Part shown: piece by piece, positions 1 through 64,000 of the stretch
How the letters are laid out: each line of letters begins with the position of its first letter
Position numbering within the stretch: the stretch's first letter is position 1
Source: Acidobacteriota bacterium
GTDB lineage: Bacteria; Acidobacteriota; UBA890; WLXD01
Direction of reading: 5' to 3'
Length of the DNA: 64,000 nt
Assembly (NCBI GenBank): GCA_963666215.2
Contig: CAXWPL010000004.1
Coordinates: 224,001-288,000, forward strand
Position numbers and translations under genes: made by a program
Notes under the pieces: model-generated
Databases searched by the model: none
What the model was told of the DNA's origin: nothing
Seen by the model: the letters and a program-made list of their open reading frames with translations, nothing else

Positions 1-2148
<2,148 letters not shown>

Positions 2149-2321
2149 GACTCGGCCGGCCGGACGCTCATCGAGCGCCAAGGCCTCGGCGAATGCAGGC
2201 CGACCGACGTCGACTTCCACCTGCTAGCCTCCGCGATGCCTTTGCCCGTTCGTTTGTGGCGCTCGATCGCGCACTGCACACTGCCGCCGAGCACTTGAAC
2301 GTCGACTGGAGAGCGAGACCC

Positions 2322-3887
2322 ATGTTCCGACGGCGCACCTCGACCACTCGCGCACTTGGCTGCTTCGCATTGCTATTCGTCGCTCTGGTGGCCTGTGACA
2401 CCGCCGCTCAAGACGCCCCGTATCCGCAGGCGGTTTTCGACAAGGCGATCGCCGACTTCGCTGCCGGCCGACTCCACGAAGCTGCTTCGGAGTTCGACCG
2501 TTTGGCCGAGCTCGTCCCCTCGGCGGCACCGCAACTGTGGCAACGCGGGATCGCTCTCTACTACGTGGGGCGCTACGACGACTGTCGCCTGCAGCTCGAG
2601 TCGCATCGCACGGTCAACCCGAACGACGCCGAGAACGCTGCCTGGCATTTCCTGTGTGTCGCCGCCGGGGAGTCCCTCGAGCAAGCGCAACAAGACCTCC
2701 TGCCGGTAGGGCCCGACAGGCGTTCGCCCATGGCCGAGATCTACGAGATGTTTCGCGGTGAGCTCACGCCCGACGACGTTCTGGCAGCTGCCGGGTCACA
2801 ACTGACGGCCCGCTTCTACGCCCACCTGTATATCGGGCTCTACCACCAGGCGCAGGAAAATCTCGCGGCCGCGACCGAGCACATCGCCGCCGCGGCGCAG
2901 CAGGAATTCGCTGCGAGCGGCGGCTACATGCATGTCGTGGCGCGTATCCATGAAGAGAGCCTGGTCTCAAACCAGGCTGCCGAATCGAGTGAGATGCCGA
3001 GCAGGTCTAACGAGGTGATGACACCGCGACCGGGAATCGACGCCACCAACGCCTTCTACTACTACGCCGATGTGGAAGCGGCGTGGCGGTTCTACACCGA
3101 GGTGCTGGGGCTTCAAACGGTCGCCGACTACGGCTTCGCCAAGATCCTCCGCGTGGCCTCGTCCTCGTATTTGACCCTGGTCGATGCGGAGCGTGGGATG
3201 CATTCGGCCGAGGAGCCCAAGAGCGTCACGCTAGCGCTCGTGACCGACGAGCTCGAGGGCTGGTACGACTATCTGATCGAGGCGGAAGTGCCGATGCGCG
3301 CGGCGTTCGAGCCCGCCAGCGGCCTTCCACATCAGGGGTTCGTCGCGATCGATCCCGAAGGCTACTTCCTGGAGTTCGAGCGCTTCGAGCCACATGCGGA
3401 GAACGAGCGCCTGTTGCCAGCGTTGGCGGCCCTGCGGCCGGTGTTCCCCGATCCAGATACCCAGACCGAGCGGCCCGCCAACCTGGGCATTCGGGCCACC
3501 GTGCTGTGGCTCTATTTCAACGATACTGCGCGAGCCAACCAGTTCTACACCGACCTTCTCGGACAGGCCCCGATCGTCGACCAGGGCTGGGCGTGGGCGT
3601 ATCAGGCGGCCGGGTCGGGTCTGATCGGCATCGTTGATGGATCCCGTGGCCTGCACCAGGCCACCAACGAAAAAGGCGTGACCGTGTCGCTGTTCGTCGA
3701 CGACGTCGAAGCCTGGTTCGCGGTGGCACCCGGCGTGCGTGGCTTCGAGCTGCGCACTCAGGAGATCACCGACGAGAGCGGCCGGGTGAGCGTTTTCGTG
3801 GGATACGACCCCGAGGGCACGTTTCTCGAGTGGGACACGTTTCTCGACGTCGAGGGCAACGAAAAGCTCCTCGAACTGCTGCGCTGA
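2322..3887 (+). CDS. Secreted/lipoprotein TPR domain fused to tandem VOC (glyoxalase-like) domains
   Basis: Signal with LVAC; TPR-like LWQRGIALYY...VNPNDAENAAWHFLC; two VOC repeats (YYADVEAAWRFYTEVLGL...DPEGYFLEFE and YFNDTARANQFYTDLLG...DPEGTFLEWD). Start chosen at ATG 2322. Confidence 0.7.
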   Translation: MFRRRTSTTRALGCFALLFVALVACDTAAQDAPYPQAVFDKAIADFAAGRLHEAASEFDRLAELVPSAAPQLWQRGIALYYVGRYDDCRLQLESHRTVNPNDAENAAWHFLCVAAGESLEQAQQDLLPVGPDRRSPMAEIYEMFRGELTPDDVLAAAGSQLTARFYAHLYIGLYHQAQENLAAATEHIAAAAQQEFAASGGYMHVVARIHEESLVSNQAAESSEMPSRSNEVMTPRPGIDATNAFYYYADVEAAWRFYTEVLGLQTVADYGFAKILRVASSSYLTLVDAERGMHSAEEPKSVTLALVTDELEGWYDYLIEAEVPMRAAFEPASGLPHQGFVAIDPEGYFLEFERFEPHAENERLLPALAALRPVFPDPDTQTERPANLGIRATVLWLYFNDTARANQFYTDLLGQAPIVDQGWAWAYQAAGSGLIGIVDGSRGLHQATNEKGVTVSLFVDDVEAWFAVAPGVRGFELRTQEITDESGRVSVFVGYDPEGTFLEWDTFLDVEGNEKLLELLR

Positions 3888-4024
3888 GACGACCCCGCGT
3901 AGCGGTCCAAGCGAGCCATCTGGCGTGACCGACGTCACTCGCACAACCTCGATCTCGTGTGTCCCACCGGCGTACGGCGATACACTCGGCGACGCTTCCA
4001 CGCATCTAACCCGAGGAGAACCCC

Positions 4025-4639
4025 ATGGCATCGAGAATCGAGCCCGTCACACGCGAGGGCACCACCGACGTCGACCTGCGGCAGCTACTCCAAGACGGCG
4101 CCGACGGCTGGTGGAAAGACACCGAGATGTTCGGCGTGATCGGCCGAGTGCCCGACCTGCTCAAGAGCATCGTGCCCGTGTTCGGCGCGTTCTTTGGCGG
4201 CGGCCGTGTTGACGCACACATCTTCGAGATGATGCGCGTCAAAACGGGGCAGATGAACGACTGCGCCTATTGAAGCACCGTACGCACCGCTGCCGTGCGC
4301 AGTGAAGTGGAGCCCCGCGAAGGAGCCATTCTCTCTGGCGACTACAGCTCGTTGTCGCGCCCCGAGGCGCTGGCCGTCGAGCTGGCCGAGCGCATGGGCA
4401 TGGACCCACACTCGGTAACCGACGACTTCTGGGAACAGCTCAAGAGCGAGTACACCGACGAACCGATCGTCGAACTGTCGTTCGCCTGTTCCATCTTCAA
4501 CTGGGGTAACAAGTTCAACATCACCATGCGCCTCGACACCGACGGCCGCGAGTACCACAAGGGAATGGAATACGCCGACGCCCCAACCTTCTGGCGTGAA
4601 GGACAAGGCGGCGCTGGAGCCAGGTCGGGAGACGCTTGA
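4025..4639 (+). CDS. AhpD/carboxymuconolactone decarboxylase-family peroxidase-like protein, probable selenoprotein (CxxU, TGA at 4271-4273)
   Basis: ORFs 4025-4273 and 4295-4639 are in the same frame. Read-through gives ...EMMRVKTGQMNDCAY-U-STVRT...LSRPEALAVELAERM...VTDDFWEQLKSEYTDEPIVEL, a complete CMD/AhpD fold. RBS GAGGAG upstream; the stop overlaps the next start (TTGA). Confidence 0.8.
4274..4304 (+). promoter_or_regulatory. Candidate bacterial SECIS hairpin
   Basis: CGCAC (4283-4287) pairs with GTGCG (4295-4299) around loop CGCTGCC; outer CAC/GTG pairing; directly 3' of the in-frame TGA. Confidence 0.45.
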
Positions 4640-5355
4640 TCGCTCGACTGGCAGCTCGCCGAATTGCGCTCACTGGCGCAGCCGTGCTCGTACTGAGCAC
4701 GGCCGCCGCGGCCCAACAAGGCCAAGAAGGTCAAGTCGACCCTTCTCTAGAGGAGGCGATCCGCTGGTACACCGGTGTCGGCGGCGAGGTCGACGATCGC
4801 AGAGCGCGCACGCTCTTGCTGGAAGCCGTTGCCGACGACGACCCGATCTCGCGAATGTGGCTGGCACGCTGTCACTCCCGCGGACGGATGTTCTTCGAGC
4901 ACGACAAGGCCCTCGCCGACTCGATTGCCGCCAGCGTGCTCGATCGGGTCCACGCGCTGGCGCTTCAAGACGTGGCCGAGGCGGCGTTCCTGATGGGCAC
5001 CGCCAACGACGAAGGGCTTGCCATGGAACCCGACCCGGCGCTCGCGGCGGCGTGGTTCCATCGCGCTGCGGATCAGGCGCACGTGCTATCGCAACACAAC
5101 CTCGGCAACGCCTACGCGGCGGGCCGAGGTCTCCCCCAAAGCGACGAGATGGCCATCTTCTGGTGGCGCAAAGCTGCCGAGCAGGGCGACGCGATTCCGC
5201 AACTCCGCCTCGGCGAGGCGTACGAAGAAGGCCGCGGGGTTGATCGCGATCTCGACATGGCTAAGCTCTGGTACGGTCGCTCCGCCGGGCGCGGCAATAG
5301 CACCGCCGTCGAGGCACTGAAGCGACTCGAGGCCGGCTCGGGACAACTCCTCTAA
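4636..5355 (+). CDS. Sel1-repeat protein, secreted
   Basis: Signal peptide; repeats such as WFHRAADQAHVLSQHNLGNAYAAGRG and WWRKAAEQGDAIPQLRLGEAYEEGRG. Confidence 0.9.
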   Translation: MIARLAARRIALTGAAVLVLSTAAAAQQGQEGQVDPSLEEAIRWYTGVGGEVDDRRARTLLLEAVADDDPISRMWLARCHSRGRMFFEHDKALADSIAASVLDRVHALALQDVAEAAFLMGTANDEGLAMEPDPALAAAWFHRAADQAHVLSQHNLGNAYAAGRGLPQSDEMAIFWWRKAAEQGDAIPQLRLGEAYEEGRGVDRDLDMAKLWYGRSAGRGNSTAVEALKRLEAGSGQLL

Positions 5356-5368
5356 TCAAGGACCGAAC

Positions 5369-6073
5369 TTGATCACCCTCTATCAGTTCGCACCGGGCTT
5401 CGACAAGCCGTTCAGTGTGAGCCCGTTCTGCGCCAAGCTCGAAGCGTATCTGCGGCTAGCCGGGCTCGAGTACAAAACCGTCAACCTGGGCGATCCCCGC
5501 AAGGCGCCGAAGGGCAAGCTCCCGTTCGTTGACATCGACGGAGACCTGATGGGCGACAGCACGGCCATTATCGCGACCTGCAAAGACAGGTTTGGCGATC
5601 CGCTCGACGGCGATCTCACCGCCGAACAGCACCATCGCGGCCTGCTCGTACAGCGTACGTGCGAAGAGCATCTGTACTGGTCGATGATTCAGTCTCGGTT
5701 TGTAGACGACCGCGGATGGCAGCTTCAGAAAGGAGTCGTGGGTGACACGCTGCCCGCGCCGCTGCGGCTCTTCGTGCCGGGGCTCGTTCGTCGCGGCATC
5801 GGCAAAGCGCTCCAGGCGCATGGGATCGGCCGCCACGGCCAAGACGAGATCTATAGCGCTGGTGTCGCCGACCTCGAGGCGTGCCAGGCACAGCTCGACG
5901 GCAAGGCGTTCCTTCTGGGTGACACGCCGACCAGTTACGACTGCTCGCTCTGGAGGCACGCAAGCTGCGCTCTCAGTACGAAATCGTCGAACGCTCTTAC
6001 CGACGGGGCCCGCACGCTCACCGAGCTCGGCGCCTATGTGGAACGCATGACAGATCGGCTGGGCTTTGCTTGA
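5369..6073 (+). CDS. Glutathione S-transferase family protein (metaxin/FAX-like)
   Basis: SVSPFCAKLEAYLRL, PKGKLPF, DSTAII, FLLGDTPTSYD. Confidence 0.88.
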   Translation: MITLYQFAPGFDKPFSVSPFCAKLEAYLRLAGLEYKTVNLGDPRKAPKGKLPFVDIDGDLMGDSTAIIATCKDRFGDPLDGDLTAEQHHRGLLVQRTCEEHLYWSMIQSRFVDDRGWQLQKGVVGDTLPAPLRLFVPGLVRRGIGKALQAHGIGRHGQDEIYSAGVADLEACQAQLDGKAFLLGDTPTSYDCSLWRHASCALSTKSSNALTDGARTLTELGAYVERMTDRLGFA

Positions 6074-6371
6074 GGCGTTTCAGCCAGTTCTTCAGGTTCT
6101 GCCAATTCTGCACGGCATGGACGCTGGCGCTGACGATCTCCACGGCCGGATGCTCGCCCACCGCGACGCCGGATCCACAGCTGAGCACGCGAGCCGAGCT
6201 TTCTGGCGCGAACGACGCTGAGTCGAGGCTGCAAAGCCTCGGGATCACGCTGCCGGAGCCACCGTCTTCGGCGAGCGCGGCAAGCACGCACGCGCCGCCG
6301 TGGGCATGGCCGTCCTGCCGCGCAATCAAGCGGTCGAGGTCGAGATGATCGTCGAGATCTCGAAAAACTGA
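6070..6371 (+). pseudogene. RidA/YjgF-family remnant with internal deletion
   Basis: N-terminal ESRLQSLGITLPEPP is joined out of frame at about 6264 to C-terminal VFGERGKHARAAVGMAVLPRNQAVEVEMIVEI*; the core of the domain is missing. Confidence 0.8.
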
Positions 6372-6422
6372 GCCGACACGACGGCTTCCAACGCCGATGG
6401 CCCCTTCACGAGGATCGTTGCC

Positions 6423-7703
6423 ATGACAACCCGCGCCCGCCTGCTCTCCTGCTCGATTTCCGTGGCGCTCTTGCTCGCTGGTCTGTCAGCGGCGCGAGCC
6501 CAACAGCCCGCTCATACACAACCGCACGAGAGCGACCTCTCGACCGACCGACTGTTGCGACTCAGCGACGCTCTCGGAGACTACGTGCAACGCGGTGAGC
6601 TGCCGGGTGCCGTGGCGCTCGTCGCCCGCCGCGGCGAAGTTGCGTACCTCGAGGCGTTCGGCAAGCGTGACTTGGAGGCGGGCGACCCGCTGCGCACCGA
6701 CTCCATCTTTCGTATTGCCTCCCAAACCAAGGCACTGGTGAGCGTGGCGGTGATGGCTCTCCAGGAGGAGGGACTCCTGCTAATCGGCGATCCGGTGGGT
6801 GACTACCTGCCGGAGTTCAGCCATACCACCGTGGCGGTGCCGAACGAGTCTGGGGGCTATGACGTTGCCGATGCCGACCGCCCGATCACCATTCGTGACC
6901 TGCTAACCCACACCGCCGGCGTCAGCTACGGCGACGGCCTGGCACGCGACCGCTGGGCCGAGGCCGGGATCCAAGGCTGGTACTTTGCCGATCGCGACGA
7001 GCCGATTCGCGCCACCATCGAACGACTGGCGGCGTTGCCGTTCGACGCTCAGCCAGGCGAGCAGTGGATCTACGGCTACTCCACCGACATCCTGGGGGCC
7101 CTCGTCGAGCAGGTCGGCGGAGTCCCCCTCGACGAGCTCCTGCGCACGCGGATCTTCGAGCCGTTGGGGATGAACGACACCCACTTCTACCTACCGCCCG
7201 ACAAGGTCGACCGCCTCGTCACCGTCTACTCGGCCACGGCTGATGGCAGCCTCGAGCGAGCGCCAGCGCCGGGTGGCATGGTGGGTCAGGGTGCCTATGT
7301 CGACGGCCCTCGCAAGAGTTTCTCAGGCGGCGCCGGGTTGCTCTCGACGGCCACCGACTACGCGAAGTTCTTGCAGATGCTGCTGAACGGCGGCGCGTTT
7401 GGGGGCCAACAGGTATTGACCCCGAAAAGCGTCGACCTGATGACCGTCAACCACCTCACCGATCAACCCTTCGCCAGTGGCGTCGGTTTCGGACTCGGCT
7501 TCTCGATAGTGGAAAGCCTCGGGTCGCGCGGAGTGCCCGGCTCGGTTGGCGAGTTCGGCTGGGGCGGCGCTTACCACTCCACCTACTGGGTGGACCCCGA
7601 GGAGCAGCTCGTCGTCGTGTATCTCACACAACTCATCCCCGCCATGGGGCTCGACGATCACGGCAAGCTGCGCGCGCTGGTCTATCAATCGATCATCAAC
7701 TAA
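6423..7703 (+). CDS. Serine hydrolase, beta-lactamase class C/AmpC-like family
   Basis: FRIASQTK (SxxK), [27 protein letters not shown]; signal peptide. Confidence 0.92.
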
Positions 7704-7753
7704 GCCGGCTTCAGACTGGCCGCCGCTAGGAACGCAGGCCTACAAGGACCGCG

Positions 7754-8107
7754 ATGCAACCGATAGCCATCAAGCCTCATATCTCGTTCGACGACCTCCA
7801 GAAGATCGACGTGCGCATCGGCACCATCGAGCGGGTTGAGGACGTCGATGGAGCCGACACACTGGTGCGTCTCATCGTCAACTTCGGCGACCATACCCGC
7901 ACCATCCTGTCGGGGATGAAGGGCGAGCGCGACGACCCGCGCGAGATCGAAGGCAAGCAGGCGCTCTTCGTCATCAACCTCGAGCCCAAGAAGATGATGG
8001 GCGAGCTCTCCGAAGGCATGCTCTTCGATATCGGCCACGCTGACGGAGTCCAACCGGCGCTCGCCTGCCCCGAGCACCCCGTGCCCAACGGCTCGCGCGC
8101 CGGGTAG
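7754..8107 (+). CDS. tRNA-binding OB-fold protein (CsaA/Trbp111-like)
   Basis: FDDLQKIDVRIGTI, NLEPKKMMGELSEGML, VPNGSR. Confidence 0.88.
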   Translation: MQPIAIKPHISFDDLQKIDVRIGTIERVEDVDGADTLVRLIVNFGDHTRTILSGMKGERDDPREIEGKQALFVINLEPKKMMGELSEGMLFDIGHADGVQPALACPEHPVPNGSRAG

Positions 8108-8129
8108 TGAAAAGGAGAGTCGAAGCACC

Positions 8130-8456
8130 ATGATCGGACGCATATGGCACGGCTACACGTCGCGGGCAAACGCGGACGCCTATGAACATCTGCTGCGCAC
8201 GGAGATCCTCCCAGGCATCCACCGCGTCGACGGCCACCGCGGCGGCTACCTTCTGCGGCGAGACCCGGGCAACGACAACGACGAAGTCGAGTTCATCACG
8301 CTGACCTTCTTCGAGTCGATGGACGCGATCCGCGCGTTCGCCGGCGACGACCCCGAGGTCGCTGTGGTGCCACCCGTTGCCCGCGAGCTGCTATCGAGAT
8401 TCGACGAGCGCTCGGTCCACTACGAAGTCGCGATCGGAGGAGACGACCGGCCGTGA
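8130..8456 (+). CDS. Antibiotic biosynthesis monooxygenase (ABM)-like protein
   Basis: MIGRIWHG...ADAYE...EFITLTFFESMDAIRAFAG. Confidence 0.85.
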   Translation: MIGRIWHGYTSRANADAYEHLLRTEILPGIHRVDGHRGGYLLRRDPGNDNDEVEFITLTFFESMDAIRAFAGDDPEVAVVPPVARELLSRFDERSVHYEVAIGGDDRP

Positions 8457-8731
8457 AGCGGCGGTGGCCGAACGCGCTCGCGCTGGGTGCCGTGGCTGGC
8501 GTCGCTCTGCTCAGTTGGGGATGTCGAGCGCAGCCTGCTGAGGTCGCGACCCGTGATGATCCCCAGACCCTCGACTCGCCCACACCTCTGTGGAGAGGGA
8601 ACGGTTGGGCGGTGGAGCCCGAGCCGGAACGGGAGATCGGTGTCGGCGAGGGGCCCGTGGAGCAGATGCTCTACGTCGCCCAGAGCGTGATTCGACTGAG
8701 CAAGTACGCCGATTCGCTGCCGCCCAAGTGA
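8453..8731 (+). pseudogene. Truncated lipoprotein (N-terminus resembling 6-bladed beta-propeller proteins)
   Basis: Lipobox-like LSWGC, then WAVEPEPEREIGVGEG, ending abruptly at 92 aa. Confidence 0.4.
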
Positions 8732-8773
8732 CCCCTACGCCCCACTGACAACCCGTCTGACGGAGCACTGACC

Positions 8774-11700
8774 TTGCCCCAAACAGGTTCGACCTTCCTG
8801 ATTCCCTCGGCCCGGCGTTTCTCTGTGGCCTTCGCGCTCGTGGCGCTCGCGCTCGCCATGCTTTTGGGATCCACTCCGACCATCTGGGCACAGCAGGTCG
8901 ACAGCGACCAACTGTCGGCGCTGCGCTATCGATTCATCGGTCCGGAAGGCAACCGTGCGATCGCGGTCGTGGGAGTGCCGGGCAACAATCAGCTGATCTA
9001 CGCGGGTGCGGCGTCGGGCGGGATCTGGAAGAGCACCAACGGTGGCAACAACTGGCAGCCCATCTTCGACGATACCGACGTGGCGTCGGTGGGCTCGCTG
9101 GCGATCGCCGCTTCCGACCCGAACGTCGTTTGGGCGGGCACCGGCGAGACGTTCGTCATCCGGCCGGCGCTGGCGCATGGCAACGGCATCTATAAGAGCA
9201 CCGACGCCGGCAAGAGCTGGACGAACATGGGGCTCGAGCGCACCGGTCGGATCGGCCGCGTGATCGTTGATCCGCGCGACCCGGACGTGGTCTTCGCCTG
9301 CGCTGCCGGTCACGCGTATGCACCGCAGCCGGAGCGAGGCGTCTTCCGGACGCTCGACGGTGGGTCGACGTGGGAGCACGTGCTCTCGGTGGACGAGATG
9401 ACCGGCTGCTCCGATCTGGCGATCGACCCTGGCAACGCTCGTGTGTTGCTCGCGGGGATGTGGCAAATCCAGATGGACCTCGGCGGTCTCAAGAGCGGCG
9501 GGCCGAGCAGTGGGGTCCATCGATCGAGTGACGGCGGCGACACCTGGGAGCAGCTCTCGGGTGTCGGCCGCGGCTTGCCCGGTGGCGAGCGCCACCCGGT
9601 GGGCAAGCTCGCGGTGGGCATCGCCCAAGACGACCCGAACCGCTGGTACGTGCTCACAGAGGACACGAGCCCGGCGTTCTACCGCTCCGACAACGCCGGC
9701 GACTCCTGGCGCCTCGTGCAGACCAACCACACGCTCAACGAGCGGGCAACGTACTACACGCGCTTTGCGATCGACACCGAAGACGCCGACCGCATCTATT
9801 TCGCGTCTGTCCGGTTCTCGATGTCGGTCGACGGCGGCCACACCGTCGTCGCCAACCCGCCGCGTGGCGGCGGCGACAACCACGACATCTGGGTCGACCC
9901 AACCAACGCCGACCGCATCATGGTGGCCGACGACGGCGGCGTCAACATCAGCCTCGACCACGGTCGGACTTTCAGAAGGATCGTCCTGCCGATTGCCCAG
10001 ATGTACCACGTCTCCGTCGACAATCAGACGCCCTACTACGTCTACGGCAACCGCCAGGACGGCTACTCCTATCGCGGCCCGAGCAATTCGCGCGCCGGTG
10101 GGATTCCCGTCGGCATGTGGCACGGCGTTGGCGGCTGTGAAAGCGGCTGGGCACAGCCCGATCCTGGCGACGACAACATGGTGTGGTCGGGGTGCTACGA
10201 CGGGGGACTGGAGCTCTACGACCGCCGCAACGGCCAGTGGCGCGACGTACGCGTGTGGCCCGAGGCGGGCTACGGCTGGACGCCAGCCGAGCTGAAGCAC
10301 CGCTGGCACTGGAACTTCCCGATCCACATCTCGCCGCACGACCCCGACCGCGTGTATGTGGGTAGCCAGTACGTCAACGTGACGGCGAACAAGGGCCAGA
10401 GCTGGGAGATGCTCAGCCCCGACCTGACGACCAACGACAAGACGCGGCAACAGGACTCGGGCGGCGGCCTCACCATCGACAACCTCTATACCTGGGATGG
10501 CTCGGTGCTCTTCTCGATTGCCGAGTCGCCCGTCGAGGAGGGGGTTATCTGGACCGGCAGCAACGATGGCCAGGTGCACGTCAGCCGCGACGGCGGCGGC
10601 AACTGGAGAAACGTGTCGGGCAACGTGCCGGGGCTGCACGTCGACAGCTGGATCAAGAACATCGAGCCGTCGCGCTACGACGCCGCCACGGCGTACATGG
10701 CGGTCAGCAAGCACGTCGATGGTGATTTCGACCCTTACATTTTCAAGACCACGGACTACGGCGTGAGCTGGACACGCATCAGCGACGGCATCCCGAGCTC
10801 GATGCAGAGCTTCGTCCATGTGGTCCGAGAAGACCCGGTGCGCCGCGGCATGCTCTACGCCGGCACCGACAGCCAGATCTGGGTGTCGCTGAACGATGGC
10901 GACGACTGGTTCTCGCTGCGCGGCAACATGCCGCCGGTACCGATCTACTGGATGGTGATCCAGGAGAACTTCAGCGATCTGGTGGTCGCCACATACGGAC
11001 GCGGCTTCTACATTCTCGACGACATCACACCGTTGCGAGAGCTCGACGCGGGTACCGTCGCGTCCGATCTCGAGCTCTTCGAGCCGCGTCTGGCACATCG
11101 CTTCCGGCAGGTACAGGGCATCAAGACCGAAGGCGGAACCAACGTGCGCGGGCAGAATCCGCCGTACGGCGCCGACCTGAATTTCTGGATTCGAGCCGGC
11201 GAAGGCTCGCTGGCCGGAGAATCGGTCGACGTCACCATCGAGGACGCTGCCGGCAACGTTGTGCGGACCCTCAACGCGAGCGCCAAGGCCGGGCTCAATC
11301 GCATCTGGTGGGATCTCCGCCACGAAGGCTCCCGCGAGCCCAAGCTGCGCACACCGCCACCCGACCACGACTGGGTGCCGATGGGCGAGGAGGGCTGGCG
11401 GCGCCTGCGCACCTGGGATCTCGACCTCTTCCCCGGCTACCGCGGCCCGCTCGCCGTGCCGGGACGCTACACCGCACGCATGAAGGTCGGCGATCGTGAG
11501 GCGACCACGACGATCACCGTCGTCAAGGATCCACATTCGAGCGGCACGATGGCCGACATCGAAAGCCAGGTCGCGCTATCGCTGCAGATCCGCAGCGACA
11601 TCGACGAGGTTGCGGCCATGATTGACGAGCTCGAGTGGACGCGCAAAGAGCTCTTCGACTACATGGAGCGCGCCCGCTCGACCGGCGCCAGCGTCGCCGT

Positions 11701-11998
11701 GCGCGACGTCATCAACTCGGCCGAGGAGCTCGAGCAGTACGCCCTCTCGGTTGAGGCGCGGCTGTTCGATGTGCTCATGACCGGCGCCCGTGAAGACGCT
11801 TTCCGCCACCCGATGAAGCTGTACGGACGCTACGGCGCACTGGGCAACGACGTCGGCAACGACTCCGCCGACTTCCGCCCCACCGATCAACAGCTCGAGG
11901 TCTACGACGTGCTCGCGCGGCGGCTGGAGGAAACCCGAGCTCTCTACGACGATCTGATGCGCAACGACGTGCCGGCTTTCCGAGCGCGGTTGCAGTAG
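8774..11998 (+). CDS. VPS10/BNR-repeat (Asp-box) beta-propeller protein, glycosyl hydrolase-like
   Basis: YRFIGP..NR; many SxDxGxxW Asp-boxes; signal peptide; C-terminal helical tail. Confidence 0.9.
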   Translation: MPQTGSTFLIPSARRFSVAFALVALALAMLLGSTPTIWAQQVDSDQLSALRYRFIGPEGNRAIAVVGVPGNNQLIYAGAASGGIWKSTNGGNNWQPIFDDTDVASVGSLAIAASDPNVVWAGTGETFVIRPALAHGNGIYKSTDAGKSWTNMGLERTGRIGRVIVDPRDPDVVFACAAGHAYAPQPERGVFRTLDGGSTWEHVLSVDEMTGCSDLAIDPGNARVLLAGMWQIQMDLGGLKSGGPSSGVHRSSDGGDTWEQLSGVGRGLPGGERHPVGKLAVGIAQDDPNRWYVLTEDTSPAFYRSDNAGDSWRLVQTNHTLNERATYYTRFAIDTEDADRIYFASVRFSMSVDGGHTVVANPPRGGGDNHDIWVDPTNADRIMVADDGGVNISLDHGRTFRRIVLPIAQMYHVSVDNQTPYYVYGNRQDGYSYRGPSNSRAGGIPVGMWHGVGGCESGWAQPDPGDDNMVWSGCYDGGLELYDRRNGQWRDVRVWPEAGYGWTPAELKHRWHWNFPIHISPHDPDRVYVGSQYVNVTANKGQSWEMLSPDLTTNDKTRQQDSGGGLTIDNLYTWDGSVLFSIAESPVEEGVIWTGSNDGQVHVSRDGGGNWRNVSGNVPGLHVDSWIKNIEPSRYDAATAYMAVSKHVDGDFDPYIFKTTDYGVSWTRISDGIPSSMQSFVHVVREDPVRRGMLYAGTDSQIWVSLNDGDDWFSLRGNMPPVPIYWMVIQENFSDLVVATYGRGFYILDDITPLRELDAGTVASDLELFEPRLAHRFRQVQGIKTEGGTNVRGQNPPYGADLNFWIRAGEGSLAGESVDVTIEDAAGNVVRTLNASAKAGLNRIWWDLRHEGSREPKLRTPPPDHDWVPMGEEGWRRLRTWDLDLFPGYRGPLAVPGRYTARMKVGDREATTTITVVKDPHSSGTMADIESQVALSLQIRSDIDEVAAMIDELEWTRKELFDYMERARSTGASVAVRDVINSAEELEQYALSVEARLFDVLMTGAREDAFRHPMKLYGRYGALGNDVGNDSADFRPTDQQLEVYDVLARRLEETRALYDDLMRNDVPAFRARLQ

Positions 11999-12105
11999 GC
12001 GACCTCAGGAGACGGCTGGACGGCTAGAAGGGGAAGCGTCAGGCACGGCCCACCTGTGACGAGGGCACCGATCTCAGTCGTTCTGGCCGGCACCGAGCAC
12101 CACCG

Positions 12106-12909
12106 CTACGACCGATGGAACGGGCAGCGCTCGATGGTTGTTTCGTTGTCGTCGGGAAGAAAGTACTGCCGCCACTCGCGGTTGTCGTCGGTACCAAAAT
12201 GCGCCAGGGCCGGATGCGGCGCCATGCCGTCGTAGGCCGTCAACTTCTCGCGGATGATGCGACGAGCGCGCCGGCCGTGAGGTGTATCGCCGGCAAGGAT
12301 GTCGAAGCCGTCGCGGGCCTGGATGAGCAGCAAGAACGAGCGCTGCATCCGGCGACTGCGACGGGCACGATGCGCGGGCGTCTTGAAGTTGACGAAGAAC
12401 GCGGTGCCGGCGAAACAGAACGACCAGTCGGGCGAGTCCGGATCTTCAGTGACCGTGGTCGGCCAGGCCTCCGGATCCAGCCTCCGCAAGCATGTGAGGA
12501 TTTCGAAGGAGAGTCGCTGATAGTCGTCGAGCGAGTCCACGCCGTCGGGCGGACGTATGAAAATCGCCAGGGGCGTCATCGACGCGATGACAGACGGCAT
12601 CGACGCGAGCCTCAGCGCGTAGGCTGCCAGTAGCGCCGCAACCGGCTCGGCGATGCGCTCGGCCGTTGTCGCGAGGCCCCGCTGCCTGAGCTGGTCGTGC
12701 TGCCGCAGATAGGAGAACAGCATCGAACCTTGCCGCAGCGCGACGGTGCCGAACGTACAGGGGAAGTGTTCGTCGGCAACCTTGGCACGCAGCTCCTCGT
12801 ACGCGGTCGCCTCCCATTGGGGTACGCGCCCGTCGGCGACGGCGCTGGCGAGCTCGCTCGTCGTGTAGATCGGTGAGGGCGCGAGATCCTGCTCGACGGT
12901 TGTGCTCAT
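12106..12909 (-). CDS. YqcI/YcgG family protein (heme-dependent guanidine N-oxygenase family)
   Basis: FPCTFG, DPDSPDWSFCFAG, PAHRARRSR, REWRQY, C-terminal CPF. Confidence 0.85.
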   Translation of the reverse strand: MSTTVEQDLAPSPIYTTSELASAVADGRVPQWEATAYEELRAKVADEHFPCTFGTVALRQGSMLFSYLRQHDQLRQRGLATTAERIAEPVAALLAAYALRLASMPSVIASMTPLAIFIRPPDGVDSLDDYQRLSFEILTCLRRLDPEAWPTTVTEDPDSPDWSFCFAGTAFFVNFKTPAHRARRSRRMQRSFLLLIQARDGFDILAGDTPHGRRARRIIREKLTAYDGMAPHPALAHFGTDDNREWRQYFLPDDNETTIERCPFHRS

Positions 12910-12965
12910 GTACGTACGCTAGCATGCTGCCCACAGTTCGCGACCATGACCCAGGGAGAGACACG

Positions 12966-14327
12966 ATGCGAATCGGTGTTCGTCGGATTGAGCCGGGCAA
13001 GAGCGGGTTCCGTACCAGAGGCGCTGCTCTCGTCGGCGCGGCGATCGCCGTTCTGTCGACGTCGCCGCTGGCGGCGAGCCCCCAACAATGGCGCCAAACA
13101 CAGGCCGACTCGTACACGCGCTACGAGCTGCAGGCACCCGGCTCCGGAGCCTTTCGCATTATTTACGACGTCAGCGCTACAACGGCCGGGGCAACTCGCT
13201 ACTTTAACGGCATCCGCGAGGGCGCCGAAGAGGAAGTCCACGGGGTCACCGATCTGGCGACCGGCGCGCCTCTCCCGTGGCGTGTCGTTAATGGCATGGA
13301 GGCGCGCGAAAGCGGCCTCGGCAACGCACGCGACGAGAGCCACTACATCGAAGTGCTTCTGGCGAGGCCGGTCGCCGAAGATGGCCAGGGCCGAGTTCGC
13401 ATCGACAAGACCTACGTCGACGCCGCCTCGTACTTTGTCGACGGTGAAGACGTCGTCTTTTCGCGCTCGCTCGGCATCAGGCGCAACTCGGTCGTGCTGC
13501 CTCCGGGCTACGAGCTGGTGCGCGCTAACTACCCGTCGCAGGTCGACGTCGAGGACGACGGTCGCCTTCGGGTGAGCTTCATGGGCCGTGGCCCTGGCGC
13601 CGTGGACTACGAGGTACGCGCGCGGCCGCTGGCTGCCGCCGCGGCAGACGCGCTCGCCAGCAACGCCGAACCGGCCCGCGACAGCGCGATGGCGGCCGAG
13701 CTGCGGAGAACGCGCGAGGCCGCCGGAGCCGACGGCGGACCCAGCACCGCGGCCGCCCGCGCCGAGTATCGGTTTAGCGAGCGCGCCTTTCAGGACCGCG
13801 ACATCACCTACTTCCTGCAGCAGCCCGAGAGCCATTCGTTCCGTCTGTACCACGACTACACCGAAACCCGGCCTGGCATGGACCGGTACCTGAACATCGT
13901 CCGTCCCGGCAGCCGTGCGTCGGACCCGTCGGCGAGCATTCTCGACACCGGCGAGCAGCTGGTGGTCGAAACGCTGCGCGGCCACGCGATCGCCGAGCGC
14001 GAGATCCTTCCGGCAGACCAGGTCGACGACAGCACCGAGGTGGTCGTGATCTGGTTCGACCCGATCCGCGACGGCGGTTCCGCGCGACTACGCATCTGGG
14101 AGACGTACACCGACCCGAACCGCTACGTGCTCGCCGGCGACGAGCTGGTTTGGGACCGTGGGTTCGGACGGCCGCGCAACGCCGTCGTGCTGCCCGAGGG
14201 CTGGTTTCTTACCTCGAGCTCGATACCCGCGGTCGTCGACGAAACCGACGACGGCCGTGTACGCCTTTACTTCGAGAACGATCGGCCGGGCAACATCCAG
14301 GTATTCCTGAAGGGTCGCCGACGCTGA
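12966..14327 (+). CDS. Secreted hypothetical protein with two tandem homologous domains
   Basis: Signal peptide; internal duplication (RNSVVLPPGYELV vs RNAVVLPEGWFLT; DDGRLRVSF vs DDGRVRLYF). Confidence 0.75.
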   Translation: MRIGVRRIEPGKSGFRTRGAALVGAAIAVLSTSPLAASPQQWRQTQADSYTRYELQAPGSGAFRIIYDVSATTAGATRYFNGIREGAEEEVHGVTDLATGAPLPWRVVNGMEARESGLGNARDESHYIEVLLARPVAEDGQGRVRIDKTYVDAASYFVDGEDVVFSRSLGIRRNSVVLPPGYELVRANYPSQVDVEDDGRLRVSFMGRGPGAVDYEVRARPLAAAAADALASNAEPARDSAMAAELRRTREAAGADGGPSTAAARAEYRFSERAFQDRDITYFLQQPESHSFRLYHDYTETRPGMDRYLNIVRPGSRASDPSASILDTGEQLVVETLRGHAIAEREILPADQVDDSTEVVVIWFDPIRDGGSARLRIWETYTDPNRYVLAGDELVWDRGFGRPRNAVVLPEGWFLTSSSIPAVVDETDDGRVRLYFENDRPGNIQVFLKGRRR

Positions 14328-14367
14328 GTGGGCGGCGACACCACGCAACAGCAGACCGAACATCACC

Positions 14368-14661
14368 ATGACCAACACGGAAGCAGCGATCCACGCGATG
14401 GTCGACCGCGAGACGCGTGCATGGAATGAGCGCGACGCCCCCGCGCTCGCCGACCTCTGTCATCCCGACATGGTCTGGCCGTGGCCTCCGAACGCTGGCT
14501 CGCACGACCCGGTGACCTGGTGTGCCGGGTTCGGCCGCTACGACCGCGCACGCTGGACCGCCGAGTGGCAAGAGCTCTTCGAGCGACCCCAGGGGCGGAG
14601 AGCTCCGGGCCTGGAGCGAGAGTCGCCAGGCCCACGCAGGCGTCATACGACGGTCTCGTAG
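14368..14661 (+). pseudogene. Truncated SnoaL/NTF2-like protein
   Basis: AIHAMVDRETRAWNERD...HPDMVWPWPP...WQELFE, then coding character is lost at about 14585. Confidence 0.6.
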
Positions 14662-14715
14662 TGTCGCACCCGGTGCCACGGCGTGGCGCCAAGGTCGCAC
14701 CAGCGTCGCGCTAGT

Positions 14716-15758
14716 TGTGAGTTCTAGGTAGGTTGTTCACGAACTCACCCCTGAGAGCCGAGCGATCGGCGGTGTCATGCCGATGCCGGCGTGGGGGCGG
14801 TGACGATTGTAGTGGTTGAGCCAGGGCCGTAGAGCTCGAGTACGTCGAGCTGAGGTCTGGTAGCAGGTGCCGTAGGCCCACTGCTCCTTGAGTGTGCGGA
14901 TGAAGCGTTCGGCTTTGCCGTTGGTTCTGGGGGTGTAGGGCCGGGTGTAAATGTGCCGGATCTCGAGTTGATGGCATAGGCGATTGAAGCGCTTCGAGAC
15001 GTAGCCAGGCCCGTTGTCTGTCATCACTCGGCGCACCGCTACTCCCATCGAAGCGAAGTGCTCGACGGCTCGCTGCAGGAACGCTGTGCAGGTGTGTTGG
15101 TCTTCGGCGGGCAGCACTTCGACGTACGCCACCCGAGAGTGATCGTCGATAGCGACGTGGGCGTTCTCCCAGCCGACGCCGTAGGCCCGCTTGGAGCGGT
15201 CGCCGTGGATGCGGTGTCCAGGTCGCCGGATACGGGCCAGTTTCTTCGTATCCAGGTGCAGTAGGTCACCGGGGTGCTCGTACTCGTAGCGAACGATCTC
15301 GGGCTTGGGCTCGAGCGCATCAAGCTTGGCGAGTCCGAGCCGCTTCAGCCACGCCGAGACGGTCGAGCGCGGCACAGCCAACCTTCGGCTGATCTGCCAG
15401 GCCGTCAGTCGCCGCCGACGTAGCTTGTCGATCTGCCTCACAACTCCAGCGCTTGTTGCGTGCGGACAGCACGTCGGCCGGCTTGATCGATCGAGCAGCC
15501 CGGCCTCACCTTCTCGCTCGTATCTATCCAGCCACTTGTAAACCGTTCGAGCCGACACGCCGAGCGCCGCCGCCGTTTCCGTCACGGGCTCCGCCCGCTC
15601 CCGGACTCGGCGGACCATCTCTCGGCGTATATACGGCATCGTGCGGGCGTTACCATGCAGCTGCATCGGGCGCTCCTTCTGAGGTCGTGGAGTCTTTTGA
15701 ACAACCCCATTGATCTCAGAAGTGAGCCCCGATGTGAACAACCTACTTAGAAAACACA
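14716..15758 (-). mobile_element. Complete IS481-family insertion sequence (1043 bp)
   Basis: 25-bp IRs TGTGAGTTCTAGGTAGGTTGTTCAC / GTGAACAACCTACTTAGAAAACACA (3 mismatches); 6-bp direct repeat GCTAGT at 14710-14715 and 15759-15764. Confidence 0.95.
14737..15666 (-). CDS. IS481 transposase (DDE, rve)
   Basis: MQLHGNART, HLDTKKL, IDDHSR, TDNG, PRTNGKAERF, YNRHRPH. Confidence 0.95.
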   Translation of the reverse strand: MQLHGNARTMPYIRREMVRRVRERAEPVTETAAALGVSARTVYKWLDRYEREGEAGLLDRSSRPTCCPHATSAGVVRQIDKLRRRRLTAWQISRRLAVPRSTVSAWLKRLGLAKLDALEPKPEIVRYEYEHPGDLLHLDTKKLARIRRPGHRIHGDRSKRAYGVGWENAHVAIDDHSRVAYVEVLPAEDQHTCTAFLQRAVEHFASMGVAVRRVMTDNGPGYVSKRFNRLCHQLEIRHIYTRPYTPRTNGKAERFIRTLKEQWAYGTCYQTSARRTRALRPWLNHYNRHRPHAGIGMTPPIARLSGVSS

Positions 15759-15759
15759 G

Positions 15760-16593
15760 CTAGTCGGGGGCGCCGTGATCCGAGTTTGAGTCCTGCCGGG
15801 CAAAGGGCATCCAGAGCAGCCGCGGCAAGCTGCGCCAGCTCGCGCTACGGAAAATCGGCAGCCCGAGGGCCATATCGAGGTGCCCCTTCTCGGGCTGGTC
15901 GCGGTAGGTGCGAAACAGCCGGTCCCAGCAGGAGAGATTGAACCCGAAGTTGCGGTTGTGCTCGACACCGTCCACCGAGTGGTGGATCCGATGCATGTCC
16001 GGCGTGACGATCGCCCAACGGAGAGTGCGATCGATACCGCCCGGAATGTGGACGTTCGAGTGGTTGAACATCGCCAACCCGTTGAGCATCACCTCGAACA
16101 CGAGAACCGCCAGCAGAGGAGGTCCGAGAACGGCGATCGCGGCCATCTTGATCGCCATCGAGGCGACGATCTCGAGCGGATGGAACCGGAGCCCGGTGGT
16201 GACGTCGACGTGTACGTCCGTGTGGTGCACCAGATGAAGACGCCAGAGCACGGGTACCGCGTGGAAAACCACATGCTGAACGTAAATGGCCAGGTCGAGC
16301 AGTACGATCGACGCGAGCAGCGCTACCCAGGCAGGTGCCTCCAGACGATGAAACAGGCCCCAGCCGGCTCGCTCAGCCGTCAAGGCCATCCCCATGGCAG
16401 CGGCGGGGAACACCAGACGCTGGGTCAGGCTGTCGAGAACCATGACGCCGAGGTTCGTGACCCAGCGGCTGCCGCGCTCAGCTGCCAGCTCTCGGCGCGC
16501 CGCCAGCAGCTCCCAGATCGCCATGAGGCCGAAGACTCCGAGAAAAACCCCGAGTCGCACGCCGCCCTGAATGCTCAGCAGCCATTCGTCCAT
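15760..16593 (-). CDS. Sterol desaturase/fatty acid hydroxylase family protein
   Basis: His boxes HVVFH, HLVHH, FNHSN, HRIHH; RNFGFNLSCWDRLF. Confidence 0.9.
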   Translation of the reverse strand: MDEWLLSIQGGVRLGVFLGVFGLMAIWELLAARRELAAERGSRWVTNLGVMVLDSLTQRLVFPAAAMGMALTAERAGWGLFHRLEAPAWVALLASIVLLDLAIYVQHVVFHAVPVLWRLHLVHHTDVHVDVTTGLRFHPLEIVASMAIKMAAIAVLGPPLLAVLVFEVMLNGLAMFNHSNVHIPGGIDRTLRWAIVTPDMHRIHHSVDGVEHNRNFGFNLSCWDRLFRTYRDQPEKGHLDMALGLPIFRSASWRSLPRLLWMPFARQDSNSDHGAPD

Positions 16594-16699
16594 CGCGTAA
16601 TCTCCGGCCGCGCGAGCCGCGTCATAGGAGCCCGGTTCGCGCCATCCATCGTTTTCGGCCGCGCCGGCGCGATAAACTCGCGGCTTCCGGAGCGAGCCC

Positions 16700-17767
16700 A
16701 TGCGGCGAACACGAATCAGTCTACTTCTGTGGGTCCTGCCGTGGACCGTCGCCGCCACCAGTGTGCCATTTGGCGGCGGTCAGACCGAACGAGCCGACGC
16801 GACGCGCCCGCCGCCGATTCTCGTGCGCGCGGCCTACGCTCCGGTGCTACAACGCGACTCGAGCTGGCAGCCGGAATTCCGTTGCGCCCTGGCGCGTGCC
16901 AGCAGGCTGCTCGAAGGAGTACTGGGCCGCGAGTTGCAGCTCATCGGCCGCGCGCCTTGGAAGTTCGGGGGGCTGAGCACCGACCTCTACGAGCTCCGCG
17001 CCGACATCGGCAAGACGGTCGATCCTGATGGGGCCGATCTGGTGATTGGCCTCGCCACCCAGCAACCGCGAGGCGCGACACCATCGGGGGCCGTCATCTA
17101 TCGAGAAAACGGCCTGGCAGGCTATTCATCTGGATCGGTGGTTCTCCGCGTCGGGCCCGGCGACCTGTGTGACGCACACCGGCTCATGGCCCACGAGATC
17201 GCCCACGTTTTCGGCGGCGTGCACCGAAATGGGGCTGGCAATCTGATGAACCGCGGCCAGCCCGGCGACATCATCGACCCGCTGAACGCCGAGCTGCTGG
17301 CGCTACATCGCGACCGCCGAGTGCGGCTCGATCCGCCGCCTTTGCAACGCGACGACCTGCGAATGTTATGGAGGCTCGCCAGCGCCTCGCTGGAGTCCGC
17401 GGAAACCTGGACCCGCGTTGGCTATCTCGCCACCAAGATGGAGATGCCGCACGACGCGATACGGTTCTATCAGCGGGCGCGCGATCTGGACCCGGAGTCA
17501 GGAACCGCGTGGATAACCCTCGGCCACGCGCTGTTGCGGCTGGAGCGCTTCGACGAGGCCGAGCGATCCTACCTGGAGGCGCTACGCCTCGGATCCGACG
17601 AAGGCATCGTGCAGAACAATTTGGCGGTGGTGTGCCTCAGCACGGGCCGTCCGGAGGAAGCCGCGGTGCGCGCGCGCCGGGCTCTCGAGCTCGGCTTCGA
17701 CGTGCCGCCGGGTCTCATCGGAGCCATCGAGCAGGCGACCGGAAGACGATTCGATCGCGGCACCTGA
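16700..17767 (+). CDS. Secreted zinc metalloprotease (metzincin-like) with C-terminal TPRs
   Basis: HEIAHVFGGVH followed by a Met-turn (NLM); TPRs AWITLGHALLRLERFDEA and NNLAVV. Confidence 0.75.
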   Translation: MRRTRISLLLWVLPWTVAATSVPFGGGQTERADATRPPPILVRAAYAPVLQRDSSWQPEFRCALARASRLLEGVLGRELQLIGRAPWKFGGLSTDLYELRADIGKTVDPDGADLVIGLATQQPRGATPSGAVIYRENGLAGYSSGSVVLRVGPGDLCDAHRLMAHEIAHVFGGVHRNGAGNLMNRGQPGDIIDPLNAELLALHRDRRVRLDPPPLQRDDLRMLWRLASASLESAETWTRVGYLATKMEMPHDAIRFYQRARDLDPESGTAWITLGHALLRLERFDEAERSYLEALRLGSDEGIVQNNLAVVCLSTGRPEEAAVRARRALELGFDVPPGLIGAIEQATGRRFDRGT

Positions 17768-17871
17768 GCTGCCGGGAGTCGCCCGCCATGTCCCGGGCGA
17801 GAGAACCGCGAAGCACCCCCCCCCCGGGGAAGCGCCGGCCAAGAACACCCAGGTCGAAGCGGAGAACGAGC

Positions 17872-18400
17872 TCAGTCTTGCCGCAAGGTCGTCGCCGGGT
17901 CGATCCGGGTTGCACGCGATGCTGGCACCAGGCTGGCGCCCGCGGTCGCAATCAACAGCAGCAAGGCCCCAATCAGCACTGGAATCGGCTGGACGGGAGC
18001 GATGCCCTGGACCTCAGAGCGAACCAGGGCGGTGAGCGGAACTGCAACAACAAGACCGACCGCCAGCCCGATCAGCGCCAGCCGCATCCCGTCGTGGAAC
18101 ACCCGCCGCACCACCTGTGCCGGTCGCGCTCCAACAGCGAGGCGTACCGCCACTTCTCGCGTGCGCTGCGAGACCAGGTACGAGACCACGCCGTAAAGGC
18201 CCAGCAGCGCCAACGCCAGCCCGAAGCCGCCGGCCTAGGCGAGGCCGACCGCGATAAAGCGGACAAACAGGAACTGGAAGTTCATCAGCTCATCGAGCGA
18301 ACGCGGTGTAACCAGGACAAAGTTCGGCTCGTTGGGCAGCACCGTGGTGCGCATGAGCTCCAAGATCGCACCGGTTCCGGCGCCCGGGCGGCCCTTCGAG
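17872..18400 (-). pseudogene. FtsX/ADOP ABC permease C-terminal remnant with in-frame TAG (18235-18237)
   Basis: ...[40 protein letters not shown]...PASRATRIDP; 5' part absent. Confidence 0.8.
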
Positions 18401-18410
18401 CAGCGCTCGT

Positions 18411-18923
18411 ATGCCAATCGCCAACGGGTTGTTCGCGTCGTTGGTGTACCGCGACGTCGCCGACCAACTCGAGGGCCGCTTGGGCACCGAGCTCATCCGC
18501 ATCCGGAACCTGTTCCAAGCGGTGGGCCCCGGATCGCTCATCCTTCTCGACGAGCTGTGCTCCGGCACCAATCCGTCGGAGGCCGCCGAGATCGTCGTGA
18601 CGGTTCTGCGACTGCTCGAGAAGCTCAACCCCATCGCTTTCGTAACCACACACTTCCTCGACCTGGCTCGCAAGCTCGAGAGCTCCCCGCCCGTTCAAAA
18701 CCTGGGCTCTCTGCAGGTTCAGATCAACGAGCAGCAGCGGTCGACCTATCAGTTCGTGCGCGGTGTTGCCGACACGTCCATGGCCGTCGGCACCGCACGT
18801 CGACTGGGTGTGGACTTCGAACAGCTCAGCCAGCTCATCGATACACGCGCGCGCCGCGGCGCAGACTCAATCGAGGAGCCCGTGAACGTCGAGGGTTCCG
18901 CTTCGAGCACTGGCGTCCAATAA
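18411..18923 (+). pseudogene. MutS-family ATPase domain V C-terminal remnant
   Basis: GRLGTEL, LILLDELCSGTNPSEA, FVTTHF; Walker A and the whole N-terminus are missing. Confidence 0.75.
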
Positions 18924-18941
18924 GGTCGCGAGGCCCCCTTC

Positions 18942-19454
18942 ATGGAAATCCGACTCGGCACCTGCACCGTGCGCTCGTGGCGACGCAGCGATGCCGATCT
19001 CATCGTTCCGCACGCCGATAACCGTCAGGTTTGACTGAACCTCCGTGATCGCTTCCCGCACCCGTATACACGCGCCGACGCCGAGGCGTTCATCGACCAC
19101 TCGCTGAGCGTCGAGCCGGAAACAAGCTTCGCGATCGAGGTCGACAACCGGCCTGTCGGCGGCATCGGGTTCATGCTGCAACCGGATGTCGAGCGCGTCG
19201 GAGCCGAGATCGGGTACTGGCTTGGTGAAACCTGCTGGGGCCGCGGCATCGTCAGCGAGGCGCTGGTTGCGGTAACCCACTACGCCATCAGCACGTACAG
19301 CCTCACACGAGTGTTTGCCCTACCGTTCGCCACCAACGCCGCTTCAGCACGCGTGCTGCAGAAGGCCGGCTACACGCTGGAGGGAGTGTTACGGCGCAGC
19401 GCCATCAAGGACGGCGTGGTGCTCGACCAGCTGATGTACGCCTACGTGCCATGA
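18942..19454 (+). pseudogene. RimJ/RimL GNAT acetyltransferase interrupted by TGA (19032-19034)
   Basis: MEIRL...NRQV*LNLRDRFPHPYT...AEIGYWLGE..WGRGI...NAASARVLQKAG; the stop falls at a normally Trp position. Confidence 0.8.
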
Positions 19455-19502
19455 GGTACGAGCGCGGGGCACAGCGGCGCGGAACTGCCGCCCACGACCC
19501 GC

Positions 19503-20315
19503 CTAGGCGTTGCCGTTCGGTTGGGCGCGAGAATGGATGGCGAACATGGCGCCCTGTGGATCCCGGCACTGCGCCACGCGATCGCCGCCGGGGATCTCCA
19601 TCGGTCCGTTGAGAACCTGGCCGCCGTTCTCCTTGACGAGCGCAGCCACGCGATCAACGTCGTCCACCATGGCGTAGTACAGCCAGTTCGGCGGCATCTC
19701 GGCGGGCATGTCGGGCGTCTTGTTGAACATCCCCCCGAGCGGCATTCCGTTGCGGCCGTACATCTGGTAGACGCCCATCTCCCCCATATCCATGGTGTCG
19801 GTCTTCTCCCAGTCGAACAGCTGCGTGTAGAAAGCGTACGCCGCCTCGTAGTCGGTGGTGGTGAGCTCGTGCCAGGAGAACACACCCGGCTTCGGTGGAC
19901 CGTCTTAGCCTGGAGCCGATCCCGACTCTGCGGCGGTGAAGGCAGCGAACACCGCCCCCTGCGGGTCGAGCAGGATGGCAAAGCGACCAACACCCGGAAT
20001 GTCCTGAGGCGGCATCATCACGACGCCGCCGAGCTCCACGGCTTGCTGCGCGGTGGCATCCACGTCGGGCGTGTAGATGTAGGCCAGCCAGTGCGGTGAT
20101 GATCCGGCTTCGACGGCCTCCGGCGGCAGCTGCATGACGCCGCCGATCAAGCAGTCGCCATTCGTCCACATCATGTAGGCCCGGTCGCCGCCGTCGCCTG
20201 ACCACGCTGTTGTGTCCCAGCCGACGACTTCCTTGTAGAAAGCGATCGAAGCCGCGGGGTCGGTGGACATCAGGTCATACCAAACGAACCGGCCGCGGGC
20301 CGCGGGGTCGGTCAT
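19503..20315 (-). pseudogene. Two-domain VOC/glyoxalase protein split by in-frame TAA (19905-19907)
   Basis: GRFVWYDLMS...DPQGAVF...SAPG*DGPPKPGVFSWHELTT...DPQGAMF; both halves are in the same frame. Confidence 0.8.
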
Positions 20316-20654
20316 CGTGTCACTCCGTGTAGATCGTTGAGCTGGCTGATTGCAACAATAACGGTGTCGAGGTCGTCGTGCGGCGGCAGCGCCCTGTGTG
20401 ACGATTTCTTCGCGGATCGGCGCCGGCTGAGTATGCCCGATCCGCATCGGAAACACCCTCCGGGACAACCGTCCAGACTGCGACGGAAGCGCCGCACCGC
20501 CGTGCTAAGCTCGTTCGATCTTCGTCCTTCTTTGTTTGTTGGGGAGACCGCGCCGCGCCGGCGGAGAGAGCTTGGCGAGAGTCCGAGAAGGCTCTCGGAT
20601 CCCCGAAACCTCGTACCACGAACCGCGACCCGCGTCGCATCAGGAGAGCATCGC

Positions 20655-20756
20655 ATGGGCAGAGGCGACCAGCGCACGAAGCGCGGCAAGATTTTCGCCG
20701 GCAGTCATGGCGTAACGCGCCCCAAGCCAAAGAACAAGAAGGCAAAGAAAGCCTAG
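20655..20756 (+). CDS. thx: 30S ribosomal protein bTHX (Thx)
   Basis: MGRGDQRTKRGKIFAGSHGVTRPKPKNKKAKKA matches the Thx pattern MGKGD.RT.RGKI..G..G..RP; RBS AGGAGA upstream. Confidence 0.9.
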   Translation: MGRGDQRTKRGKIFAGSHGVTRPKPKNKKAKKA

Positions 20757-20926
20757 GCGGGTCCACCGGCCCTGGTATCGGGCGTGTTGAGCAGCCCTGG
20801 ATGCAGATGCCGCACGCGCCGACCACCGCGAGTAGCTCCACCCCATCTCACCGCCGCCTGGCGGCTCGGCTGCCGTAACTTTTCCCGCGGCCGACACGCC
20901 GCGACACCTCTTCCGCGGAGTACCCC

Positions 20927-23086
20927 ATGCGCCACCGCCCGGCCCGCCTGCGTCAGCTGACGTCCTGCGCCTCTCGCCTCCTCCTGACGACTGCGGTCAT
21001 GCTGTCGCCAGCGTCATCGATGCTGGCCGCCGGAGCCGCCATGCCGGCGCACGCTACCGGCAACCCGAAGCACTTCCAGCCGATGGACGTGTTCCAGCTC
21101 GAGTACGCCGCAGACCCGCAGATCTCGCCCGACGGCAGCCGCATTGTCTACGTCCGCAATTTCATGGACGTCATGTCCGACGGCACGCACTCGAATCTCT
21201 GGATGATCGACGTGGCAACGGGCGAACAGCGGCCGCTCACCTCCGGCAACAACAGCAACTTCTCGCCGCGCTGGTCGCCCGACGGAAGCAAGCTCCTCTA
21301 CGTCTCCACCGAGGAGGGCGGTGCTCAGCTTTGGATGCGGTGGATGGATACGGGCCAGACGGCCAAGATCAGCAACCTCACCGCCTCTCCGGGCGCGGTG
21401 ACCTGGTCGCCGGATGGACGATGGATCTCGATGTCGATGTTCGTGCCGGGTTTCTCGGACGCCGACAACACTCTCGAGCTCAACGTCGAGCTACCTTCAC
21501 CCCCGAGCGGCGCAACCTGGGCACCTCCCGCCAAGGTCATCTCCAAGATGACCTACCGTGCCGACGGCGCGGGCTACCTACCGGACGGCTTCAACCACCT
21601 GTTCGTAGTCCCCGCCGATGGCGGCTCGCCGCGACAACTCACCAGCGGCGACTTCAACCACTTCGGCCACTCCTGGACGCCCGACAGCGAACACCTGGTC
21701 CTCGCCGCTAACCGCCACGACGAGTGGCGGTACGACCCCGCCGATTCGGAGATTTTCGAGCTCGAGCTCGCCAGCGGCGAGATGCGCGCACTGACCAGCC
21801 GCCACGGGCCGGACAACTCGCCGCAGGTCTCGCCCGACGGCAGCCAGATTCTCTACACCGGCAACGACGAGACCTACCAGGGCTACAACATCAACGAGCT
21901 GTACGTCATGAACCGCGACGGCTCGGGTATGCGGCGTTTGATCGGTCAGTTCGACCGCAGCGTCGGGGGAGCGCGTTGGGCCGCCGACGGCGACGGCATC
22001 TGGTTCCAGTACGACGATGCTGGCAACACCAAGGTCGCGTTCGTGGCAGTGGCGCAGGGCGCCGAGCCGGAGGTCGTGGCGCGCGACGTGGGCGGCCTGT
22101 CGATTGGCAGGCCCTATGCCGGCGGCCAGTTCTCGTTGTCGAGCGACGGCGCTGTGGCGTTCACCTACTCTCGTCCGGATCATCCCGCCGATGTCGCGCT
22201 AACGACAGCCGGCGGCGAGATGAGGCGCCTCACCTGGCTCAATCAGGATCTCCTCGGCCACAAGCAGCTCGGCGCCACCGAAGAGATGTGGTGGGAGTCG
22301 TCGGCCGACGGGCGCCGCGTGCAGGGCTGGATCGTCACTCCGCCCGACTTCGATGCCTCGAAGAAGTACCCGATGATCCTGGAGATCCACGGCGGGCCGT
22401 TTGCCAACTACGGCGACCGGTTCGCAGCCGAGATCCAGCTCATGGCCGCGGCAGGCTACGTGGTGCTCTACACAAACCCGCGCGGCTCGACTTCATACGG
22501 CCAGGAGTTCGGAAACCTCATCCACCACAACTATCCGGGCGAAGACTACGACGACCTGATCTCGGGAGTCGACTCCTTGATCGCCAAGGGCTACGTCGAC
22601 CCCGATCAGCTGTTCGTAACCGGCGGCTCCGGCGGCGGCGTGCTCACTGCCTGGATCGTCGGTCACACCAACCGCTTCGCTGCCGCGGTGTCGGCCAAGC
22701 CCGTGATCAATTGGTACAGCTTCGTCCTCACCGCCGACAACCCGGGCTTCTTCTACAAGTACTGGTTCCCCGGCCTGCCCTGGGACCACGCCGAGCAGTA
22801 CCTGCAGCGCTCGCCACTGCATCACGTCGGCAACGTCACCACGCCCACCATGCTGCTGACCGGCGAGCAGGACTACCGCACGCCGATCTCGGAGACCGAG
22901 CAGTTCTATGCCGCTCTCCAGCTCATGAAGGTGCCTACGGCAATGGTGCGGATCCCCGAGGCGTCGCACGGCATTGCTTCGCGGCCGAGCAACTTGATCT
23001 CGAAGGTCGCCCATATCCTCGCGTGGTTCGAGAAGTACCGAGCTCATCAAGGCGCCGACGACATGCCCACAAACAGCGCCGAATAG
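20927..23086 (+). CDS. S9 family peptidase (acylaminoacyl/dipeptidyl peptidase) with PD40 propeller
   Basis: IHGGP, NPRGSTSYG, GGSGGG nucleophile, DYRTP, ASHGI. Confidence 0.93.
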   Translation: MRHRPARLRQLTSCASRLLLTTAVMLSPASSMLAAGAAMPAHATGNPKHFQPMDVFQLEYAADPQISPDGSRIVYVRNFMDVMSDGTHSNLWMIDVATGEQRPLTSGNNSNFSPRWSPDGSKLLYVSTEEGGAQLWMRWMDTGQTAKISNLTASPGAVTWSPDGRWISMSMFVPGFSDADNTLELNVELPSPPSGATWAPPAKVISKMTYRADGAGYLPDGFNHLFVVPADGGSPRQLTSGDFNHFGHSWTPDSEHLVLAANRHDEWRYDPADSEIFELELASGEMRALTSRHGPDNSPQVSPDGSQILYTGNDETYQGYNINELYVMNRDGSGMRRLIGQFDRSVGGARWAADGDGIWFQYDDAGNTKVAFVAVAQGAEPEVVARDVGGLSIGRPYAGGQFSLSSDGAVAFTYSRPDHPADVALTTAGGEMRRLTWLNQDLLGHKQLGATEEMWWESSADGRRVQGWIVTPPDFDASKKYPMILEIHGGPFANYGDRFAAEIQLMAAAGYVVLYTNPRGSTSYGQEFGNLIHHNYPGEDYDDLISGVDSLIAKGYVDPDQLFVTGGSGGGVLTAWIVGHTNRFAAAVSAKPVINWYSFVLTADNPGFFYKYWFPGLPWDHAEQYLQRSPLHHVGNVTTPTMLLTGEQDYRTPISETEQFYAALQLMKVPTAMVRIPEASHGIASRPSNLISKVAHILAWFEKYRAHQGADDMPTNSAE

Positions 23087-23094
23087 GACTGCCC

Positions 23095-23637
23095 GTGCGG
23101 ATCGATGAGATAGCCCCGCGATCGGGTCCGGAAATCGAGACGGAGCGTCTGCTCCTACGTCAGTGGCACGAGGCCGACTTCTGGCCGTTTGCCACGTTCT
23201 TCGCGGACGCGGAAATGTCGAGCCGGCTCGGCGGCCCTGAGGATCGCCCGAACGCCTGGCGGCGGATGGCGTCGATCATCGGCCACTGGGAGCTCCGCGG
23301 CTACGGGCCCTGGGCGGTCGCAGAGCGCGAAGGCGGCACCTTCGTCGGCAGCGTAGGCCTGTGGTGCCCGGAGGGCTGGCCCGAGCTCGAGCTCGGCTAC
23401 TGGCTCACTCGCGACGGCCAGGGCAACGGCTTCGCCACCGAGGCCGGCCAGGCGTCGATCGACTACGCCTTCCAGACCCTTCGCGCCGAGACGCTGGTCA
23501 GCTACATTGGCCCCGACAACGAGCCCTCCAAGCGCGTCGCCGAAGCGCTTGGCGCCCGCTACGAGAAGATGATCGCGTTGCTCGAGCACGGTCCGCACTG
23601 CGTCTATCGCTACGACAGGCAACCCGCTTCCAGGTGA
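23095..23637 (+). CDS. RimJ/RimL GNAT acetyltransferase
   Basis: ETERLLLR, HWELRGYGPW, ELGYWL, GFATEA, NEPSKRVAEALG. Confidence 0.85.
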   Translation: MRIDEIAPRSGPEIETERLLLRQWHEADFWPFATFFADAEMSSRLGGPEDRPNAWRRMASIIGHWELRGYGPWAVAEREGGTFVGSVGLWCPEGWPELELGYWLTRDGQGNGFATEAGQASIDYAFQTLRAETLVSYIGPDNEPSKRVAEALGARYEKMIALLEHGPHCVYRYDRQPASR

Positions 23638-23689
23638 AGCGCTGAGCTGAGGCTCCATGCATGAGCGGGGTGCCGCATCGCGCTCGCCG

Positions 23690-23872
23690 CCGTCCTCCTT
23701 CAGCAACATCAGCGTCTCGGCCATCATGATCGGTCTCGCCATCGTCACCCTGGTCTTCATCCGCTGGTGAGTTCTTCCCGACGAAGAAGCCCACCTCGTC
23801 GAGACCTTCGGAAACGAATACCGGGGTTACCAATCGGCGACCGGCGCTCTGCTCCCCAGACTCCTCGGCTAA
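23690..23872 (+). pseudogene. ICMT/PEMT-type methyltransferase C-terminal remnant with in-frame TGA (23768-23770)
   Basis: Own translation: IMIGLAIVTLVFIRW*VLPDEEAHLVETFGNEYRGYQSATGALLPRLLG*; EE..L...FG.EY..Y...T..LLP motif. Confidence 0.7.
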
Positions 23873-23887
23873 CATCGGCCGCTTGGG

Positions 23888-23970
23888 CGTGAGTTCCAAG
23901 GAGGCTGTCCACGAACTCCCTTCTTGGACTCGAGTCATCGATGTTGTCATGCCGATGACGGCGGGGGGCG
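23888..23970 (-). mobile_element. Degenerate remnant of an IS481 end
   Basis: CGTGAGTTCCAAGGAGGCTGTCCACGAACTC...TGTCATGCCGATGACGGCG aligns with 14716-14798 (TGTGAGTTCTAGGTAGGTTGTTCACGAACTC...TGTCATGCCGATGCCGGCG). Confidence 0.75.
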
Positions 23971-24164
23971 AGGGTCAGCGGGCACACTCGGCGTTCGAGA
24001 TCACAACCTCCTCTTGAGAGGCGACTCCTGACGGCAAGATTTCGCTCGAGCTCGAGCAGCGGCTCGTCGGCGGACCGGGAATCCAGTTGCAGGGCGCGTA
24101 TAATCGTGGCCCCGCTCGGGCTGATCTCCGAGGCCCTCACCCGCGCCGCCGGAGGCGTTCTTCT

Positions 24165-24756
24165 TTGCAGCACTGGCGCGAAACCAGCTCGATCTATCAC
24201 CGCGTCCTGGAGCTGCGCGCCAGCGGCGACGAAGCGGCTCGCGCGACGGTGATCCGAATCGAGCGATCCGCCTACCGACGCCCCGGAGCCAAGCTGCTCA
24301 TCGAGGCCGCCGGCTCCCGTTTGGGAAGCGTGAGCGGTGGCTGTCTCGAAGAGGACGTACGGCAAGTTGCCCTGGAGGTGATGGACTCGGGCGCGCCGCG
24401 ACGTCTGCACTACCGCACCGGGGCCGACGACTCCCCACTGTGGGGGCTCGGGCTCGGCTGCGACGGCGAAGTTGACATCTTCGTGCAATCGATCGATCAG
24501 CTCGAACCCGTTCTGGAGAGCGCCTTGGAGCGACTCGCCGGCGACGACCCGTTTCTGTTGGTCACCCAGATCGACGGCGATGGCGCGGGTACCGTGACAG
24601 TGCGAACGCCCGCCGATGTAGCTCGCCGGACTCTTCTGCCACCGACCTCGAGACTCGCAACGAAAGCGCTCGTTTCGCTCGTTTCAGAGAACGGCTGAAC
24701 CCTCCGCCATTCCTGGTGCTGCTCGGAGCCGCCGACGACGCCGTACCGCTCGTTGA
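24165..24756 (+). pseudogene. XdhC/CoxI molybdoenzyme maturation factor, frameshifted and truncated
   Basis: SAYRRPGAKL, GSVSGGCLE, WGLGLGCDG; in another frame LNPPPFLVLLGAADDAVPL, then a break. RBS GGAGG before TTG 24165; TATAAT at 24098-24103. Confidence 0.8.
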
Positions 24757-24828
24757 ACCAACATCGACATCCCGATCACGCCCGACAAGGTCTGGGCAAT
24801 CCTCAACGATCACGGGATCGCCGAATAG
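24757..24828 (+). pseudogene. Extreme C-terminus of a CoxL/xanthine-dehydrogenase-family large subunit
   Basis: Own translation: TNIDIPITPDKVWAILNDHGIAE*. Confidence 0.65.
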
Positions 24829-24879
24829 GAGAACGCGCTCGGCGGCGCCAAGCTCGACGTGGCGCCGCCGGCGGGTCGA

Positions 24880-26170
24880 CTAGAGGCAATCGGTAGGGTC
24901 GGTCTGCCTTGAATGAGTCGAAGACTGAATGCTCCGAGGTGTCAAACGAGCCACCAGGCTGGCTGCGGTCATGTCGCCGGTGACGTTGACGAGGGTCTTG
25001 AAGATGTCAGGTATAGCCTCGACCGTTGTGAGCAAGACGATGCCCTCGACCGGGATCCCCACAGCGACGAACGCCGGCAGCGTTGAAAAGGGGATGCCGC
25101 CGCTCGGGATACCAACCGCCCCGAAGCTCAACAGCAGGGCCAGGGCGGCAACCGAGAGGATCTCGACAGGCGTCAGGTCGATGCCGTAGAGCTTGGCCAG
25201 GAAGAGCAGCTCGACCGGGTCGGAGATCGTCCGATGCACCTTGAACGTGCTCGATGAGATGGGCAGCACGAAGCTGCTGACGCCGGCCGGGAGCCTCAGG
25301 CGGTTGTGGGCCGCCTCGAGCAGGGCAGGCAACGCGGCGAGCGAGGAGCGCGTGGTTATCGCGACTGTCTGAGCGGGCACCAACGCCGCCGCGAACTCTG
25401 CGAGCGGCTGCCGCCCGACCCAAGATGCCACCAGATAGAGCAACAACGTAAACGCCAGCAGGACCGCACAGAGCGTGATGGCGAAGTACGCGAGCACGCC
25501 TGCTATCTGCACGCCGAATCGAGCGGTCATCACGAAAGTGAGCGCGAACACCCCCAGCGGAATGAACCGTAGAACCCAGCCCAGGGCTCTCTCGGTGACG
25601 TTCGCGGCGCGCTGGAAGAACTGAACCAACACCTGTCGTCGTGAGGCAGACATGCTCATCAAGCCCACCACGAAGAGAGCAGCAAGAAACAAAAATGGCA
25701 GAACAGCTCGGCTCACCGCCGCTCCCACCGAGTTGAGGAGAGCCAGGAGCACCGGCTGGTCCGTTGCGCCGCTCAACGTGCCGCGTTCGTCGACGCCGGC
25801 CTCGGGTACCACGGCACCGGAGGCGGTGCCGAGCTCGAACGTCAACCCGCTCAGCAGCGTTGGCGTGATCAGGCACGCGAATGACGCCGCCGTCAGCAAC
25901 AGAACAACGAAGACAGCGAACGAAGCGCCACCGAGAACGCCGAGCACGCGCGGACTCGAGGCGGAGCTCAGGCCGACGACCAGTCGAGAGACAACCAGCG
26001 GAACAACCGTCAGCTGCAGGAGCACGATCCACAGAACGCCAAGCGGCTCGACGACGGCCACGGCCAGATCGACCGAGCTGAGGCCACGAGCGCGCGACCG
26101 TCGCCACGGCAAAGCCCGCCAGCAGGGCGACGATCGACGCTGAGGTCAGCGACCACGGCGTCTTGCGCGG
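24880..26170 (-). pseudogene. Dicarboxylate/amino acid:cation symporter (DAACS), frameshifted near the N-terminus
   Basis: TRSSLAALP, FVLPISS, GAVGIP, IPDIFKTLVNVTGD; the first TM helix (SLTSASIVALLAGF) is in a different frame from the rest. Confidence 0.75.
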
Positions 26171-26433
26171 CGCGGCCGCTGCCTCGCGGTGGGGGCGGCG
26201 GGCGCTCAGAGTTCCGCCGCGACGGATAGCAGTCGGCCGACCAGGCCACACGAGCGGGCCTTCGGGTCAAGAAGAGTCAGGGGCAACGGATCCCCGCAAG
26301 GCTGGTCGTCAGGGTCGGGCGGCATGATGCAGCAGAAGCGAGTGACGTCAAAGGACGCGGCCCCGGGCCGCGGCCCTCTCCGGCTGCTTCGCGCAGCACG
26401 TATGCTGACATGTTCGGGCTCGGAAGAGGCAAC

Positions 26434-26668
26434 TGGGCCTGCCCCGATTTCACGGACACTTCAAGAGGCCAGATAATGGCCTCGGAGGTAACCGATGGGA
26501 AGACGGCGGCATTTCAGTCGAGAGTTCAAGATCGAAGCAGTCCGGATGACCAGGGAGGGCGATCACACGCTCGCCGAAGTGGCACGGGATCTGGGTATCG
26601 GTGCCGGGCTATTGGGTCGGTGGCGAAGGCAGCTCGAGTTCGGATTGGGCGACAGCGGGGCAGCTTAG
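26434..26668 (+). mobile_element. IS3-family left-end remnant (IRL plus truncated OrfA)
   Basis: TGGGCCTGCCCCGATTTCACGGACAC IRL-like end; 26495-26668 encodes MGRRRHFSREFKIEAVRM...LAEVARDLGI...LGRWRRQ (HTH_Tnp_1); no orfB. Confidence 0.8.
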
Positions 26669-26669
26669 C

Positions 26670-27254
26670 CCGCATGTGGCTCCCCCCTGGCTGGTCGAGT
26701 TCGTTGATTCATTCAGACCAGAGGCTCGAGCGAAGCTCCGTGCCTCCGGCGGCTGCATGGGCACGTTCGAGGCGGATGGATATCAACCACACGCGAGACC
26801 CACAAGAACCCTACAAGAGGTCGTTCAGGGCGCGCTCGCGGCGATACGTGGTCGAGTGATCGGCGAAGTTGTCGGCTACGGCCGTCGCTTCGGCACGATG
26901 TTGGCCATTGAAATCACCGACCAAGTGTCGCGCTCAGCGGCGTATCCGGCTGCCAGACGGGTCTACGTGGAGTACCCGAACGCGAGACTCGCGCTCGGGG
27001 ATGAGTGCGTGTCTTACCAAAAAGGATCGTGGCCACCGCCACCGAGCGCGGGTGACGAGGTCCTGTTGTTTCCCGCGCGCCCGCCTTCAAGCCTGGTCCC
27101 TCTCGTGGCAGACATCTCGTTCGGAGATGAGCGGGAGTTCATGGTTGTCTCCGGTCCGTTTGTACAGACGTATCGCGACCGTAGGATATCGGGATTGTCT
27201 GACGAACCCAGGATCAATGACATCTGGCGACGTGTTCGTCGACTAGCTCAGTAG
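26670..27254 (+). CDS. Hypothetical protein, probably 5'-truncated by the IS3 remnant
   Basis: Open frame with protein-like composition; no family recognised. Confidence 0.4.
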   Translation, partial: PHVAPPWLVEFVDSFRPEARAKLRASGGCMGTFEADGYQPHARPTRTLQEVVQGALAAIRGRVIGEVVGYGRRFGTMLAIEITDQVSRSAAYPAARRVYVEYPNARLALGDECVSYQKGSWPPPPSAGDEVLLFPARPPSSLVPLVADISFGDEREFMVVSGPFVQTYRDRRISGLSDEPRINDIWRRVRRLAQ

Positions 27255-27318
27255 CGGGGGGCGGGATGAAGATATTCCACGCGTCAGCAGTAGTGCGTCC
27301 AGCGCACGCGGCTATGCC

Positions 27319-27830
27319 GTGATCTCGCAGAGCATGGCCGACGAGTACTGGCCCGGCGAAGACGCGATCGGCAAGCGCTTCCTCGGCTGGCGCGACCCGG
27401 AACGCGTCAAGACGATCATCGGGGTGGTGGGTGACGTGCGCGAGCGCGATCTCGAGAGCGAGGCTCGCCATATGGTCTACATGCCGTTCTACCAGAACCC
27501 CTGGGCGAACATATACGTGCTGATGCGCAGCGAGAGCGATCCCGCCTCGCTGATCACCGCCGTGCGCAATACCGTCCACGACATCGCGCCCGACAAGCCG
27601 GTTTCGAGCGTCCGCCCGCTGCAGTCGCTGCTCGAGGACTCGATGACCGGGCGTCGTTTCTACACCAGGCTGCTGCTCGTGTTCGCGAGCATCGCCCTGG
27701 CGCTGGCAGCGGCCGGCGTGTACGGAGTGATCGCCTACTCGGTGACTCAGCGCACCGCGGAGATCGGGATCCGCATGGCCATGGGTGCGGGTCGAGCGAG
27801 CGTTCTCGGCATGATCGTTCGTCAGGGGTC
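27319..27830 (+). pseudogene. FtsX/ADOP ABC permease internal remnant
   Basis: ISQSMADEYWPGEDAIGKR...IIGVVGDV...GVYGVIAYSVTQRTAEIGIRMAMGA...RQG; truncated at both ends. Confidence 0.8.
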
Positions 27831-28046
27831 GCCAGGAGTATCGACATGTCCCAGAGGCTCGCAGCATCGCTCCCGTCAGAGCTGCGCCCAGGCCCAGCAG
27901 CAACGACGGCAGCCCCGCGACCACGCTGCCAATCGCCAGCTCGGCGCCGCGTCTGGCGAATACATAAACCGCCAGTCACACAAGGCGGAGGTTCGTGAAG
28001 CGGAGATGGCGTGCACCGATCGCAGCAGCCCCCTCCGGATGCGACA

Positions 28047-28190
28047 TGTGGCATGCTCGCTCGAGTCGTATCCTCTCCCACCCCTTGGCATCCCAGAGCG
28101 ACGACCCGCTGGAGCCCCGATGCAGCCGAGCACACGACTCGCGCAGCGCGAGATCGGTGAAGGCGGTAGGGGCGCGGTGTACCGTGCCCC
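28047..28190 (+). repeat. Degenerate copy of the kinase promoter, RBS and first ~24 codons (other copy 29056-29210)
   Basis: TGTGGCATGCTC...TATCCT...CCGCTGGAG.CCCGATGCAGCC..GCACACGACTCG in both copies; MQPSTRL..EIGEGGRGAVYRA vs MQPGTRL...KIGEGGMGAVYRA. Confidence 0.8.
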
Positions 28191-28196
28191 CGAACC

Positions 28197-28991
28197 GTGA
28201 GCGAAATCGGACCGCCTGACCGGACCGCGAGCCGCCCCGATCCCGTGGTCAGCGATGGTGGCCCGGAGGATCTGTTCCGGCAATCGGAGCTCGCGGACCA
28301 GGCGCGCTTCGAAGAGGAGCCGCTCACGCGTCCCGAGTACCTGAACGTGCTGGTGCACTTCTACCGCGCCGAGGTGAACCGCTCGTCGATGTGGCGTCAG
28401 CGTCTCGACGCCACCACCAACTGGGCGGTTCTCACGAGCGCCGGCATGCTGTCGTTTTCCTTCGCCGGCGTCGACCACCCTCACATCCTGCTGCTGCTCA
28501 CGAACCTGATCGTGCTCGCATTCCTCTTCATCGAAGCGCGCCGCTACCGACGCTACGAAGTCTACCAGGCGCGCGTGCGGATGCTCGAGGAGAACGTCCT
28601 GCTGCCCATCATTTCTCGCCGGCTGATCTCACCCAAGCCGCTGTGGCGGACGCAAATCTGCAAAGACCTCAACCACCCGACCTACAAGAGCCGGCTGCTG
28701 CACACCATCGGGTTCCGTCTACGCCGCAACTACCTCACCATCTTCGGCGTCCTGCTCGGCGCCTGGCTGATGAAGCTCGAGCTCCATCCAACGTACGCAC
28801 CGTCGGCGGCGGCCCTGTGGGAACGCATGGCAGTGGGCCAGCTCGTGCCGCCCGCGGTGGTGTTCGGGGTCGGCGTCCTGTTCTATATCGGCCTCGCGGT
28901 GCTCGTCTGGTTGGGACGTAACCTCCATCCTCTCGGGCCCGCCGACGAGGTCGAGGGTTTGGAGCCGGATCTCGGCGACTGGATTGTCTAG
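28197..28991 (+). CDS. DUF2270 family membrane protein
   Basis: HFYRAEVNR...WRQRLDATTNWAV...IEARRYRRY...RLRRNY. Confidence 0.85.
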   Translation: MSEIGPPDRTASRPDPVVSDGGPEDLFRQSELADQARFEEEPLTRPEYLNVLVHFYRAEVNRSSMWRQRLDATTNWAVLTSAGMLSFSFAGVDHPHILLLLTNLIVLAFLFIEARRYRRYEVYQARVRMLEENVLLPIISRRLISPKPLWRTQICKDLNHPTYKSRLLHTIGFRLRRNYLTIFGVLLGAWLMKLELHPTYAPSAAALWERMAVGQLVPPAVVFGVGVLFYIGLAVLVWLGRNLHPLGPADEVEGLEPDLGDWIV

Positions 28992-29129
28992 CGAGCCGCG
29001 GAATCGCACGGAGAACCTCGAGGAATCCCGAGGAACCCCGAGGCGGGCACGCATCTGTGGCATGCTCCGCTCGGTTGATATCCTGTCGCGCCGCTGACGC
29101 CCCGCTGCTGCGACACCGCTGGAGGCCCG

Positions 29130-31793
<2,664 letters not shown>

Positions 31794-31840
31794 AAAGAGA
31801 AGGCCTAAGCTGAACCCCACTTTCTCCGAGAGGTGCTGAA

Positions 31841-33715
31841 GTGAAGAGAATCCCTGGCGCACAGGCCCTGGCGTGGAACGGGCGCATCGCGACCCTGCTC
31901 GTGCTCGCCCAGACCGTCGGATGCACAGCCCCCTCGAGCGACGACCCCGCGGCGGCAGACGCCCCGACACCGATCGCGGTCTCTGGGCCGGCCCCCGACC
32001 GCGGTGCGGCGGGCGGCGAGGATCCTTCACGCCCGAGATGGAACAAGTTCCACACCGCCGCCGAGGCCAACGCGTCGCTCGAGGCCTGGGGTCACGAGTA
32101 TCCTGTGCTTACCAGCGTCTACTCGATCGGTGAAACCCTGGCCGGCAGTCCTCTGATGGTCATCGAGATCACCAACAAAGCAACCGGCGCCGCCGAGGAC
32201 AAGCCCGCCTACTACTACGACGGCGGCATCCATGCCGGCGAGCTCACCGGCGGCGAGGTGGCGCTGCACTTCGCCTGGTACGTGCTGAGCAACTACGGAG
32301 TCGACGAACAGATCACACGCCTCGTCGACACACGGGCGCTCTATGTAAGGCCCAAGTTCAACCCCGACGGGGCCGACATCGCACTGACCTCGGCGCAGAC
32401 CCTGCGGAGCACGCCGCGGCCGTACGACAACGACGGCGACGGTCTGCTCGATGAGGACCCGCCCAACGACCTCGACGGCGACGCGCACATCACTCGGATG
32501 CGAGTGCCGAACCCTGACGGTGCCTGGTACATCAGCCCCGACGATGCGCGGCTGATGCTGCGCCGGCCCCGGACGGGTGCCGACGGCTTCGGCGGCGGCC
32601 CACCGCAGGCCTCGCCAGCGCCGCCGGCGGGCACGCAGTTCTACGACGTGCTCTCCGAGGGCGTCGACGACGACCGCGACGGCCGCACCAACGAGGACGG
32701 CATCGGCGGCATCGACATGAACCGCAACTTCCCACGCAACTGGGGGCTCGAGTTCGAACAGAGCGGCGCCGGGCCCTACCCGCTGTCGGAACCAGAGACC
32801 GCGGCGACCATCGCGTTTCTGAATTCACACCGCAACATCACCGGCATCTTCCACGGCCACACCTCCGGCGGCTTCGCCTTCCGGTTGCCTTCAACGACGG
32901 CCTGGAGCGAGTTCCCGTCCGCCGATCAAGAGCTCATTCTCGAGCAGTCGGCGAAGTACGAGGAGACCACCGGACAACAGGCCCTGCCGAGCTACACCAA
33001 CCCCGAGGTGCATCGCCACGGCACGTTGATCTCGTGGGGCTTCTGGGACTTCGGCGTGGTCGGCTTCGTTCCCGAGTTCTGGCGCGGCATCGGCACCGAC
33101 GACGACAAGGACGGCGAGATTTCGGAGCTCGAGCGCCTGCGGTACCACGACGAGGAACTGGAGAGCTCCTACATCACCGACTGGGCGCCCTATGAACATC
33201 CGGAGCTCGGCACCGTGGAGATCGGCGGCTGGCACTCGAAGTTCGTCAGCCAGAATCCGCCACGCGAGCTCCTGCAGGGCGAGGTGGAGCTCTACGTCCC
33301 CTGGATGCTGTGGCTTGCCGAGATCGCGCCGCAGATCGAGATCTCCGACGTGACCGTAGAAACCGTGCAGCCGCGACAAGGCGACGACGACAGCCTTCGT
33401 CACGTTCGCGTTGAGGTGACCAATACCGGGTACCTGCCGACTCACCTGACACAACGAGCCCTCGACGCCGAGGTCGCGGTGCCCGTGCGCGCCATCGCCA
33501 CCCTTACCGGCGCGGAGTTCCTCGAGGGCAACGGTCGCGTCGATGTCGGCCATCTCGCGGGGACCCGCGACAACGGCGACGCACCTGGCCCGGACCTCAC
33601 GACCGGCGTGGCCGATTTCCTGGTTCGGCTCACCGCACCCACCGCAGAGATGGCGCTGACCGTGGCATCGGAGCGCGGCGGGGTTGTTCGGCAGACCCTA
33701 GCGCTGCAACGCTAA
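31841..33715 (+). CDS. M14 zinc carboxypeptidase family protein
   Basis: GIHAGE, NPDG, DMNRNFP, PLSEPET; DxDGDG Ca-binding-like motifs. Confidence 0.9.
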   Translation: MKRIPGAQALAWNGRIATLLVLAQTVGCTAPSSDDPAAADAPTPIAVSGPAPDRGAAGGEDPSRPRWNKFHTAAEANASLEAWGHEYPVLTSVYSIGETLAGSPLMVIEITNKATGAAEDKPAYYYDGGIHAGELTGGEVALHFAWYVLSNYGVDEQITRLVDTRALYVRPKFNPDGADIALTSAQTLRSTPRPYDNDGDGLLDEDPPNDLDGDAHITRMRVPNPDGAWYISPDDARLMLRRPRTGADGFGGGPPQASPAPPAGTQFYDVLSEGVDDDRDGRTNEDGIGGIDMNRNFPRNWGLEFEQSGAGPYPLSEPETAATIAFLNSHRNITGIFHGHTSGGFAFRLPSTTAWSEFPSADQELILEQSAKYEETTGQQALPSYTNPEVHRHGTLISWGFWDFGVVGFVPEFWRGIGTDDDKDGEISELERLRYHDEELESSYITDWAPYEHPELGTVEIGGWHSKFVSQNPPRELLQGEVELYVPWMLWLAEIAPQIEISDVTVETVQPRQGDDDSLRHVRVEVTNTGYLPTHLTQRALDAEVAVPVRAIATLTGAEFLEGNGRVDVGHLAGTRDNGDAPGPDLTTGVADFLVRLTAPTAEMALTVASERGGVVRQTLALQR

Positions 33716-33881
33716 GAGCGGGTCAACGCCGCAGTGTTCGGGGCGAAGGGCGCTCTGTTCGAAGTCGATTGATCCCCCGCTAGGCGTCGTGATCGCGGAC
33801 GCGCGCACGTCGTAGAATCGACACCACTGCCGAACCTGTGCGGCGCCCACCCGAAGTTCCACCCGACCCTGGAGCACATCA

Positions 33882-34547
33882 ATGGCCAGCCTCATCCTGC
33901 ACGAGCTCACCGGCTCTCCCAACAACGTCAAGGCGCGCATCGCGCTCGGCTACAAGGGCCTCGACTACGATCGCAAGGAGTTCCAGGCCGACTCCTTCCC
34001 CGGCGATCGCTCGCCGATCGTCGACGTCTCGCGACAGCCGCGCCTGCCCGTGCTGCAGCACGGCGAGACGGTAATCTTCGACTCCGGCTCGATCTTGCGC
34101 TACCTGGAAGCGAACTTCCCCGACTCCCCTCCGATCTTCAGCTCCGACTACACGAGCTTCGGTGAGATCGAGGGCTGGGAGTTGTTCGCCCGCACGCAGC
34201 TCGGCGAGCCGCTCGGAATGATGTTCGGCCAGTTCTTCGAGCCAGCGCCCGACGCCGAGGTCATCGCGGGGGCCAACCAGATGCTCAACGAGCGTACAGG
34301 CGCCCTCGAGGAGAAGCTCAGCCAGAGCAGCTTCCTCGTAGGCGATCATCTGACCGCCGCCGACATCGTCACCGCGGCACCGCTCTACCTCGCCGACATG
34401 ACACCGGCGATGGCGAGCCACCCGCTCGCCCAGTTCTTCCAGCCCAACCTGCGCCTCGGTGACGGCCGTGAAGCAACGCGCGCCTGGCTCCGCGCCACCA
34501 TGGCCCACGATGCGATCTTGGGCCAGCGCGAGATGGCAGTGGTCTAG
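33882..34547 (+). CDS. Glutathione S-transferase family protein
   Basis: SPNNVKARIALGYKGL, RLPVL, FDSGSILRYLE, FLVGDHLTAADI. Confidence 0.88.
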   Translation: MASLILHELTGSPNNVKARIALGYKGLDYDRKEFQADSFPGDRSPIVDVSRQPRLPVLQHGETVIFDSGSILRYLEANFPDSPPIFSSDYTSFGEIEGWELFARTQLGEPLGMMFGQFFEPAPDAEVIAGANQMLNERTGALEEKLSQSSFLVGDHLTAADIVTAAPLYLADMTPAMASHPLAQFFQPNLRLGDGREATRAWLRATMAHDAILGQREMAVV

Positions 34548-34557
34548 CTCGTTCCGC

Positions 34558-34587
34558 GGAGGGCCGGTCCTCAGGGGCCGGCCCTCC
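34558..34587. terminator. GC-rich hairpin between convergent genes
   Basis: GGAGGGCCGG-TCCTCAGGGG-CCGGCCCTCC inverted repeat; no U tract. Confidence 0.5.
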
Positions 34588-34606
34588 CGCTCCGTAGTGC
34601 CGGCAA

Positions 34607-35131
34607 TCAGTCGTCCGCGTTCAGCAGCGCGTCGATTGCCAGCACTGCCGCGGCCACCCGCTCCTCCACCTCCCCACGAGCCTCGACGAACGGAAGTCCT
34701 CGCTCTGTCAGAGCGCTCCGGAAGAGCTCCTGCATCTCCTCGCGGCGATCGCCGCGGTCGCGCTGATCGCCGTCGGCGGCCCACGGAATGTCGATTGCGG
34801 CCAACACGTACAGGTTGGCGGCACGTTGCGACAGCGCCTCGTCAATCCAGCCCGGGCAGTCGCCGTAGTAGTGACGGCTGTAGATCACGGTGCTGAGCAG
34901 GTCTGTGTCCTGCACGATCACGCGCGACGCCTCGGCCAGCAGCCGATCCTCGGACTCGATCTGGCCACGAGCGATCGCATCAACGTCACCGTACTCAGGA
35001 GCGGCGCCCTTTTCAGCCACGAACTGGCGCGCGTATTCCGGCGCGCACACGGTTGCGTAGTGCTCGGCCAGCGCCCGCGAGAGCGTGGTCTTGCCGGTGC
35101 ACTCGGAGCCTGTGACCACGACTCGAATCAT
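34607..35131 (-). CDS. NadR-like P-loop kinase/ATPase (AAA_28)
   Basis: VVTGSECTGKTTL, PEYAR, IARGQ, DTDLLST, IPWAADGDQRD. Confidence 0.88.
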   Translation of the reverse strand: MIRVVVTGSECTGKTTLSRALAEHYATVCAPEYARQFVAEKGAAPEYGDVDAIARGQIESEDRLLAEASRVIVQDTDLLSTVIYSRHYYGDCPGWIDEALSQRAANLYVLAAIDIPWAADGDQRDRGDRREEMQELFRSALTERGLPFVEARGEVEERVAAAVLAIDALLNADD

Positions 35132-35721
35132 GATCGTGCCGCCGCGAGGCCTGAACCGTTCTCGCTGGTGTTCATCGAGCGGCGCCACTGGATGAACCCG
35201 CTAACGGCGAGGACGATGAACACAGCGTACAGTCCGGCCGTCGGGTACAGCTCCTTGTAGAGGAACATGCCAACGTAGAAGACGTTGAGCACGATCCAGA
35301 TGGCCCAGGCGTCGAGCTGTTTGCGGGTTTGCATCCACTGCGCGACTACGCTGAACGCGGTGAGAGTGGAATCCAGAAAAGGCAGCGAGGCGTCGGTGGT
35401 GCGGCTCAGCGTTTGCCCGAGGGTGATGCTGGCCAGTGCGCCACCGCCGGCGAGCAGGAGCCAGGCGCCTCTCGTGGTCCGAGAGACCGGGAGCTCCCCG
35501 CCTCCCTCGCCACCGTGACTCCACGCCCACCAGCCGTACGCCGACATCGCGAAGTACAGGCCTTGCAGGCCCATGTCGGCGTAAAGCTTGGCCTCGTAAA
35601 ACACGAGGCCGTACAGCGCCACGCCAACCATCGCCAGAGGCCAGCACGCGATCACCTGGCGAGTCGTCAGGTAGACCGCTGCCAAGGTGATCACGACGGC
35701 AGCGATTTCGAGCGGGCTCAT
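35128..35721 (-). CDS. pnuC: PnuC-family vitamin transporter (probably thiamine, PnuT-type)
   Basis: LYADMGLQ, YGWWAW, PFLDS, AQWMQTRK, WAIWI; located in a TPP riboswitch operon. Confidence 0.9.
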   Translation of the reverse strand: MSPLEIAAVVITLAAVYLTTRQVIACWPLAMVGVALYGLVFYEAKLYADMGLQGLYFAMSAYGWWAWSHGGEGGGELPVSRTTRGAWLLLAGGGALASITLGQTLSRTTDASLPFLDSTLTAFSVVAQWMQTRKQLDAWAIWIVLNVFYVGMFLYKELYPTAGLYAVFIVLAVSGFIQWRRSMNTSENGSGLAAARS

Positions 35722-35805
35722 GTGTCTAACGCGCCTCGCCGGGCAGTGTCCCGCGCCGCGCTATCGCCGCCCCACACCGGGCAGACTGGTCGGATCGCGA
35801 AAACC

Positions 35806-38223
35806 TCAAAAATCGAACTGTAGCGACACCACCACGTTGCGTGTGGCGAGCGGGTAGTAGAACGGAATGCCGTCGAGCGCATCGCCGCCGGTTCCCCGGG
35901 TAACGAACTGGTAGCTGTAACCGCTGCCGAACTGGTTGTCGCTGTTGACAAGGTTGTTGACGAAGAGAACCAGCCGCGGACGATGCAGCGCAGCCCACCG
36001 CTCGAGCCCGAACGACGCTCGCAGGTCGAGGTTGGTGTACGACGGCAGGCGCAGACTGGCGACGTTGGTGTTGTCGAGCTGCGACTCCGCCACGTGGCGT
36101 CCGACGAGCATCAGGCTGGTCTCGCCACGCGTCCACTCGATACCCAAATTGGCAATCAGGCCGGGCGTCAGCAGCGGCTCGACGTCGACATAGACCGTCG
36201 GCTCGCTACCAACGAACGCGCCGTCCGCATCATAAACGTCGATGAACTGCGTCCACTCGCGAATACGATTGCTGCTGATGTTGAGGCTGTGGAAGGCCGA
36301 CCAGTTCGGTGCCGGCCGCCAGCGCAGGTCGAGCTCGATGCCACGGCGGTAGGAGGTGTCGACATTGCGGCGCAAAGGTAGTCCGATGTCCGAGAGTTCG
36401 CCGGTGAGCGCGATCTCGTCGCGAAACTCCATCGCGTAGACGTTTGCCTGCACCGACCAGCGCCGCGTGTTGACGTTGACGCCCGCCTCGAAGTCCACCA
36501 CCGACTCGACGCGCACCGCCTCGAGATCGTGCCGCACCGTCGCGTTGTCTTCCCCCGACAGCATGTCCAGCCGCCCCGGCTCGCGCTGCGCCCGACCCAC
36601 CGAGGCGTACGCGCTCACACTCGGCGCGAGGTGCACGCGAGCGCCGACCTTGGGGTCGAGGAACGTCCAGCTGACCGACCCGAGATCAATGTCACCCTCG
36701 TAGGAGAAGTCGGCGTAGCGCAGCTGCAGGTCGCCATACAGGAGCCAGTTGTCGCTCAGCCGATACTCGATCTTTCCGAACACATTGGCCGTTTGCTTGA
36801 AGCCGGTGTTCACGTACAGCCGGGTGCTGGCGTCGTCGCCGATCTGCAGGTCGTGGTCGCCGCTGAAGTCGTTGTAGTGCGCACCCACCGAAGCCGAGAA
36901 TCGCTCGCTGTTCTTGCTGAGCGTGATCGTGGAGCCGTAGAACTGCTGATCGATGCCGAACTGCAGCAAGTTGCTCTGCGCCGCCGGGTCGTCCCAAATG
37001 CGGAACCAGCCCTGTGCGCCGTTGTAGTAGGCCGACGCCGTCAGGAGGCCATCGTCGCCAAGCACGCGTGTGTACTTGAGCTGTGCGAAATCCTGGCCGA
37101 AATCGTCGCGCTCCGCGCTATCGAGCGCGTTGAAGCGACGGTTCTGGCTCAGGGTGTCCGGATCAACGGCAAGAAACGAAAGCTGCGACCGTTCTTTCCC
37201 AAAGAACGCGAACAACTTCAGCGAGTCGCGCTCGCCGCGCCAACCAGCGTTCGCGAACACCGTCCGGTGCTCGCTGCCGGAACGGTCGCGGTAGCCGTCG
37301 GTGTTGGCGTAAGAAAAGCGCCCGCCCAGGTGGAAGCCGCTTCCGAGCACCCCCGATTCGTAGCCAAGCGATACCCGCTGGGTGTCGTACGCACCGACGG
37401 TCACACGAGCGTCTCCGCCGCTTCGAGTCGCGGCCGCGGGGCTGGCGAAGTTGATCGAGCCGCCGTACGACGGCGACCCTACCGACGACGTGCCGACCCC
37501 GCGCTGGATCTGGATGCTGTCGACCGCGCTCGTGAAGTCGCTGAAGTTGTTGAAGAAGAGCGCGTGGTCGGCAGGGTCGTTCAACGGTGCCCCATCGAGC
37601 GTGATGTTGATGCGGCTCTGCTGAATTCCGCGCAGGCTCAGGTAGGAGTAGTTGGAGCCAGCGCCGGAGTCCGAGTACCAGGTGATCGAGGGCGTGTGCT
37701 GCAACAGCGCCGGGGTGTCCTGCCCGTGACTGAACATCTCGATTTCCTGATGAGTCATGTTCCGCTTGGTGACCGGAACGTCGTCACCGGCACGGATCCC
37801 GACGACCGCCACCGACTCCTCGACCGTGGTGATCCACTCGAGACGCAGCTCGAGCTCGACTCCATCCACCGAGATCCTCGCAGAGGCTCGAACACCCTTG
37901 AACTCCGGATGGATTACCTCGAGATCGAGCACGCCAGGCGGAAGATGGAGAGCGAAGCGACCGTCCTCGTCGGTGGTCGCCCATGCTCCGTCGACTGGCA
38001 GCGCCGATTGGACCGTAGCTCCTGCCACTGGCTCACCCGTGGGGTCGACGACGACGCCGCGTACTTCGACCGTTGCCTGGGCCGCGTGCACAGGTAGCGC
38101 GAAGACAACTTGGAACAAGAGTCCGGTCCACATCGCGGCCACCGCCAGCAACGCGCCCGATCTCGAGGCGCAGAGGCATCGACGAGGCATCTGCGAGTGG
38201 GTTCGATGACGTGAGTGGACCAT
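35806..38223 (-). CDS. TonB-dependent receptor, probably thiamine
   Basis: N-terminal carboxypeptidase-regulatory-like domain, plug (LSLRG...QRGVGTSSVG...GGSINF), barrel with terminal Phe; downstream of a TPP riboswitch. Confidence 0.9.
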   Translation of the reverse strand: MVHSRHRTHSQMPRRCLCASRSGALLAVAAMWTGLLFQVVFALPVHAAQATVEVRGVVVDPTGEPVAGATVQSALPVDGAWATTDEDGRFALHLPPGVLDLEVIHPEFKGVRASARISVDGVELELRLEWITTVEESVAVVGIRAGDDVPVTKRNMTHQEIEMFSHGQDTPALLQHTPSITWYSDSGAGSNYSYLSLRGIQQSRINITLDGAPLNDPADHALFFNNFSDFTSAVDSIQIQRGVGTSSVGSPSYGGSINFASPAAATRSGGDARVTVGAYDTQRVSLGYESGVLGSGFHLGGRFSYANTDGYRDRSGSEHRTVFANAGWRGERDSLKLFAFFGKERSQLSFLAVDPDTLSQNRRFNALDSAERDDFGQDFAQLKYTRVLGDDGLLTASAYYNGAQGWFRIWDDPAAQSNLLQFGIDQQFYGSTITLSKNSERFSASVGAHYNDFSGDHDLQIGDDASTRLYVNTGFKQTANVFGKIEYRLSDNWLLYGDLQLRYADFSYEGDIDLGSVSWTFLDPKVGARVHLAPSVSAYASVGRAQREPGRLDMLSGEDNATVRHDLEAVRVESVVDFEAGVNVNTRRWSVQANVYAMEFRDEIALTGELSDIGLPLRRNVDTSYRRGIELDLRWRPAPNWSAFHSLNISSNRIREWTQFIDVYDADGAFVGSEPTVYVDVEPLLTPGLIANLGIEWTRGETSLMLVGRHVAESQLDNTNVASLRLPSYTNLDLRASFGLERWAALHRPRLVLFVNNLVNSDNQFGSGYSYQFVTRGTGGDALDGIPFYYPLATRNVVVSLQFDF

Positions 38224-38302
38224 GGTCCTTCTCCGTGTACGCAGCGCGCGACAGGCACGCTGACTTGCCGACCGATCGAGTACCGCCACGCTACGCGCGG
38301 CC

Positions 38303-38375
38303 GCCGCTCCCTACGCCGGTGCTAACCGGATCAGGTTCGAGGGTCTGATCTCAGGCCGAATGACCACCCCTAGGC
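38303..38375 (-). ncRNA. TPP riboswitch (THI element)
   Basis: Minus strand CTAGGGGTG...CTGAGA...ACCC..GAACCTGATCCGGTTAGCACCGGCGTAGGGA matches the TPP consensus. Confidence 0.95.
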
Positions 38376-38499
38376 TTTCGTATGCACGATTATGACGCCG
38401 TTCCATGCGCCAAGTCAAATCACGGTGGCGCTAGATCTCCCGGGCCGGAGAACCGCCTCGATCGCGGCTAGACTGAAACACGCTCCGACCCGCTACACG

Positions 38500-39447
38500 A
38501 TGAGCCTCGTGGTCGGCAAGTCGGTGGGGCACATGATTCGCACGCTGAAGCGCAGATGGGTGAGGGCGTCGTGGCAACGTCGCATCGCGCGTGGACGCGT
38601 GAATCTGGATCTGAACCGCGCCGTCCCCGCCGCCGCGACCGACGAGGCGCTGGGGCGGGCGCTTGGCGCGGCAGTCGAGACCCTTGACATTCCGCGAAGC
38701 GCATACGACGCCGCGGCGAGGCATCCCGAACTGCGTGATCGGCATCGAGACGGTCATGTGCATCGCCAGATTCTCGAGTACACGACGTCGCTCTATCTGC
38801 TGGCGCCAGCGAGCAACCACGTGGTGCTCGACCTCGCGGGTGGTGACACCACCTGGCTGACGCTCGTGAGCGACACCGTGACGCCGGCGCGGCTGATCCT
38901 GCAGGACCCCCTCGTGACCAAGGCGGTGGCCGAGGCCAGTGCCGACCTCATCGAACGGATCGGTGGTTCGGCGGCGTCACTCCCGTTGCCCGACGCGTCG
39001 GTCGACCGCATTGCCTGCCATCACTCGATCGAGCACTTCCGAGGTGACGACGATATCGGCGCGGCCCGCGAGATCGCGCGCGTGCTCGCTCCTGGGGGCC
39101 GTGCGGTCGTACTGCCTGTGTTCGTGACGCCGCGTTCGATGGAGCTGTGGAACCGCAAGCCCGAGCTCCCGCTCCAAGAGCCGTCGGCCGACCTGATGAT
39201 CGACCGTACCTCCACCCTCCCAGGGTGGGGGCCGTTCGAGGGCTTCGCGCGCTCCTACGACCCGGAAGCGCTCGCGCGCCGACTTCTGCAGCCTCTGCGC
39301 GACAGCGGATGCCGCGTGCACGTCGCGAACGCGACGCTGGAGGGCGCCGTCGTGCCGGATCTGGCGTTCAATCGCGAGCTGCCGGCGCTCGCCCGCCCCA
39401 TGCGTTTGCTCGTCGTGGAAGGCGAGGATCGCAGCCACCTAGGCTAG
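38500..39447 (+). CDS. Class I SAM-dependent methyltransferase
   Basis: VLDLAGG, LPLPDASVD, HSIEHF, EIARVLAPGG; start uncertain. Confidence 0.8.
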   Translation: MSLVVGKSVGHMIRTLKRRWVRASWQRRIARGRVNLDLNRAVPAAATDEALGRALGAAVETLDIPRSAYDAAARHPELRDRHRDGHVHRQILEYTTSLYLLAPASNHVVLDLAGGDTTWLTLVSDTVTPARLILQDPLVTKAVAEASADLIERIGGSAASLPLPDASVDRIACHHSIEHFRGDDDIGAAREIARVLAPGGRAVVLPVFVTPRSMELWNRKPELPLQEPSADLMIDRTSTLPGWGPFEGFARSYDPEALARRLLQPLRDSGCRVHVANATLEGAVVPDLAFNRELPALARPMRLLVVEGEDRSHLG

Positions 39448-40389
39448 GTCCTGTGCGCGAATGCCGAGTCGATCGGCGTACCTTCCCTCACGCGCCCAGT
39501 CGTCGGGAAGCTCCTCTTTCCACATCTCACCCAGGTACGACTGCCCAAAAGGCCCGAAGTGGGCGCCGAGGCACGGATAAGGTGCGAGCTCGCCGAAGAC
39601 CGGTCCTCGTTTCGGCATGTAGAAATCCAGTCGAACGGCGATCTCGTAAAGCCGGCCGATCTTGGCTGCGCATCGCAACAGCTCGTCGAGGCGCGCGGGG
39701 GCGTCGCAGCGGGCATCTCGACCGTGCTTTCCGAAGAGATTGTGCTCGAATGCTTCCCATTCCGGCGAGTAGAACCGATTCACGGTACGCGCCGTCCCGA
39801 CCCGGCGACGAAGAACCCGAATCGCGGCAATGCGACTCCCGAACATGAAACAGTTGTACTCGGTCGGCAAGGGCCCGTCGTCCCGATGGTCCTGGATGAG
39901 CTCCTCGACCAGGAGAGGATTCCCCAAATGGGACCACCGTTCCGCAGCCAGCCGCCTGCCAAGATCGCGAGGCGTGAGGTCGATCTGCCGGAAGGCTTCA
40001 CGTCCGTCCACCATCACGTATACGCCGTGGCAGTCGCCGCCGAAGCAGGGCTTCAAAACGAAGCGTCGCGGCAGGGATTCGAAAGGAATCCTGCTCACAT
40101 GGCGTCCCGAGGCGAGAAGTTTCGGAACCCCGACACCAGCGCGCTCGGCGAAGATACGCGAATTCAACTTCTTCGCCAGAATGCGCTGCCAATCGTCGCA
40201 ACAACGCCAGGAGTCGTCCGGGTCTGTCACGTGGCGCGGCGGCGTCAGCTCTTTGAATCTGTGTGCCCGCCATCGCAGCTTCTGGATTGGGTTGGCAAGC
40301 TGCGGGTGCCACCAACGCCGGTAGCGAGCCCGAAAACGACGGCCAACCTCTCCGAGCGGCAATCGTCCATGACGAAACGACTCACTCAC
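39439..40389 (-). CDS. ATP-grasp protein (TupA-like)
   Basis: K...R.FA...GVGVP, LPRRFVLKP, LLVEELI, EYNCFMF, VRLDFY, FGEL; RBS GGAG before GTG 40389. Confidence 0.8.
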   Translation of the reverse strand: MSESFRHGRLPLGEVGRRFRARYRRWWHPQLANPIQKLRWRAHRFKELTPPRHVTDPDDSWRCCDDWQRILAKKLNSRIFAERAGVGVPKLLASGRHVSRIPFESLPRRFVLKPCFGGDCHGVYVMVDGREAFRQIDLTPRDLGRRLAAERWSHLGNPLLVEELIQDHRDDGPLPTEYNCFMFGSRIAAIRVLRRRVGTARTVNRFYSPEWEAFEHNLFGKHGRDARCDAPARLDELLRCAAKIGRLYEIAVRLDFYMPKRGPVFGELAPYPCLGAHFGPFGQSYLGEMWKEELPDDWAREGRYADRLGIRAQDLA

Positions 40390-40390
40390 T

Positions 40391-41410
40391 TCACGACTCC
40401 ACCCCGCTGACGACACCGCTGATCAGGTTGCCGCCTCGCAGAGCAGTCTCGTCGATGCTCGGACTGGCCGCAACAACGTTGGCGGCGCGCCGGCAAAGAT
40501 CGTCCTCCAAACGGCGCGCGGCGGCCTCGGCGGCGGCCACGGAGACGGCCTCGAAGCGCAACCGGTCTCTGGGCCTCAGCCGTCCGACGGCCGGCAGATC
40601 GGCCGACATCACCGTGGCGATCTTGGGATAACCACCGGTGGTTTGGTGATCGGCGAGCAGCAGGATCGGTTGGCCCGATCCGGGCACCTGAATCGCCCCG
40701 GTGACGATGCCGTCCGAGACGATGTCGTGACCCTCGCGGTGCTCGAGATCGGGGCCCGCGAGACGCATCCCCATGCGATCGGCATCGGCGGAAACCTGGA
40801 AGGGCTCGCTGAGGAACTTCTCGATCGCGATCGTCGTGAAGAGCTGGTGCTGCGGCCCGAGGACGACGCGAAGCCGCTCACACGGAGTCAGATCGGGCGG
40901 CTCGGCGAGCCGCACCTCGGGGCGCTCGTCGGCGGCGTCGCGGACGAGCGGCAAAAGGTCGCCCGACCGCAGAGCCCGTCCCTCGAAGCCACCTAGCGCG
41001 CTGCGGCTCGTCGTCGACCAGCTGCCGAGCACGGGATCGAGAGCCAGACCGCCGCCAACCGCGAGGTAGCCGCACCACGCGACCGTGGCGCCAACACGAA
41101 GTTGCTCGCCGCGCTCCAGGCGCACGCTGTGCCAGGCCGGCACGACGCGGGAACGAGCCCCCAGCACCTCGATCTCGGCGCTGGCCGCCACCCTCACCGA
41201 ATCGGCGGCAACGGCGAGGGTGAGTCCGCCGTAGAAGAGCTCGAGCGCCGCTGTCGTGCCGTCGTTGCCGACGACGGCGTTGACCAGCCGCAGCGAGACT
41301 GCGTCGAGCGCACCCGACACTGGCACACCGAGCGCTTGATAGCCGAAGCGCCCGAAGTCTTGCACCGTCGTGTGCAGGGCCGGTTGGACGATCTCCAGGG
41401 CCGCGGTCAC
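40391..41410 (-). CDS. pxpC: 5-oxoprolinase subunit C
   Basis: TTVQDFGR.G, GVPVSGALD, DRMGMRL, GAIQVPGSGQPILLLADHQTTGGYPKIA. Confidence 0.92.
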   Translation of the reverse strand: MTAALEIVQPALHTTVQDFGRFGYQALGVPVSGALDAVSLRLVNAVVGNDGTTAALELFYGGLTLAVAADSVRVAASAEIEVLGARSRVVPAWHSVRLERGEQLRVGATVAWCGYLAVGGGLALDPVLGSWSTTSRSALGGFEGRALRSGDLLPLVRDAADERPEVRLAEPPDLTPCERLRVVLGPQHQLFTTIAIEKFLSEPFQVSADADRMGMRLAGPDLEHREGHDIVSDGIVTGAIQVPGSGQPILLLADHQTTGGYPKIATVMSADLPAVGRLRPRDRLRFEAVSVAAAEAAARRLEDDLCRRAANVVAASPSIDETALRGGNLISGVVSGVES

Positions 41411-42147
41411 GGAACCGGCTCCGAGGTCGGCACGAGCTCGCCCTTGGCAGCTGCCACGGCCAGGCGGTCGAACTCGGCCCGCGAGACCGAGTCGAACGCC
41501 ACCTGGTCGCCAGGTCGCAGCACCGCCGGCGGCTCCCGAGTGGGATCGAAAAGAGAGAGCGGCGGCGTGCGGCCGATCAGATGCCAGCCCCCCGGGTTCT
41601 CGGCGGTGTAGATCGCGGTCAGGCTGGTGGCTATCGCAACCGAGCCCGCCGGAACCCGGACACGCGGCGTCGAGCGTCGAGGCAGCTGGAGCTCCTCGGG
41701 AACGTCTCCCATATAGGGAAAGCCGGGCAGGAAGCCGAGCATGTACACGTGGTAGCGTCCCGCGGCATGGCGACCAACGACTTCAGCGGGCGACAGATCG
41801 GCCTGGAGCGCGACCTCTTCGAGATCGGGTGCCAGCTCACCCTCGTAGCAAACAGGCAGCCGCCAGAGACGCGTGGGCTCGGCGTTCTCGCCAGGGGCGT
41901 CGACGAGAGCTTCGATCTCCGCGGCGAGCCGCTCCGACGACGTTACGCGAGGGTCGTAGTGGACCAACAGCGAGCGGAATGTCGGCACCGTCTCCACCAC
42001 GCCGGCCATCGCACCGGCAACCGCGGCCTTGGCGATACGCTCGCCGAGACGCACGACCTCGGTGCTCAGCCCGCGATCGATGCGGTTGCCGAGCTCGACG
42101 GTCAGCGCGGTGTCACCGGAAGGCAGGAAGCGTGGCAATAGGGTCAA
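41407..42147 (-). CDS. pxpB: 5-oxoprolinase subunit B
   Basis: GDTALTVE, VPTFRSLLV, LPVCY, GFLPGFPY, PRRSTPR, PGGWHLIGRT. Confidence 0.92.
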   Translation of the reverse strand: MTLLPRFLPSGDTALTVELGNRIDRGLSTEVVRLGERIAKAAVAGAMAGVVETVPTFRSLLVHYDPRVTSSERLAAEIEALVDAPGENAEPTRLWRLPVCYEGELAPDLEEVALQADLSPAEVVGRHAAGRYHVYMLGFLPGFPYMGDVPEELQLPRRSTPRVRVPAGSVAIATSLTAIYTAENPGGWHLIGRTPPLSLFDPTREPPAVLRPGDQVAFDSVSRAEFDRLAVAAAKGELVPTSEPVP

Positions 42148-42207
42148 TTCACTCAATTCCCGAAGTCGCGAGAGTCGCGCCGCAGCAATCGGAGGAGCTT
42201 GGGCGTC

Positions 42208-42984
42208 ATGGTGACTGAGATCAACCTCAATGCTGACATGGGTGAGGGCTTCGGAGCCTACGACATCGGCGACGACGAATCTCTCCTGAAGATCATCCGT
42301 TCGGCCAACGTTGCCTGTGGCTTCCACGCCGGCGACCCGGTTGTCATGCGCCGGCTCGTCATGCGGGCCCAGCGCGAAGGCGTCAGCGTGGGAGCCCACC
42401 CCGGCTTTCCGGACCTCGCGGGCTTCGGCCGGCGACGCCTGGACATGAAGCCCGACGAGCTCGAGTACGCCGTTGCCTACCAGATCGGTGCGCTGCAGGC
42501 CATGGCCGCCTATGGTGGGCTGCCCGTCACCCACGTCAAGGCGCACGGCGCGCTCAACAACATGGCCGCCGAAAGCCCCGAGCTGGCCAACGCCATCGGC
42601 AAGGCGATCCAGACCGTTGATTCGAGCCTGATCTACCTGGCTCCCGCCGGGTCAGAGATGCAGCGGGCGGGCGAGGAGCTCGGACTGCGCGTGGCCACCG
42701 AGGGCTTCGCCGACCGCACCTACGAGGACGACGGCAACCTGACGTCGCGAAAGATCGACGGCAGCGTGATCCGAGATCCGCAGGTCGCACGCGATCGGGT
42801 CGTGCAGATGGTCCAGGAGCAGACCATCACGGCGCGCTCCGGCAAGAAGATCCCCTGTCGCATCAACAGCATCTGCGTCCACGGCGACGAGCCGACGGCG
42901 ATCACCGTGGCCCGCGCCGTCCGCGAAGGCCTCGAAGCCGCAGGCATCGCCATCGTGCCGCTACCCGAGCTGTCGATCGGCTGA
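42208..42984 (+). CDS. pxpA: 5-oxoprolinase subunit A (LamB/YcsF)
   Basis: NLNADMGEG, ANVACGFHAGDP, GAHPG.PD..GFGRR, HVKAHGAL, ICVHGD. Confidence 0.95.
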   Translation: MVTEINLNADMGEGFGAYDIGDDESLLKIIRSANVACGFHAGDPVVMRRLVMRAQREGVSVGAHPGFPDLAGFGRRRLDMKPDELEYAVAYQIGALQAMAAYGGLPVTHVKAHGALNNMAAESPELANAIGKAIQTVDSSLIYLAPAGSEMQRAGEELGLRVATEGFADRTYEDDGNLTSRKIDGSVIRDPQVARDRVVQMVQEQTITARSGKKIPCRINSICVHGDEPTAITVARAVREGLEAAGIAIVPLPELSIG

Positions 42985-43025
42985 GCGCCGTACCCCACGG
43001 AGTCCTTCTTCGTGTGCCGCTCCCG

Positions 43026-43535
43026 CTAGTCGGTGACTCCCAACGGAACCTCGTCGCCGAACACTTGCGTACGCTTCATGATCCTGCGCTGGGACGACGG
43101 GAACGGCTCGCGGTAGTGCAGCGTCGGCCGGTTGTCCCAGATCACCAGATCCTTCACCGCCCAATCGTGCGTGAAAGCCAGCTCCGGCCGCGCCAGGTGG
43201 TCGAAGAGCCGTTGCAGTAGCGCGTCACTGTCGTCGCGCGATAAGCCCAGAACGCGGCGCGTGAAATGGGGGCTGACGTAGAGGCTGCGCCGGCCCGTCT
43301 CCGGGTGCACTCGTACGACGGGATGGTCCACCGACTCCGGAGGGTTCTGACCCTCCTCCGGGTGACGGTGCACCGCGCGCAGTGGCAGGATGCGCTCCTT
43401 CGTGGCCTGGTCCAGGGTCTCGTAGGCCGCCGTTCCGCTGACCCACGTGGTTCGCCCTCCGGTGGCCGGCACCTCGAGGGCGCGGAGCACCGAGATCGTG
43501 CCGGGTTTCGGCATGTACGCCAGGTCGGAGTGGGA
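43026..43535 (-). pseudogene. TauD/TfdA dioxygenase C-terminal remnant
   Basis: HSDLAY...GGRT...HPVVRVHPETGRRSLY...DLVIWDNRPTLH; the N-terminal ~100 aa before HxD are missing. Confidence 0.8.
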
Positions 43536-43566
43536 GCCCAGAATCGGGACGGAACGTCGGGCAGGC

Positions 43567-43821
43567 TCATCCGCGGTTCACCGCCTCGCGCAGCTCCTTG
43601 TCACTGACACTCAGTCGCCGCGCCTCCCGCCTCAGCTCCTCAACCGCGTGCTTGAGCCGCTCGCGCCGTTCCATCACGCTCAGCTGCGGCGGCTCCGACG
43701 CAACCCGACTCCCGGCGCCACTGTTGGTCACGATGACGCCATCGCTCTCGAGCTCGACGTAGGCCCGCGAGACGGTGTTGCGGTTTACCCGCAGCTGTAC
43801 GGCGAGCTCGCGCATCGTCGA
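43567..43821 (-). pseudogene. GntR/YtrA regulator, 5'-truncated
   Basis: STMRELAVQLRVNRNTVSRAYVELESDGV...GAGSRVA. Confidence 0.8.
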
Positions 43822-44131
43822 CTGGGTCGTCTGTTTGGATCTCGGCGAGCTCACTACCAACGAGCCGCTCGACGATCTTCGCGAGCAGTACAGCGAGTGG
43901 CGAGTGCGCGTGCAGCGCGGCCGGATGCCGGCTCACTTCTACGAGCCTTACGTGGTTGCGCAGGATGTCAACTGCCACCAAGCACGCCTTTGGGTGGCCG
44001 ACGGCGAGCGCCATGCCGACGCGTTCGCGGCACAACATCACGTCGACATCGAACGCCACCCGGTGAACCTCGAGCAGCTCTTCCCGATTCTCGTGAAGCG
44101 CCGAGGCGAAAGCGAAGGAGATCGAGCATGA
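43811..44131 (+). pseudogene. ABC ATPase (YtrB-like) C-terminal remnant
   Basis: RIVDWVVCLDLGEL...LDDLREQY...NLEQLF; no Walker motifs. Confidence 0.65.
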
Positions 44132-45588
44132 GAGAGTCCGCCTTGCTGCGCCTCATGCGCCGCCCCGCGGTTCTGTTCTTCGGTAGCTTCGCTCTGGTGA
44201 TGGGGTTGGCATTGACGCAGATGTTCGACGACCCGGCGCTGGGCTCGCGGGCGCGACCGTTCGTGTTCATGGAGGCCTTTCTCATCGCGTTCGTGGTGAG
44301 CCGTGTTGTCGGCGAGGCGCAACAGGGGGCGTTCTTTTGGATGACGCCGCGACTCGCCGATCGCCTGCGACGCGGCGTTCTACTCACGGTGATTCTCACG
44401 GCCGCTTTGTCCGAGCTCGTGGTCCGCCAGTTCGATCCCACGCTGCCCTTCGGCATGGCGGCAGCCATTGGAGTGCTCGGCTTCGGCTTCGGCTACGCCG
44501 TAATTGGGCCCGCCGCCCGCGGGAGCGCTCAACTCAAGGTGGTGGTCGGGGTCGTTGTTCTTCTGAGCCTGCCGAGGCTCGTGGTCTTCGGTACCGAGCA
44601 TCCGATCGCATTCGTGGGACTCAGTGTGCTATTGGCCGCCGCGATGCTGGTCCCGGCGCTCGGACGCGGGGCTGCGCGCCGCGCCGTTCTCGTGCCCACA
44701 CTCGTCTTGGCCGATTTCACCAACCCTACCGGCGACACGGCGTTGGTCCGCCATCAGCGCGCCACCAGCACACGAACCGGAAGGTGGCATGGTGGCCAGG
44801 TGGGCTCGTCCTTGCGCGACTGGCTGTCCGTAGCTGCCTTCGAGCGCGCCGGCCACAGCGCGCTCGGATGGCGTGGCTTCGCAGCCTTTGCGATTGCCGC
44901 CCCGCTGGCGGCGGCCGCGATCTTCCTCTACGTCGATCTGATCTATGTCGAAACCCAGAGTGCCCCGATCGCCACCCTGGGCAGGTTGTACGACGAGCTG
45001 CTGTTGGCGCCCGAGGGCATCCAGCGGGCGTTCCCAGACGACATCTCCACGGCACCGTTCGTCACACTCTTCGCGCTGATGGCGGCCTTCCAGCTGAGCT
45101 ATGCCTTCCCGCTGGCGCCGCTGTCCGGACTCCCTCGCCCCCTATCGCGTCGCGACCGTGCCCGGCTATGGTTTATCGGCAACGGTATAGGGCTGGCCGC
45201 GGTTCTCGGCGCGATCACCCTGATATACGCGGCGAGCGTAGAGGGGCTCGCTCGCTATCTCGACCTACCCGGTCATGGCGGCTACATGCCCGCCTACCTG
45301 CGAGCCATCCTGATCATCGCGGCCGCCGCACCCATGATTCAGTGGCTCCGACTCCGCATGGACGCGTTCGGCGGCGGCGTTGGCTCGTGGGGAGCTCCGA
45401 CCTGGCTCGCCACGCTCGCCCAGGCTCTCACGTTGATGGCCTGTTTCCTCCTCACAATGTTCTGGCAACGCACCGCTCCCGGGAATATGGGCTTTGAGCT
45501 CGCCCTTCTCGTCGGCGCTGTGGCGACGTCCCAGCTACTCTTCTATAGAGCTGTCCAGCGCGAGTGCCTCTACTCCGACCTGGCCTAG
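44128..45588 (+). CDS. Multi-pass membrane protein (probable permease of the decayed ABC operon)
   Basis: Roughly 12 hydrophobic segments; RBS AAGGAG; ATG overlaps the ATPase-remnant stop. Confidence 0.7.
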   Translation: MRESALLRLMRRPAVLFFGSFALVMGLALTQMFDDPALGSRARPFVFMEAFLIAFVVSRVVGEAQQGAFFWMTPRLADRLRRGVLLTVILTAALSELVVRQFDPTLPFGMAAAIGVLGFGFGYAVIGPAARGSAQLKVVVGVVVLLSLPRLVVFGTEHPIAFVGLSVLLAAAMLVPALGRGAARRAVLVPTLVLADFTNPTGDTALVRHQRATSTRTGRWHGGQVGSSLRDWLSVAAFERAGHSALGWRGFAAFAIAAPLAAAAIFLYVDLIYVETQSAPIATLGRLYDELLLAPEGIQRAFPDDISTAPFVTLFALMAAFQLSYAFPLAPLSGLPRPLSRRDRARLWFIGNGIGLAAVLGAITLIYAASVEGLARYLDLPGHGGYMPAYLRAILIIAAAAPMIQWLRLRMDAFGGGVGSWGAPTWLATLAQALTLMACFLLTMFWQRTAPGNMGFELALLVGAVATSQLLFYRAVQRECLYSDLA

Positions 45589-45640
45589 GGCTTGCCAGGT
45601 TCCGATCCAACGACTCAGGTTACGAGCGGGAGAGATATCG

Positions 45641-46069
45641 ATGGTCCGCACAGGTGTTCTTCGAGCAGGCGCAGTAGCGGCCGCGTTTGTTGCAGGCATG
45701 GCGTTCAACCACGTTGTTGCGGTGCAGGCTCAGAGCAACCGGGTCTACGAGCTCCGTACGTACACGACGGCCGACGGTCGGTTGGAGGCGCTGCTCGAGC
45801 GATTCGGTGGCGGCGAGATCGAGCTGTTTCACAAGCACGGAATGACCAGCGTGGGCTACTGGGTCCCGGACGACGCTCTAGCCTCGGGGAACACCATGGT
45901 CTACATGCTGTCCCACGACAGCCGCGAGACTGCCGCGGCGGCGTGGCAGGCATTCCTCGATGACCCGGAGTGGCCGCCGATGCGAGCCGCGTCGGTTGCA
46001 GACGGACCCATCGTGACCAACGTCGAGTCGACGTTCCTCAACCCGACCGACTTCTCGCCCCTGCAGTAG
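45641..46069 (+). CDS. NIPSNAP family protein, secreted
   Basis: RVYELRTYT...LFHKHGM..VGYW...WQAFLDDPEW...PTDFSP. Confidence 0.9.
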   Translation: MVRTGVLRAGAVAAAFVAGMAFNHVVAVQAQSNRVYELRTYTTADGRLEALLERFGGGEIELFHKHGMTSVGYWVPDDALASGNTMVYMLSHDSRETAAAAWQAFLDDPEWPPMRAASVADGPIVTNVESTFLNPTDFSPLQ

Positions 46070-46182
46070 TCACGGGAAGTGGGTACAGCGGAAATCGAAC
46101 CTGCGACGTCGCCAGGGAAAGGCTCCCGTATACCTCCTCAATGCCATACTAGGGTCCGACCGCCGCAACCCGGAGACATCGT

Positions 46183-46659
46183 GTGACCCTGGAAGAAGCG
46201 ACCCGAGTCTTCGCCGCTCTCGCGGCCGAAAATGTCGACTACGTCGTCATCGGATCCATGGCAATGGCGGCTCAGGGTTTGCCGCGCGCTACGCAGGATC
46301 TCGACTTTTTCGTCTCACCGCGACGCGCCAATGTTGAGGCGCTGAAGAGAGCGCTGGTGTCGCTCTACGACGACCCGGCCATCGAACAGATCGATCCGGA
46401 CGAGTTGGCTGGCGAATACCCGGCGATCCAATACGTGCCGCCTCGGGGTGAGTACTCTCTTGACATCATCACCAGGTTGGGAGATGCGTTCTCGTGGGAG
46501 GATCTTGATGCCAACTCGGAGGACATCAGGGTGGGTGAAGTCACCGTCCGCGTGGCGAGCGCTCGCATGCTCTACGAGATGAAGAAAGACACATCGCGAC
46601 TCCAGGATCGAGCAGACGCCGAGAGAATCAAAGAAGAGTTCGGCTTGGAGGACGGCTGA
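46183..46659 (+). CDS. Pol-beta-superfamily nucleotidyltransferase (DUF6036/AbiEii-like)
   Basis: YVVIGSMA...PRATQDLD...LDI...L.EMKK...RLQDRAD. Confidence 0.8.
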   Translation: MTLEEATRVFAALAAENVDYVVIGSMAMAAQGLPRATQDLDFFVSPRRANVEALKRALVSLYDDPAIEQIDPDELAGEYPAIQYVPPRGEYSLDIITRLGDAFSWEDLDANSEDIRVGEVTVRVASARMLYEMKKDTSRLQDRADAERIKEEFGLEDG

Positions 46660-46874
46660 TGCCGGTGAAGAAGTACCGCTCGGTCCAGGAGATGCCCCGT
46701 GCTCCGTTTCGAACGCCCCTGGCCCCCGACAACATTCGTATTGCGTGCGAGCTCAGTGAAACCGCTCGTGCCCTACATCCGCGCCTGCTCCAGGCCGGAC
46801 TCAAGAAGTTTCGTTCCGCCGAGAGGCGCCGCCCTACAGACTCTCCGCTAGCGATCGATCCCGCCGACCGGTAG
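46659..46874 (+). CDS. Small basic protein coupled to the nucleotidyltransferase
   Basis: TGATG overlap, RBS GGAGG; internal repeat KKYRSVQE / KKFRSAE. Confidence 0.65.
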   Translation: MPVKKYRSVQEMPRAPFRTPLAPDNIRIACELSETARALHPRLLQAGLKKFRSAERRRPTDSPLAIDPADR

Positions 46875-49817
46875 CCAGCGCGGGTTGCTGTCGGCCACGT
46901 CGTTGGTGGTCAGGCGCGTCTCGCTCGTCCCGTCGACGCCGATCACGTAGATCTCGTTGGTGCCGTGTCGCTCCGAGACGAACACGATCCAGTCGCCATC
47001 GGGCGACCAGACCGGGGCGAGATCGGCGGCATCGTTGGTGGTCAGACGGACGAGATTCGAGCCGTCGGTGTTCATGACGTAGATCTCGGCGTTGCCGTCG
47101 CGATCGGAGCTGAAGGTGATGCGGCTGCCGTCGGGCGACCACGACGGGTAGCGGTCGTCGGCAGGGTGGTCGGTGAGCCTCCGAACGTTCGATCCGTTGG
47201 CTGCCATCAGGTAGATCTCCATCGCCTCGGAATCGGGGTTGTCGGGATTGTCGCGATTCGAGTAGAAGGCGATGTCTTCTCCGTTCGGCGACCAGAACGG
47301 GTGGTTGTCGAGGTCGTCGTTGTCGGTGAGCCGAGAGAGGCTCGAGCCGTCGGAGTTCATGACCCAGATCTCGACGTCGCCGTCGCGATCGCTATCGAAG
47401 ACGATGCGTGAACCGTCGGGTGAGAACGACGGGTCGATGTCTGTCGCCGCAGTCGAGGTCAAGTTGATCGGGTTCGAGCCGTCGACCTCCATCGCGAAAA
47501 CGTCAGGGCTGCCGTCGCGATCCGAGCGGAACGCGATGCGGGTGCCATCAGCCGAGGCCGTTGGATGCCGGTCGTTGAAGCCGCGGTCGCCGTTGTTTGT
47601 GAGATTCGTCGGATCGGTTCCGTTGGCGTTCATCACCCAGACATCCATTCCGGCTCCACGTTCCGACTGGAAGACGATCCGGTGCGGCGTGTCGATGTCC
47701 GCTGCGGAGGCACCGTCTTGGTCGGCCACGGCCGAAGCATCGGTGGCCTCGACCGCCGTGCCGTTGGGCAGGGCGAAGGCAACGAGGCTGCTTCCCGAAG
47801 CGGCGCCGTTCTTGCCGCCGCCGCAGGCGATGACGATGTACTGGCGGCCGTCGATGCTGTACACGGACGGCGTTGCGTTGCCCGCCGCCGGCAGCAGCGT
47901 TTCCCAGAGCAACTCGCCGGTAAGAGCCTCGTAGGCGCGGAACTTGTTGTCGAAGTTGGTCGCGCCAATGAACAGCAGGCCGCTGGCTGTAACCACAGGA
48001 CCACCGTAGTTGTCGCTGCCGGTGTCGGTGAGCCCCTGCTCCACGAGCTCGGGAAACTCGCCAAACGGGATCTGCCAGCGGATCTCGCCGCTGTTCAGAT
48101 CGATGGCGTTGAGCGTGCCCCACGGCGGTGTGGTGCCCGGATAGCCGTCGGGATCGAGAAAGATCGTGTAGGCGGCGTTGCGGTACGCCTGCCAGGTGGG
48201 GGCGTTGGTGACGACCGGATCCATACCACTATCGACCCCGGTGATCAGAAACTCCACGATGTCGCTCGTGTTGGCGCCGCCCATATCGGGGAAGCCCGGC
48301 ATCATTCCGATGCCCTGGCGAATCACCGCCGTGAGCTCTTCGCGAGAAAACCGCTCACCGATGTTCTCCAGCGAAGAGAACGTTGCCGCCCCCTTTCGAT
48401 CCTCGCCGTGGCAGGCCGCGCAGTTCATGTTGTAGAGCGAGGTATCGTTGTTGGGGATCAGCTGCATCGTCCACGGCATCTCGTTGGAGTTGACGAACAG
48501 CAGGCCGCTGTCGGGATCGAAGGCCGCCCCACCCCATTCGCCACCGCCGTCGAATCCCGGGAACACAATCGTGCCCTCGAAGCTCGGCGGCTCGTACATC
48601 CCCTTCTTCTGCCTTCTGAACTGCTCGAGCACCGCCGCGTGCGCCTCGGGCGTGCGCTGCGTCAGCATGTCCTCGGTAAGCCCTTGCCGGGCGAACGGCG
48701 GCGGCAGAACCGGGTGCGGCTGGGTGGTCGAGAGCAGCTCGCCCGGAATCGTCGACGCCGGCACCGGTCGCTCCTCGATCTCGAACAACGGATCGCCGGT
48801 GCGACGGTCGAATACGTAGATGTAGCCCGTCTTGCTGATCTGCGCCACGGCGTCGACCCGACTCCCGTCACGCATCACCGTGACCAAGCTGGGTGCGGCG
48901 GGGAAGTCCCAATCCCAAACGTCGTGGTGGACGGCCTGGAAGTGCCACACACGCTCCCCGGTGCGCGCGTCGAGGGCCAGCACGCTGTTGGCGAACAGGT
49001 TGTCGCCGTGCCGGTTGGAGCCGTAGAAGTCGAAAGAGGCCGAGCCCGTTGCCGCGAACACCATCGCGGTGGAGGGGTCGACGGTGACGCCAGCCCAGGC
49101 GTTGGCGCCGCCGGAGATCTCGTGGGCACCCTCCGGCCAGGTGTCGTAACCGAACTCGCCGGGCGAGGGAATGGTGCTGAACATCCAGCGCTGCTCGCCG
49201 GTATTCACGTCGAAAGCACGGATGTGCCCAGGTGCCGCGGGCAACGTTTCCGGAACGCTACTTCCCATGATGAGGAGGTCCTCGAAGACCTGGCCCGGCG
49301 TGCTGGCGCTGACGCTCAATCCCTCCGCCGGCCGGCCAAGGCCTTCGCGTAGGTCGACCCACCCTTCCTCTCCGAACGTCTCGATGGGCTCGCCGGTTAG
49401 CCGATCGAGCGCCCAGAGATAGCTGCGCGCGGCCACGAACACGCGATCCTCGTGCACCGTCACCCCGCGGTGCCGCGCCCTCCCCCGCGGCGCGTCGCTC
49501 GCCGCGATCGGATCGAAGCTCCACAACAACGCCCCGGTCGCCGCGTCGAGCGCGATGACCTTCAGCGTGGGCGTGGTGGCATAGAGCGCCCCACCGACCA
49601 CAATCGGGTTGCTCTGCATCTCGGAGCCTTCAAACGCGTCCTGAGAGTCGTACGTCCAGGCCACCTCGAGCTGCCCGACGTTGTCCTTGGTGATCTCGGT
49701 GAGCGGCGAGTAGCGAATGTTGTCGACCCCACCGTTCACCGGCCACTCGACGTCAGCCGGGGGGCCGCAGGCGGCCAGAAGGAGGAGCGCGGCAACACAC
49801 AAGGTGCGGGTCGGCAT
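46848..49817 (-). CDS. PQQ-dependent (glucose-type) dehydrogenase with inserted cytochrome c and C-terminal TolB-like PD40 propeller; lipoprotein
   Basis: RYSPL..I...NV..L, GGANAW, HHDVWDWD, PPWGTL; CAACH heme motif; multiple WSPDG/FSSDRDG repeats; LAAC lipobox. Confidence 0.9.
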   Translation of the reverse strand: MPTRTLCVAALLLLAACGPPADVEWPVNGGVDNIRYSPLTEITKDNVGQLEVAWTYDSQDAFEGSEMQSNPIVVGGALYATTPTLKVIALDAATGALLWSFDPIAASDAPRGRARHRGVTVHEDRVFVAARSYLWALDRLTGEPIETFGEEGWVDLREGLGRPAEGLSVSASTPGQVFEDLLIMGSSVPETLPAAPGHIRAFDVNTGEQRWMFSTIPSPGEFGYDTWPEGAHEISGGANAWAGVTVDPSTAMVFAATGSASFDFYGSNRHGDNLFANSVLALDARTGERVWHFQAVHHDVWDWDFPAAPSLVTVMRDGSRVDAVAQISKTGYIYVFDRRTGDPLFEIEERPVPASTIPGELLSTTQPHPVLPPPFARQGLTEDMLTQRTPEAHAAVLEQFRRQKKGMYEPPSFEGTIVFPGFDGGGEWGGAAFDPDSGLLFVNSNEMPWTMQLIPNNDTSLYNMNCAACHGEDRKGAATFSSLENIGERFSREELTAVIRQGIGMMPGFPDMGGANTSDIVEFLITGVDSGMDPVVTNAPTWQAYRNAAYTIFLDPDGYPGTTPPWGTLNAIDLNSGEIRWQIPFGEFPELVEQGLTDTGSDNYGGPVVTASGLLFIGATNFDNKFRAYEALTGELLWETLLPAAGNATPSVYSIDGRQYIVIACGGGKNGAASGSSLVAFALPNGTAVEATDASAVADQDGASAADIDTPHRIVFQSERGAGMDVWVMNANGTDPTNLTNNGDRGFNDRHPTASADGTRIAFRSDRDGSPDVFAMEVDGSNPINLTSTAATDIDPSFSPDGSRIVFDSDRDGDVEIWVMNSDGSSLSRLTDNDDLDNHPFWSPNGEDIAFYSNRDNPDNPDSEAMEIYLMAANGSNVRRLTDHPADDRYPSWSPDGSRITFSSDRDGNAEIYVMNTDGSNLVRLTTNDAADLAPVWSPDGDWIVFVSERHGTNEIYVIGVDGTSETRLTTNDVADSNPRWLPVGGIDR

Positions 49818-49909
49818 GTCAGGGGATTCTCGCTAGTGGAGGAGCCTCACGGAGCCGGCATCGTAGCCGAAGCGCCTGGCACACGCCCGGGCTGCAAACT
49901 CTACGAGCT

Positions 49910-50180
49910 CGTGAAGCAGGCGTGTTCCACGGCGAGGTTCTCGACACCCGCGACGTGATCACGTTCCAGGGAACGAGCGTTAGCGATCTCGAGAAAGCTT
50001 TCCGCGAGTCGATCGAGGATTACCTCGACTTCTGCAAGGAACGAGGCGAGGCGCCCGACAAGCCGTTTTCGGGAAGACTCATGCTACGTCTGCCGCCCGA
50101 GTTACACCGTCGCGTCCACGTGGAAGCCAGGCGGGCAGGCAAGAGCATCAATCAATGATCGATTGGAGCAAGCCAGCTAG
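49910..50180 (+). pseudogene. hicB: HicB antitoxin remnant (no hicA)
   Basis: EAGVFHGEV...DVITFQG...FRESIEDYLDFC...PDKPFSGRLMLR..PELH; N-terminus missing and tail DRLEQAS* shifted out of frame. Confidence 0.8.
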
Positions 50181-50390
50181 CGAAGGTGCGATAGGTCTTC
50201 CCGGCGCGGGACCTGAGTCGAGCTGACCCCGTCCTCGGGGACCCCGCGCCGCACCGGTCGGCCATGGCGTTGCAGCCACGCGCCGAAGAGGCTACGCGAT
50301 GCGGAGCCCACGGGCGGACCAACGATCGCGGTGGCGTGCAGATCCGAACCGCGGGACCCGGTTCTGGGAGAGTTGCGCTAGGCTGGCGCG

Positions 50391-51071
50391 ATGATCGACT
50401 CGACGCCACGTCTGCTCGACCGTGACGAGCTCCGGGTGCTCGGCTGTTTGCTCGAGAAAGAGCAGGCAACGCCCGAGTACTACCCGCTGACGCTCAACGC
50501 GCTGGTCGCCGCGTGTAACCAGCGCAGCAATCGCTACCCCGTACTCAACCTCTCTGAACAGGAGGTGCGCGGCACGCTCGTGCGCCTGCACCGAGACAAA
50601 CTGGTGTTGCGCCAGGAGAGCCCACGATCCACCAAGTGGCGACACAACGCCGACAGGCACTGGAACCTGAATCCCGCCAGCAAGGCGGCGCTCACGGTGT
50701 TGCTACTACGAGGCCCGCAGACCGCGGGCGAGATCCGCGCGCGCGCGACCCGACTGCACGAATTCGCCTCCGCTGCCGCGGCAGAGTCGGCCGTGGCCGA
50801 TCTGGCCGGACCTCCAGAGCCGATCGTCATGCTGCTCGAACGGGAGCCCGGCCAGAAAGAGCCGCGCTGGGAACATCAGTTGGGCGTCGAGGGAACCGCA
50901 GAGGCCGGGTCGCACGCGCCAGCATCGGCGCCAGCGTCGATACCCGCCCGACCAGCGGCGCCGCAAGTCGAGGCGGAAAGCATGATGCTGCGCATCAAGT
51001 ACCTCGAGCAACAGATGCGCGAAGTTCAAGCCGAGCTGAGCCGGCTGCGCGGTACCACCGACCTGGTTTGA
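50391..51071 (+). CDS. YceH/DUF480 family protein
   Basis: RVLGCLLEKEQATPEYYPLTLNALVAACNQRSNRYP; LLLRGPQT.GE. Confidence 0.92.
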   Translation: MIDSTPRLLDRDELRVLGCLLEKEQATPEYYPLTLNALVAACNQRSNRYPVLNLSEQEVRGTLVRLHRDKLVLRQESPRSTKWRHNADRHWNLNPASKAALTVLLLRGPQTAGEIRARATRLHEFASAAAAESAVADLAGPPEPIVMLLEREPGQKEPRWEHQLGVEGTAEAGSHAPASAPASIPARPAAPQVEAESMMLRIKYLEQQMREVQAELSRLRGTTDLV

Positions 51072-51144
51072 CGCCGACGAACAGTGTCGACTCGTCGACC
51101 AGGCGTATCGGGTTGCCTGACGGATCGAGTCCGGCCTCGACGAG

Positions 51145-53034
51145 TCAACGACCCGTCGGCTCAACGATCTCCATCAGGCCGGGGGCGAGGTCGGTCAGCG
51201 TCTGAACGACGCCGCTCGGCCAGACGACCTCGACGATCTCGATCTGCGTGGCGTCGCCGAGCCCGAAGTACAGCGGCAATGAGCTCTGCGCCATGTATCC
51301 GGACTTGCCGTCGTGGTAGCGCGTTTGGCTCTGTCCGCCGGCGGTTACCGTCACCCACGCCCCCAGTCCATCGCGGTTCGATTGTGTGCCGCGGAGCGTG
51401 ACCTTCAACGAGCTCACGCTGCGGAGCTGCGCCAGATCGCTGGTCAGGATCTGCGGCTCGGCGCCGAACTCGTTCGTGACGATGTCGAGATCGTGGTCGC
51501 CGTCGAGGTCGAAAAGAACCGAGCCGCGGGTGCTCAAGGTGCCCTGCACCTCGAGGAGGCCGCTTCTGCGCCTGCACAGGCCATGGTCGATGTCGGCTCC
51601 CGGCTGGCAATCGAGAAGGAACCAGGGCTTTCGTATGCGACCGTCGCGACGTGGCTCGATGCTCAGCGGGAACGCGGCGTCGGCAAACCGCGCACCGGCG
51701 GCGTTGAGAAGCAACGAGTTGGGGCTGTAGCGGTAGGGATATCCCATACCGCCCGACACAAAGGCGTCGAGCCATCCATCGGCGTTCATGTCGCCGACGC
51801 TCACGCCCCACGGCCAGTAGGTCTCGGCGCCAATCTCGTCGGAGATCTCCTTGAACCCGGCGTCGCCGTCGTTGCGATAGAAGGCGTTGCCGAAGACGTT
51901 GTTGGCACTGCCCTGGAGCATGTCCTCGGAAAACCGGATGATCGACTTCTCGCGCTCGCGCTCGGGCCCGACCTCCACGCTCATGTCCGAGTGCATGTCG
52001 GTGAGCATCAGGTCGAGGTCGCCATCGTTGTCGAAGTCGAAGAACTTGATCCCCATCGTCCCCCAGGGAGTGGCGCTGAAGTTCGCTTCGGTGGCCTCGA
52101 CGAAGGTGCCTTCGCGATTCTCCCAGTAACGATCGTCGCCCTGCATGTTGGTGAGATAGAGATCAGGATCGCCGTCGCGGTCGAAATCTGTGAGCGACGA
52201 ATCGCCCACCCAGCCGTTCTCCACCAGGCCAACGTCGTCAGACACGTCCTGAAACCGCATGCCGCCGAGGTTGCGGTAAAGAATGCTGCGCTCGGTGCGC
52301 GCCGGTCGCAGGTGACCGCTGAAGGCATCGACCAACCCTTCGTAGGCGCCGTCGGCTCGCTGCACATCGTTGGTGAACACGCCGACGTTGGTCAGGTACA
52401 GATCCAGCAGCCCATCGGCGTCGTAGTCGAAGAAAGTTCCCGTCGAGGAATGGCCGACGTGGTCCAGTCCGGCTTCGTGGGCGATGTCGCGGAAGTGGCC
52501 GCCACCGTCGTTCTCGAACAGAACGTTGCCCCCACGAACCGTGGTGACGAAGAGATCAGGATCACCGTCGTTGTCGACATCCGCGAACGACGCCGCCATG
52601 CTGACCCTATCGGCAAGCCCGACGCCCGCAGCCAGTGTGATGTCTTCGAAGGTGCCGGAGCCGCTGTTGCGGTACAGGTGATTGGCGCCCATCAGGCTGA
52701 CGAAGAACAGGTCGGTCAAACCGTCACCGTCGACATCGGCCGCGACGACGCTTGACCCATGGTCGTAGTGCATGGGAACGAGCGTCTTCTTGCTCTCCTC
52801 GGCAATGCCGTGGACAAACGAGATGCCGCTCTCGGGCAATCGATCGGTGAACCGAAAATCGACCTGCATTCGCAACTCGCCCAGCCGGGCGCGCTGCGCC
52901 GCCGAACGATCGCTCAGAGAAAGCTCGCCGAGATCGGGGTCGGGATACGCGACGGTCTGCGGGACGCCGGATCCGGGCGCTTGAGCGGCGATCAGCGCAG
53001 CGCAGGCGAGCGCCGCGCACAGGCGACGTGACAT
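51145..53034 (-). CDS. CRTAC1/ASPIC-UnbV family FG-GAP repeat protein
   Basis: Repeated DxDxDGxxDL motifs; C-terminal SNRDGLGA.V...SGYMAQS..PLYFGLG...WPSG. Confidence 0.92.
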   Translation of the reverse strand: MSRRLCAALACAALIAAQAPGSGVPQTVAYPDPDLGELSLSDRSAAQRARLGELRMQVDFRFTDRLPESGISFVHGIAEESKKTLVPMHYDHGSSVVAADVDGDGLTDLFFVSLMGANHLYRNSGSGTFEDITLAAGVGLADRVSMAASFADVDNDGDPDLFVTTVRGGNVLFENDGGGHFRDIAHEAGLDHVGHSSTGTFFDYDADGLLDLYLTNVGVFTNDVQRADGAYEGLVDAFSGHLRPARTERSILYRNLGGMRFQDVSDDVGLVENGWVGDSSLTDFDRDGDPDLYLTNMQGDDRYWENREGTFVEATEANFSATPWGTMGIKFFDFDNDGDLDLMLTDMHSDMSVEVGPEREREKSIIRFSEDMLQGSANNVFGNAFYRNDGDAGFKEISDEIGAETYWPWGVSVGDMNADGWLDAFVSGGMGYPYRYSPNSLLLNAAGARFADAAFPLSIEPRRDGRIRKPWFLLDCQPGADIDHGLCRRRSGLLEVQGTLSTRGSVLFDLDGDHDLDIVTNEFGAEPQILTSDLAQLRSVSSLKVTLRGTQSNRDGLGAWVTVTAGGQSQTRYHDGKSGYMAQSSLPLYFGLGDATQIEIVEVVWPSGVVQTLTDLAPGLMEIVEPTGR

Positions 53035-53176
53035 CGGAAATGCTCTCGAACGTACGCTTGTGGCAAAGGCTTGGGTGCGGGACGGAGCAAGCTGGCGCTG
53101 AGCGCCCGTCGGCTCGCGGAGCCTACCACGCAGCTTTTTGATGCTCGCAGCTCGTCCCGAAGGTGACGGCCGGGGA

Positions 53177-54530
53177 TCACCTGCCTGTCGTCACCTGGAC
53201 GTAGGTTCCGCGGTTCTGCCAGGCGATGGGTGGTACGGGCGCCATATCGCCGGTCGGACGGAAGTTGATCGACCTCACAGGCGCCTTCCAGGCCTCGACA
53301 TCTTCTCCGTACGTTGCCGCCGCGGCGTCAGCGGCCCTCAACAGCGCCGCCAAGATCAGCAAGCCGCACTCCTCTCGGGTCGTCCCACAATAGGTCCGCC
53401 ATGGTGGATCCTCGGACTGTCCCATATGGAAGCGCAACTCGGAGATGAGCCTCGACGTCCAGGCGTTGGCACCGCCCGCTCCCGGATTGAGCGAAGGCAG
53501 ATTGCCACCGGCAGCATCCAGGATGTCGGCACCCAGCACTGGCTCGAACACGTCGCGTACCAGTGGCCGCCACAACATGTCGAGGAAAGCGACTGCCTTG
53601 CCGTGTTCTAGGACCCCATCGCCGTTGAGGTCCTGCCGCCGGCCGCCGGCCTGTGCCCAAGTGTCGGCAGCCTGCAGCAGTTTTTCGAGTCTGGCGTCGT
53701 CCACCGTTCCGAGGAACTCGCGAAAAGACGGGTAGACGCGCTGGGCGTGGAAATCGGTAACCGCAGCTTCGGTGTGGATCCTGACCAGATCGACGATCGA
53801 AATCGGGCCCTCGTTCGTCGCGGCCACCGTCGGCTCTTTGAGCAATTGGACGCGATGCTCGCCGCCATGGCCCCACGCTTCGTCCTTGACGGGCCAGCCC
53901 AGAGCGCTCGAATTGTTCCAGCCGGCAATCACACCGTCCGGGCCGTTGATGGCCTGGGGATATTGCGACTTGAGCGGGGTTTGAAAGGTATGGGTTTCCG
54001 GGTCGAATCCGACCCAGTCCCATTGGCCAGTGCCCCAGACCGGGAGATCAGTCGACGCTCCCTGTCTGCGGATCGGCACGAGGCCGGCGTCGACCCCCGC
54101 GATGTCCTTCTGGTCGATGTACCACCAGCCGATGTTGTAGGCCGTGCCGGCTACGATTTCGATGAAGTCGGCCGCGGAGCCAACGACCGACGGCGAGAAG
54201 AGCTGCGCGTGGGCCGGATAGTCCATCTCCTCATGCATATACATCGTCCGCGCCTGGGCGAGGGCCACCGGAACACCGTCGACCGTGGCGCGCCCGATAA
54301 CGGGTCCGTGGACGCTGCGCACCGAAGTCAACGTATAGGTGCCACCTCCGTCGGGAAGCCTCTTGACATCGCTGCGTGTTTCGAACGCCAGACACTCGCC
54401 CTTGTAGCTGAAATACATGGATTCAAGGGTGGGTGTGCCGCCATCGGGCTCGCAAAGAATCTCTGCAAACGTGTCGGCCTGATCGGGCGGAAGAATGGTG
54501 ATCGACCAGGCATACCTCTCGCCGCGCCGA
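53177..54530 (-). pseudogene. Penicillin acylase (S45) family, C-terminal remnant
   Basis: GRGERYAWSIT...SVHGPV...P.WGTGQWDW...WNN...WQNRGTY; alpha chain and catalytic Ser region absent. Confidence 0.75.
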
Positions 54531-54880
54531 GCACGTCGCTACGGGTGGCACCGTCCACTCGGCACAACGCCGTTGCGAACTCAGTTAAGCTCCCCAACGT
54601 ACCCGGACCGGGCACCCGTCACCCCGCCAAGGCCGTCTGGAGCTGCCAATTGTGCGCGTTTCCAGGCCAGTTGGCATATACTTAGATAAGAAGGTCTACA
54701 TATTCAATTTGTCGCGTAGCTCCTGGACTGGTAGCGTGACGCTCCTGGTCGGAGCAACGTCCGAGCACAATGAACGTGCAGAATCCCCAGCGATTCGCAC
54801 CCTGCAACGGCTCGATGGGGCCGGCCCCATCGGACGCCTGGAAAGTGTCCCTTCCGTTTCCCGCCGCTGAGCGCCGTGAC

Positions 54881-55591
54881 ATGCCATTCGTCGACTCCGA
54901 GCCCCGGCCGCGTGTTGTGGAGGCTCGCGATCTCGGGCGCCGTTTCGGGTCGACTTGGGCGCTGGCCCACGTAGATCTGGTCGTCCCGCGCGGCCAGACG
55001 GTTCTCCTGATGGGTGCCAACGGGTCGGGCAAAACAACCCTGCTACGGCTGCTCGCCGGGATCTATCGTGCCACCACGGGATCGCTGAGTGTTCTCGGCC
55101 GGGCCCTGCCGGCGGAACGTATGGAATGCCGACGCCACCTGTCTCTTGTCGACCATGAGTCCTACCTCTACGGACGGCTCACGGCGCTCGAAACGCTACG
55201 CATGTGGGCCCGGTTCCTCGGCAAGCAACCATCGGAGAGCGCTCTCCTCGAGCTCCTCGCCGAAGTAGGCCTGGCGGAGCAGCGCAACGCTCCCGCCGAC
55301 GGGTTTTCAGCTGGCATGCGCAAGCGGCTGTCGCTGGCGCGAACACGCCTCGAGCAGCCGCAGTTGTTGCTCCTGGACGAGCCGATGTCCGCTCTCGATG
55401 GCGACGGGCGCCGCATCGTCAGCTCGTGGATCGAGGAATGCCAGCAGAATGGCCACACGATCCTCATGGCGTCGCACGACATCGAGCGCGTCGCCCCCAT
55501 GTGCAACCGCGCCGTACTCCTGCGGCAAGGACAGGTGGCGTGGGACGGCAAAGCCACAGAGGTCGTCGGCAATCGGGTGGTCGGCGGATGA
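54881..55591 (+). CDS. ccmA: Heme ABC exporter ATPase CcmA
   Basis: GANGSGKT, FSAGMRKR, LLLDEP; first gene of the ccm operon. Confidence 0.9.
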   Translation: MPFVDSEPRPRVVEARDLGRRFGSTWALAHVDLVVPRGQTVLLMGANGSGKTTLLRLLAGIYRATTGSLSVLGRALPAERMECRRHLSLVDHESYLYGRLTALETLRMWARFLGKQPSESALLELLAEVGLAEQRNAPADGFSAGMRKRLSLARTRLEQPQLLLLDEPMSALDGDGRRIVSSWIEECQQNGHTILMASHDIERVAPMCNRAVLLRQGQVAWDGKATEVVGNRVVGG

Positions 55592-56307
55592 ACGTCGGGA
55601 TGCAGACCGTTGCTGCTGCGCGGCCCGGGTTGGGCGCTCAGATCTTTTCGATGATCCGCAAGGATCTACTGCTCGAGTGGCGCAGCCGCTCGCGCCTCGT
55701 CTCGCTGCTGCTGTTCGGGGTTGTCACTCTGGTGCTGTTCTCATTCGCCGCCGACGCCGATACCGCGCGGCTGCGAGCCTCGGCCGCCGGTTTTCTCGTG
55801 ATCGCGCTGCTTTTGAGCTCGACGCTAGCGCTGTCGGAGAGCTTCCGGCTGGAGCGCGAGAACAGTGGCATCGAGGGGCTGCTTCTGCTGCCGGCAGACC
55901 CCATCGCGCTGTTCTACGGCAAGGCGCTGTCGAGCACGCTGCTGTTGGCGCTGCTGGCGCCGATTCTGGCGCCGATCGCCATTGTTCTGTACTCACTCAA
56001 CAGTAGCGTCGGCGGGCTGCTCGCCATGCTCGGCATCTGGGCGCTGGCGGCAGCCGGCCTGGCAGCCCCGGGAACGCTCTACGCGGCGATGACCAGCCGA
56101 CTGCAGAGTCGCGATGTGCTGCTGCCGATCCTGCTGTTTCCGCTCGTGGTGCCGGTTCTGCTGGCCACGGTCAAGGCGTTGACTCTGATTCTCAACGGCG
56201 ACGCCATGGGCCAGCTGCGCCCCTGGACACTCTTTCTGCTGAGCTTCGACATCCTTCACTGGAGCTTGGGCGGTATCCTCTTTTCCTATGTCTGTGAGGA
56301 AGCGTGA
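55588..56307 (+). CDS. ccmB: Heme exporter permease CcmB
   Basis: KDLLLEWRSR, E.E..IEGLLL, LLPILLFPLVVPVL. Confidence 0.9.
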   Translation: MNVGMQTVAAARPGLGAQIFSMIRKDLLLEWRSRSRLVSLLLFGVVTLVLFSFAADADTARLRASAAGFLVIALLLSSTLALSESFRLERENSGIEGLLLLPADPIALFYGKALSSTLLLALLAPILAPIAIVLYSLNSSVGGLLAMLGIWALAAAGLAAPGTLYAAMTSRLQSRDVLLPILLFPLVVPVLLATVKALTLILNGDAMGQLRPWTLFLLSFDILHWSLGGILFSYVCEEA

Positions 56308-56325
56308 CATGAAAGGAACTTGGCC

Positions 56326-57021
56326 ATGAACAGCAAAGCAGTCACGGCCGTCGGGGCTCTCGGGCTCGCCATGCTGCTGGTCGGCAGCACGATCGGCTTG
56401 TTCGTGGCGCCGGCCGAGCGCCACATGGGCGACGTGCAACGCATTATGTACGTGCACGTACCGAGCGCCTGGGCCGCGTTGCTCTGCTTCACCGCGGCAT
56501 TCGGACTGGCGATCGCCTCGTTGTGGTCCGCAAAGCCACGCTACGACGCCCTCATGGTGGGCACTATCGAGACAGGCGTCGTCTTCAACGCGCTGCTGCT
56601 GGCGCAGGGAATGATCTGGGGTCACGCCGCGTGGGGCGTTTGGTGGGATTGGGATGTCCGTCTCACCACATCGCTGGTGATGCTGTTGCTGTTCGCCGGT
56701 GTGCTCGGCTTGCGGAGCTTCGTCGACGACACCGAGCGTCGCGCCGCTTGGAGCGGGGCGGCCACCATCATCGCCTTCGTCGACGTTCCGTTGGTCTACT
56801 TTTGTGTTCGCTGGTGGCGCAGCCTGCACCAGATCCAGTCGTCGCCCGAGACCGTCGATCGAGCCATGACGCTGCCGCTACGGATCAACGCGATCGCGCT
56901 ACTGCTGATGGCGATATGGTGGACCGTCTTCCGTGCCCGTCTGGCGATGGCGCGGCGCCAGGAGGAAACCGTGTCGCAGCCCGCGCGCATTCGCGTGGCC
57001 GAGAGGTATGAGCATGCCTGA
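56326..57021 (+). CDS. ccmC: Heme exporter CcmC
   Basis: RIMYVHVPSAW, WG..WGVWWDWDVRLT (WWD domain), WWRSLHQ. Confidence 0.95.
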   Translation: MNSKAVTAVGALGLAMLLVGSTIGLFVAPAERHMGDVQRIMYVHVPSAWAALLCFTAAFGLAIASLWSAKPRYDALMVGTIETGVVFNALLLAQGMIWGHAAWGVWWDWDVRLTTSLVMLLLFAGVLGLRSFVDDTERRAAWSGAATIIAFVDVPLVYFCVRWWRSLHQIQSSPETVDRAMTLPLRINAIALLLMAIWWTVFRARLAMARRQEETVSQPARIRVAERYEHA

Positions 57022-57157
57022 GGGAGTCATTGTGGGCGGTTGGTCGTACGTCATCGCGGCCTACTCGATTACCGCAATCGGATTGGTGGCCTACACCTGG
57101 AGCCTCTGGTACCGACAGCGGACGGCCGCCCGGCGGAGTCAGAACGATGAACGCTGA
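57014..57157 (+). CDS. ccmD: CcmD
   Basis: Small single-TM protein WSYVIAAYSIT between ccmC and ccmE. Confidence 0.75.
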   Translation: MPEGVIVGGWSYVIAAYSITAIGLVAYTWSLWYRQRTAARRSQNDER

Positions 57158-57614
57158 GTCGCGGCGTCGCCGCGTGTTCGCCGTCGTGGCGGTAGCCGTG
57201 TCGATCGCAACCCTGGGCTACCTGGCGTTCGGCAGCATCGGCGAGAACCTCGTCTACTACTGGAGCCCCAGCGAGCTGAAAGATGCCGGCGTCGACGCCG
57301 TTGGGGCAAATGTGCGCCTCGGCGGGCTGGTGGTGCCGGGCTCCATCGTTCACAGCGGCGACAGCCTCGCTTTGAGCTTCGAGGTCACCGACGGCAGCGA
57401 AACGGTGCAGGTGATCGCCAACGCCGTACCACCAGCCATGTTCCGCGGCGGCATCGGTGTTGTGCTCGAAGGCACGCTGCTCGATAACGGCACTTTCGAG
57501 AGCCAGCGACTGATGGTCAAGCACGACAATGAGTACCGCGTACCCGAAGAGGGCGACGCCCGAAGCATCAAAGAGCTCGTCGAGTCGATGCAGTTCGAGG
57601 AAACGGGGCCGTGA
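57147..57614 (+). CDS. ccmE: Heme chaperone CcmE
   Basis: NLVYYWSPSE, VRLGGLV, PAMFR.G.GVVLEG, VKHDNEY. Confidence 0.93.
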   Translation: MNAESRRRRVFAVVAVAVSIATLGYLAFGSIGENLVYYWSPSELKDAGVDAVGANVRLGGLVVPGSIVHSGDSLALSFEVTDGSETVQVIANAVPPAMFRGGIGVVLEGTLLDNGTFESQRLMVKHDNEYRVPEEGDARSIKELVESMQFEETGP

Positions 57615-59608
57615 CACCTCTCTTTGGCCAGACCTTGCTGCTGGCGGCGCTGCTGCTATGCGCCGTCGGTGCGCCGGTGGGCTACATGGCAGGCGCCTGG
57701 CGCTCGTCGGCCGGGCTGCAGTGGGTGCGCCGCATGGCGCTCGGATACGCGGCGCTCATGGTGATGGCGACGCTGCTGATGGAATACGCGCTCGTGACGC
57801 ACGACTTCAGCGTGTCGTACGTCGCGAGCGTCGGCTCCAGGGCAACGCCGCTGCACATCACGATCGTCTCGCTGTGGTCTTCGCTCGAGGGCTCGATTCT
57901 GTTCTGGGGCCTGTTGCTTGCCGTGTTCACCGCTGGGGTGGCGATACTCCAGCGCCGTGGTCACGAGGACTATCTCGCCTACACGCTCGGGACCCTCTTT
58001 GCCATCGGGATCTTCTTCGGCTTCCTGCTCGCCGGACCCGCGAATCCCTTCCGAGCGACCCTGGGTGGCATTCCGGCTGACGGTCCGGGACCCAACCCGC
58101 TGCTGCAGAACCACGTTCTCATGATCATCCACCCGCCGATGCTCTATCTCGGCTACGTGGGCATGAGCGTGCCGTTTGCCATGGCGGTTGCGGCACTGCT
58201 GCGCGGCCAGCTCGGCCCTACCTGGTTGCTGCCGCTGCGCAACTGGTTGCTGGTACCCGTGAGCTTTCTGTCGCTCGGGATCATGCTGGGCGGTTGGTGG
58301 TCGTACGAAGTCCTCGGCTGGGGCGGTTATTGGGCCTGGGACCCGGTGGAGAACGCGTCGTTCCTGCCCTGGCTCGTCGGGATCGCGGCGCTCCACTCGG
58401 CGATCGTCCAACAGCGCCGCGGCACCCTGAAGGCGTGGACGACAATCCTCATCATGATCGCGTTTCTTCTCACGATCCTCGGCACCTTCCTGACTCGATC
58501 GGGAGTCGTGAACTCGGTGCACGCGTTCAGCTTGAGCGCCATAGGGCCGCTGCTGCTGGGCTTTCTCACGGTCTGTATCGTCGCCGTTGTGGTTCTCCTG
58601 AGCCTACGCATCGACACCTTGGCCTCGGAACCGAACAACGACGCCCTGTGGTCTCGCGAGGGTGCCTTCCTGCTCAACAACCTGCTGCTCGTGACGCTGA
58701 CGTTCACGGTGTTGATCGGCACGCTCTTTCCGATTGTTGCCGAGGCCGTGCGCGGCGTGAAGGTGAGTGTCGGCGAGCCCTTCTTCAACAGGATGGCGGT
58801 GCCGATTGGCTTTGCTCTGGTGCTGCTGATGGGAATCGGACCGGCACTGCCGTGGGGCCGAGCCGACCGCTCCACCGTGCTGCGCGCCGTCCTGACCCCG
58901 ATTCCGGCCGGGCTGGTGGGGTTGCTGCTGGCGGCGACGGCTGGCGCGCGATCGTGGAGCGTGCTCTTCACCTCGGCCATCGCCGGCTACACGCTGTGGG
59001 TAACGTTCGCGCAGGTCGGCAAGCCGGCCCGCCAGCGCGTGCGCCGCGGCGAGCCAGTCGCGACCGCAGTGGCATCGTCGATGCGCCGCGCGCCACGAGT
59101 GTGGGGCGCCTACCTGTCTCACCTCGGAATCATCATCACGTTCGTCGCTATCGCCATCTCGGCGACGCTGCAGCATAGCCAAGAGGGCACCCTGAGGCCC
59201 GGTGGACAGCTGACGATCGGCGAATACGACCTCACGTTCGAACAGGTCGACAGGGTCCAGCAGCCTCACCTCATGTCGCAACGGGCGCGGGTCCACGTCA
59301 ACCACAGGGGCAGCTACGCCGGCGTCCTGGAGCCGGCGCTCAACTTCTACGCCAGCCGACGGGAGCCTCTCGGCACGCCGGCGGTGATGAGATCGGTCAC
59401 ACACGACCTCTATCTGATTCTGATGAACGTCGGGGGCGGCGGCTCTGTGGGGCTGCGCGCCATCGTGACGCCAGCGGTGGGGTGGATCTGGATCGGCGTG
59501 TTCGTGCTCGTGGCTGGCACCCTCGTTTGTTTTGTGCCCGCCGGCTCACCGGTGCCCGTCCGAGTGGCGCGGATCGTACCCAGCGGCGACGAGGAACCGG
59601 CGCGATGA
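57611..59608 (+). CDS. ccmF: Heme lyase CcmF
   Basis: NPLLQN, HPPMLYLGY, WSYEVLGWGGYWAWDPVENAS, SVHAF. Confidence 0.96.
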   Translation: MTPLFGQTLLLAALLLCAVGAPVGYMAGAWRSSAGLQWVRRMALGYAALMVMATLLMEYALVTHDFSVSYVASVGSRATPLHITIVSLWSSLEGSILFWGLLLAVFTAGVAILQRRGHEDYLAYTLGTLFAIGIFFGFLLAGPANPFRATLGGIPADGPGPNPLLQNHVLMIIHPPMLYLGYVGMSVPFAMAVAALLRGQLGPTWLLPLRNWLLVPVSFLSLGIMLGGWWSYEVLGWGGYWAWDPVENASFLPWLVGIAALHSAIVQQRRGTLKAWTTILIMIAFLLTILGTFLTRSGVVNSVHAFSLSAIGPLLLGFLTVCIVAVVVLLSLRIDTLASEPNNDALWSREGAFLLNNLLLVTLTFTVLIGTLFPIVAEAVRGVKVSVGEPFFNRMAVPIGFALVLLMGIGPALPWGRADRSTVLRAVLTPIPAGLVGLLLAATAGARSWSVLFTSAIAGYTLWVTFAQVGKPARQRVRRGEPVATAVASSMRRAPRVWGAYLSHLGIIITFVAIAISATLQHSQEGTLRPGGQLTIGEYDLTFEQVDRVQQPHLMSQRARVHVNHRGSYAGVLEPALNFYASRREPLGTPAVMRSVTHDLYLILMNVGGGGSVGLRAIVTPAVGWIWIGVFVLVAGTLVCFVPAGSPVPVRVARIVPSGDEEPAR

Positions 59609-60117
59609 ACCGCGTGGTGTTGGCGGTCGGCGCCTTGGTGGCCGCCCCTCTGCTGATTTTTCTGGCGCTTTCGTTCCGCTCCAACCCAAACGTGATCGAG
59701 TCACCGCTGCTCGGCACCGCGGCGCCCGCCTTCGAGCTGCTCGATCTCGACAGCGGCTCACGGCGACTCGGCGATCTCAAGGGAAAGCCGGTCGTGCTCA
59801 ACTTCTGGGCCAGCTGGTGTGTGCCCTGCGTTGCCGAGAATGCCGTTCTGGCCGACGCTGCGCGCCGATACGCGGGGCAGGTGGGCTTCGTCGGCATCGT
59901 CTACCAGGACGACCCGGTACGAATCCGCATGTTCCAGGCGCAACTCGGCGAATGGGGCCCCGCGCTCATGGACCCGGCCGGGCGCACGGCAATCGCCTAC
60001 GGCGTTTATGGCGTTCCCGAGACCTTCTTTATCGACCGCAACGGGACGATCGTCCATAAGATCACCGGCGCGGTCGACCGCGCGTCGCTCGAGCGCGTTC
60101 TGCGCGACATGCTCTGA
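59605..60117 (+). CDS. ccmG: Thioredoxin-like CcmG/DsbE
   Basis: NFWASWCVPC, YGVYGVPETFFID. Confidence 0.9.
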   Translation: MNRVVLAVGALVAAPLLIFLALSFRSNPNVIESPLLGTAAPAFELLDLDSGSRRLGDLKGKPVVLNFWASWCVPCVAENAVLADAARRYAGQVGFVGIVYQDDPVRIRMFQAQLGEWGPALMDPAGRTAIAYGVYGVPETFFIDRNGTIVHKITGAVDRASLERVLRDML

Positions 60118-60126
60118 GGACACGCC

Positions 60127-60705
60127 ATGCTCTTCGCGAAGACGACGGGTGCAGTCGGCGCGGCGCTCGCGGCGCTCGTGGTAGCGCTCATCCCGATGGC
60201 TGCATCGGCAAGCGGCAGTCAGGCTTCGGCCGACCTCGAACGTATCGTCGGCCCACCTGCCGGCCATGTGCTGGTTGGCCGGGGACTCGAAGAAGCCACC
60301 GAGGCCGTCGCGTCCCTCATGCGCTGCCCAGTGTGTCAAGGGCTGTCGGTGGCGACGTCCGACACCGAGCTGGCACGCTCGATACGTGTTCAAGCTCAAG
60401 AGATGCTCCAGCTGGGCTACACGCAGGATCAGGTTCTCGACTATTTCGAGTACTCCTACGGCGAGTTCATCCGCCTGGCGCCGAAGCCGGAAGGCTTCAA
60501 CCTTGTTGTGTGGATCGCGCCCGGGCTGGCGCTGCTGATTGGAATCGGGCTGGTGACGCTGCGCCTCCGCGGCCAGCGGCCGCCGACACCCGTCGAAGCA
60601 AGCGTGCCGTCGCCGGAAGACAGTGAGCTCGACACCTACTTGAGCCAAGTGAGACGCGAGGTGGGTCCGAGTGGCGGTCCCGGCGCCGGCGGAGCCGAGT
60701 CATGA
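60127..60705 (+). CDS. ccmH: CcmH
   Basis: LMRCPVCQG.SV..S, YGEFIRLAP, VWIAP. Confidence 0.9.
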   Translation: MLFAKTTGAVGAALAALVVALIPMAASASGSQASADLERIVGPPAGHVLVGRGLEEATEAVASLMRCPVCQGLSVATSDTELARSIRVQAQEMLQLGYTQDQVLDYFEYSYGEFIRLAPKPEGFNLVVWIAPGLALLIGIGLVTLRLRGQRPPTPVEASVPSPEDSELDTYLSQVRREVGPSGGPGAGGAES

Positions 60706-62051
60706 TCACGGGGATCTGGCTCCCAGCGTTGGTGGTGCTCGCCGTAGGCGTTGCCGTGGGGGTGGTCGCCGCGCTGCGCATGCGCCGCTCGAGCGCCGGC
60801 GCTCCCGACAACCACAACCTGTCGCTCGACGTGCGCGATCTCGAGCGTCGCCGCGACGAGCTGTACGATCGGCTGCGAAGCTCTGATCTCGACGACGCCG
60901 ATCGGCTGGCGTTGGAGCTCTCCGCGGCGCGCACCCTGCAGCGCCTCGACACGCTGGGTGGGCGGCCCGCGAGCGTCGGCGGCGAGGGCACGGACGTAAA
61001 CCTCGCGGCGGAAAGCACGCTGCCGCAGTCACGCGATACCGGCACCGCCGGCCTGTCGCCCAGCAGCCAGGATGCTGCCGAGCAGCAGGAAGAGCTCGCC
61101 CCCTTCGGGTTCCTCGCTCGTCATCCGCAGCTCAAAGGCTTCCTGTTCGGCGCCAGCGCCGTAACCGTTATCGCCCTGCTGATGTTCTTCGCCGCTCGCG
61201 ACTCGGGTATGACGGCGACGCCGCACCCGGGAGCCGGAGCGGTCGAAAACCTGGACGTCTCGCCGGAACTAGCGGCCCAAATGGAAGAGGCGCGCTCCCA
61301 GCTCGCCGCCAACCCTCAAGATCTTGGCGCCCGCAAGCGACTCGCGCTCATGCTCTTGTCGGTGGGGAATCTGGTTGAAGCGTTCGAAGAAGCCGACCGT
61401 CTCCTGGCTGTCGACTCCGAGGACCTCGATGGGCTCTACGTGCAGGGCGTCGTGCGGCTCAACATGGGGCAGGACGATCTCGCCCTCGACCTGCTCGACC
61501 GCGTGCTGCTGCAGTATCCGCAGCACGTTCGCGCGCTTACCGCGAAGGGCATCATCCTGCTGCGCAACGGCGACCCGCAAGGCGCGACCGCCGTGTGGCA
61601 GCAGGGCCTGGCGATGCTGGGTGGTAGCAACCCCTACATCGAGGAGCTGCTGCGAGGCGCACTGCAAACGAGCGAGGCTCAGGCAGCGGCGCCGACGACA
61701 GCCTCGCCCGCGTCGGCCGGCGCCGCGGCCGGCGGGCGAGCCTACGAGATCGATATCGAGCTCGCCGCCGGGGTCAACGCCTCTCCCGGCGCCACACTTT
61801 TCTTGTCGCTGCGCGACGGGCCAGGGCCACCGATCGCGGTCAAACGGATCGATCGTCCGACATTCCCGCTGCGAGTCGTGCTCGGACCCGACGACACGAT
61901 GCTGGGCCGAGAGCTGGTCGATCGAGGGACCCTGTCGGCGCGTCTCGATGCCGACGGCAGCGTTTCCACGATAGCTCCAACCGACCTCACCGCGGAGAGC
62001 GCGGCCACCGCCGGCACGAGAACGCGGCTGGTGCTGGGAAGTCCGGAGTAG
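60702..62051 (+). CDS. ccmI: CcmI/CycH-like TPR protein
   Basis: Two TM segments, TPRs, C-terminal ATLF...PPIAVKR...FPL...L...D.M...ARLD.DG domain. Confidence 0.8.
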   Translation: MITGIWLPALVVLAVGVAVGVVAALRMRRSSAGAPDNHNLSLDVRDLERRRDELYDRLRSSDLDDADRLALELSAARTLQRLDTLGGRPASVGGEGTDVNLAAESTLPQSRDTGTAGLSPSSQDAAEQQEELAPFGFLARHPQLKGFLFGASAVTVIALLMFFAARDSGMTATPHPGAGAVENLDVSPELAAQMEEARSQLAANPQDLGARKRLALMLLSVGNLVEAFEEADRLLAVDSEDLDGLYVQGVVRLNMGQDDLALDLLDRVLLQYPQHVRALTAKGIILLRNGDPQGATAVWQQGLAMLGGSNPYIEELLRGALQTSEAQAAAPTTASPASAGAAAGGRAYEIDIELAAGVNASPGATLFLSLRDGPGPPIAVKRIDRPTFPLRVVLGPDDTMLGRELVDRGTLSARLDADGSVSTIAPTDLTAESAATAGTRTRLVLGSPE

Positions 62052-62254
62052 CCGAGGCTCCAACTGCGCTGTCTACATTGCCAGCCGCAAACGGGCCGTT
62101 CGCGATCCTGAGAGACGAGCGAGCCCGTCACGCGCCCGGGGGAGCTGCTCCTCACTGCGCCACAGTTCACTGAAGAACCGGAGCCACCCGACACTAAACG
62201 AGCATACACGGACTCTGTTCTCGTTGTTAAGCAGCAGGCGTTGATCGCCCGAAC

Positions 62255-62540
62255 GCGCCGGACCCGCTACGCCCAGGCCTATGTCGCCCTGTCGCCCGGC
62301 TCCTTCAGCGAGACCTCGATCCGCGCCATCGACCCGAGCGCCGTTCCGTGGCTGTTCATCAGCGCGCGCGAAGATCGGCATCTGGTCGACATCGTCGCCG
62401 ACCTGCGAGCAACAAGCTGAACGGTAGAGCTGCTGGTTGTGCCCGGCGCCGCACACGCCACGCGATTGCTGACCGCACGCCCGGAGCTCAACGAACGGAT
62501 CTCCGCGTGGCTCTCCAGCATGCTGTCGGGCGCGGAATGA
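62255..62540 (+). pseudogene. Alpha/beta hydrolase C-terminal remnant with in-frame TGA (62418-62420)
   Basis: Own translation: AYVALSPGSF...VPWLFISARED...RATS*TVELLVVPGAAHATRLL...ISAWL. Confidence 0.6.
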
Positions 62541-62650
62541 CCTCGGTCAGCGGAAACAGGAGGCCCACTCGATGATCGCTATCGAGACCGCGGTCGCCGC
62601 AAACGGCACGGCCCAAGCTCAACGGGCGCATCCACAACCGTAAGCGCGCT

Positions 62651-63823
62651 TTACGTCGCGAGCATCCCGGCGACGATGGCTCGGTAGCCGGCCGCTGCCT
62701 GGGTAAGCTGGTCGATCTCGATGTACTCGTCGACGACGTGCGCCAAGTCCGCGGTGGACGGGCCGAAGCCGATCGTCGGCACACCGGCTTCGCCCGCGCT
62801 GTAGGCGCCGTTGGTACAGAACTGATAGCTGCTCTGCTCGGGCTCGAGGCCGATGCCGCGGAGTGCCGCAAGCGCGCCCTGCACGAGCTCGTGCTCTTCC
62901 GGAAGCTCCCACGGCGCGAACCACTTCGGCTGGTCCCAGCGGGTCCCGGCATAGGAGGTGTAGTCGGTGCTCGCCAGCCGAAAGTCGGTGTCGTCGGCAC
63001 CGGCGCGCGCGGCGGCGGCGCGGAGCTCGTCGATGAGCTGTTCGCTCGTCTCACCTGGAAGCAGGCGGCGCTCGTACGTTGCGCGACACCCGCTCGGAAC
63101 CACGGAGTGAGCGGGATGCGGAACCGAGATGATGTCTGTGAGACACATCACGCCGGGGCCGACAAACACGTGCTCGGGCATCGGTAGGGATTCAATCTGT
63201 TCGATCACGGCTCGCATCTTGTGGACCGCGTTGACGCCGTGGTCTGGCGTCGAAGCGTGCGACGGCCGTCCCTTTGTGGTGACAACAAGCTCGGCACGCC
63301 CGCGCCCGGCTCGCACCACGTTCAGCTCGGACGCCTCGCCGATGACCACATAATCGGCGCCGGTGCGGTTCATCACCTGGCGCAGCGCCGCGCCCTCGAC
63401 GAGCTCTTCGCCAACCGATGCCGACGCGATCACGGTGCCCGTTAACCGTGAGCGATCGAGCGCGCCAACACCGTGAACAATCGCCGCCAACGCGCCCTTC
63501 ATGTCGGAGCTGCCACGACCGTACAATCGCCCGTCGACCACTTCACCGCCGAACGGATCGTGCGTCCACGCCTCGCGTGGGTGAATATCGACCGTGTCCA
63601 TGTGCGCGTCGAGCACAATGGTGGGCCCATCCGCCGCTCCGCGGATGACACCTACAACGCTGCCGGCCTCGTCGGTCTCGATCGAGTCGAATTCGAGGGC
63701 ACGCATTTCCTGCCGTACACGCTGCGCCACCGGGCCCTCGTTGCCCAGAACACTGGGAATACGCACCAGGTCAGCGGTGAACGACACCAGCGCATCGATC
63801 GGGATTGACGAGTCGTTCGCCAA
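62651..63823 (-). CDS. M20 metallohydrolase, YgeY-like
   Basis: DAHMDTV, GRGSSDMKG, GEELVEG, HASTP, FCTNG, GFGP, AHVVDE. Confidence 0.85.
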   Translation of the reverse strand: MANDSSIPIDALVSFTADLVRIPSVLGNEGPVAQRVRQEMRALEFDSIETDEAGSVVGVIRGAADGPTIVLDAHMDTVDIHPREAWTHDPFGGEVVDGRLYGRGSSDMKGALAAIVHGVGALDRSRLTGTVIASASVGEELVEGAALRQVMNRTGADYVVIGEASELNVVRAGRGRAELVVTTKGRPSHASTPDHGVNAVHKMRAVIEQIESLPMPEHVFVGPGVMCLTDIISVPHPAHSVVPSGCRATYERRLLPGETSEQLIDELRAAAARAGADDTDFRLASTDYTSYAGTRWDQPKWFAPWELPEEHELVQGALAALRGIGLEPEQSSYQFCTNGAYSAGEAGVPTIGFGPSTADLAHVVDEYIEIDQLTQAAAGYRAIVAGMLAT

Positions 63824-64000
63824 GGCGGGAATCCTCCAGAGTGAGACAGGCCGGGCCTATCATAGGGGCTGCCGCGGGAGTCAATGTGAACCGGCCTGAC
63901 GTCGACCCGAACCGATTCGGAGATCTCTCGACCCGTGACAATGTCGAGTGCCCCGAGCATCGACCGGCGAGGCTGCGAGGGAAACTTCGAAAAGGTCGCG

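Follow-up and report, generated by a model that had tools for sequence, protein, structure and literature searches.

The window analysed here, a 64,000-nt stretch of acidobacterial DNA, holds two short open reading frames that share one frame and are separated by a single TGA, and the question raised by this locus is whether that triplet closes a gene or is read as selenocysteine (Sec) within one longer redox protein. The original prediction had proposed a CxxU selenoprotein of about 204 residues, belonging to the AhpD/CMD class and provided with a SECIS element, and this core claim was supported by every test that was run.

The internal TGA and the Sec machinery

On the forward strand, the coding sequence (4025..4639) runs in a single frame from ATG 4025 to TGA 4637-4639 and contains one internal TGA (4271-4273). 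Translation with Sec at this codon gave 204 residues with the motif Cys80-Ala-Tyr82-Sec83 (CxxU, 4262..4273, forward strand); the surrounding residues (GQMNDCAY*STVRTAAV) place the TGA at the second Cys of a CxxC motif, and full-length Cys homologues aligned with 46-59% identity. A Shine-Dalgarno sequence GAGGAG (4013..4018, forward strand) lies 6 nt upstream of ATG 4025 and has purine-rich counterparts in the relatives whose upstream sequences were compared. Inspection of the sequence upstream of GTG 4295..4297 (forward strand) revealed nothing resembling GAGGAG; this triplet sits inside the SECIS loop and acts for gene callers as the false start of a second gene. The ORF finder reported one frame of 82 aa (4025-4273) and another of 114 aa (GTG 4295-4639). 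The final TGA of the gene overlaps the TTG start (4636) of a Sel1-repeat gene. Frames split by a TGA in C-A-Y-TGA at the second Cys, a strong ribosome-binding site at the upstream half only and a stop overlapping the next start had all been described in the original prediction, and all were borne out. The expectation that standard annotation would split the gene also proved right, since orthologues are held in public databases as 82-aa proteins ending one codon before the UGA, together with second halves of about 115 aa; MGI9598392.1 and HET8854265.1 are examples, filed as hypothetical proteins. An annotation error is thus corrected, in which one redox enzyme was filed as two hypothetical fragments across many phyla.

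Profile searches of the genome (4.65 Mb, 91.7% complete) recovered selA (E 1.9e-155), selB (1.8e-101) and selD (7.4e-102), all above curated cut-offs, with selD itself carrying one in-frame TGA, and ARAGORN identified a 98-nt tRNA-Sec with anticodon UCA. All four genes for which a search had been proposed (selA, selB, selC and selD) are therefore present, and a lack of Sec machinery can be set aside. That the TGA is instead read as Trp, Gly or Cys through an altered genetic code is hardly credible. This explanation would draw on the fact that no tRNA-Trp was found by ARAGORN at its default threshold, but the genome is only 91.7% complete, ordinary genes here end in TGA (3887, 4639, 6073), TGG makes up 1.5% of the codons in long frames, the tRNA with anticodon UCA is the 98-nt tRNA-Sec, and the residue aligned with the TGA is Cys.

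Orthologues were collected from species-representative genomes, taking the best 80 of 86 loci; two did not cover the codon, leaving 78. In these, the codon was TGA in 67 and TGC in 11, and TAA or TAG were found in none of the 78. An independent scan of metagenomes (best 80 of 148 loci), biased towards Cys forms by its query, an alignment of Cys forms, gave TGA in 38 of 80 loci and TGC or TGT in the other 42, with no other codon. Records of TGA loci included Acidobacteriota, Actinomycetota, Alpha- and Gammaproteobacteria, Gemmatimonadota, Chloroflexota and Entotheonella, among others, and the closest TGA loci among the matches listed came from Thermoanaerobaculia and other Acidobacteriota (74-81% identity). 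The anticipated conservation of the TGA and its alignment with Cys were thus observed, and the TGA is not unique to this strain. The gene selA was detected in 64 of the 66 genomes with TGA loci, 63 times above the cut-off and once as a gene divided between two contigs, and in 3 of 11 genomes with Cys loci; these are mostly incomplete metagenome-assembled genomes related to each other, so that the counts represent a pattern and not a statistical test.

It is very improbable that the TGA is a true stop, whether through a nonsense mutation, a sequencing error or the existence of two small genes. Such an origin could be suspected from the many in-frame stops across coding-like frames of this genome, and the original caveat about nonsense mutations was fair, many coding-like frames carrying an in-frame TGA or TAG; yet the TGA studied here is common to many phyla, occurring in 67 loci and never replaced by TAA or TAG (best 80 of 86). 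Moreover, it tracks both selA and a covarying hairpin, single proteins containing Cys cover both halves in alignments, and no ribosome-binding site precedes the second half. From the comparison of these sequences, TGA 4271-4273 almost certainly encodes Sec, in one protein of 204 residues (probability about 0.97).

The SECIS hairpin

The hairpin had originally been placed directly after the TGA. This location did not hold: the long minimum-energy hairpin immediately 3' of the UGA is unconserved, being only 62% paired, below its own shuffles, and it was rejected. What stood was a shorter covarying stem 15 nt downstream. This bacterial SECIS element (4288..4304, forward strand) consists of a 6-bp stem (4288-4293 with 4299-4304) and a 5-nt loop, CGUGC, which begins 21 nt past the UGA (20-nt spacer). 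Over the 42 nt that follow the UGA, the three highest mutual-information values of any column pairs sat on one helix (+15..+20 with +26..+31), and RNAalifold selected the same six pairs. In 66 distinct TGA sequences, 97.7% of the stem cells were paired, with compensatory double changes at four of the six pairs (48 cells); none of 500 shuffles reached this pairing and the slid controls attained a maximum of 64.9%. Covariation, which had been named as a check on the hairpin, was thus detected; two count-type measures were not above shuffles (216 and 258 of 500). Pairing fell to only 40.9% in 11 Cys sequences. The same trend was found in metagenomes, where 28 additional TGA contexts, kept out of the definition of the stem, had 156 of 168 cells paired, vs. 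112 of 216 in 36 Cys contexts, the weak pair in metagenome contexts being +17/+29.

The G and U of the loop were invariant (68 of 68 rows) and form part of the GTG 4295 that is used as a false start. Changes in stem pairing were non-synonymous, residues 89 and 93 changing jointly (e.g., Thr with Gly, Val with Asp), which makes this SECIS a clear case of an RNA structure driving paired amino-acid changes. The bacterial SECIS model, as given in the accessible portion of PMC13188914, comprises a stem of 4-16 bp and a loop of 3-9 nt with G followed by G/U at the first two positions, located 16-37 nt from the UGA; the element at 4288-4304 conforms to it with 6 bp, the loop CGUGC (G second, then U) and a 20-nt spacer. 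Folded alone, five stretches of the region were no more stable than shuffles (z from -0.27 to +0.79), and single-sequence folding was for this reason rejected as evidence for a SECIS. Hairpins of a loose SECIS pattern followed 4,366 of the 42,776 TGA triplets tested (around 10%) in this GC-rich genome.

Fold, gene neighbourhood and proposed function

The predicted structure had an overall pLDDT of 70.8, with values below 50 for residues 165-204, so that the tail is unreliable. Foldseek returned 17 matches with E <= 0.001, headed by 2prr, PA0269, Mlr4105 and the AhpD of Deinococcus radiodurans. VIA-align gave a Z of 16.8 against 6k40, which is AhpD-like and comes from D. radiodurans (rmsd 3.0 over 178 residues), followed by 2prr (16.7), Bmp8 (15.6), PA0269 (14.7) and Mycobacterium tuberculosis AhpD (10.4). 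The model is all-helical and the CxxC/U motif opens the catalytic helix, as in the AhpD fold; matches of a Cys homologue in the Atlas were all CMD.

The proton relay of PA0269 is formed by Glu36, Cys48, Tyr50, Cys51 and His55, and its His is called invariant and essential in the accessible text of PMC3141380. The first four correspond here to Glu68 (4226..4228, forward strand; invariant), Cys80, Tyr82 and Sec/Cys83. The position of His55, four residues past the second Cys, is taken in the family alignments by Arg87 (4283..4285, forward strand). Of 141 family rows, 135 had Arg (67 from Sec forms, 68 from Cys forms), the remaining six being divergent and outside the pattern, and so had all 80 metagenome loci (best 80 of 148). 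Since Arg is shared by Sec and Cys rows, it is a family trait that predates Sec; without the relay His, the chemistry departs here from that of classical AhpD, and an AhpD-type peroxidase mechanism is not to be assumed. Arg at this position occurs in other CMD subfamilies too.

No NCBIfam or Pfam model reached its cut-off on this protein. TIGR01926 scored 38.2 bits against a cut-off of 81.8 (40.8-66.7 for five Cys homologues), and PF02627 scored 16.2 bits against a gathering threshold of 23, 21 of 22 aligned members matching it at E <= 1 (best 1e-6). NF053654 was the best NCBIfam match, nearly full length and with E 2.7e-13, at 50 bits vs. a cut-off of 310; NF041238 gave 14 bits vs. 175, and NF041047 did not match at E <= 1. 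The marks of the subfamily, which is without a model of its own, are CxxUxxxR, the covarying six-pair SECIS and a link to thioredoxin in relatives.

Three genes follow on the same strand. The Sel1-repeat gene (4636..5355) shares 4 nt with the stop of the AhpD-fold gene, a GST-family gene (5369..6073) starts after a 13-nt gap, and at 6070..6371 there is a RidA/YjgF-like relic whose N- and C-terminal pieces lie in different frames, with around 100 codons missing; an intact paralogue at G000:C5:1110308-1110709 aligns with the pieces over its residues 1-15 and 117-148. Sel1 and GST genes were found in none of 80 orthologous loci (best 80 of 86), RidA having been queried by short relic pieces only. 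The Sel1-GST-RidA operon that had been proposed thus retained the tight gene spacing observed here, but Sel1 and GST are unconserved context and the RidA-like gene is incomplete; it is a weak proposal, rejected as a conserved operon for Sel1 and GST in these 80 loci. Upstream, the segment 16-2148 (forward strand) is presumably the C-terminal part of a DnaE2-like error-prone polymerase, and the gene at 2094-3887 (forward strand) has a TPR-like region fused to two regions that resemble glyoxalases; no counterpart of the latter gene stood beside orthologues in 80 loci (best 80 of 86). A promoter scan of 3800-6500 gave no sigma-70 sites and three terminator-like sites, against 1.6 expected.

The neighbour of orthologues was a different one. 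A gene for a WCxPC thioredoxin lay directly downstream in 22 of 78 genome loci (14 Sec and 8 Cys; best 80 of 86), and in 14 of these 22 it overlapped the stop codon. Among genome loci with enough flanking sequence, it was found in 8 of 11 Cys forms vs. 14 of 60 Sec forms (best 80 of 86), and in 28 of 69 metagenome loci whose downstream flank reached 600 nt or more, made up of 25 of 35 Cys forms and 3 of 34 Sec forms (best 80 of 148). TrxB, above the TIGR01292 cut-off, was present in 10 of 11 Cys loci and in none of 67 Sec loci (best 80 of 86). All these thioredoxin and TrxB counts come from related and hence non-independent loci, and coupling to thioredoxin is seen chiefly among Cys forms. The haloarchaeon Halorientalis marina presented thioredoxin genes on both sides of its Cys form, and no thioredoxin gene was detected near the orthologue of Natribaculum luteum. 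In the genome studied, thioredoxin and TrxB are encoded on another contig than the AhpD-fold gene. Judging from the gene order in relatives, thioredoxin is the probable functional partner.

A regulator of the TetR family was found within 28 of 78 loci (best 80 of 86), and these neighbouring proteins have a TetR_C_13 domain. Six TetR-bearing loci have short palindromes ahead of the start codon, which are candidate operators; visual inspection showed none before the gene in the window. One database protein of 329 aa carries a TetR domain in frame with the N-terminal half of the enzyme and ends just before the Sec codon, the matching second half being a separate database protein from a contig of the same length; it is possibly a regulator-enzyme fusion or the result of a lost stop.

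Considered as a whole, the protein is probably a selenol reductase recycled by thioredoxin that removes a small oxidant, e.g., a peroxide or hypohalous acid. By analogy with established bacterial Sec decoding, SelB-GTP-Sec-tRNA would bind the hairpin's G-U loop, which lies 21 nt downstream of the UGA, and insert Sec83 at that codon. The selenolate of Sec83 would then attack the oxidant, Cys80 would resolve the oxidised Sec83 into a selenenylsulfide, and thioredoxin, TrxB and NADPH would reduce this bond back; Arg87, one helical turn past Sec83, may stabilise an anion in place of the His that serves AhpD as general base. Among proteins of the same fold, PA0269 and DR1765 are described as acting on H2O2 (PMC3141380, PMC8945050) and RclX as protecting against HOCl and HOSCN (PMC7950407). 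Given the many apparent nonsense breaks in the genome, the activity of this particular gene copy stays putative.

It is unlikely that the selenoprotein instead serves as an AhpD-type adaptor or a protein-repair reductase, whose electrons would go to a peroxiredoxin or to oxidised thiols of proteins rather than to a small oxidant. Adaptor is the function of M. tuberculosis AhpD according to PMC3141380 and PMC8945050, and several candidate genes of peroxiredoxin- or thioredoxin-like type in this genome bear an in-frame TGA. Nevertheless, the fold match to M. tuberculosis AhpD is more remote (Z 10.4), and peroxiredoxin families were absent from the 22 largest clusters of neighbours at the orthologous loci. 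A coupled thioredoxin would leave no need for an adaptor and points to a terminal reductase more than to an AhpC adaptor.

The change from His to Arg, pointing to a chemistry unlike that of AhpD, could also be accommodated by a Bmp8-like reductive dehalogenase or electrophile detoxifier, in which Sec83 would attack the halogen or electrophile, Arg87 would help to bind the anion and thioredoxin would recycle the enzyme. Bmp8, described as a CMD homologue that dehalogenates (PMC7918430), belongs to the close fold matches (Z 15.6, rmsd 3.1, 179 residues; profile E 3.4e-7), and the TetR_C_13 domain of neighbouring regulators would fit as well, one source labelling a fused copy NemR-like and NemR being described as a sensor of electrophiles and HOCl (PMC7464077). 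Four peroxidase-related structures score as high as Bmp8 or higher, however, identity to Bmp8 is 13-16%, and no halogenase or halogenated-product cluster recurred among the neighbours of orthologous loci (best 80 of 86), which leaves this function quite unlikely.

Distribution, other selenoproteins and comparison with known systems

A search of 40 related genomes, several of them incomplete, gave no orthologue but only distant paralogues with E of 1e-7 or worse; the gene is thus patchy and may have been acquired sideways. In quick trees, all Sec forms fell in one branch among Cys forms (SH-aLRT 96 with 148 rows and 84 with 57 rows), although this branch also took in three Cys genes of actinobacterial type. 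A topology that kept the Sec rows as a group of their own, excluding these three, was rejected at the borderline (p-AU 0.048). The root is uncertain, 31 of the 67 Sec rows were used, and the second tree left out eight long-branch rows and the outgroup; one gain of Sec from Cys followed by at least one reversal would be the simplest reading, and it is suggestive only. A bolder scheme, which we regard as distinctly doubtful, would have the Arg-type branch draw on thioredoxin as a selenoenzyme for the reduction of carbon-halogen bonds or of hypobromous acid, making it a bacterial, Bmp8-related counterpart of the deiodinases on the AhpD fold, the chemistry of Bmp8 resembling that of deiodinases; Sec would have arisen once from Cys, spread over many phyla and let most lineages drop dedicated Trx/TrxB genes.

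A genome-wide scan for a motif plus hairpin gave 327 candidates, mostly noise, which a coding filter reduced to a short list. The organism appears to be rich in Sec, with other likely selenoprotein genes predicted. Three further CxxU genes of the CMD/AhpD type lie at G000:C4:81811 (forward strand), C5:758601 (reverse strand) and C4:~1005870 (forward strand), so that the genome has four AhpD-fold selenoprotein candidates including that of the window; the residue four positions past the motif is His in two of the other three and Ser in one. Another 12 likely genes are located at G000 C1:286060, C2:219922, C3:150190, C4:70550, C4:658411 and C4:796655, and on contig C5 at 485618, 601878, 662803, 1250498, 1508934 and 1555519. 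One of these loci is SelD, identified by profile; from their motifs, we take the others to be glutaredoxin-like, DUF3179-like (two), formate dehydrogenase-like, SelW-like (two), thioredoxin/TlpA-like (two), peroxiredoxin-like (two) and PrdB/GrdB-like. Two of the 12 genes share the loop start CGUG.

Outside the window, at G000:C5:921004 (reverse strand), an in-frame TGA within the motif D-T-U-S-x-F-W-R occurs in the gene for a protein of about 950 aa that combines FG-GAP/ASPIC-UnbV regions with a redoxin domain at its C terminus. All 29 loci that could be parsed (of 30), from across the phylum, had this TGA, followed by a conserved short stem; the genome has two more copies of the gene, with one TGA each. 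This redoxin family is absent from the 119-family table in the accessible part of PMC13188914, no account of it was found in the literature searched, and it looks more novel than the AhpD-fold gene of the window. Across the genome, many coding-like frames contained in-frame TGA or TAG codons, several of them where Trp or Tyr is expected; these breaks are either pseudogenes or assembly errors.

The claim that AhpD-like/CMD proteins are an established class of bacterial selenoproteins agrees with the literature. A 2005 account of Sargasso Sea sequences (PMC1088965) reported AhpD-like and CMD-domain proteins with CxxU, as did the GOS survey (PMC2398784), and Table 1 of a 2026 review lists them as predicted and not experimentally verified (PMC13188914). 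The protein studied here resembles the COG2128/TIGR01926 AhpD-like and PF02627 CMD-like selenoproteins of such surveys in its fold, the Sec as second residue of CxxU, an in-frame SECIS and the existence of Cys homologues elsewhere; in contrast, it stays below the cut-offs of TIGR01926, PF02627 and NF041238 and carries Arg four positions past CxxU. It shares with the YciW-related (seleno)protein NF053654 the nature of a CMD-fold (seleno)protein, but as a distant relative and not as a member. The debrominase Bmp8 (6ohi, 6ohj), compared by fold and profile, is alike in its fold over some 179 residues and in a thiol-based chemistry; it differs in sequence (13-16% identity), in the bmp-like cluster, which has no equivalent near this gene, and in that no Sec is reported for it in the accessible sources.

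The class is therefore known, and there is little here to surprise a selenoprotein specialist; what is new is an Arg-type subfamily of AhpD-fold selenoproteins covered by no NCBIfam model. No description of this subfamily was found in the literature searched, which lay mostly outside subscription journals, and the survey sets or BSepDB (PMC13326102) may already include some of its members. Matched Sec and Cys versions exist, some of them in cultured strains (TGA in Haloechinothrix halophila; Cys in Shinella, Methylibium and Duganella) and, as the likely reductant is encoded next door in family members, the activity should be directly assayable. With PA0269/RclX, DR1765 (6k40) and M. tuberculosis AhpD, the protein has in common the two-helix catalytic motif (Z 14.6-16.8 for the first two), whereas it differs from these proteins by Arg87 in place of His55 and by Sec as the second Cys. 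Its likely reductant would be thioredoxin, in contrast with the lipoamide system that serves AhpD according to PMC8945050. A link of this kind has a precedent, since the same source describes a Deinococcus peraridilitoris plasmid on which ahpD-like genes have trx and trxR as neighbours.
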